IMG/VR virus record: IMGVR_UViG_3300022930_000020
Location: 1-36,563 of that record
Source of the DNA: a virus
Taxonomy: Duplodnaviria > Caudoviricetes
Reading direction: 5' to 3' (one strand)
Length of the DNA: 36,563 nt
Below the pieces are notes generated by a model. That model was not told where the DNA came from. It saw nothing but the letters and a program-made list of their open reading frames with translations, and did not search any database. The translations under genes were made by a program, and so were the position numbers. This document shows positions 1 through 36,563 of the stretch, one piece after another (positions within the stretch are counted from its first letter, which is position 1; every line of letters begins with the position of its first letter).

Positions 1-127
1 TTGTATTTCTCTTTAATGACCTGAGTTTCTACGGCTTTAATTGCTGCACGGTATGCCGTTAATGTGAATTTATCTTTTTTACTGATAATTACCGATACGC
101 TGTACTTTTCGTCGTCGCCGTCGCTGA
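1..127. repeat. 127-bp terminal direct repeat, copy 1 (circular assembly overlap)
   Basis: Bases 1-127 are identical to 36437-36563. 127 is a common assembler k-mer, and the repeat lies inside a gene whose frame continues across the join. Confidence 0.95.
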
Positions 128-212
128 TCGCTTTCGGTTCGAAAACGTGCAGAAAACTTAGAAGTACTTTTCCCGAAGTTGCTCGGGAGCTTTTTGCTTT
201 TTCTGTCGCCAT
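1..212 (-). CDS. ssDNA-binding protein (DUF2815/gp2.5-like), 5' part; gene crosses the circular join
   Basis: ATG at 212 gives MATEKAKSSRATSGKVLLSFLHVFEPKAISDGDDEKYSVSVIISKKD. The frame continues at 36436 down to TAA at 36046 (603 nt, 200 aa). Confidence 0.9.
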   Translation of the reverse strand, partial: MATEKAKSSRATSGKVLLSFLHVFEPKAISDGDDEKYSVSVIISKKDKFTLTAYRAAIKAVETQVIKEKY

Positions 213-229
213 TTTATTGGTATTAAAAA

Positions 230-478
230 TTAATTATTCGGTCTTTCTCTCGAGTCGCATCCAGGTTTAGATCCTGCCACCTGCTCAGGATTGAATCCGT
301 CGCCTATAACTTCCAGACGCCCCTCGTCGAAAAATTCTCTTTCCGGGACTTTCCCGTCTTTATCGATCTCAGGCTGCAGAGCGTACTGCGTGCAGCCGGT
401 TAAATATCTATGCTCAGAGGTTGCAACGCCTTTGAAGCCTGTAATTTTATCTTTACAGTTTTTGCCCATTAAACTCAT
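230..478 (-). CDS. conserved small phage protein (probable SH3-like fold)
   Basis: 82 aa with DKITGFKG...YLTGC.QY...FDEGRL, a pattern I recognise from many phage hypothetical proteins. Packed in the operon. Confidence 0.75.
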   Translation of the reverse strand: MSLMGKNCKDKITGFKGVATSEHRYLTGCTQYALQPEIDKDGKVPEREFFDEGRLEVIGDGFNPEQVAGSKPGCDSRERPNN

Positions 479-479
479 T

Positions 480-785
480 CTATTGTGGATTTTCAGGTTT
501 AAAATTTTCCGTATCGAAATGCGGATCTATCGACGCCATCTGCGAAATAATTACAGAGCTGGCGAAGTCTTTAAGTTTGTCGATATTCTCGAAAACTTCT
601 GATCGTGAGGCTCCGGAGTCAAATAAGAAAGGAGCGACAAGCTGCACCTCTGCGCTATTGGAATCCGTGCCGTAAATTGTCATCTGCAGATAGTCAGCGT
701 CGAGTGAAATTACGACTGCCTGCCAGTTGTCTGCCAGATCAATAAGCTTTACCCTTTTCGGGCTTTCAGTTTTTACAATTTCCAT
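480..785 (-). CDS. hypothetical protein
   Basis: 101-aa ATG ORF with 1-3 nt gaps to its neighbours on the same strand. Confidence 0.75.
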   Translation of the reverse strand: MEIVKTESPKRVKLIDLADNWQAVVISLDADYLQMTIYGTDSNSAEVQLVAPFLFDSGASRSEVFENIDKLKDFASSVIISQMASIDPHFDTENFKPENPQ

Positions 786-788
786 ATA

Positions 789-2039
789 TTAAAATTTTAA
801 CGGGTCGAAATCCTCGTCGACCTCTTCGAAATCTGCGTAATCCTCGTAGGGTTCGGCGAAATCTTTTTCCGCCTGCGCCTTGCCGTACTCTTCGCGTTTA
901 TCCTCCTCGTCTACAAGCGTAGGCTGTCCGGGAGGTTTATAAGTTAACGGACCTAAAAGCTTATCGAAATTGGCCTTTTTAAGCAGCTTTTCGAGATCTC
1001 CCAATCCTTTGAGCTTTGTATTTAAAAACTGCTCAGGAAAGTAGAGATTTTCTTCTAAAACTTCGACGACTTTCGTCTCGTCGCGCCACTGCCTGTTGCT
1101 GGAACTCTCTACGAGTTTATGACCGGGCCACTTTTTGCCCTCCACTGCCTCGCGCAGTACTGTGGTTTTAACGTCCTCGAGCCATTTCTTAATGAAGTCG
1201 GCTTTTTGATAAGCTTCGAAAAGCTCCTCGTCGTTAAGCAGGCGCGGGTCCATTTTAATGTCGAAGTCCTGTTTTGCGATCTCCATACCTAAATCGTACA
1301 ACGCCCTGCATTTTGCACGTGCTTTACAGAATTGGCACCAGTCGCCTGCTTTGGCTTCTCCGAAACCCTCTGCAGCTTCTATGGCTTTCGGCCTGAGAAC
1401 GTCCTCGCCCCATTTAACCAGAAACTTTTTAGGGATCGACCAGCTCGAAATATTCGACATTCGGGGCTGTACTATTGTCAGCTTCACCATATCAATATTA
1501 TCGGCTTCCTTCCCGAGAGATTCTAAAACGCCGAGCCCGTAATATTTTAACTGCGAATTGTGGACGGCTTTGACTTCTTTACCTGCTCCAAACTTTAAAT
1601 CGATAATCTCGATCTGGCGGGCAAAAACCACGGCGGTGTCTCCTGTTCCGAATCCGCCTTTGACGTATTTCTCTAAACTGAATTTTTGCTCGATCAGGAT
1701 CTTAGCTTTTGGATCCAATCGCTTAGCCTCTGCGAACTGCTCTTTGACATACGTAACGTACTGCATTATAGGGTCCTCCATATCAGAATGGTACAAAGGA
1801 TGCTTTCGGAGCTCTTCGATCTGCTGGCGGTAGTCGCCCATTTTCATAAGCTTTAAATCTACTTTTAGCATTCTTTCGCCCATTTCGTGAGCCAGTGTGC
1901 CCTCTTCTGCGTACACGCTTGTTTCGTCAGGGAAAGCCTCCTCTAACGTAGGCGAGGCGGGGCAGTTCATCCAGCGATCCGAACCCGAGGCACTCAGACG
2001 GGCGTGCGCCCGTTCGGAGTGTTTAATCTCGGTGCTCAT
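789..2039 (-). CDS. DUF2800-family PD-(D/E)xK (Cas4-like) exonuclease
   Basis: HARLSASGSDRWMNCP, EEGTLAHE, GFGTGD, IIDLKFGAG, NSQLKYY, GDWCQFCKARAKC. Typical neighbour of DUF2815 and PolA. Confidence 0.9.
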   Translation of the reverse strand: MSTEIKHSERAHARLSASGSDRWMNCPASPTLEEAFPDETSVYAEEGTLAHEMGERMLKVDLKLMKMGDYRQQIEELRKHPLYHSDMEDPIMQYVTYVKEQFAEAKRLDPKAKILIEQKFSLEKYVKGGFGTGDTAVVFARQIEIIDLKFGAGKEVKAVHNSQLKYYGLGVLESLGKEADNIDMVKLTIVQPRMSNISSWSIPKKFLVKWGEDVLRPKAIEAAEGFGEAKAGDWCQFCKARAKCRALYDLGMEIAKQDFDIKMDPRLLNDEELFEAYQKADFIKKWLEDVKTTVLREAVEGKKWPGHKLVESSSNRQWRDETKVVEVLEENLYFPEQFLNTKLKGLGDLEKLLKKANFDKLLGPLTYKPPGQPTLVDEEDKREEYGKAQAEKDFAEPYEDYADFEEVDEDFDPLKF

Positions 2040-2041
2040 TA

Positions 2042-2473
2042 CTATTTCAGTTTCTTAAGGAAATTGTAAAACTCCTCGAATTTTGCCTCCTTAAGATCTC
2101 CGATTTTAGCGGCTCCGGTAGCTTTAAGCTTCTTAAGGATTGTGTCGCGGTTCTTATCGACTTTATCGGCCATAACCGCCTTAATGTCGTCAAGGGTAAT
2201 ACCGTCCTCGTCCTCTTCGGTGTCGTCCTCTGCTAAAGGGTCGTACTCCTCGTCGTCCTCGTCCTCTTCCGGCTCTTCGACTGGTTTTGGTTTAGCTCTC
2301 GACGGTCTGGGTTTAGCAGTTGAGGTCTTTTTGACCGGTTCGTCCTCGTCCTGAACGACTTCAAGTTTTCCGGCTTTTACCGCGTCTGTGCCCATTGTCG
2401 CTCTGCTTAATAAATCTTTTACAAGTTCAACGTTTTTGCTGTTGAAAGGGATTTCTAGTTTAATCGTGTTCAT
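2042..2473 (-). CDS. hypothetical protein with acidic linker and small C-terminal helical domain
   Basis: 143 aa. The C-terminal ITLDDIKA...FYNFLKKLK domain is the type usually found upstream of DUF2800. Confidence 0.8.
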   Translation of the reverse strand: MNTIKLEIPFNSKNVELVKDLLSRATMGTDAVKAGKLEVVQDEDEPVKKTSTAKPRPSRAKPKPVEEPEEDEDDEEYDPLAEDDTEEDEDGITLDDIKAVMADKVDKNRDTILKKLKATGAAKIGDLKEAKFEEFYNFLKKLK

Positions 2474-2475
2474 TT

Positions 2476-2889
2476 TTATTTATATTTAATTATTAAATCA
2501 GTTAAAGAAGAAAGGTAGTCGGTGAGCATAACGCCGCTAGGGTGCACGATTTTATCAAAAAAGGCGTTGCCGTTTCTCGATACAGTCGTTGTCATAGTGT
2601 CCAGATCCAGCTCGGCAAAATAGTCGTATGCTCTGAACTGAACAACGCGCTTTGCAAGTCCTGCAGGTACGTCCATACGCCAGTCGGCGTCGTCGAACAG
2701 CAGCCCGATAGGAACGTTTAAAATTTCAGAGAGCTTCGCGATCTGTACCGAATCGAGGTTCGCTTTTCCAGTTACAATATAGCTGAAAGCTTTCGCGGGG
2801 TATTTGTGGTCTGGGAATAAGCTCGGGGCTAAGAATGACGCTTTTAGACCAGAGGCCGTCATAATCCTTTTTAAGTCGATCGTTTGCAT
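2476..2889 (-). CDS. XRE-like HTH transcriptional regulator
   Basis: IDLKRIM...LAPSLFP...QIAKLSEILNVPIGLLF. ATG at 2889 is preferred because the track's TTG start (2913) overlaps the -7 promoter element. Confidence 0.7.
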   Translation of the reverse strand: MQTIDLKRIMTASGLKASFLAPSLFPDHKYPAKAFSYIVTGKANLDSVQIAKLSEILNVPIGLLFDDADWRMDVPAGLAKRVVQFRAYDYFAELDLDTMTTTVSRNGNAFFDKIVHPSGVMLTDYLSSLTDLIIKYK

Positions 2890-2910
2890 ATCTTGTATTT
2901 TTGTTCTAGG

Positions 2911-2957
2911 CAAATATACAAACTGTTTTCATATTTCCAAACGTTTTGGATAAAAAA
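2911..2957 (-). promoter_or_regulatory. Bacteroidota sigmaA promoter with palindromic operator-like site
   Basis: Minus strand TTTG-N19-TATATTTG (-33/-7 consensus). TCCAAA-cgt-TTTGGA palindrome overlaps the -33 element. Confidence 0.8.
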
Positions 2958-2969
2958 CTTTAAAACTTT

Positions 2970-3245
2970 TCAAAGTAAACAGAGCAAAAAAGATTAAGTA
3001 TTTATAGATCAGGTATTTACGTCGAAAGTAAACAGCGTAAACGAAATAAACCGGTATTTCAAAAGTATATCGGGTGTTTTACGGGTTTTCGTATATTTTA
3101 TATAGGTAATTACTTATATATTTATACTTTTATTAAATTCTTATTATTATATTGTTTATCTGTTTACAAAACCCTGCAGCCCCTGCTGTGCCAAAGCGAT
3201 AAACGTAAACAGTCGCTGTTTATTTCTGTTTATCTGGTTTACAGG
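2970..3245. other. origin-like element A (TAAAC/GTTTA iterons around AT-rich core)
   Basis: Three TAAAC motifs at 9-bp period, an AT-rich core, inverted TGTTTAY motifs and a TAAACAG-tcg-CTGTTTA hairpin. Homologous to 22780-23156. Confidence 0.6.
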
Positions 3246-3249
3246 CATT

Positions 3250-3273
3250 AAAAAAACGGCCCGAAAGCCGCTT
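3250..3273 (-). terminator. intrinsic terminator of lysis operon
   Basis: Minus strand GCGGC-TTTCGG-GCCGT followed by a T run. Confidence 0.85.
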
Positions 3274-3275
3274 AG

Positions 3276-3893
3276 TTATTTAATCGATTCTTTAATCATC
3301 ACCCCGGTTATGAGTCCGGCGCCAAACTTAAAGAGACTTGTTTCGTACCACTTTACCGGATCTTTGTACTCGACGTGTGAGAGGCTGGTCGTTTTCAGGT
3401 ATTTATTACTGTGTGAAATATCGACCGTACGGGTTTCAGGACCTAAAAACCAATTCCTTTTCACTCCGTGCACCAGAGTAATGCTGTCGCGTATAATCAT
3501 ATTCTGCAGACCAAAACCGTTTTGATCTGATCTGTATTTAAAACTGTACTCTTTGACTACTATCTGCCCCTCCCGTTTAAACGTGCAGTCGATCGAATCT
3601 TTGTACGGTACGTAAACAGTATCGATCCGGATCTCGGCCGTTTCTTTTGTAATGCTTTCCACTTTTGCAAAGGGCTTAGTTTCCGGCGTTTTAGGCGCTT
3701 GTTTTTTCGGCAGTGTGATAACAGCTGTTGAGGTTGCTGTTTTCCCGTCTGAAAGCCTGTAAGCTTTATTTTCTGTCTGCAGGGCATTGATGCTCGCCTT
3801 ATATGTTTTCTCGTTTTGGCACTTCGCGAAAAGCGCAGCCGTTAAAAATAATATAGCGATATACGGCGCCCAGGTTATAAGTTTATTTTTCAT
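3276..3893 (-). CDS. putative spanin (unimolecular-like membrane protein)
   Basis: N-terminal hydrophobic signal ending FAKC and a C-terminal hydrophobic helix (KWYETSLFKFGAGLITGVMI). Directly after the endolysin. Confidence 0.6.
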   Translation of the reverse strand: MKNKLITWAPYIAILFLTAALFAKCQNEKTYKASINALQTENKAYRLSDGKTATSTAVITLPKKQAPKTPETKPFAKVESITKETAEIRIDTVYVPYKDSIDCTFKREGQIVVKEYSFKYRSDQNGFGLQNMIIRDSITLVHGVKRNWFLGPETRTVDISHSNKYLKTTSLSHVEYKDPVKWYETSLFKFGAGLITGVMIKESIK

Positions 3894-4399
3894 TTTGATA
3901 TGAATAAATCTGCCTCATCTTTTCGGCGGTTAATAAGTCCTTTAAGCGGTATTTTACTCCCCTGCCCGGTTATATATCGGGTCGTCCACCAGTTCAATAT
4001 GTCGGCAGTCGGCGCCTGGCTGCTCACCAGATCAAAAAGAGTTGCAGATCCTCCGGTATTGTAGGTATGAACGACCAGGGCGTCGAACTCGTTTTGACTC
4101 AGGGGTTTCTTACGTTTCTGTGTAGCGCGCATAACCTGCAGTTCAAAGGGTTTTATATCCTGCTCGAGTGCTGCGTCTGCCTGCGCTTCTGTGTGCATTG
4201 ATATTCTTGAATACGCCAGGGCCTTATTAGCAGATCCTTTTATAAATCTGCCTTTACTGTCCCGCATCGCGCGGCCCCAGCCCTCGGTCCAGATCAGCGC
4301 CGGATCCATTTTTGGTTGCAGTCCGATAGCTTTAAGATCTCCATCGTGCAGGGACTCCCATTTCTTAATTAAGGCGATGCCTTTTTTAGATGTTTTCAT
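3890..4399 (-). CDS. endolysin, GH24 lysozyme
   Basis: MKTSKKGIALIKKWE, DP..IWTEGWG, LSQNEFDALV...YN.G, LKGLINRRKDEADLF. Confidence 0.92.
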   Translation of the reverse strand: MKTSKKGIALIKKWESLHDGDLKAIGLQPKMDPALIWTEGWGRAMRDSKGRFIKGSANKALAYSRISMHTEAQADAALEQDIKPFELQVMRATQKRKKPLSQNEFDALVVHTYNTGGSATLFDLVSSQAPTADILNWWTTRYITGQGSKIPLKGLINRRKDEADLFISK

Positions 4400-4590
4400 A
4401 GTTCAGTATCTTTATTTCTTTTCTCCATAATCCACCACCTGCGGGCCGTAAAAGCACACACGAACAGAAAGCTGAAAATCTTCATAAATATATCAATGTT
4501 AGTAAAACTAACAGCGTAAAAGCCCAGGCAGGCCGCCCAGGCTTTTAGGTCTAGCAGGTGATTTCCCATATTATGATTATTTCTTACCAT
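4396..4590 (-). CDS. holin-like small membrane protein
   Basis: 64 aa, hydrophobic segments, charged tail, overlaps the endolysin start. An alternative start is at 4569. Confidence 0.6.
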   Translation of the reverse strand: MVRNNHNMGNHLLDLKAWAACLGFYAVSFTNIDIFMKIFSFLFVCAFTARRWWIMEKRNKDTEL

Positions 4591-4819
4591 TTTCCGGATC
4601 CTCCGCGATTATTAACCCGATTGCCTTGACTACTGCAGGTATAAGGGTACTTACTATTAATAAGATCCTGTTTAAGTGCTCTTGATCTTTAAAGCCCCAA
4701 TTAGTAAGGACCAGGACGACGGACGGGATTAAGATAATTAAAATTGCGTTCTCTATTCTACGCCAGAATTTCGGCGCTGGAATGTTTAAATTTTGCTGTC
4801 TTACTGTAATTTTTCGCAT
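4577..4819 (-). CDS. holin-like protein (2 TM)
   Basis: 80 aa, PAPKFWRR followed by two TM helices, in the lysis cassette. Confidence 0.65.
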   Translation of the reverse strand: MRKITVRQQNLNIPAPKFWRRIENAILIILIPSVVLVLTNWGFKDQEHLNRILLIVSTLIPAVVKAIGLIIAEDPENGKK

Positions 4820-4837
4820 AAATTATTATTGTTTTGG

Positions 4838-6787
4838 TTATGGATATATACGTATTTCAAAAGTCGAATACGAGTAGGCGAGTACTGCATCCTGGCCGAC
4901 TGCAGCGGCGGTTTGTGTTTTTATATTTATTGCGGTCGTACTGATTACATTTGACATACTTTGTATAGCGGGGTTTGTGGTAGGTATATACGGAACCATA
5001 GTTTTGTTTGCGGTGAAAGAGGCGCCGGTTATGGTAGCAGTATAATCTCCTGCAGCATTATATGTATAACTTACAGTTCCGCCGGTGGTATTTTCTAAAA
5101 CTAATACGGTAGGCGCACTGGTGCCAGACTGTGCTATTAATGCAGAATATACTTTGTAAGGCCTAACTGACGCGGTGGCTGCCGCAATTCCCGCATTTAC
5201 GGCTGTAACTGTTGGGTATTTTGTATTTGTAACATCTGCGACAAGCGAGTTTTGTTTGTTTGCTGAATATTCAATAGAAGTGCTTAGTATTTTCTCTACC
5301 ACACTACTGCCACTGTTTCTTGTTAGTATATCGAACGTAGACGCGCTAGTAACGGGTATTGTTGAAAAAACTATTCCGGGAGTTGTTACATTTCCGGCAA
5401 ATGTTGTCGCTCCACTTCTTAAAATATTAACTATGTTTACAGACGCGTTTTGAAAAGAAAAAGCACTTCCTGCTGTCGTTAGAGATTGCAAAACCCCTCC
5501 TGATTCCCAAGCCGTTCTAAAAACCATATCAGATTCCCCTGTACGAATCACGTCGGAATTTTGCATAGCTACGTTTAGAAACCCTGTGTTCGCGGGAAAA
5601 GGATTCCTAGTTATTATCATTGGAGCAATACCCGAAGCTCTATTCCCAAAAACCATCGTTCCGGCTAAAACACTGGTATAAGGAGTAGATGTCGAGCTTC
5701 CGACCGTTATTTTTGTCGTTGTAGTTTCGCCTAATGAATTGGCGTAAAAAAGTTTGTTAGTTGATAAAAGCGGGTTTAAATAATAGACATTTAGAGTAGA
5801 TAGACCTAAACCGGCTATTAAAATTCTAACCTCTCCGTTAACAACTTGAACACCTTCGCCTCTATGCGGCTCCGCTAAATTACCGGGCAGCACTCTTAAA
5901 AAAGTTTTTACCGATCCGTCTAAGCTTAACTTAGATAAATTTGCCTGCTCTACAACATAAAACTCACCATTATATAAAGATATTCCTTGTATGTTGTTGG
6001 TAAAAGGCGACGAAATTGTGATAAAGCCTAAATAATTACCTACTAGGTCGTATTTCCATATTTTAGACCCGTCCAAATACGAAGATATATATATAGTTGT
6101 TCCATCCGTGGTCATTGACGAACATTCGTGATTTTGTGCAGATATATCATACGTCGCTACAAGTGCCAAAGTCGCAGCGTTGTACTTAGCTATTTTCATG
6201 CCGGTAACAGCAGGGTACGTTTCAGCTGGCGCATAAATGAACCCGCTTAAATAGAAACCATCGCCTAAATGGTTTACTCCTGTTATTCCGCTAAGAGGGT
6301 TTGTGTTCTGAGCGACAACCGTCCAAGAAGAATTTAATTTTTTAATTATGTTAGTACCTATCATATAGTGATACGTACCATCAAACGTATAGCCTTGCTC
6401 GGTGTCTGTTAAATTTGGTGAGGTATAAGTTACCTGATAATCTTGGGAACCTACTGCCAGACCTGTATTTGATGTTATATCTCCGCTTGACCTTGTAGAA
6501 CCTAATACATCTAAATTTGTTTGAGGCGAAGATATGCCTATCCCTACTTTTCCGGTGTTGTTGTTATATATATTGTTCCCTGATTTACTCCATACTAAAT
6601 CAGTAGAAAGCGCAAAAGGCAAATTAACCGGAGCTATTTTAGTCTGCAATCCTGTTGCATCCGTAGCAGTTAAGAAACTCGTAGAAGTAACGGTCGGCTG
6701 GCCTCCGCTTATTCTAACGCCCTCAGGAAAACGAGCTTGTCCGAAAGCAGAAATCGATATTAATATTAGTAAGATTATTCTTTTCAT
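4838..6787 (-). CDS. tail fibre/receptor-binding-like protein with beta-propeller and N-terminal signal peptide
   Basis: MKRIILLILISISAFG|Q, GKVGIG.SSP fibre motif, propeller-like blade repeats (QGYTFDG, SSMTTDG, QGISLYNG, EGVQVVNG), Thr/Ser/Gly-rich. Confidence 0.65.
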   Translation of the reverse strand: MKRIILLILISISAFGQARFPEGVRISGGQPTVTSTSFLTATDATGLQTKIAPVNLPFALSTDLVWSKSGNNIYNNNTGKVGIGISSPQTNLDVLGSTRSSGDITSNTGLAVGSQDYQVTYTSPNLTDTEQGYTFDGTYHYMIGTNIIKKLNSSWTVVAQNTNPLSGITGVNHLGDGFYLSGFIYAPAETYPAVTGMKIAKYNAATLALVATYDISAQNHECSSMTTDGTTIYISSYLDGSKIWKYDLVGNYLGFITISSPFTNNIQGISLYNGEFYVVEQANLSKLSLDGSVKTFLRVLPGNLAEPHRGEGVQVVNGEVRILIAGLGLSTLNVYYLNPLLSTNKLFYANSLGETTTTKITVGSSTSTPYTSVLAGTMVFGNRASGIAPMIITRNPFPANTGFLNVAMQNSDVIRTGESDMVFRTAWESGGVLQSLTTAGSAFSFQNASVNIVNILRSGATTFAGNVTTPGIVFSTIPVTSASTFDILTRNSGSSVVEKILSTSIEYSANKQNSLVADVTNTKYPTVTAVNAGIAAATASVRPYKVYSALIAQSGTSAPTVLVLENTTGGTVSYTYNAAGDYTATITGASFTANKTMVPYIPTTNPAIQSMSNVISTTAINIKTQTAAAVGQDAVLAYSYSTFEIRIYP

Positions 6788-6792
6788 AGTTT

Positions 6793-7326
6793 TTAAGGTT
6801 TTACATATACGGAGTTTCCTGCGTCTATGTCGATTAGTATTTTAAGTTCGTCGTCGTTCTGTTCCCACTCCGTCGTTTTGAATATTTCGCCTCGAGATAC
6901 CAGAACAGATCCGGCGTTAAATCCCAGAGGCAGAGTAAATATTTGATCCGGCCCTGATACAGGAGCATTAAATAAAACTGGATCAGGTTTAGCGCTTATT
7001 ATTGTGTAACTGGCAGGATCCTCCGGATCTCCTCCGTTATAACGGGCGTTTTCGATTACGCCTGCAGTTGTGTACCTGTGCGCTATGTCGCCCGCTTCTA
7101 AGTTTAGCATATCGACGTTACCGTCTCCTTTAAACTTTAAGCCAAACTGCCCGTAAAGCGGTATCGAGCTGAAATTTGCAGCGTCTACGAGCTCGTTAAG
7201 TTTCGCTCGTATGTTGTTGGTCTCTTCTGCAGAAAGCTTATTGTATAAATACGTAGTCGCTCCCAGTTTTCGCTCTTTCAGGCCGGACTCGTATTTTCCG
7301 TCTATAAATTCGTAGTGCGCTATCAT
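6793..7326 (-). CDS. putative virion structural protein (fibre adaptor?)
   Basis: 177 aa between the adaptor and fibre genes, with a helical N-part and a beta-rich C-terminal domain. Confidence 0.55.
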   Translation of the reverse strand: MIAHYEFIDGKYESGLKERKLGATTYLYNKLSAEETNNIRAKLNELVDAANFSSIPLYGQFGLKFKGDGNVDMLNLEAGDIAHRYTTAGVIENARYNGGDPEDPASYTIISAKPDPVLFNAPVSGPDQIFTLPLGFNAGSVLVSRGEIFKTTEWEQNDDELKILIDIDAGNSVYVKP

Positions 7327-7778
7327 ACTCTTTCAATTTCAAAGGCGGAAAACGCCTGATAATCGTTGTCGGGTTTCTCGTCCAGAGTGCAGAGGATCTT
7401 TTTAGCCTCGACGAACTGCTTTTCTATGGCATTTCGCAGATCTAAAAGATCGCTGTTTTTTTCGGAGGCTTTGGGCGTCGACCAGTTAGGCTGGTTTATC
7501 GCTTTTACCCCTGCGTTTGTGTGCACGTATATCTCTTCGCAGAATCTGCTGGCGATACACATTGCAACAAAATCGCGAAAACCGATAAAATCCTCGCTAA
7601 GAGAATCCTCGATAATGCCGTCGAAAATCTTAGTGCTCACCGAGAGGCCAAACATCTGCATAAAAGTTACGTTTTTTACGTATTTCATATACTTATCGAT
7701 TTTAGCCTGCGAGAGTGAATCTGTTACCGGGTAATACTCTTGTATTTCGGCAATCGATATGTTATTAATTCCTGGCAT
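7323..7778 (-). CDS. putative head-tail adaptor
   Basis: 151-aa helical protein right after the portal. HTNAGV motif resembles Bacteroidota phage adaptors. Confidence 0.55.
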   Translation of the reverse strand: MPGINNISIAEIQEYYPVTDSLSQAKIDKYMKYVKNVTFMQMFGLSVSTKIFDGIIEDSLSEDFIGFRDFVAMCIASRFCEEIYVHTNAGVKAINQPNWSTPKASEKNSDLLDLRNAIEKQFVEAKKILCTLDEKPDNDYQAFSAFEIERV

Positions 7779-7782
7779 AGTT

Positions 7783-9042
7783 CTAGGTATTAGTGTTATC
7801 GGTAGTTACTGTCAGCTTTGGTCCCATCAATTTGACTGCCTCGTCATTTGGATAACCGAAAACTATTTCAATCATAGCCAGCGCCGACTCATACGTCAGG
7901 CTTTTATCAGTGTACGCTTTTTGAATTGAAAGCAGGGCGTCTATTGCCTCTTTACTGCCTCTAAATTCTGCCTGTGCGTCAAGTGTGGCCTGGTCCTGTT
8001 GGTTCTCCTCTTCCTGTTGGTTCTCCTCGTCCGGATCCTCGTTTTGAATTTCGACTCCGATCTCTTTAAATGCCGCTTCTATTTTAAGCGCTTCAAACTC
8101 GCAGGTTTTTGCCCAGAAATCGATCGCCGCCTGATACGCCTCTCCGCTGTTCCCAAATAATCCCTCGCTCGGGTTTGCAAGGATCTGCGGAAAGCAGTAA
8201 ACCGCTGTACAAATCTTTTTACCTGCCTTGTCGTCTACCGCGTTAAATTTATCAATATCAATATTATTTCCGATCTCTACCTTTGTAAATATTTTGCTCA
8301 GGTCCTCGTCAGTGTTCACTGTGATAACGTGGTTCGTACCGCTGTTACGAACGGTTTTAGATCCTCGGAGCGCTCCGATAACCCGATCGGTGTTAGTCAG
8401 TTTACGCACGCCGTTCTCGTCTGCGTCTGCAGAAGTTTCCGCGGCTTTTTTCATTAGGAAAATGTTATTTCCAAATAAGGCGTTATCTGCGCTCGCGTCG
8501 ATGTGCGTAGGCGCGTTGCTTTCCACTTTCATCCACTTGAATACTGGTACAAAAACCGAAAACTCATACGGCGCTGTCGTTGTGTTATATTGGTAGATCT
8601 GCCCGCAGAATTTTTCGAATCCGCCTGCTTTTTCAACCTGTTCCGCTACGACTTTCTTATCGCTGTTGAAAGCCGGGAAAGTTTTACCTGTTCGGACATT
8701 TAGAAACAAAGAGGCTCTCCCTAGATCGTCGTGCTTTTTAACTCGGTACTGGCTCGATAATCTAAAATACGCAGCTTTGACTTCGAGATCGCTGTTATAC
8801 TCAACCCACACCGTAAAAAAACCGTACTTAATCTTTTCGTCTTTTATTTTTTCCCAATACGGGGCAAACTTTTCCTTAAGGTTTGGCAGTACGCAATATT
8901 TTTTGAACATTAAAACCGCCATTGAAGCGGTCGGACTGTTCCGGATTGCCTGGTCCATTTCCTTAAAGTAGTTTCCCTTTACAATCAGATCGACGTAATC
9001 TTTTTCTATACGTTCGGGTCTGCTGATCTCGGTAATTTCCAT
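7783..9042 (-). CDS. portal protein
   Basis: NYF...IRNSPTA N-terminal motif and AQAEFRGS...YESALAMIEIVFGY C-terminal motif, as in Bacteroidota siphophage portals. 419 aa. Confidence 0.75.
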   Translation of the reverse strand: MEITEISRPERIEKDYVDLIVKGNYFKEMDQAIRNSPTASMAVLMFKKYCVLPNLKEKFAPYWEKIKDEKIKYGFFTVWVEYNSDLEVKAAYFRLSSQYRVKKHDDLGRASLFLNVRTGKTFPAFNSDKKVVAEQVEKAGGFEKFCGQIYQYNTTTAPYEFSVFVPVFKWMKVESNAPTHIDASADNALFGNNIFLMKKAAETSADADENGVRKLTNTDRVIGALRGSKTVRNSGTNHVITVNTDEDLSKIFTKVEIGNNIDIDKFNAVDDKAGKKICTAVYCFPQILANPSEGLFGNSGEAYQAAIDFWAKTCEFEALKIEAAFKEIGVEIQNEDPDEENQQEEENQQDQATLDAQAEFRGSKEAIDALLSIQKAYTDKSLTYESALAMIEIVFGYPNDEAVKLMGPKLTVTTDNTNT

Positions 9043-9055
9043 AAGTTAAACGTTT

Positions 9056-9085
9056 AAAAAAAGCCTACTTTTTAGGCAGGCTTTT
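9056..9085 (-). terminator. intrinsic terminator after capsid/tail-tube operon
   Basis: Minus strand AAAAGCCTGC-CTAAAAA-GTAGGCTTTTTTT. Confidence 0.85.
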
Positions 9086-9110
9086 CGATTTTTAAAAAGG
9101 TGTTTTTTCG

Positions 9111-9668
9111 TTACGCTAGCGGGTCGATTTTAGCCTCTGCTTCTGCTTTAGCCTCTGCTTCTGCTTTAGCCTCTGCTTCTGCTTTAGCCTCTGCTTCTGC
9201 TTTAGCCTCTGCTTCTGCTTTAGCCTCTGCTTCTGCTTTAGCCTCTGCTTCTGCTTTAGCCTTTTTATCTGCCGCAGCTTTTGCAGCTCCGGTCAAAGGT
9301 TTAGCGACTGCAGGTTTAGCTGGCGCCTCTGGTGCAGCGTTTAAAATTTTATCGATTTTATCCTCGCTAAAGTTATCGAATTTATCCGGCGCAACTGCGT
9401 GAACAAGTTTCGCCTGGATTAATTTCTCCTTAATCTGGTCCTCAGTGTCGGAGGGGTGAATCGGGTATAATACTCCGGTAGTCCCGTCCTCAGCTCTGTA
9501 GGCTACTGCTCCCAATCTGAGAGCGAAAAGCTTTTCATTTTTCATAGCTAAATAGTTTTTATAGTGTGTGTCGATGTTGTTACCCGCCCCGCAGGACGCA
9601 CACGTTTTCTGTCTTTCAATATACTGCCTCGCATCCAGAGGCAGGCTGTTAAACTCTTCTGTCGTCAT
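9111..9668 (-). CDS. hypothetical protein with CxxC, (AKAEAE)7 helix and DPLA C-terminus
   Basis: 185 aa. The start overlaps the stop of the upstream tail-tube gene. Confidence 0.8.
   Translation of the reverse strand: MTTEEFNSLPLDARQYIERQKTCASCGAGNNIDTHYKNYLAMKNEKLFALRLGAVAYRAEDGTTGVLYPIHPSDTEDQIKEKLIQAKLVHAVAPDKFDNFSEDKIDKILNAAPEAPAKPAVAKPLTGAAKAAADKKAKAEAEAKAEAEAKAEAEAKAEAEAKAEAEAKAEAEAKAEAEAKIDPLA
9129..9262. repeat. 18-bp tandem repeat, 7 perfect copies plus 8 bp
   Basis: Unit TTTAGCCTCTGCTTCTGC, encoding AKAEAE repeats. Confidence 0.95.
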
Positions 9669-10315
9669 TACCCGACAACATCTAAACGATCGTTAAACTG
9701 CGCCAGTGTAGCGGCATAAGTGCCGTTTAGCCAGTTAACCCCGTTCGGTGTCGCCTCTTCGCCTCCTGTGATGCTGGCGAAGTTTCCGGCTACCCTGTTG
9801 CCGAACTCTGGCGTCGTAGGAATAGGCAGGAATTTAAGACCGTTAGAAATGCCGTAAATGTGGAATCTCGCCTCCGGAGTAACTGCACCCTTAAGCGGGC
9901 CGACTAAAGCCCATAAACCGGAGTTTAAAGCTTTTACGTTTGCTTTCCCTGTTGCAGTCTCAGAGTTTGGTATGACTAAAGGTCCTAAACTCTGCTTGTA
10001 CGAATCGGCGACGCTTGTACCCTCTATCACCTCATAGTTAGGCAGCATCGAGTTATACATCCATTCCAATTTAACAGGGTAATAGGCCGAAGCTGCTAAA
10101 GGATACACTCCTGTAGCGGGGTCGATGACCTCTATATCTGTGATAAGATACGGGTTTGTAACGTCGGGCGTCGCGCTAAGAGCTTCAATTCTTACCGCGT
10201 ACATAAGCGAGTTAAGATTTAACGGCACGGCGTCGCAGGCTTTCGTAACGTCCTCCGTTTTTCCGCAGAAAGCCATAAGAACGATAAGAGGTATTTTATT
10301 TTTTAATGTTTTCAT
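9668..10315 (-). CDS. putative major tail (tube) protein
   Basis: 215 aa, beta-rich, follows the capsid gene. IYGISNGL motif and N-terminal Cys pair as in Bacteroidota siphophage tail tubes. Confidence 0.55.
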   Translation of the reverse strand: MKTLKNKIPLIVLMAFCGKTEDVTKACDAVPLNLNSLMYAVRIEALSATPDVTNPYLITDIEVIDPATGVYPLAASAYYPVKLEWMYNSMLPNYEVIEGTSVADSYKQSLGPLVIPNSETATGKANVKALNSGLWALVGPLKGAVTPEARFHIYGISNGLKFLPIPTTPEFGNRVAGNFASITGGEEATPNGVNWLNGTYAATLAQFNDRLDVVG

Positions 10316-10335
10316 ATCCTTTTAAGATTTTAAAA

Positions 10336-11361
10336 TTAGTATGCTACCACGTAATAGTCGGAGCTTACTGCTTCCGGCTGCATGATAGTTAACATTGTCC
10401 CAGCCTCCCATCTTTTTGAAACGCGATCGAAATCGGTATCAAATGAAGACTCTACAGGTCTAGGAAATTCCAACGCCGGCAGGCCGATAGTTAAAACCAT
10501 ACGGTGAGGCAGGTTGATCGTGCCGACTGTGCCCGGTTTTAAATCGCGGATTGCGATAGAGAAGTGCTCGTATTTAATCACCTGAACGTCTCTGTAAATG
10601 AACGAATCGAAGTTACCAAACTCGTTTTCGATCGGCTGCTGGCGAACGCTGTAAAGTTCGTCTTTTTGCAGTTTAGCCATAACAGCGTCGAAGAGCTCAA
10701 CCGTGGCCCAGATCATTTTTGCCGAGTTAACTACAATCTGCATAGAAAGCGACTGAGCGTTTAACATCTGATCGATATACGCCAGAGCCTCGTCTGCAGT
10801 TACCGTCATCTGCAGAGCAGTTGTGCCCGCAGCGTTTTCTGAGATCACAACGTGAGCAGGGTTCGTCGCAAGTATTTTTGTCCATTGTCCGTTATCCTTT
10901 TTATAGGCCGGCAATAGCGCTGCGTTGTTTAAATCTCCCGCTACATACGCAGTGTTACCCAACCAGTAAGTTTTCAAAGCTGAGAACGTTAACTGAATAG
11001 CTTGCTGCTGCGCTTTTTGGTTTTCCAAAATGGTTGTCGGTTCTGGATAGATTGGATCGATTCCGTATACCGCCAGCTCACCCTCTGTTAAATCTGTTAA
11101 ACAGATATAGCAGGTGTCGTTCATTTGGATTTTTGTATTTTTCAATACGTTAGGAACGGCGCACAAATCTGTAACTGAACAGTTGGCAGAAAGGATCGCG
11201 TCCGAAATAACAATAGGCGCCAGCATATAGGTGTTAGGCTTTAAAGTTACAGAGGTGTTGTACTTCTGAGTAGCTTTGGCCAGTGCCTCCATAAGCGCGA
11301 TCTGGAAATCTGACTCCTGGGCCTCGTACCCGACTAAAGTCATGTTATTAGCTGTAATCAT
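10336..11361 (-). CDS. major capsid protein
   Basis: 341 aa following protease and scaffold genes. YWLGNT...DNGQW pattern fits HK97-fold capsid proteins of this phage type. Confidence 0.72.
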   Translation of the reverse strand: MITANNMTLVGYEAQESDFQIALMEALAKATQKYNTSVTLKPNTYMLAPIVISDAILSANCSVTDLCAVPNVLKNTKIQMNDTCYICLTDLTEGELAVYGIDPIYPEPTTILENQKAQQQAIQLTFSALKTYWLGNTAYVAGDLNNAALLPAYKKDNGQWTKILATNPAHVVISENAAGTTALQMTVTADEALAYIDQMLNAQSLSMQIVVNSAKMIWATVELFDAVMAKLQKDELYSVRQQPIENEFGNFDSFIYRDVQVIKYEHFSIAIRDLKPGTVGTINLPHRMVLTIGLPALEFPRPVESSFDTDFDRVSKRWEAGTMLTIMQPEAVSSDYYVVAY

Positions 11362-11370
11362 TAGCTTTGT

Positions 11371-11958
11371 TTATTTTAAGTTAATTTTTTTAAGGTCGAT
11401 AGTTTTACCCGCGACTTTAATAGTTGTTTTTTCGTCCTGATCGTCTCCGTCTCCGGTGCCGTCGCCTCCGTGCTTCATTAAGCCTTTTAGCTTTTTGATC
11501 TCTTCGCGGAGTGCTGCGTTATCGGCAATCACTTGATCAATAGAGGCCTGCGCCGTAGTTCTAAAACCCTCGTTAACCGCAAGCTCTGACGCCACTGCTT
11601 CGATAAACTCAGCAGTTTCCGCGTTCATAGCTTCGGGATCTGGTTCGTCCTCTCCGGTCTGGTCCTCTACGACGTGCGTAACTTTTCCCGCAACTACTTC
11701 GATAGTGTATACCGATCCGTCAACCGTAAAAACGTGTTTACCATCGGTAGCCGTGACCTCGACGTCCTGGTCGATTTCCGAAACATCGCCGATATTAGGA
11801 AAGATTAAGGTCTCGCCTGTAGCGTCGTCGATCTCTAGTTTTGCCGTAGCTGCAGGTTTTGGTTTTTTGCCTCTCAATTTCAGCTTAGCCAATCTCTCTG
11901 CCCACGGTCCGCCGTTTAATTTTCCAAAAAATCCGGCCTGGATTGTGTTCTTATTCAT
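11371..11958 (-). CDS. putative capsid scaffolding protein
   Basis: Acidic, DGKHVF.VDG motif plus C-terminal coiled coil. Located between protease and capsid. Confidence 0.6.
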   Translation of the reverse strand: MNKNTIQAGFFGKLNGGPWAERLAKLKLRGKKPKPAATAKLEIDDATGETLIFPNIGDVSEIDQDVEVTATDGKHVFTVDGSVYTIEVVAGKVTHVVEDQTGEDEPDPEAMNAETAEFIEAVASELAVNEGFRTTAQASIDQVIADNAALREEIKKLKGLMKHGGDGTGDGDDQDEKTTIKVAGKTIDLKKINLK

Positions 11959-11965
11959 AGTATAT

Positions 11966-12478
11966 TTATATTAGTTCATATTCTCTTTCCATAAATCCCA
12001 GATAAATCATATCTTCTTTACTTAAAAAATTATCGTTCTTTTTTAAGATCTCGAGCATTCCGGGGTCGGCTGTTGTATTTTCAGCCAGTATTTTATTAGT
12101 TATAGCGTCGCATCTTTCCAGCTCCTCGACCATCTCCTTAGCTTCTTTTGAAGTTACCCTGGACATAAACAACTCTATGCCTGCAGAGTGAAACATGAAA
12201 TCGGCATCGTCGTCCGCCAGTTTAATGTCGCCCATCAGGAACAAAAACAGACCGCAGCTGTAAGCGAATAGATCTACATTCGTAATGAACACAAAACCCT
12301 CGTTTTTTTTCTGAGTGATAACCTGCTCCATCTGCTCGAGTACGTGGCAGTAACCTCCGCAGCTTTCAATATCCATAAGAACAGCACAAGGTTTTGAAAG
12401 TCCGGACATGAAAGCGGTGAACCTGTCAGCCAGCGGCTGCTCGAAATCCTCGTATACATTAAATTCTACTGTTTCCAT
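11966..12478 (-). CDS. ClpP-like (S14) prohead maturation protease
   Basis: DIESCGG, AYSCG (catalytic Ser), FMFH (catalytic His). Confidence 0.85.
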   Translation of the reverse strand: METVEFNVYEDFEQPLADRFTAFMSGLSKPCAVLMDIESCGGYCHVLEQMEQVITQKKNEGFVFITNVDLFAYSCGLFLFLMGDIKLADDDADFMFHSAGIELFMSRVTSKEAKEMVEELERCDAITNKILAENTTADPGMLEILKKNDNFLSKEDMIYLGFMEREYELI

Positions 12479-12705
12479 TTAGGGCAAATATTATCAGGTT
12501 CTTTTGCAAATATCTTTGTCGCGAGAGGGCAGTCGCAGACGGTGCACACGTATCCGTTTACGTCCTCCATTTTTGAATGCAGGATCCTGGCATAAGAGCG
12601 GATTTCTTTTAAAGGGCATTCCCTGCAAATGCTTGACCGCCTTTGCTCCTCCGCTCCTATCTCGCCGGATATGTGCTGCTTAAGCGCCTGCAAAAAATCT
12701 ATCAT
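12466..12705 (-). CDS. small Cys-rich (metal-binding) protein
   Basis: R.SICRECP...CTVCDCPLATK...CPKW. ATG at 12705 is preferred over the TTG inside the terminator tail. Confidence 0.75.
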   Translation of the reverse strand: MIDFLQALKQHISGEIGAEEQRRSSICRECPLKEIRSYARILHSKMEDVNGYVCTVCDCPLATKIFAKEPDNICPKWKQ

Positions 12706-12724
12706 ATCGAAAATATTATAAAGC

Positions 12725-12760
12725 AAAAAATCCCTTTCCGCATAGCAGAAAAGGATTTTT
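12725..12760 (-). terminator. intrinsic terminator/attenuator upstream of head operon
   Basis: Minus strand AAAAATCCTTTTCTGC-TAT-GCGGAAAGGGATTTTTT. Confidence 0.8.
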
Positions 12761-12797
12761 ACGGTCTTTTAGAATGAGTGTTACAGGTGCTGTACAT
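12759..12797 (-). CDS. candidate 12-aa leader peptide MYSTCNTHSKRP
   Basis: ATG about 20 nt after the predicted TSS. Its TAA overlaps the terminator 5' arm. Too short to verify by eye. Confidence 0.3.
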   Translation of the reverse strand: MYSTCNTHSKRP

Positions 12798-12822
12798 CTT
12801 AATACAGTGTTTTAGAGTTGGA

Positions 12823-12852
12823 CAAATATAAGTATTATTTTTATATGTGCAA
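12823..12852 (-). promoter_or_regulatory. Bacteroidota sigmaA promoter
   Basis: Minus strand TTG-N19-TATATTTG. Confidence 0.8.
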
Positions 12853-12864
12853 CTTTTCGAGCGT

Positions 12865-12894
12865 AAAAAAGTCCGCAACGTATCGCGGACCTTT
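12865..12894 (-). terminator. intrinsic terminator downstream of tape measure gene
   Basis: Minus strand AAAGGTCCGC-GATACGTT-GCGGACTTTTTT. Confidence 0.85.
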
Positions 12895-12955
12895 CCCTCC
12901 TTTCACTAGATAAATAATTAAACCATCAAATCAAAATTAGTTATTAAAAACCCCA
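12865..12955 (-). ncRNA. candidate sRNA / 3'UTR-derived RNA
   Basis: U-rich non-coding stretch ending in a terminator, with a weak -7 element (TATATTTA, 12961-12968). Contains a segment complementary to the polA leader. Confidence 0.35.
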
Positions 12956-12991
12956 GGCTGTAAATATAGTTAAAAATTTAATACTCAGACA

Positions 12992-15736
12992 TTACTGCGA
13001 ATTAATTTTAACTTGTTTCGATTTTTCGACCTCCTGCAGAGTTTCCACCACCAGTACAACCTGTGTATTATCCTGCGCCTCTTGTATCGGTGCGGCGTCT
13101 ACGGTCGCTACGGTCTGAGTCCGTGCAGGGTTTTCGAATATGGCCGCCGCGGGGGTTGCTCCTCCGGATCCTGTGCTCGGTGCGCTGGCAGAGGCTCCGC
13201 CCCCTCCTCCGTCTTTGTTGGTTTTAAGAATATTTTTTACTGCCGCGAATCCGGTAGCGGCCGCCAAAGCGACTGCCGGGATCGCCATAGGCCAGCCAAG
13301 CGCAACCCCTGCCGTAATACCTTGATACGTATTAATCAAAGCCATTGCAACGGATAAAGCTTTGCTCTCGCCGAAAATCATTTCTGCAGCCGCGAGAGAA
13401 TCTTTTACGATACTGATCTGAGCTGCCCGTTTTGTGGCGGCGACTTCTTTATCTATTTTTTTAACTGCGAGCGCGTACTTTTTATCCTCGAGCAGTTTTA
13501 AATTTGTAACTTCCGCCGCGGTTTTTTTGCCTGCCTCGAGTTCCAGATCTAGTGCCGCCTTGCGCTGTTCGAGCTGTATCGCCCAGGTGTCCTTTTGCAG
13601 TTCTGTGTCTGCGTCCAGTTTACTGCGCATCATTTCTGACTCGGTGAGGTTTTGATCTTCTAACTGCAGTATGCGCATTTCAAACTGAACGTCTAAAAGT
13701 GTCTGCTGTTCCTGGCGCGCGATTTCTAAGCGCTGTTTTCTGCCCTCCTCGTAACTTTTCTCGATTAAATCTATACTTTCGCTATAGCCTTTGTTTATTT
13801 CGATCAGGGCTGCCGCCTTTTCAGACTCTAAAAGCTTGCTGTCCTCGATACGTTTGACCTGAATGTCGCGAAGAAAGGCCGCGTTTGCAACCTCGTCCAG
13901 CATACGCTCGTCGTCCAGCTCCTTTTCGGCTTCGAATTTCTTCTTTTGTGCGTCGATTTCGCTCGATATTGTTTTTTCAGCGAGCGCCAGTATCTCGGTG
14001 GACTGCGTTTTTGTCAAATTTAGACTCGCCAGCTGTGCCTCTTTCTCTGGTATCAGGTTTTGAGATCTTTTAAACTTGACAAGATCGAGCTCTTTCTGCG
14101 TAATCTCATTTATAAACGCCAGGCGCTCTTCGTCCGATTGGTTCAGTCTCGCGTTTTTAGCGCGGGCGATCCCGATCTCGGCCTCCATATCCTTGACAAT
14201 CGCCTGCAGACGTTTCTCTGCGGCGGCTCTCGCTTTCTCCTGACGCGCGGCCTCTTTCGCGGCGGCTTCGTCAAGCAGTTTGTCGCGCTTGTTGTAGGTC
14301 TTTTCAAGATTAACCGTTACCTCGTTTTCGAGATCGATCGCTTTTATACGGGCTCGGTTCAAATTGTCGTACTCCTCGTCGTAAACACCTCCGCGGCTTT
14401 CGGCCAGTTCCTTTGTGGCGTCTCCGGTTTCTTTTAAAAGTTTTTTCTCTGCCTCTGTGAACTGCGCTTTTATGGCGATTGCCTCGCGCGCGTTTGCGAC
14501 CTCCTGATCGACTAACTTTTTACGCTGCTGGTAATCTATGTTTTCGCGTTTTGTGATCTCCTCTGTGATCGCCAGGCGCTCTTTTTCTGTTTTTGTACGG
14601 TCTTTAAGTTCGACGTTTAGTTTGTTTATCGCAGCTCTGTTTTTGGCCGTGGTAACCTCCTGCGCTTTCATAGCGTCGTCAAGATCCTGCTGTGCTTTGG
14701 TGAGCGCAGCCGCGCGCGTTGCGGCCTGGTCCATATCACTGCCCAGAGAGCTCAGTGCTTCGCCGAGTCCTTTCGCTCCGGTTATCACTGCGAGTACCGT
14801 ATTTTTAAATACTGTAAATACTGCCGTTACGGCTGCGAATCCCTGTTCTATTTTGTCGAGCAGAGGCTGGAAAGTTTTAAAAACATTGTATAGTACTCCG
14901 ATAACGACAACGATAGCAGTCAGGACCGCACCCAGAGGCGTAGCCACGAAAGCCAGCGCTGCCTTTACCATCGACATAAGCCCCTTAGACGATGACTCTG
15001 CCGCGGTGCCCATAGCGGTCTCGCCTGCAGCCGCTGCGACTGTAGACTCTGCCACGTTCTCGGCGGATCCCGCAAGCGTGTTACTGACGTTCGCAGCCTT
15101 AACTGTCGCGTTTTCAAAGCCGATCATTTTCTGGATCGACGCGCTCGCCTGTGTGCCTATCTCGGTGAAACTTGAAATTACGTCCTGCCCTCCCTGGACA
15201 AAGCCGACTATTTTTTGAGTCGCCCCGCCAAATGCGTTGCCTACGTTATTAACCAGCGTCGGATAATTTCCTATGTTATCTTTCTGCTTCTCCATTTTAC
15301 TGCCGTTAGCAGTCAGATAGGCGTCATTCTCATTTATCTTTTTATTTAATAAATCCAACGCCTCGACGCCCTCTTTCGTTTCGGTGTTCAGCTGTCCGCG
15401 GATCTCTTTAAGTTCTTTTGATTGGGCGATTGCCTGGTCGCGGCTCTTCGCCGTTTCGGTCAGCGCCTTATTAGTTTTTAATTCCGAAAGGGTGAGGTCG
15501 TTAATTGCGGCCGACTGCGTTTTATACTGGGCATTAAGTTTTTTAAGCGCCTGCTCGTTTGCGACAAATGCTTTCGTCGAATCGCCGAACGGATCGCCGT
15601 TTGATTTTATTTCTTTTCGCAGGTCCGCGTTTGCTTTCTGCAGTTCAAAAATTTGCTGCTTTGTCTCGACGATAGAATTATTTGCCGCGGTCTTATCGAT
15701 CGTCAGCGTGGCGATATTAATTATTTGCTCGTCCAT
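12992..15736 (-). CDS. tape measure protein
   Basis: 914 aa, coiled-coil and Ala/Glu/Lys-rich, NIGNY motif, two hydrophobic TM regions. Confidence 0.8.
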   Translation of the reverse strand: MDEQIINIATLTIDKTAANNSIVETKQQIFELQKANADLRKEIKSNGDPFGDSTKAFVANEQALKKLNAQYKTQSAAINDLTLSELKTNKALTETAKSRDQAIAQSKELKEIRGQLNTETKEGVEALDLLNKKINENDAYLTANGSKMEKQKDNIGNYPTLVNNVGNAFGGATQKIVGFVQGGQDVISSFTEIGTQASASIQKMIGFENATVKAANVSNTLAGSAENVAESTVAAAAGETAMGTAAESSSKGLMSMVKAALAFVATPLGAVLTAIVVVIGVLYNVFKTFQPLLDKIEQGFAAVTAVFTVFKNTVLAVITGAKGLGEALSSLGSDMDQAATRAAALTKAQQDLDDAMKAQEVTTAKNRAAINKLNVELKDRTKTEKERLAITEEITKRENIDYQQRKKLVDQEVANAREAIAIKAQFTEAEKKLLKETGDATKELAESRGGVYDEEYDNLNRARIKAIDLENEVTVNLEKTYNKRDKLLDEAAAKEAARQEKARAAAEKRLQAIVKDMEAEIGIARAKNARLNQSDEERLAFINEITQKELDLVKFKRSQNLIPEKEAQLASLNLTKTQSTEILALAEKTISSEIDAQKKKFEAEKELDDERMLDEVANAAFLRDIQVKRIEDSKLLESEKAAALIEINKGYSESIDLIEKSYEEGRKQRLEIARQEQQTLLDVQFEMRILQLEDQNLTESEMMRSKLDADTELQKDTWAIQLEQRKAALDLELEAGKKTAAEVTNLKLLEDKKYALAVKKIDKEVAATKRAAQISIVKDSLAAAEMIFGESKALSVAMALINTYQGITAGVALGWPMAIPAVALAAATGFAAVKNILKTNKDGGGGGASASAPSTGSGGATPAAAIFENPARTQTVATVDAAPIQEAQDNTQVVLVVETLQEVEKSKQVKINSQ

Positions 15737-15739
15737 TTC

Positions 15740-18004
15740 TTAAAGTTGTTCAGTTACGTAAAATTTCCAATTAATATTCCGCATCGATGCCGAGCCGTCC
15801 ATCTGTCCCGAGCCGATCCTGTCCTGCTCCTGTCCTACAATCCGTACGGCCATAGTTATAACATCGGTCGATAGGACGTTAAAGCTTATCGTTTTGGCTA
15901 TGTTGGTGTATACGACCGTAGTATCCGATTTCTTTTTAGCATCTATCGCGCCGGCGGTATGCACGACCATAAACTCAGCGCCGTTTTTAAAGAGCACGAA
16001 CTGCACGGTCGTTTTTGCCTCTGCGCCTCCGCCCCTGTTCGAGCATTTTACCTGCAGATATTCGACCAGCAGATCCAGTTTGACGGTTGACGCCCTCTCA
16101 AACTGCAGTATTTTAAACGAGCTTATGGCCTCGGCAAGGGTTGCAACATCTCCAATGCCCGGCGCGTAGGTATCTGCGATATTTATAGGCGTTGTTATTT
16201 TGGCCGAGTAGTTTAAGTAGCGGATAAAGCTGTCAACGTTGTCGCGGCCGTACGTGTAGAGCGTGCCAACCTCGCTGCGAAACTCCGACATAAAGTTTGC
16301 CCGGCCGTTATGCGCGACATTTATCTTTCCTACTCTCGAGATCCCGCCCTGCTCAGATACGAACTGGAAAAGTATGTCCGAGTTTGAAAGGACGTTGTCC
16401 GGCTCATTGTTCTGCGCCTTAAATTGAAACGTATCGCTCACGCTGACCGCTGTCGGGAAAGCCAGGACCTCGATGTCGTTTACAAATATTCTGTTTTTAG
16501 TCAGGTCCGCCGCCGTGATTATCATTGTGGCGGCAGGCGAAACGTTGTACGCGGCATATAGCACCGCCAGATCGTTTATAATCGCTTCACCGTAAAAATC
16601 TACAGACATACTCAAATCGAAAACGATCGGTACGTCTACGGGCGTTTTTTGAATCATTAGCGCCTTTATCTGGATACCGTCTTTTTTATTCGAGAAGTTC
16701 AACTCCATAGGCAGCCAATAAGTCGAAAGCTGTTTAATGAAAAACACCTCGAACATTTTAAACTCGCTTAAAAATATAGCGTTATATTTAAAAGCCAGCT
16801 GTCCGACTGTCGGCAGGGCGATGTTATCCGTATACTGTTTATGAAACTCCTGGAATATCTGCAGCATATTAGGCGAAACGGCGCGGTAAAGCATTGCATA
16901 CTGAAAGCTGCCGTTTCGATAGATCTGCACTGCGGTCTGAAAGTTCTCAAAGACATAAATGTTCATTGTCTGCGGATCTGTCCGCTCGCCGTTTACGCGC
17001 AGGGCGATCGTGCCGTCCTCCTCGATTGTCGAATCTCCAAATAAACGCATCGGGCCCGCACCAAAATTACTGATTAGGTAGTCCGCTTTGTCTACGATCG
17101 ATTTATTATTGTCAAAAAAGCTGTTATAATAATCCGCGCTGTCCGAATAGTTCACCGCGTTGATCTTCGCCAGACCTCCCTCGAAAGCGTATTCTTTGTA
17201 CCCGGTGTAAACGTGAGAGTAATCGACAAAACGCTCTTTAATCTCGTCTATGTATTTCCAAAAATATACGCCGATTGCTTTTGCTGAGTCCGAAACCTCG
17301 ATATATCCGTTAAACGTTTCAAGGAAATCAAGTATAAAATCGTATGCGGTTTTTGTGGTGTCAAAAGCGGGCGTCCCGTCCGGGCCGTAAACTCCAACGT
17401 TTGAGCTGGTGTAATATTTTTTAATGTTTTCGTCGGTCAATATGTCGCCCGAATAGGCGTAGCCCATCTGTGTAAATATGGCTATTAAAAGATCCTGTAT
17501 TCTGAGCAGGATAGGCACCTCTTCGACCACTATCAGGCCGCTGTCCTCCTGCGCAGAGATCGGCGCGGTCCTTGCAGGCGCATCCGCCGGGCGGTTGTTG
17601 GCCTCCAAAAAGTCGAGGTATGTTTTAGTATAGACCACACCTGTATCGATCTGGTTCATTAAAAGCTCTTTCGCTTTTGCAATAAAATAATTATCACTGA
17701 ATATCAAATAAACTGGAATATTTTTAGTTAATTCTTTTTGAACCTTGAGCTTTTGTTTTTTCAAAAATATACACCCGTTCAAAACCACGTCCACGTCGTA
17801 ACCCGCCGTCATACTTTTGGCCTTTGAGTTTGGCAGGTAGTTGATGCCTAAAAGCCTGCGGTTTTTTGAAGTGTCCAGCAGATTAAAATTATTTGAGTAC
17901 GAGTATAGATCTTGAATACCATTAAGCTGCTGCGACTTTTTAAAAGTCAAAACAGCAGCCTGGTCTATATCTAAAGTCTCGTTTTTTAGTATAATCTTTA
18001 TCAT
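15740..18004 (-). CDS. putative baseplate hub/minor tail protein
   Basis: 754 aa, beta-rich, N-terminal YSYSNNFNL..T.KN..LLG pattern of tail-hub proteins. Adjacent to the tape measure gene. Confidence 0.6.
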   Translation of the reverse strand: MIKIILKNETLDIDQAAVLTFKKSQQLNGIQDLYSYSNNFNLLDTSKNRRLLGINYLPNSKAKSMTAGYDVDVVLNGCIFLKKQKLKVQKELTKNIPVYLIFSDNYFIAKAKELLMNQIDTGVVYTKTYLDFLEANNRPADAPARTAPISAQEDSGLIVVEEVPILLRIQDLLIAIFTQMGYAYSGDILTDENIKKYYTSSNVGVYGPDGTPAFDTTKTAYDFILDFLETFNGYIEVSDSAKAIGVYFWKYIDEIKERFVDYSHVYTGYKEYAFEGGLAKINAVNYSDSADYYNSFFDNNKSIVDKADYLISNFGAGPMRLFGDSTIEEDGTIALRVNGERTDPQTMNIYVFENFQTAVQIYRNGSFQYAMLYRAVSPNMLQIFQEFHKQYTDNIALPTVGQLAFKYNAIFLSEFKMFEVFFIKQLSTYWLPMELNFSNKKDGIQIKALMIQKTPVDVPIVFDLSMSVDFYGEAIINDLAVLYAAYNVSPAATMIITAADLTKNRIFVNDIEVLAFPTAVSVSDTFQFKAQNNEPDNVLSNSDILFQFVSEQGGISRVGKINVAHNGRANFMSEFRSEVGTLYTYGRDNVDSFIRYLNYSAKITTPINIADTYAPGIGDVATLAEAISSFKILQFERASTVKLDLLVEYLQVKCSNRGGGAEAKTTVQFVLFKNGAEFMVVHTAGAIDAKKKSDTTVVYTNIAKTISFNVLSTDVITMAVRIVGQEQDRIGSGQMDGSASMRNINWKFYVTEQL

Positions 18005-19125
18005 TGATTAAAGTTTCCGGTATTGGTTATTTTCGCTTTAAGCATATAGTCGAACGTGCGAAACAATCCTGCAGACGTGCCTGTGATTTCGCACTCGATA
18101 AAAACGTCGTTGCCGTTCAGCTGCTTTAAGTTCATTTCAACTTTAGGCGCGCGGAGCAGCATATCGAAAAGCTCTTTTAATTCTTTGATCTTTGAACCTT
18201 TGAAGCTGATCTCTTTTTTATATTCAGATTTCGACTGCACCGATCCGGATCTGAATTGATTCTCGTTGTGGTAGTCGTCGTCGTAAAATTCTATTTTAGA
18301 GCGGTCCGCGTTGTCGGTGTCGATCGCCGAATAAAAGTACGAGAATCCGCCTTTTGAATTATAAAATCTGAATTGGACAATCGGATCGCAGCCCGTATCG
18401 CTTTTAAAGTCGATCGCCTGCAGCTTTTTATCCGGATGCTGGTTTGAGGTCGTTACTGCGCGCAGGGATCTCACGGCGTTTAACTGCGGATCTGTCAGCT
18501 TATAAGTCGATACCCCTTTTACATTTGGAATGTTTCCGGAAATACCTGCAACGCTCAGCGTATTGCCGACCATTTCGTTTATAAAAACTGAGATATAATT
18601 GTCGAAGCCTCTGCAGATCTCAATTACTGCCGGCGTCAGAAATGTAACCTTATCAACCGCCAGAGGGTTTGTAAATTTATCGAATAAAAGGCGCTCGCCC
18701 AGAATAGAAAAGTATGTACCTGTCAGGTCGTCGATCGCGCTCAGACCGTCCGTAAATACAAAGTTGTCGAACACGTAGTTATCAAACGTAAAAAGATCGT
18801 CCTCTGGGATCGATCCGTCTCTGATCTTTAAACTCGTTTCGAACTTTTCAACCGATAGGTTTTTAGTGCCGTCAAAGCGGAAATCAAAACCTGCAAGCTG
18901 CAGAGCCTTGAAAAACTCCTGAGCGTCTACAGAGAATATTTTTGTCTCGGTGTTGGGAAATATGTTTCTGATTATTGCTGAGCGGTCCGCATAAAGCGAT
19001 CGGATCACAACGTCGCAGACGTAGTCGTCGAAGTTGCCGACAACTGAATCCGTAGTAAATTCGAATATTACTGCGCTGGTATTGTTGAAAAACAGCGCCG
19101 GCTGTGTTATTAAAGTAATTGCCAT
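18001..19125 (-). CDS. putative distal tail/minor structural protein
   Basis: 374 aa with MAITLITQP and RFYNSKGGFSYFY...LLRAPKV motifs of Bacteroidota phage tail proteins. Confidence 0.55.
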   Translation of the reverse strand: MAITLITQPALFFNNTSAVIFEFTTDSVVGNFDDYVCDVVIRSLYADRSAIIRNIFPNTETKIFSVDAQEFFKALQLAGFDFRFDGTKNLSVEKFETSLKIRDGSIPEDDLFTFDNYVFDNFVFTDGLSAIDDLTGTYFSILGERLLFDKFTNPLAVDKVTFLTPAVIEICRGFDNYISVFINEMVGNTLSVAGISGNIPNVKGVSTYKLTDPQLNAVRSLRAVTTSNQHPDKKLQAIDFKSDTGCDPIVQFRFYNSKGGFSYFYSAIDTDNADRSKIEFYDDDYHNENQFRSGSVQSKSEYKKEISFKGSKIKELKELFDMLLRAPKVEMNLKQLNGNDVFIECEITGTSAGLFRTFDYMLKAKITNTGNFNQ

Positions 19126-19541
19126 TGTGTGTGCGATATTTCGTTTAAGGTTTCAGCTATTGCGGTATTCATTATGCGCTGCACGTTTTCGGGGTTAAGA
19201 ACGGCCTGCAGTTTGGCAGATCCGCCTTTGCGGTCCCAGGTCGTGCCCTCGGTTTTGATTGTGGCGAGCACCGCCCACGGGTCCAGGATCCCGTCCAGAC
19301 CTTTAGCGATAACCCATTCCTTTATATCCTCGATAGTCGGCGGACTTTTGTACTGCTCACCGTCCCGGAGTTCTAAAATATAGGCCATTGCAAAGACCTT
19401 GACCTCCTGTTTATTCGCGGTTATATTGCTGGTCGTGTGTATCGATTCTATTAACTGCCTGGTGGCGATCAAATTGTCGCCTACTATCGCCCCGCGCAGA
19501 GGCTGCACAAACTCATCGTCGACCAATGCTTCTAAATCCAT
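19110..19541 (-). CDS. putative tail completion/neck protein
   Basis: 143 aa with ATRQLIESI and PP.IEDIKEWVIAKG motifs, in the structural operon. Confidence 0.5.
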   Translation of the reverse strand: MDLEALVDDEFVQPLRGAIVGDNLIATRQLIESIHTTSNITANKQEVKVFAMAYILELRDGEQYKSPPTIEDIKEWVIAKGLDGILDPWAVLATIKTEGTTWDRKGGSAKLQAVLNPENVQRIMNTAIAETLNEISHTQWQLL

Positions 19542-19744
19542 TAGTCGTCAGTTTTTGTGCAGGCTATGAACAGCCTCGCGCTTATAAATATCCCGGCCAC
19601 CATTCCGAGACCGAATACGATCCCGAAACCGGCTAAGGTAAAAACTACCATACCCGTAGTGAAAATAATAAAAAGGCTAGCAGCTAAGCAGGTTAAAACT
19701 ACGACTGCCACTGCTGACTGTCTAAATATCTTTTTTAAATCCAT
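19541..19744 (-). CDS. small membrane protein (2 TM)
   Basis: 67 aa, almost entirely hydrophobic, overlaps both neighbours. Confidence 0.65.
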   Translation of the reverse strand: MDLKKIFRQSAVAVVVLTCLAASLFIIFTTGMVVFTLAGFGIVFGLGMVAGIFISARLFIACTKTDD

Positions 19745-20202
19745 ATCGAGTAAAATACCTCGACGCCTGTCATGTTGGTAGCTTTGGTGTACTTCACCGA
19801 ATTATACAACGGGCGCAGAGAGTTAATAATTATTTGAAAATCGCAGGCGATATAGTTCTTAAGTTCCAAAGCAAAAGGCAGGTTTAGCAGATCTTTCACA
19901 ATATCGTTAAACTGCCCGCCGGTAAAAGTCGAGCTGCTGGTGTCGATGTTGATCTCTGACGGTCTGCCGATAAACAGCACGCCGTCAAAACGTCCGCGGT
20001 TCTCGTTTACAAGCGGGGCAAAAAGATCGATCCTGTTTATAAATCCGATCTGCGGGAGGATCTCGTTAGGTGTTACGCCTGTCGGGTCCGTGTCGTAGTA
20101 CTGAAAATTGTTATACTGCGCAACATATTTGAACAGGTCGGACGGATCCGCTATGCCCGGCAGTTCGTAGGTCCCGTCTTTTGGTTTTAAAATCGCTGCC
20201 AT
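19735..20202 (-). CDS. hypothetical structural protein (tail terminator-like?)
   Basis: 155 aa. Size and position fit, but no decisive motif. Confidence 0.5.
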   Translation of the reverse strand: MAAILKPKDGTYELPGIADPSDLFKYVAQYNNFQYYDTDPTGVTPNEILPQIGFINRIDLFAPLVNENRGRFDGVLFIGRPSEINIDTSSSTFTGGQFNDIVKDLLNLPFALELKNYIACDFQIIINSLRPLYNSVKYTKATNMTGVEVFYSIWI

Positions 20203-20414
20203 AATGTTTCAAAGATTAAACAGATATAAAAAATCGCAACGCCTTTGATGACGGTGTCGAGAATAAGCACAAAATTCGAAGCGCCCGGCAGGAGTGATCG
20301 CCGTGAGAATCTCCAAAAGTTATCGCTGGGCTGTCTCAAAACGTAATAGCATACGCGGATCCAAAGCCAGAAAAGCAGAAAGGCTGCCGTTAATAATCCT
20401 AGTGCTAGCATCAT
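20187..20414 (-). CDS. small membrane protein (2 TM)
   Basis: 75 aa, two hydrophobic segments, ATGA overlap with the upstream gene. Confidence 0.65.
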   Translation of the reverse strand: MMLALGLLTAAFLLFWLWIRVCYYVLRQPSDNFWRFSRRSLLPGASNFVLILDTVIKGVAIFYICLIFETLWQRF

Positions 20415-20929
20415 ATTGGTTTCTTTTTATTGCGTTCGAACGCGTTTAAGACTTCTAATTTGTCCGCTAAGATAGATAAAATAATTGTATCCAGATTAAA
20501 CAGTTCTCGATTTTGTTGCCTCTTCTCGTTGTAGTTGACCGGGATCAGCTTTTTATCGGCCCAATAATTTATATAATAGAATTTATTCACTACGTCATTT
20601 TGAAAGCCTCGGCTCGATCCCTCTACGTTGTAGCTGTGCTTAACCTCCTCGATCGCGTCGGCGAGATACTTAAGGGCCTTATTAAATTTGTGGGTGAATG
20701 CTTTGAGGACCATCGCCTCGAAAGGCTTCGAGGTTTTGATGTTGAAACTCTGATAAAACCGCATTACGATAACGGCCATTTCCTGCTCGTTTTTCGCTTC
20801 GCCCAGGTCCAGCCAGTCAAATGCGTTTATCTTATCAACAATATCTAAGTGCGTTACACCGATCTGCAGATATGCTGCCAGAGCGTCGCCGTGCTTTAAG
20901 ATCGTTTTCTCTGTTTTCTTTAGTCCCAT
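20411..20929 (-). CDS. hypothetical protein (tail assembly chaperone-like?)
   Basis: 172-aa helical protein overlapping the TerL stop. Confidence 0.65.
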   Translation of the reverse strand: MGLKKTEKTILKHGDALAAYLQIGVTHLDIVDKINAFDWLDLGEAKNEQEMAVIVMRFYQSFNIKTSKPFEAMVLKAFTHKFNKALKYLADAIEEVKHSYNVEGSSRGFQNDVVNKFYYINYWADKKLIPVNYNEKRQQNRELFNLDTIILSILADKLEVLNAFERNKKKPI

Positions 20930-22287
20930 TCTGGCATTTTTTTAAGTTTGAATATAAATCGCATAAGCATCGCGTCGAACCAGTCGGGCGATCGGCCTGT
21001 GCGCTCTTTGAATTTCTTTTTGCTTTCGAGTTTGATTTTAAGCTCGTCGTCTGTCGGTTCTCTGCAGATCTGTTCGAGGTCGGACATTATCTGCTTTTTA
21101 AACGTCAGGTCGTCAATCCCGATAGTGCCGTCTTTTAAAGCGTCCAAAAGCAGGAACGCGCACTCGGTTTTTAAGTTTTTATACTGATCGTCCAGGATCG
21201 GCGCAGAATTATTAATAAAGGCTTTTGCGTTTTCCAGCTTCTTAAGGCTGTGAGCCGTAAACTTTCGCAGACCGTCAGCGTCGTAAACGATATTCGAGGA
21301 CATGACGCCGTACTCCTCTGCGAGCTCCTTAAGTTTGGTGCCGATCGCGGTCTCGTCAATCTTGTCGATAGCGATTACTTTGATAATGCGCCAGCCGTGC
21401 CATATCATAATAACGAAAATATCAGCACCCATGTACGCAATATCGGCAGATATATATTTCTGGCCTGAGGCCTTAACGTGTTTATTGAGGAAAAGATTAC
21501 ATATCCAGTCATACTCGTACATCGAATACGGGTTATCGTCGTACTCCCAGTTACCCTTTATCAGTCTTTCGATGCTTTTTTCGTCGCCTTTAAGGGCGCG
21601 CTTAAGATCTCGTATGTAGTTTTTAGGCAGCTTTTTGTTATCCTGAGGCAGGGCCTGAACGAATTTACGGTATGACGGTAAACGGTTTTCTTTTTTAGCG
21701 AGGTAATAATCCTCATAAACGAAATTCTTTGCGGGGTTAAGTGTTACCAGCAGCTTGCCGGGCAGGTTGTAAACGTCGTTTTTCCATCGCCCTATCGTGG
21801 CCTGCAGCATTGCTTTACCTTTTGGGTGTATCTCTCCGGCCTCCTCGATCCAGCCTCTTGTCATCTGGATAGATCCAAACCTCATAAACTCCGGGTCATC
21901 CTTAGGCAGGTACGCCGCCTCTAAAAGAAAGACTTTCGAGCCGTTGTACAGGGTGTAGAAATTATCATTTGCATTGTAATGCCAGTAACTTGAATCAAGG
22001 CCCCAATCGCTAAGGACCTCTTCGATCGTAGGCTGGGTGTATTTTCTTAAATCATTAAGCTTTTTACGGGCGATAAAATAGTGAGTACCGGGGTAAATCA
22101 GCGCATCACCGAAAATAAGCGAGACGCCCAGATAAGACTTGCCGGATCCTTTCGAACCTCCGTAGCCTATGTCTGAGACCTCGTCATCCAGCCAATGCTC
22201 GACGACCTCCATCTGGCGATCGTTTCCGCAGGTGTCAAATACTATTTCTCTAGTCTTCCGCCCCCGGCGTTTGCTCGTCTGAATCAT
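20920..22287 (-). CDS. terL: terminase large subunit
   Basis: Walker A YGGSKGSGKS, Walker B WIEEAGE, TLNP, nuclease ISADIA and SPDWFDA. Confidence 0.95.
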   Translation of the reverse strand: MIQTSKRRGRKTREIVFDTCGNDRQMEVVEHWLDDEVSDIGYGGSKGSGKSYLGVSLIFGDALIYPGTHYFIARKKLNDLRKYTQPTIEEVLSDWGLDSSYWHYNANDNFYTLYNGSKVFLLEAAYLPKDDPEFMRFGSIQMTRGWIEEAGEIHPKGKAMLQATIGRWKNDVYNLPGKLLVTLNPAKNFVYEDYYLAKKENRLPSYRKFVQALPQDNKKLPKNYIRDLKRALKGDEKSIERLIKGNWEYDDNPYSMYEYDWICNLFLNKHVKASGQKYISADIAYMGADIFVIMIWHGWRIIKVIAIDKIDETAIGTKLKELAEEYGVMSSNIVYDADGLRKFTAHSLKKLENAKAFINNSAPILDDQYKNLKTECAFLLLDALKDGTIGIDDLTFKKQIMSDLEQICREPTDDELKIKLESKKKFKERTGRSPDWFDAMLMRFIFKLKKMPEWD

Positions 22288-22732
22288 TGGCGGGTTTTGT
22301 GTTTTTAATACTCATACCGATAATTGCCGGCATATTGATCGAGGCGTTATCGCTCGTAACATCGATCTTATCGCCGAAACGTTTAGGTGCCTCTTTCATT
22401 AATCGCCATTTAAGCGTATCGATCAAAAGCTTTGAGCGCTGCACGTTGTCTTTTTTGATCGTTTTATCTCCAAAGGTCCCGATCTCCTCGACGGTGTCCA
22501 CCATTACTGTACGGGCGATCTCGACCATTTCGTCAAAGATTGCCTCTGCGGCTATATCTTTCGCGCGCGCATACCGTTCTCGCATTTCTTCGTCCTCTTC
22601 TATCCAATCATAGAACTTTCGGCGCGTCGGCATACCGGGTGTACCTAGAATCTGTCTTACTGGTGTGCCGTCCTCTATGCGTCTCAAGACTTTGCGGAAC
22701 AGCATTTCCTTTTGTGCGGGTGTATACGACAT
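22250..22732 (-). CDS. terS: terminase small subunit (Sf6 gp1-like)
   Basis: GMP....FYDWI...YARAK...DEMVEIA...VQRSKLLIDTLKW...APKRFGDKIDVT. ATG at 22732 lies downstream of a -7 element. Confidence 0.9.
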   Translation of the reverse strand: MSYTPAQKEMLFRKVLRRIEDGTPVRQILGTPGMPTRRKFYDWIEEDEEMRERYARAKDIAAEAIFDEMVEIARTVMVDTVEEIGTFGDKTIKKDNVQRSKLLIDTLKWRLMKEAPKRFGDKIDVTSDNASINMPAIIGMSIKNTKPANDSDEQTPGAED

Positions 22733-22751
22733 AATGAAAGCTTTAGAGCTC

Positions 22752-22759
22752 CAAAGATA
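22752..22759 (-). promoter_or_regulatory. -7 promoter element of late operon
   Basis: TATCTTTG (TAnnTTTG) about 20 nt upstream of the terS ATG. No canonical -33 element at normal spacing. Confidence 0.6.
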
Positions 22760-22779
22760 TAAAGTTTTGCTCAAAATAG

Positions 22780-23156
22780 GGCGTAAACAGAATAATTTTG
22801 TACTGTTTACGCTGTAAACCCTTGTAAAAGCTGACATTAGCACCCTAAAAACCCCAAAAGTAAACGAAGTAAACAGAAACAGCGTAACTTCAAAACCCTA
22901 TACGTGTATATACGCGTTTTTACGTGTTTCGTATACGTATATTCTTATATATTATTATAATTTTATATTTCTTATTATATTCTGTTTACTCTGTTTACAA
23001 TTGACCTCCGCCCAAGCGCGATAAGACTTCGCGAGTAAACAGCGACTGTTTATTTCTGTTTATCTTTGTTTACTTTTCATTTTGAGGCATAAAAAAGACG
23101 CCCCGAGGGCGCCTTAATTGTTCAATTTGAAATCGGACTGTTTACTTCTGTTTACA
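22780..23156. other. origin-like element B (homolog of 2970-3245)
   Basis: GTAAAC/GTTTAC arrays and an AT-rich core. 23035-23065 matches 3205-3235 at 28/31. Confidence 0.6.
23091..23115 (-). terminator. intrinsic terminator of early operon
   Basis: Minus strand AAGGCGCCC-TCG-GGGCGTCTTTTTT. Confidence 0.85.
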
Positions 23157-23159
23157 TTT

Positions 23160-24911
23160 TTACTCCTCGGGTGCCTCTCTCAGCTCCTCCATTTCGTAAA
23201 TATATTTTAGGTTTTTGTCTATCGTTAGATTCTTATCTCGGTATTTTTCCATTAAACCGTCTCGGTCTGCCTCCTCGAGACTATTCCACCACTCGAGATA
23301 AACCTGTCTGTCTTTTTTACGCTCGACGGCTTTCGCAGATCTCTTTTTTGGCTGGGCGCTCTCTTTACGTTCGGACGGTTTTTGCGGTGCGGGTGCTTTG
23401 ACTATGTTGGTTTCTTTCAACTCTTCGCTTTTCCAGCCTGCTGAAATTAAATGCTCTTTTATCTGATCCGATAAAGTTTTACAGTATTTAGGGTAGGAGA
23501 TCCCTCTGGATAATCTGCAATAAGCCCGGTTCAAAAGATCGTTCGCTTTCTCCAATTTGTCGCCAGTCTCTTTACGGACTTCGGCTTTTGCTTTTTCGAT
23601 TGCCTCCTTAATTCCAGGAGTATCAACGTTTACCGTCAGCGTGGTCGTTTGCTTATAAGGTTCCGCCGTTCTGATCTGATTCAATCGACGTTCAGCGGCT
23701 GACTTTTTGTATTTAAACTCGCCTACTCCGGTTTGCATAATGAAAAGTTTACCCAGCCCCTCGCAGTCCAGGCACTCCGACAATTTCTGACTCGGCCCGA
23801 CTCTAACCTCGCCGGTGCCTTTGCAACTCGGGCAGTCGCACGTTTTAATCTCGGATTCGTAGACCGCCTGCTTATCATTTACGTTTGTATCTGCAGGTAC
23901 GTAAACCGTAGTTTCGAAACTTTCATAAGCTCTGCGGAGTTTAGCCGTTTTAAATTGCGGCACATTTTCTCGAACCTTTTCCGGTTTTTGCGGTTCCGCC
24001 GTTTCGATCTCACCTGTACCGCAGCAAAAATCGCAAGTCTGTTCGTATTTCATATCTTCGACGTCTACAGTCACGATCCCGTCACCCTCACATCTAGGGC
24101 ACAATGTTTTATTTACTTCGTTCGGGAAATCCGGACCGTCGGGGTAAAGCTCTGCACTCATCACATTTATAGGCATAAACCTGCGATTGTTATTATCATT
24201 CTTAAAAGCTTCAATAATACGGTCCGGGTTTGCATTCGATTTTTCAGCGCCTGCTTTCTCATCAGCGATAAACTTTTCAAGGTCCCCGCCGATTTTGCAT
24301 ATCTGTACCGGGCCGACCTCAGGGAAAGCCTCTTTTAAATCTCGCAGGGTGCGCCATATTAAGCCATACCTGCTTTCGTTTTCAAGTTTTAACTCGGTGA
24401 TCTTTTTCGCCTGCAGCTGCATAGTGGTTTTATCTATTTTTGTTTCGGCTTTTAGCTTTTCTATTTCCGCGGTCATTTTCTCCTCGCGAAGTTTATAGCC
24501 GTCCAGATCAAAATTATTGTTGGCGATAGTCTTTTCCGCTTTTAAATACTTTGCATCAAGTTCCGAAACAGAATTGTCCTGTATACGTATAACGGTTTTT
24601 GCTTTTCTAAGTTCGTCCCTGACCGCGTAGTAATCCAATCGTGAAGCTTTAAATTTGCTGCGCAACTCTCCGAGTTCAAAATTTAAGATCTTAATCTTTT
24701 CGGCGGTTCTGTTGTCTGACATACGCTTATCAATAGCGGCCGCGAGCTCCTGCAGTTTTTCAACGTGCGGCCTGTTCTCCGTTAAAGTAAAGCTGGCAGC
24801 GAAACGTTTTTTAACTGCCCGGATCTGGTCGTCCTGATCTGATACCCGATAAGCGAGAAAGACCAGAGCAAATGCAAAAGCGATAAACATAATAATTGTG
24901 TTAGTTTCCAT
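23160..24911 (-). CDS. membrane-anchored coiled-coil protein with DnaJ-type zinc fingers
   Basis: N-terminal TM, long coiled coil, four CxxCxGxG motifs (CPRCEGDG, CDFCCGTG, CPSCKGTG, CLDCEGLG). Confidence 0.8.
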   Translation of the reverse strand: METNTIIMFIAFAFALVFLAYRVSDQDDQIRAVKKRFAASFTLTENRPHVEKLQELAAAIDKRMSDNRTAEKIKILNFELGELRSKFKASRLDYYAVRDELRKAKTVIRIQDNSVSELDAKYLKAEKTIANNNFDLDGYKLREEKMTAEIEKLKAETKIDKTTMQLQAKKITELKLENESRYGLIWRTLRDLKEAFPEVGPVQICKIGGDLEKFIADEKAGAEKSNANPDRIIEAFKNDNNNRRFMPINVMSAELYPDGPDFPNEVNKTLCPRCEGDGIVTVDVEDMKYEQTCDFCCGTGEIETAEPQKPEKVRENVPQFKTAKLRRAYESFETTVYVPADTNVNDKQAVYESEIKTCDCPSCKGTGEVRVGPSQKLSECLDCEGLGKLFIMQTGVGEFKYKKSAAERRLNQIRTAEPYKQTTTLTVNVDTPGIKEAIEKAKAEVRKETGDKLEKANDLLNRAYCRLSRGISYPKYCKTLSDQIKEHLISAGWKSEELKETNIVKAPAPQKPSERKESAQPKKRSAKAVERKKDRQVYLEWWNSLEEADRDGLMEKYRDKNLTIDKNLKYIYEMEELREAPEE

Positions 24912-25371
24912 TGTGATTGCGTGTTAAATTAATATTAAAGTAAGTTAGTTTAGCTTTATCGGCGTATGCCCTTATAAGCCTCTCGAATGTTGCATCGTTG
25001 CGCATATCGGTAACTGCCACAAGCTCGCGAGTCTCGGCGCACATATCGATCGCCCGTTTAAGATCTACGTAACTGAGATAGCTCTGGCGGGTAACTTCGA
25101 CCGCGTCCTGCATCTTATGGACCAGGGTGCTCTTGCCGGATGCCTGCGGACCGGTTATGTACATAAGGCATTTAATTTTTGGAACTTTCTCCGGCGTCTC
25201 GATCGATCCGGCGTATCCGTTCTTAGCATCCCAAAGCAGGGCGCCGTCAGCGGTAGCCCATACGCTCGAATACGGCACACGCTCTATCGGTGTATCCTTT
25301 TTCAGTCTGGTGCCGAAGTGCGCGCGGATCTGCTCCTCGCTAGGTCTGGCTTTAATGTCTGGCTCTTTCAT
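24901..25371 (-). CDS. small P-loop NTPase/kinase-like protein
   Basis: YITGPQASGKST Walker A and LVAVTD. 156 aa. Confidence 0.7.
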   Translation of the reverse strand: MKEPDIKARPSEEQIRAHFGTRLKKDTPIERVPYSSVWATADGALLWDAKNGYAGSIETPEKVPKIKCLMYITGPQASGKSTLVHKMQDAVEVTRQSYLSYVDLKRAIDMCAETRELVAVTDMRNDATFERLIRAYADKAKLTYFNINLTRNHNGN

Positions 25372-25377
25372 AGTGGG

Positions 25378-25695
25378 TCATTCTAAATTAGTTAAAAAAT
25401 TGTAAAAGGTTTTATACTGAGTCTGTTTCAATTTGCTGGGCCTATCCGCACCCATAGCATAGAGTCTGTTAATAATGGCACGTCTGTGATCTATTTTGCG
25501 ATCTATTTTGCGGACTATCTGCGCCATGATGTCGGCGAAAGTTGGACCGCCTCCGAGGTTGTAACGTTTAGTTATGTGCCAAGTACCCACACAAAATGGT
25601 TCGTCGGCTATGTTGCAGTTATGCGGGTAGTACACTTCGTAAAACTCTGGGACATTAGGCAGCTTGTATAATGCCGCCCCTAGAATGGTGGCCAT
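25378..25695 (-). CDS. hypothetical protein
   Basis: 105-aa ATG ORF packed in the early operon. Confidence 0.65.
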   Translation of the reverse strand: MATILGAALYKLPNVPEFYEVYYPHNCNIADEPFCVGTWHITKRYNLGGGPTFADIMAQIVRKIDRKIDHRRAIINRLYAMGADRPSKLKQTQYKTFYNFLTNLE

Positions 25696-25697
25696 AA

Positions 25698-25976
25698 CTA
25701 TATATGTAAGGTTAAATTAGCGATTTCATTTTCCGGTATTTTCAAACCGTAGTAATTATTTAAGTGCCTGACTTCTAACTCTAAAACTTTACCGTTAAAG
25801 TGGGTGCGTGTTATCTGGGGGACTATAGGCACATAAACCCCGAAAACGTTTTCTTTTCTTTCGGTCGATACCTCTAAAGCGATGTGCTTAAATTCACATT
25901 CTAGACGGCCGATAAAGCATTCTAGTTTTTTGCCTTTTAATCCGGAATACGTCCTGTTAAATAGTTTCTGACTCAT
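25698..25976 (-). CDS. hypothetical protein
   Basis: 92-aa ATG ORF packed in the early operon. Confidence 0.65.
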   Translation of the reverse strand: MSQKLFNRTYSGLKGKKLECFIGRLECEFKHIALEVSTERKENVFGVYVPIVPQITRTHFNGKVLELEVRHLNNYYGLKIPENEIANLTLHI

Positions 25977-25980
25977 AACA

Positions 25981-26148
25981 TTATCTATTTTTAAAGTTAA
26001 ATTTATAATTGTGTCTTTTCCCTATGCGGGACCTGCACGGCTTTCGCTCTTCGCCTGATCGCTTTGTCAGGATATACGCCTCAATAACGGCAAGGCCTGC
26101 AGATCCGTTCCCGCCGTCAAAACGGCAGTTCTTAAGTTCGATTTTCAT
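25981..26148 (-). CDS. hypothetical protein
   Basis: 55 aa from the ATG at 26148 (ATGA overlap with the upstream stop). Confidence 0.55.
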   Translation of the reverse strand: MKIELKNCRFDGGNGSAGLAVIEAYILTKRSGEERKPCRSRIGKRHNYKFNFKNR

Positions 26149-26543
26149 ACGTCGCTCGGTTTTTGGCAGCATTCTAGGCACAAAGTGAAACCGACTCGGG
26201 TAGTCTCATCACGTGCGCCGCATTTGTGGCAGACTCCAAACTCCGGTTCCGGGTGCAGCTGCTCTTTTAAGCTGGCGACTGAATTTCTTAGGATCTCGTT
26301 CTCAGCGTTAAGTTCTCCGACTCTCTGCGAAAGTCTTTCGTTTTCCTTTGCTCCTTTGGCGCCCAGTTCTAAAACTACCAGCCTAAAGTTTGCCGCGTCT
26401 CTCATTACGTGATCGAGCACCGCATAAACACCGAGTCCCATTTTAAGAGAATCGGCCGCCGATCTAAAAGCGGGATCCTCTGCGTATCGACGCTCGCCGT
26501 TTTCGAACAGCGCGAGTATTTCGTCTAAGTTTAAATTTGCCAT
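26145..26543 (-). CDS. coiled-coil protein with C-terminal zinc ribbon
   Basis: ATG at 26543, just after the upstream stop. Coiled coil, then CHKC...CLEC. Confidence 0.7.
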   Translation of the reverse strand: MANLNLDEILALFENGERRYAEDPAFRSAADSLKMGLGVYAVLDHVMRDAANFRLVVLELGAKGAKENERLSQRVGELNAENEILRNSVASLKEQLHPEPEFGVCHKCGARDETTRVGFTLCLECCQKPSDV

Positions 26544-26545
26544 AA

Positions 26546-26878
26546 TTACGATTTTAATGTTTCTAAAAACTTTCTCATTTCCGGCCACTCGGCGGGTTCT
26601 ATATCGTAAATCGTTAAACGCCCGAGCTCGAATAACTTCTTAGATATTAACCGGCTATTCTCGGCCCCGTCTAACTTTGATAGGTAGAGGCTTATAAGCT
26701 CCTCTCGCTGTTCTCTCTTAAGAGCTTCTTTTTTAAACCTCCTGTCACATCGCCAGATATGAAGCTCCCAGCTAATCAATACGCACACCCTGTACAAAGT
26801 GATTAGTACCATAGATCCGACATAAGAGCAGAGGACAATTAAAATCCAGTTCAGTAGTTGTTCGTTTGTGAATGTCAT
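26546..26878 (-). CDS. hypothetical membrane protein
   Basis: 110 aa with an N-terminal TM helix. Confidence 0.7.
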   Translation of the reverse strand: MTFTNEQLLNWILIVLCSYVGSMVLITLYRVCVLISWELHIWRCDRRFKKEALKREQREELISLYLSKLDGAENSRLISKKLFELGRLTIYDIEPAEWPEMRKFLETLKS

Positions 26879-26882
26879 AATC

Positions 26883-27485
26883 TTAATTATTAAAGTGAAA
26901 CGTTACGCCTGCCATCGGTCCCGCGACGCTGTCATACGAACCTCGCAGCCCGATAGCGTCTGAAATCTTATACTCGACTGCTATGCCCAGCGCGAGAAAT
27001 AAATCCTTTGTAGGCTTTCCATTGATCGATTGATCTACGTATGCGCCTCCAATCTTTCCAATAATTGAAAGCTCGTCAAACTTTCCGCCGATAAGTCCAA
27101 AGACCGCAGGCGTAAACGATCCGTTAAACTGGTGCACGGTTCCGCGGTCGTTACGGTTCGCTCTCTTCTCGGTTACGTCCGTGGCCGTTGCAGATACTGC
27201 AGCCCCGAAAATCAATTCGTTTTCCGCTTCATACGCGAAAGATAGTTCCGCGGATTTATACCCGACCATTGCGGAGGCCTGCGTCTGTGCCATAGTAAGT
27301 GCAGGTATGAAAAGAATAAGGATCTTAAGTGTATTCAGAAACTTATAAAAGATCTCGTACTGCTTCGGGTTTATATCTATTATTTTTCTAATGCCCATAA
27401 TAGATAAAACCGCTCTGATTGTATCGTAATGACTGTCGGCCTTAGTCGCTGTTAAAGCTTTGATTTGATCTAAAGTAATTTTCAT
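26883..27485 (-). CDS. outer-membrane beta-barrel-like protein with N-terminal duplicated helical domain and internal signal peptide
   Basis: aa 3-54 match the C-terminal domain of 2042-2473. Then KILILFIPALTMA|Q, amphipathic beta strands (LGIAVEYKI, IGLRGSY) and a terminal AGVTFHF. Confidence 0.75.
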   Translation of the reverse strand: MKITLDQIKALTATKADSHYDTIRAVLSIMGIRKIIDINPKQYEIFYKFLNTLKILILFIPALTMAQTQASAMVGYKSAELSFAYEAENELIFGAAVSATATDVTEKRANRNDRGTVHQFNGSFTPAVFGLIGGKFDELSIIGKIGGAYVDQSINGKPTKDLFLALGIAVEYKISDAIGLRGSYDSVAGPMAGVTFHFNN

Positions 27486-27694
27486 AATTCGTGTGCTTTT
27501 CTGATTAATATTATTTGGTGCTGGTGTTCGGCGCAGTGAATGTCCGCCCAGAAGTCGAAACCCTCTGGTGTGTCGTCAAAGTGAAACGCCTCGTATAAAT
27601 CGTCCGTATACTTATCTGCGTCCGGATCTGTCTCGGCCGCTTGATTTTTTCGGGCCAGTGCTTTAATAGCTTCGGGTAGTTGAGAAATATTCAT
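27482..27694 (-). CDS. small conserved phage protein
   Basis: 70 aa with F.F..TPEG.DFW motif seen in Bacteroidota phage proteins. Confidence 0.7.
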   Translation of the reverse strand: MNISQLPEAIKALARKNQAAETDPDADKYTDDLYEAFHFDDTPEGFDFWADIHCAEHQHQIILIRKAHEL

Positions 27695-27743
27695 ATTGTT
27701 ATAAATTTAGGGAGGCGGTTAAACCTCCCGAGTTAATTAATTT

Positions 27744-27980
27744 TTAAAGATCCAGTAAATCGATTTCGATAAAGTTGTTGTCTTTGTCGTGCCATTTGGT
27801 ACCGACTCTGTAATGCTCTCCGTCTATTATCACTGCGTCGCCTTTGCTCGGCAGGTTGTAGGCAAAGTCTCTTTCGATCAGTAATGTTTCGCCGTCTCTT
27901 GGTCCGTCCTGCTTAGTGTATATCACGTTTACAGTTCTGATAAATCGGTACTCTTTTAGTATTCTTAATAATTTTTTCAT
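27744..27980 (-). CDS. hypothetical protein, first gene of early operon
   Basis: 78-aa ATG ORF about 30 nt downstream of a promoter. Confidence 0.7.
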   Translation of the reverse strand: MKKLLRILKEYRFIRTVNVIYTKQDGPRDGETLLIERDFAYNLPSKGDAVIIDGEHYRVGTKWHDKDNNFIEIDLLDL

Positions 27981-28012
27981 GTTAAAGGTTTTTACCAGTT
28001 GTTATCTGAGTA

Positions 28013-28061
28013 CAAATATACAACCTTTATTTTGATATAACCAAATATTTTGGATAAAAAA
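28013..28061 (-). promoter_or_regulatory. Bacteroidota sigmaA promoter with operator-like palindrome
   Basis: Minus strand TTTG-N21-TATATTTG. CCAAA-tat-TTTGG palindrome. Shares TTTTGGATAAAAAA with 2944-2957. Confidence 0.8.
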
Positions 28062-28067
28062 GTAAAA

Positions 28068-29459
28068 TTATTTTGAAGTTTTAAAAGAAAGCCCGTATTT
28101 CCTAAGCTTAGCCTTGACTGCATTCATAAGACCGTCCTGCGTTCTGCCCTTGCTCGAGAGTGTACGCGCTACGGTTTCGTACTCCGTACCCGTGGCGATC
28201 AGTCTATAGATACGCACCTGCTTTTTTTGGCCCGGACGCGGCAGCCTTTTGTTCCACTGCTCGTACAATTCGAGCGACCAGTTAAGGGAGTACCATATCG
28301 CGATCGATCCGCCGAACTGCAGATTAAGTCCGTGTCCTCCCGAGGCCGGATGCATAACCAAAACCTGAATCTTTCCGGCGTTCCAGTCGTCCTCGTGTTT
28401 GGTCGTTTGAAAGTGAACAGGATTGTAAGCCTTTAAACGTTTCATAATCCGGTCGCGTTCGTGCTGAAAACTATAGGCGACCATTACCGGCTGGCCGTTC
28501 GCCTCTTCGATCAGATCCTCGAGGGCGTCGAGCAATTCATTGTGTATTTCGTGCACCTGCTTTTCGTCGTCATAGATCGCACCGCCTGCGAACTGCAGCA
28601 GCTTTCCGGACATAACGCTCGCGGTCATCGCCGTAACCTCTGACTCGAGCAGCTCCATAACGCGCTCGCGTTCGAACTTCTCGTATTTTTTCATAGTGCG
28701 ATCCAGCAGGCGGACCGGTACGTCGATAAACCGGACCGGTTCGAGATCCAGATAATCTTCGGACTTCATAGAGATAACTATGTCCTTAATCAATTTATAG
28801 ATCCTGTTTGATGTTTTCTCGGTAGGTACGTATTTCCCGTAGTGAGATCCCGGTTTCGAAACGTGATTAAAGAATCGATCTTTGTAGTGCGTAACGAAAG
28901 CGCCCAGGCGTTTGCCCCTGTCGAGCATCCAGATTTGAAACCATAAATCTACCAGACCGTTAGGCGCGGGCGTACCGGTCAGAATAACAATGCGGCTAAA
29001 CAACGGCTGTATTTTTTTAAAGATCTCTGCCTTTATTGACTTGGGATTTTTAAACTTTGAACTCTCGTCGACGACGCACATATCCTCTGGAACTTTACCG
29101 CCTCCGAACTGCGCAACGTACCAGGCGAAATTATCGCACGATATAAGGCGTATGTCGTACGGCTCGCGCATCTTTGCCAGCCTCTGCTTTTCCGTGCCCT
29201 CAACTACGACCAGTTTAAGCTTTTTAAGCTGGGACCACTTGGCGACCTCTTTGGGCCACGTAGACGAGACGACGCGCTTTGGTCCTATAATAAGTACGCG
29301 CCTGATCTCGAGCTCCTCGTAAAGCAGGGTATTGAGCGCTGTTAAAACGCTGACGGTTTTACCCATACCCATATCTAAAAACAACCCGCAAAAGGGGTTG
29401 TCGATAATATGCTGGATAACTGGCGGCTGGTACGGGTATAGATCTTTAAGTCCTTTCAC
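28068..29459 (-). CDS. SNF2-family (SF2) helicase
   Basis: LYPYQ, LDMGMGKT, VVDESS, LTGTP, SGGHGLNLQ, RL.RPGQ. Confidence 0.93.
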   Translation of the reverse strand: MKGLKDLYPYQPPVIQHIIDNPFCGLFLDMGMGKTVSVLTALNTLLYEELEIRRVLIIGPKRVVSSTWPKEVAKWSQLKKLKLVVVEGTEKQRLAKMREPYDIRLISCDNFAWYVAQFGGGKVPEDMCVVDESSKFKNPKSIKAEIFKKIQPLFSRIVILTGTPAPNGLVDLWFQIWMLDRGKRLGAFVTHYKDRFFNHVSKPGSHYGKYVPTEKTSNRIYKLIKDIVISMKSEDYLDLEPVRFIDVPVRLLDRTMKKYEKFERERVMELLESEVTAMTASVMSGKLLQFAGGAIYDDEKQVHEIHNELLDALEDLIEEANGQPVMVAYSFQHERDRIMKRLKAYNPVHFQTTKHEDDWNAGKIQVLVMHPASGGHGLNLQFGGSIAIWYSLNWSLELYEQWNKRLPRPGQKKQVRIYRLIATGTEYETVARTLSSKGRTQDGLMNAVKAKLRKYGLSFKTSK

Positions 29460-30112
29460 GATATGGTTATGCTTATGAAGTTATTAATTTCCGCAGGTCC
29501 TGCCCATTGTTCGGCCATTGCTTTTGCGATGCCTGGAAAGGTTTTACTTTTGGTTTTAGAATCCCTGAACTTAAGCCCGGGGTTTTTTCTGGGGTTTCCG
29601 TTTTGATCTTTGGATCCGCCAGAAACCCAGCTGATCGTCTCGCCTGTGTAAATTTCCGTAGGCTTTATTTTCGGCAGACCTTTAAGCCAAAGGCAGGTTT
29701 TTTTTGTATAAGGGTGTCCGTGCTCCCAGGGCTGGATTATCTGATTGTATTTTGGCATTTGGTAAACGCCGCTAGGGACCGGATTTTCTATGGCTATCCT
29801 GGGGCAGTCAGCATTATAAAATTTCATAAAAAACTCTTTCGCTTTTAATCCATTTTGGTACCGCTCCTCATTGATCTGCCCTTTTACCGGAAACAATCTG
29901 CAGGCCCCGGCATTGCTTATAAAAGTGCAGGGAGGGAAAGCGATAATCATATCCCATTGTAAGAGCAGCAGATCCGTTACGTCTGTCTGCAGGTGCCATT
30001 CTGGGTGTCCGCCTGAGCTCTCCTGTGTATCGCAGCTATAGGCTTCGTGGCCCAGTTTACGCAGTTCGATAGTTACGGCCTGGCTCTCTTCGCAAGCTAC
30101 TAGTATCTTCAT
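29456..30112 (-). CDS. compact DNA (cytosine-5) methyltransferase-like protein
   Basis: ILVACEES, WDMIIAFPPCT (catalytic PC), IENP, QPWEHGH, SKTFPGIAKAMAEQW. Confidence 0.85.
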   Translation of the reverse strand: MKILVACEESQAVTIELRKLGHEAYSCDTQESSGGHPEWHLQTDVTDLLLLQWDMIIAFPPCTFISNAGACRLFPVKGQINEERYQNGLKAKEFFMKFYNADCPRIAIENPVPSGVYQMPKYNQIIQPWEHGHPYTKKTCLWLKGLPKIKPTEIYTGETISWVSGGSKDQNGNPRKNPGLKFRDSKTKSKTFPGIAKAMAEQWAGPAEINNFISITIS

Positions 30113-30393
30113 ATTAAATATTCGTTAAGGAGGTTATCGAGATCGGCCAGGGTGTCAATTACGTACACCTTAAACCCTAATTTGCGCAATTGTCTGTGTA
30201 TTAATTTTTGAACGGGGCTCGCAGTTTTTCCGGTGCTTTTCACTTCGACAAAAAAGATAATGCCCATCGGGATAAGGACAAGGCGGTCCGGTAGTCCTGA
30301 GACATACGTACAGACCATTTTAATCGCCCAGCCTTTTGCTTTTTTAACGCGGGCGACTAATGTCTTTTCGATTACTTTCTCGCTGTCCGGCAT
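30109..30393 (-). CDS. VRR-NUC domain nuclease (resolvase-like)
   Basis: E..IE...GLPDRL...FVEVK....SPVQ...LRKLGF. Confidence 0.9.
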   Translation of the reverse strand: MPDSEKVIEKTLVARVKKAKGWAIKMVCTYVSGLPDRLVLIPMGIIFFVEVKSTGKTASPVQKLIHRQLRKLGFKVYVIDTLADLDNLLNEYLI

Positions 30394-30920
30394 TATAAAT
30401 TGAAAGTTTTAAACTCCGTCGGACCGGTGTAGCCTTTTTTCAATTCTATGATAACGGTTTGCACTCTTGCATAGTTAAATGTTTTTCGGGGTAAATATGT
30501 AACGGATTTTAATCCGAAAGCTTTTAAAGCTCTTAATCTAACGTCACTATCCGATATAGCAAACCAACACATAAGAGCGATTACGCTGTCGGCGCGGCGC
30601 ATCGCTTCGAATAGAAAGTAGTAACCTGTTTTCATTCCCTTTAATTTAAGCTTAAGCTCTTCGGGTGCATTTTCTAGGTTAGCGGATTTATCACTAAAAG
30701 GCGGGTTTAAAATTACAGCTTCGAATATGATATCAGGATCAAGCAAAAAATAATCTTTCGGTGCAGTAACGTTATTATAATTGTGCCAGGATAAAGCTTT
30801 TAAAATATTACCCTCGCCCGGTGTGGGTTCTAAAATACTAACGGCGTTTACCGGTAGCATCTTAACCATGTAATCGGCTACGTCTGCAGGGGTTTGAAAT
30901 TGTTTACTGATATCAGTCAT
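30393..30920 (-). CDS. DNA amino (N6-adenine) methyltransferase
   Basis: QFQTP, ILEPTPGEGNIL (motif I), NPPF (motif IV). Confidence 0.85.
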   Translation of the reverse strand: MTDISKQFQTPADVADYMVKMLPVNAVSILEPTPGEGNILKALSWHNYNNVTAPKDYFLLDPDIIFEAVILNPPFSDKSANLENAPEELKLKLKGMKTGYYFLFEAMRRADSVIALMCWFAISDSDVRLRALKAFGLKSVTYLPRKTFNYARVQTVIIELKKGYTGPTEFKTFNL

Positions 30921-30923
30921 ATC

Positions 30924-33329
30924 TTAATTCTTTTTACGTTGGTAGTATTTTTGTTTGCCGTACGCGCCGAAATTGGCCGTCGTCGATTTATATTCGAAAT
31001 CAGGAAAGGATTTCATTATGTCGTTAATATCTCTAGTGAGCCAGCGCTGCATATCCTCTTTATTTTTGCCCAGGCACTCGCACCAGATCTCTGCCATACA
31101 TACGCGTCGTCGTTTAGTTCCGTCAAAATCGAGTTTCTCCGGATCGTTTAAGAAGTCCCTGCGCTCGTCGATGCCGAGATCCGGCCAGTTTTTAGGCAGG
31201 TCGCGCTCTAGGTAAAATTCAATAAGGCCTCGGCGCTCGTCGACTTCGCTGTGGCTTGTCTGTTCGAGTTTGGCGATCTTCTCTGCCTCTGCTGAAAAGT
31301 ATAACTTTTCGCCTGCATCGTAAAGATGTTTCGCCTCTGCCCAGATCTGATCTATATCGTCGTCGAGATCCGTCCAGACGTCCTTTAAGATCTCGGCGGG
31401 GTTTACGTCCACCGGAGCAAAACGTCTGTTACCTGTTGCGTCCGTAAATAAATCATTTTTATTCGAGGAGGCGATAAAGATATTCTGGCGCGGGAAAGTT
31501 TCTGTCGATCGGCCGTACGCCGGACGGTAACTGTCCTCTTGCTTTGAAATGTAATGCTTAATAGCTTCGGCGTCCGCTTTCCTAAATCCGGCCATTTCGG
31601 CGATCTCCATAAGCCAGGCGCCTTGCAGCTGTTCAAAAGCTTCTTTTCCGTGCACGGTGGTAAACGTATCGCTGTACCAGCTTTTACCGAGCTTGTTTAC
31701 AAATGAACTTTTCTTTGTGCCCTGCGGTCCTATCAGCGTGAGGACCAGATCGAACTTGCAGCCCGGTTTATAAATCCTCGCCACGGCCGCAGTAAGGGGT
31801 TTACGGATCGCCTCGCGGGTGTATATGTTATCAGGCGCGCCGAAATAATCTATAAGCAGATAATCGATACGTTTAACCCCGTCCCACTTAAGAGCGTCCA
31901 GATAGTCCTTAATTGGGTGAAAAGAGTTTCGCTCGAACTCGAGAGCGATCGCGTCGTCTATTTTCGCAATACCCGTAATGCCGTAGATCGTTTCGATATA
32001 ATTTCGAACGCCGGACATATCGACATTTTTAAGCGGTTCGGGTTTTAAGATCCTGCGCCACGGCAGCGTTTTAAAAGCGTATCGTTTATTATCAAAATTA
32101 TTCTGTTTAAAGCCGTCCTTAAGGCGTACGTCGTGAGTCATTATCAAACTGATATTCTGGGCGCTCGAAAGGTAGTTCCCTTTGTTGTCCGCCTCGAGCT
32201 CTGTCATCCATTCGACTGCATCCTGATCGCCCTCGATGTTTTCCGGTTCGTCGTCGTACTCCTCGTATGGTTCGGCGAAATCGTACTTTGCCTCGGCCAG
32301 GTTCTCAGAGGCGAGCGTTTTTTTAACTGCGCGATCCTTGCGGGCAAACTCCTCCATTGCGGCGAAGCTTTTCGGTTTGGATCCCGCAGGTGCCTCTGTG
32401 CTGTCAAGGTGCCCGAACTTATGCAGTCGCACAAGGTCGAAAGCGTTCGAGGTTTTCCCGCTGCAGGGATCTGTACCGTGGTGGGAAAATGCAAAAGTAT
32501 CTTCGTAAACGATAAGACCTGCAGACGTGGAACCGTGGGCGTATGTGTATAAATGCTCTTTATCCGTTGGGAGGTACTCTTCTTGTAGAAATTCGGCAAT
32601 AGCTTCGGTGAGTGAATACGTTCGGCAGAAAGCTCCGACGATCCCGCTCTTTTCTCTCGGGTCCGCCTGCTTCTTTGCGTTGTCTCCCAGTTCTCTGAGC
32701 ATCTGCCCGGAGGTCGGCCAAAGGCTTGTATCGGTCCAATCCGCATAACTGTCCAGGATTTCGTCAGCATCGATCCAGGGGCCGTCCTGCACTTTCATGT
32801 AGTAGTCGACGTCTTTCGGAGTTGACGGCCAAAACATAAGCCTGTTAGTCTCAAAAGTTGTATTGTCAAAAAGATCTATCCCGATACTGCCTGCGACCTG
32901 TCTGCCTATGGCGACATACTCGTCCGGCGTAACGGTACGGCTCAGGGGCATAAGCAGTCTGTAACGCGGAGATAAAGCAGAATGTTTGTGCGTACCGTGC
33001 AGGATCGCAGCATTGCCAAACTGCAGGGTAAAGTCGAGCCAGAAATCCAAATGCGCGAAATCTATGTCGAGCGTTAAGAGCTGGCGGTGCACTACGTTTT
33101 TAGGATTACGGCGCCCGTTTCTTAAGTATCCGCCGACATACCCGCCGACGTCCTTAATTTTACCCTGCTCCGCTTTTGTGAAAAGCATAAACTCTTTATA
33201 GGTTTCTCTGGTTTTTTGGTTGTCGGCGATCCGGTCCACGAACTGAGAGAAAGTAAAATTTTTATTTCTCCACGTTTTAGACTCGGCGGACGCGCCTACC
33301 GCTATATTAATTTTGCCGTCGTATTTCAT
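30924..33329 (-). CDS. primase (AEP-type) fused to VirE/VapE helicase
   Basis: KDVGGYVGG, LTLDID, THKH..PRYR, SHHGTDPC, FHPIKDYL, GPQGTKKSS, D.TGNRRF. Confidence 0.92.
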   Translation of the reverse strand: MKYDGKINIAVGASAESKTWRNKNFTFSQFVDRIADNQKTRETYKEFMLFTKAEQGKIKDVGGYVGGYLRNGRRNPKNVVHRQLLTLDIDFAHLDFWLDFTLQFGNAAILHGTHKHSALSPRYRLLMPLSRTVTPDEYVAIGRQVAGSIGIDLFDNTTFETNRLMFWPSTPKDVDYYMKVQDGPWIDADEILDSYADWTDTSLWPTSGQMLRELGDNAKKQADPREKSGIVGAFCRTYSLTEAIAEFLQEEYLPTDKEHLYTYAHGSTSAGLIVYEDTFAFSHHGTDPCSGKTSNAFDLVRLHKFGHLDSTEAPAGSKPKSFAAMEEFARKDRAVKKTLASENLAEAKYDFAEPYEEYDDEPENIEGDQDAVEWMTELEADNKGNYLSSAQNISLIMTHDVRLKDGFKQNNFDNKRYAFKTLPWRRILKPEPLKNVDMSGVRNYIETIYGITGIAKIDDAIALEFERNSFHPIKDYLDALKWDGVKRIDYLLIDYFGAPDNIYTREAIRKPLTAAVARIYKPGCKFDLVLTLIGPQGTKKSSFVNKLGKSWYSDTFTTVHGKEAFEQLQGAWLMEIAEMAGFRKADAEAIKHYISKQEDSYRPAYGRSTETFPRQNIFIASSNKNDLFTDATGNRRFAPVDVNPAEILKDVWTDLDDDIDQIWAEAKHLYDAGEKLYFSAEAEKIAKLEQTSHSEVDERRGLIEFYLERDLPKNWPDLGIDERRDFLNDPEKLDFDGTKRRRVCMAEIWCECLGKNKEDMQRWLTRDINDIMKSFPDFEYKSTTANFGAYGKQKYYQRKKN

Positions 33330-33721
33330 AATCGGGATATAGTTAATTCTAGGTTAAGGCCGGCGTCTTTTAGCGTATTTAGGTATTTCTCTGACTCTAT
33401 TTTATAGTCGGCTATTTTACCATAACGCAGTATAGGGCGGTTCAAATTGTTAGCTGTGCAAAATTTATCTATCTCAGGTATTCGACTTTTCCTCTTAAGT
33501 TCCATAAACGTCATAAGATGCTTCTCTGAATCGAAATATAGCACGCTGGCACTAAAGCCGTCGATTATGTCTAGTTTAAACCTTTCGGTTATTTTTGGCG
33601 CCCTTTTTAAAGGCACTAGACTTTTTTTTATATGTGCCACCCTGTTAGCGAAAGCGGGTAGATCCATAAGTCGTAAGTCACCCTCTAGGTCGTCAAATAG
33701 CTTTAGTATTTTAGGGGTCAT
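33326..33721 (-). CDS. hypothetical protein
   Basis: 131-aa ORF coupled between polA and primase. AT-richer than its neighbours. Confidence 0.7.
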   Translation of the reverse strand: MTPKILKLFDDLEGDLRLMDLPAFANRVAHIKKSLVPLKRAPKITERFKLDIIDGFSASVLYFDSEKHLMTFMELKRKSRIPEIDKFCTANNLNRPILRYGKIADYKIESEKYLNTLKDAGLNLELTISRL

Positions 33722-33724
33722 AAA

Positions 33725-35704
33725 TTAGTCTTTTTTATAGTGAGGTGTTACAAATCCGTTTGCGGGTGTGCTGAGTCCAGGCGCCCACTTAACCGGCTCG
33801 CCTAAAATCCTGCACATATTTTCGAGCACGAAATTTACTGATTTATTTTCAATATCAGCGACCGCCTCGTCGTGTACGTGCATAACAATATCAAAACCTG
33901 CATCGTCCAGTCGTCTCATGCCGTCAGCGAGCAGATCTCTCGCAATTGCTTGTATAATATTTTCCGAAATTTTTCCGCCATAAGTTTCGAGCCAGGTCCA
34001 TTGCTTTGTTTTTTGGTGGATACCCATATATTTAATACTGTCGCGGTCCCATCGGTTTTTTGTCAGCATTGCATTTTGGTAGATCAGCTTTCGCCCTGAC
34101 GGTAAAAGGATCGTGAGGCAGTTATGCTCGAAATTAAAAACGATGCCTTTTAATGTTGAGGTTACAGGCTTGCGGGTTCTGACTGCTTTTATGGCGCATC
34201 TTTCAAACTCGTACCACATATCGACAATTTTAGGGCTGGCCTTTCTCCACTTTTTAACGATGCTCTGCATTTCTTCTTTGGAAAGTCCCATTTTCTCGCC
34301 CCCCATTGTAAGCAGTGCGCCCAGTGCGCCGCCAAAACCCAGCGCGAGCTCGGCGATCTTTCCTTTACTTCTCTGCTCGTCGTCGACCTCTTCGATAGGA
34401 ATGTTAAACATTTTCGCTGCCGAGGCCTCGTAAATTTTACCGTCTCCGGCGAAAATATCCAAACGCCATTTCTCGCCCGAGATCCAGGCCGTAATGCGCG
34501 CCTCTATGGCAGAATAATCCGCAATAGCTAAGATGTTGCCCGGCGATGCTGTTACGGCCGTACGGATAAGCTGCGATAGGACGTTAGGTATATTATCAAA
34601 AAAGACCGAAAGCAGTTCATAGTCGCCCCGCTTCACCAGATTACGCGCGAAATCCAAAAGCTTCATTTTGTTACGCGGGAGGTTTTGAGGCTGGAAAGCC
34701 CTGCCTGCCCAGCGCCCGGTACGCCAGCCGCCATAAAAGTAAAAAAATCCGTGTCCGGTTAAAGTTGTAAGGGCGAAATTTAACAGCGCGACAAATTTAC
34801 GCGTCGAGGTTTTGGATCCTCTCTGTCTCAGTTTTAAGACCTCCACCGCCAGCCCCGATCTATGCTCTTTGATTAAGGCCTCGACATTTTCCTTTGCAAG
34901 TGATGTTATGTTTTTTTGCAGTTTGGAACTCAGCCACTCTTTAAGCTGATCGGGACTATTCGGATTTACGAGTCCTGTTATTGCTTTTAATTTTTCTATG
35001 ACGTCGGCTTTGAATATCTTATCGATCTCGACTGCCTCTGTTGCCATTTGCACGTCGATGTTAACGCCTCTGTCGTTTATCTTTTGATCTAAAATATAGT
35101 TGAGTCTTTCGGTCTCTGGAATGCGGAACGCGTCGACTATTGGATGCTCTAAAAGCTTAACCTCGGCGTTAACGTCCGCACGGTTGTACTTTTTATACAG
35201 CTCCCATTTTTCCGGATTATGGTACCACATATTACGGCGGCGCATACCGTTTCGTTTAGTCGGTTCCACCAGGCACGAAAAGTATTTTATAAGTGCGAGG
35301 CCCTCCGACATTTTACCCTCTTCGCCCAGATTAAGAGCTTTACTCGCTGCGCCCAGAGACATAGGCAGTCCGCAGTATCCGACCTTAACAGCCGAGCAGC
35401 GCCACTGGTCTGCAGGTACGTCGATCCCTACGGTTTTAAGGCAGTTTCTCTCAAAGTTTGCATTATGTGCGTGCTTTTCAACCTTTTTATTTCTGAGGGC
35501 TTTCAAAAACTCCTCGGGCCACTCTTCGCCCTCTGCAAAAGATACCTGTTTAATTTTGCTTTTGCGTCTGGTCGTCGTGTCTTTGAACATATACGCCAGC
35601 ATAAGGATTTCAAAGTCCGGGCTTTCGAAGTATTTATAGGATCCGCATTTTTTAATGTCGACGCTCGAGAAAGTCTCAAAGTCGAAATGAAGTTCGATAG
35701 CCAT
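33725..35704 (-). CDS. polA: family A DNA polymerase with 3'-5' exonuclease
   Basis: DFET exo I, HNANFE, TGRW, ADYSAIEAR (motif A), RSKGKIAELALGFG (motif B), HVHDE (motif C). Confidence 0.95.
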   Translation of the reverse strand: MAIELHFDFETFSSVDIKKCGSYKYFESPDFEILMLAYMFKDTTTRRKSKIKQVSFAEGEEWPEEFLKALRNKKVEKHAHNANFERNCLKTVGIDVPADQWRCSAVKVGYCGLPMSLGAASKALNLGEEGKMSEGLALIKYFSCLVEPTKRNGMRRRNMWYHNPEKWELYKKYNRADVNAEVKLLEHPIVDAFRIPETERLNYILDQKINDRGVNIDVQMATEAVEIDKIFKADVIEKLKAITGLVNPNSPDQLKEWLSSKLQKNITSLAKENVEALIKEHRSGLAVEVLKLRQRGSKTSTRKFVALLNFALTTLTGHGFFYFYGGWRTGRWAGRAFQPQNLPRNKMKLLDFARNLVKRGDYELLSVFFDNIPNVLSQLIRTAVTASPGNILAIADYSAIEARITAWISGEKWRLDIFAGDGKIYEASAAKMFNIPIEEVDDEQRSKGKIAELALGFGGALGALLTMGGEKMGLSKEEMQSIVKKWRKASPKIVDMWYEFERCAIKAVRTRKPVTSTLKGIVFNFEHNCLTILLPSGRKLIYQNAMLTKNRWDRDSIKYMGIHQKTKQWTWLETYGGKISENIIQAIARDLLADGMRRLDDAGFDIVMHVHDEAVADIENKSVNFVLENMCRILGEPVKWAPGLSTPANGFVTPHYKKD

Positions 35705-35844
35705 ATAATTTATATTTAGTGAAAGGTGTGTAATTTAAAACCGGAAAGCACTTTATTAAAATCCGACTTTAGCCGTGCACCGCTTTAGTCGGCAGGTTGT
35801 TTTTGCCCCTGCTCGTGTCAACTTACATTATGACCGTAGATATT

Positions 35845-35871
35845 AAAAAAGCGCCTATAGATCCGGCTTTT
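35845..35871 (-). terminator. weak terminator after tRNA
   Basis: Minus strand AAAAGCC-GGATCTATA-GGCGCTTTTTT, imperfect stem. Confidence 0.5.
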
Positions 35872-35872
35872 G

Positions 35873-35969
35873 TAGGGTGTAAGGGACTCGAACCCCTACG
35901 CCAGTAATGTACTGGAACCAGTGGCCGCATCTAGTGCGGCGCTGCGTCTACCAATTACGCCAACACCCT
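35873..35969 (-). tRNA. atypical tRNA-Leu-like (anticodon TAG at loop centre)
   Basis: Acceptor AGGGTGT/ACACCCT plus discriminator A, D arm GCGT-AATTGGTAG-ACGC, T arm AGGGG-TTCGAGT-CCCTT, long variable arm. The anticodon arm is non-canonical. Confidence 0.75.
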
Positions 35970-36045
35970 GCCGTTAGTTCGCGATACGCGTTTGCTGTCA
36001 AGTCCTGAGACTGGCGCGCCTACTAACCGAGGCACTTAATTTATT

Positions 36046-36563
36046 TTACGCTAACGGGTCGAAATCGTCGTCATCGTCGTACTCGTAATCCTCGTCATCA
36101 ATGAATTGATCTGAGTCTGCGAAATCCTCCTCTGCGTTTCCGCCTCCGCCTCCTAACGGTGTACCGTCGGATAATTTCATAATACTTTCAAGTCCTGCGG
36201 CAATTCCTTTATTTCCGCCGACGTCGTAGGCGTAGAAATTAATACACACACGTCCGAAGCATCCGCTGTAAAGATCCTCCTCGTCTGTAATAGGTTCGAG
36301 GTTTTTGTCGTAAAGCTTAGGACGTCTTTTGCTGTTTGCTCCAATAAAGAACGAGTTTGCGTAACTTTCGTCGCGCTCCTCCTCCGGATCGTCTCCGTCT
36401 CTTAGAGGTGTTTTCCACTTCTTAGGGCGGATGCCTTTGTATTTCTCTTTAATGACCTGAGTTTCTACGGCTTTAATTGCTGCACGGTATGCCGTTAATG
36501 TGAATTTATCTTTTTTACTGATAATTACCGATACGCTGTACTTTTCGTCGTCGCCGTCGCTGA
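36046..36563 (-). CDS. ssDNA-binding protein (DUF2815/gp2.5-like), 3' part
   Basis: KTPLRDGD, FIGANSKRRP, YSGCFGRVCINFYAY..GNKGIAAGL...DGTPLGG, acidic tail ending FDPLA. Confidence 0.92.
   Translation of the reverse strand, partial: SDGDDEKYSVSVIISKKDKFTLTAYRAAIKAVETQVIKEKYKGIRPKKWKTPLRDGDDPEEERDESYANSFFIGANSKRRPKLYDKNLEPITDEEDLYSGCFGRVCINFYAYDVGGNKGIAAGLESIMKLSDGTPLGGGGGNAEEDFADSDQFIDDEDYEYDDDDDFDPLA
36437..36563. repeat. 127-bp terminal direct repeat, copy 2
   Basis: Identical to 1-127. Confidence 0.95.

Follow-up and report, generated by a model that had tools for sequence, protein, structure and literature searches.

A stray copy of a mobile phage domain in front of a predicted outer-membrane barrel: a likely product of recent recombination

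In a phage that likely infects Bacteroidota, a single 200-aa reading frame joins a small three-helix domain, a signal-peptide core and a predicted eight-stranded outer-membrane beta-barrel. We consider it probable (about 60%) that this fusion was made by recombination, with a barrel for which continued export and a block of adsorption of the lambda Lom type are both likely, and with the domain carried along as a passenger n-region. The splice is likely recent and lineage-specific, and would have placed a stray copy of the mobile domain onto the signal of a stand-alone barrel. An earlier sequence-only reading of the gene took the join for a design in which one gene serves two compartments. This was not supported, because just one of 56 barrel sequences has the fusion, other phage lineages possess the barrel but lack the domain next to it, the domain is mobile and the barrel N-terminus has been swapped repeatedly.

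The fused gene and the phage that carries it

The window (the whole stretch of DNA that was analysed, 36,563 bases) is a complete virus record with direct terminal repeats of 127 bases, and its main genes all lie on the minus strand. A replication module (PolA, primase-helicase, VRR-NUC, SNF2, DUF2800 and an Enc34-type SSB) is encoded together with terminase, portal and endolysin, and two DNA methyltransferase-like genes (29456-30112 and 30393-30920, minus strand) lie on either side of the VRR-NUC gene. The closest annotated primases are those of Croceibacter phage P2559Y (60%), Bacteroides phages (54%) and an Elizabethkingia phage (49%), which makes a Bacteroidota bacterium the likely host. 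The fused gene sits in a series of small accessory genes that separates the SNF2 helicase from the terminase. The sole run that contains its stretch, X1, is labelled leaf litter metagenome, and no RNA data set was listed for this region. The parts of the gene and related features are listed in Table 1.

Table 1. Coordinates of the fused gene, of copies of its domain and of related features (window positions unless a locus is named)
Feature	Position	Strand	Remarks
Fused gene, 200 aa: three-helix domain, signal h/c-region and predicted eight-stranded barrel	26883..27485	-	Single open frame, ATG to TAA
aa 1-54, copy of the phrog_5053/phrog_408-type C-terminal domain in n-region position, 33% G+C	27324..27485	-	Profile and pairwise match
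aa 55-66, signal-peptide h/c-region ILILFIPALTMA, predicted cleavage between A66 and Q67	27288..27323	-	11/16 residues common to P0018 and to P0008
aa 67-200, predicted eight-stranded outer-membrane beta-barrel of an unnamed phage family, 50% G+C	26886..27287	-	AlphaFold2, Foldseek, structural search
Upstream ORF, 70 aa	27482..27694	-	TGA stop overlaps the fused-gene ATG (ATGA); putative coupling
Canonical domain gene, domain at 2045-2200	2042..2473	-	Lies just before the gene for the DUF2800 nuclease; also conserved in four related phages
110-aa ORF, N-terminal hydrophobic segment and third domain copy at the C-terminus	26546..26878	-	phmmer, profile
105-aa ORF, fourth domain copy at the C-terminus	25378..25695	-	phmmer, profile
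Accessory domain copies outside the window	L038:16886-17449, L041:5735-5956, L008:726-1037		C-terminal on small accessory genes
Genes bearing (F/Y)DPL	2042-2473; 789-2039; SSB across the origin, 36043-36563 joined to 128-212	-	
Candidate promoter-like site, Bacteroidota-type (TTTG, 21 nt, TATATTTG)	28013..28045	-	Heads the small-gene operon with the fusion
Twin promoter-like site	~2911-2941	-	Precedes the replication genes
Secreted gene and barrel locus	L050:3696-4468; L051:3696-4459		
Look-alike n-regions	L013:594-680; L003:5980-6060; L004:5980-6060; P0014		

The resemblance of the N-terminus to the end of another protein of the phage, which had been noticed from the sequence, was reproduced. 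A gap-free alignment pairs aa 3-54 with aa 92-143 of ORF 2042-2473 at 25/52 identities (BLASTP pairwise E 4e-14; phmmer E 1.2e-10 among the 47 window ORFs). Where this paralogue ends in ...KKLK, the fused frame runs on, as described, into ILILFIPALTMA, a Q and the 134-aa domain. In agreement with the remark that no start codon directly precedes the hydrophobic core, residues 31-64 hold no ATG, GTG or TTG. M1 is the favoured start because its ATG overlaps the TGA of ORF 27482-27694 (ATGA). The domain segment has 33% G+C against 49% in the remainder of the gene, a bigger step than in any of 27 other genes (27/27; maximum 0.11), which suggests that the segment came from a different source.

The barrel, its family and its front ends

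AlphaFold2, run with 27 sequences, predicted eight strands over residues 67-198, with pLDDT mostly >90 in this block and 60-73 in residues 1-70, consistent with the earlier view of the C-terminal part as a small barrel. A Foldseek search, which had been proposed as a check, placed OmpA (1qjp, E 4e-6), Ail, NspA and OmpX at the top, with 20 matches at E <=0.001, and a wide structural search put OmpA first (Z 11.5, rmsd 3.3, 117 aligned). Because soluble eight-stranded barrels reached Z 9-10.5 in the same search, the fold alone is no proof of membrane insertion. The ESM Atlas agreed with the assignment to OmpA/OmpX/Lom-like barrels, and BFVD gave fold matches to the barrel in phages of Bacteroidota (Cellulophaga and Tenacibaculum phages). 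The predicted model has the eight strands of the OmpA-TM/OmpX/Ail/Lom class, alternating hydrophobic strand faces (A-L-F-Y, L-L-L-I-V-Y and P-A-V-F-F) and a last strand GVTFHF followed by NN; most homologues terminate in F or L, some with 1-2 extra residues.

The protein resembles lambda Lom and the Ail/OmpX/NspA/OmpA-TM class (PF13505 clan) in that it is phage-encoded and combines a predicted signal peptide with a predicted eight-stranded barrel of ~135 aa. It differs from them in the Bacteroidota-type Q at +1 and in the 54-aa foreign n-region, and the identity of the barrel to solved barrels of the class is 14-19%. The eight-stranded class is also that of barrels described in a survey of huge phages (bioRxiv 10.64898/2026.10.24.761521), whose Table 7 may hold members of the present family; the phage studied here measures 36.6 kb.

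The barrel family was counted as unnamed because PF13505 (OMP_b-brl) scored 15.4 bits, below its curated cut-off of 28.7, and 0/40 members matched PHROGs. Weak PF13505 matches were present in 12/27 members (best E 0.0015), and PF06316 (Ail_Lom) was unmatched at E 0.05. Homologues came from a word search (26) and from an HMMER scan without length limit (22 cluster representatives of 96-181 aa, 21 of them new). The family appears to comprise >50 small barrels from several Bacteroidota-type phage lineages, below the Pfam and PHROG cut-offs, and at least three further lineages (L001/L002, L003/L004 and L050/L051) have the barrel as a stand-alone protein. One weak 50-aa match in an Oscillospiraceae genome, from the genome-contig scan, and a similar one from the metagenome scan (L015 and L014) were not counted as homologues. 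None of four queries (the fused and canonical proteins, P0007 and the capsid protein) had a tblastn match among 50,697 GenBank phages.

The signal peptide that the sequence-only reading had recognized could be placed at aa 55-66, where a probable Sec/SPase I-type core, with its h-region and A-Q site, aligned with 50 homologues. In a permissive pattern test on 54 sequences, a hydrophobic core, then A/G/S, then Q was found in 51/51 intact front ends, the query included and the short or broken P0017, P0043 and P0048 not counted; the Gln at +1, to which attention had been drawn, is part of this pattern. Cleavage between A66 and Q67 is predicted from it. A Q at +1 fits the Q-rule reported for Bacteroidetes (PMC5837995), and Q-rule proteins of unknown function have already been noted in Porphyromonas phages (PMC10367356). 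A signal-like start, MKRIILLILISISAFG followed by Q, was also seen in the 649-aa product of gene 4838-6787 (minus strand) at the end of the structural region, where third-position G+C is 0.32 against about 0.5-0.6; the gene may be a recent acquisition whose product is exported and is not a tail fibre.

Front ends have been exchanged within the family. The core ILILFIPA..AQ is common at 11/16 positions to the query and to P0018 and P0008, which stand on other tree branches (barrels 54% and 63% identical), whereas the query's closest barrels share 4-7/16. At the protein level, at which these two junctions were read, P0018 has the core as a plain signal (MKTLIKILILFIPA). In P0008, a hydrophobic segment and a phrog_13068 domain (E 9e-10) run into the same ILILFIPA core and a family barrel; P0008 is, judged by its protein sequence, an independent fusion with a different phage domain. 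In L050 and L051, a secreted gene of 100 aa, without a Pfam match, lies directly upstream of a stand-alone barrel. Its signal agrees with those of the barrels P0022 (23/30) and P0002 and P0003 (18-20/30) and was found on P0025 as well, whereas P0023, an 81%-identical sister of P0022, has a short signal of another type.

Another common extension, of 46-49 aa, is carried by P0004, P0006 and P0048. These extensions were considered as decayed copies of the domain and rejected (hhalign probability <=0.2%; 84, 372 and 467 of 500 shuffles equalled the score). The signal of P0048 runs straight into the last two strands, most of the barrel being lost. Long n-regions of 46-84 aa are present in P0004, P0006 and P0008, which belong to separate clusters. 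Such swapped front ends would be the expected trace of repeated deletion or recombination between neighbouring genes, and composite genes have been described as widespread in viruses (PMC4202312).

In a distant barrel clade (P0014, L013, L003 and L004), an n-region helix with FE(K/R)FYD resembles the last helix of the domain. With a domain profile from which the fused copy had been left out, the P0014/L013 n-region (FEKFYDFMSN) gave 9.4 bits, a score reached by 0/500 shuffles and by 2/7,719 tiles. Among 461 N-terminal 28-mers, of which 354 scored, it took first place, followed by L003 and L004. The resemblance, which concerns four related sequences, was first spotted by eye among ~50 n-regions, had E 0.14 in the first test and is a hint that would fit the remnant of an older fusion, convergence on an amphipathic helix or a chance match.

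Among 54 barrel sequences, the domain profile matched only P0001, the fused query (next best E 0.14), and two barrels found later carry short signals. Comparison of fused and stand-alone homologues, another proposed check, thus left the fusion unique among 56 sequences, with 0/55 others fused; a conserved polyprotein of cytoplasmic domain, internal signal and barrel, kept in independent genomes, was likewise found in 0/55. When proteins of 30-350 aa were searched by shared words with aa 1-66, only the query was returned; these searches require shared 5-mers and can miss fused relatives, proteins >350 aa fall outside their range, and 50% clusters conceal members. In a tree of 48 barrels, which leaves out six rows (three partial, three near-duplicates), P0001 is nested among stand-alone forms with support of 100/95 and 98/88. 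P0002, its nearest relative (84%), has an ordinary signal peptide, and the last 102 residues of P0002 are those of the barrel in the syntenic locus L008, where a homologue of window gene 26145-26588 follows.

Compared with the L008 barrel over 102 codons, the fused barrel showed dN 0.075 and dS 1.37 (dN/dS about 0.05), indicating purifying selection, and its end branch in the tree is 0.01; together, these values fit continued function or a recent fusion. None of five virus records related by capsid protein carried the barrel (0/5), and four of the five share core genes and span the syntenic helicase-to-terminase interval. The domain was absent from six barrel-carrying virus records (G006-G009 and G011-G012; 0/6), five of which are >=90% complete. 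A literature search, with subscription journals mostly outside its coverage, found no account of the fusion or of the barrel family.

Copies and fold of the three-helix domain

The domain had been called duplicated. The duplication is real but the count was too low, as the window holds four copies, the two additional ones ending ORFs 25378-25695 (phmmer E 2e-4) and 26546-26878 (E 4e-3). Aa 3-53 match the C-terminal half of two profiles, phrog_5053 (E 3.7e-6, positions 48-99 of 99) and phrog_408 (E 0.0014), and ORF 2042-2473 matches the same halves. Proteins of these two families are encoded before DUF2800 nucleases in PolA-primase-VRR-NUC-SNF2 modules, and ORF 2042-2473, with its domain C-terminal just before DUF2800, is the canonical member. 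Whereas the domain is normally C-terminal, the fused copy is N-terminal, lies in the accessory operon and is joined to an export signal.

A profile search of the window and 29 loci gave 11 copies, five of them canonical before DUF2800 and six accessory. Nine of the 11 end no more than five residues before the stop, a contig end truncates one and one, in the fused gene only, is N-terminal. In the same variable region, G004 and G005 each carry an additional copy at the end of a small, unrelated gene. Across four phages of the group, domain copies were seen at the C-termini of unrelated small accessory genes, two of them behind a hydrophobic N-terminal segment. In the window, a 583-aa ORF (23160-24911, minus strand) starts with a hydrophobic segment and also encodes a coiled coil and two zinc-finger stretches of the DnaJ type; G004 has a shorter protein that is laid out like it and has the three-helix domain at the end. 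From these 11 copies in related phages and the Atlas and BFVD listings, which carry its wider distribution, we regard the domain as a mobile C-terminal module with several partners.

The fused copy is not a fresh duplicate of the canonical gene, because third codon positions agree in only 16/52; synonymous sites are saturated. In leave-one-out scoring it reached 49.7 bits, the best of five accessory copies (others 19-41; canonical copies 69-88), and it retains 5/5 near-invariant residues of the domain. The selection that preserved it may predate the fusion.

The predicted model of the domain is a small three-helix bundle (pLDDT 89). No clear match was found among known structures (best Z 5.3, ET domain), nor in the PDB by sequence at E below 0.4. 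The ESM Atlas contains look-alike viral proteins of 67-75 aa (TM 0.89), and the model matched uncharacterised phage proteins in BFVD. The Red-beta CTD/lambda Orf bundle is likewise a small three-helix bundle, and the Red-beta CTD is reported to bind lambda Exo and the SSB tail (PMC6393309); the canonical gene studied here adjoins a PD-(D/E)XK nuclease and lies near an acidic-tailed SSB. However, the Red-beta CTD, NinB/Orf and the C-terminal part of Sak gave Z 3.6-4.0, amid unrelated bundles, and the Red-beta CTD/Orf comparison (Z 4.0) ranked 18-23 of 48,161, tied with unrelated helical bundles. By analogy, a Red-beta-CTD-like role for the domain is a lead only. The tails of the SSB and of DUF2800 and the linker in the canonical domain protein (2042-2473) all contain an acidic stretch that ends in (F/Y)DPL; this stretch looks like an SSB-tail-type docking motif and is a candidate ligand of the basic three-helix domain.

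Origin of the fusion, rival explanations and expression

We propose that deletion or recombination occurred at a short look-alike stretch, between the end of a domain copy (...NTLK) and the start of a signal (MKTLIKIL...), and that the same event removed the stop and the start between the two genes. Translation would then begin at M1, Sec would accept the 66-residue signal, signal peptidase I would cleave between A66 and Q67, and BAM would insert the barrel in the outer membrane. The domain, still joined to the spent signal peptide, would remain on the cytoplasmic side of the membrane and be tolerated as a passenger without a dedicated job. Sec export, signal peptidase I cleavage and BAM insertion are the established route for outer-membrane barrels. 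Export of the fused barrel is plausible because n-regions in the family reach 46-84 aa, autotransporter signals of >50 residues exist and the Q at +1 fits the Q-rule, although a folded n-region could slow it. About 10% of autotransporters are reported to have signals >50 residues (PMC2805444). Their extended signal peptides likewise add a long N-terminal segment to a normal n/h/c signal and use Sec for an outer-membrane-bound protein; those extensions are about 25 aa and recurrent across many proteins, whereas the 54-aa folded domain was seen once.

An adsorption-blocking job for the barrel is likely by analogy, the precedent coming from Proteobacteria. Expressed Lom protects against lambda-vir, and two other eight-stranded barrels protect against T7 and lambda-vir (bioRxiv 10.1101/2025.02.28.640651). 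The huge-phage survey reports 1,603 barrels with the eight-stranded class the commonest, proposes receptor masking and refers to a report of Lom binding to LamB (bioRxiv 10.64898/2026.10.24.761521). The family offers testable candidates for adsorption blocking outside Proteobacteria, and the fused gene, on its most likely reading, illustrates how phage accessory genes are rebuilt, with an exported barrel whose front is repeatedly swapped and a small domain that spreads to several partners. Two observations count against the passenger explanation: the fused copy is the best preserved of the accessory copies, its five near-invariant residues kept, and the last-helix look-alike could mark an older or repeated link.

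Both would suit a selected two-compartment precursor, in which one gene yields an outer-membrane barrel and a membrane-tethered cytoplasmic domain. As a Red-beta-CTD-like binder of acidic SSB or nuclease tails, that domain would tether or titrate the replication-recombination machinery, or it would gate export by delaying it until replication proteins are present. The domain also stands behind a hydrophobic segment in the adjacent ORF 26546-26878 and in a 187-aa ORF of G004. Surface masking would then be timed to replication, the look-alike would be a relic of an earlier such fusion, and, if the tethered domain had a job, phage DNA replication would be coupled to cell-surface remodelling via one signal peptide. 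We nevertheless consider such a device quite unlikely, given the single fused case, the separation of barrel and domain in all other records examined, domain Z scores within helical-bundle noise, three copies unfused to the barrel already present in the phage and the joining of a different domain to the same signal core in P0008. An opposite reading, which we consider unlikely, is a harmful or inert accident: the folded domain would block or slow Sec targeting, little barrel would reach the outer membrane and the gene would be heading for decay. The fused form was seen once (a cluster of 1 member), broken versions such as P0048 exist in the family and close relatives lack the barrel; yet long n-regions persist in separate clusters and the barrel shows no decay in branch length or dN/dS, though a recent fusion would show none yet.

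Two further rivals concern the start and the reality of the frame. The fusion would be largely annotation-level if the barrel were made mostly from an internal start (M30, ATA38 or CTG50) with an ordinary signal of 17-37 residues, which we judge rather improbable. M30 would give a 37-aa signal, close to the 40-41-aa signals of L003, L004 and P0014, and ATA38, the main alternative to M1, has a strong start context (5.2 with a matrix from 38 window starts, the 68th percentile among these true starts). However, the in-frame M30 (ATG) and L50 (CTG) lie in weak contexts (-3.8, 8th percentile, and -2.8, 11th percentile) compared with M1 (2.4), whose ATG overlaps the upstream stop; Met or Leu is normal at residue 30 of the domain, and ATA and CTG starts are rare in bacteria. 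An assembly or sequencing artefact joining two genes is very improbable. The fused form comes from one sample only, with contigs the only data, but a Logan contig of X1 is identical across the stretch, with depth about 15 and no gaps or joints, the sequence is present in three sources, and a single-base error would not suffice, since the frame is continuous and no barrel start codon is left. An indel separating two genes, which the sequence-only reading had named as a possible refutation, was absent from this contig, where the stretch is in one piece; the contig is no independent confirmation, as X1 may be the source of the window.

Early or middle expression of the fused gene is plausible because the accessory operon is headed by a promoter-like site with a twin before the replication genes. 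Both candidate sites (28013-28045 and ~2911-2941) were recognized with a consensus that we take to be that of Bacteroidota promoters. Over 28013-28060 and 2911-2955 (minus strand), they show TTTG, 19-21 nt and TATATTTG, plus a common upstream TTTTTATCCAAAA stretch. A sigma-70 promoter scan of the window was at chance level (12 found against 8.8 +/- 3.3 expected). A 20-nt hairpin at 27710-27729 (minus strand) is identical in ~150 viral stretches, mostly with a T run behind it and a start codon 20-60 nt downstream, and the same hairpin lies 30 nt upstream of the barrel gene in L013. It was considered as an element linked to the barrel or the domain and rejected, since 119 viral loci with 67 distinct contexts included none with either within 2 kb; it is a common terminator-like hairpin.
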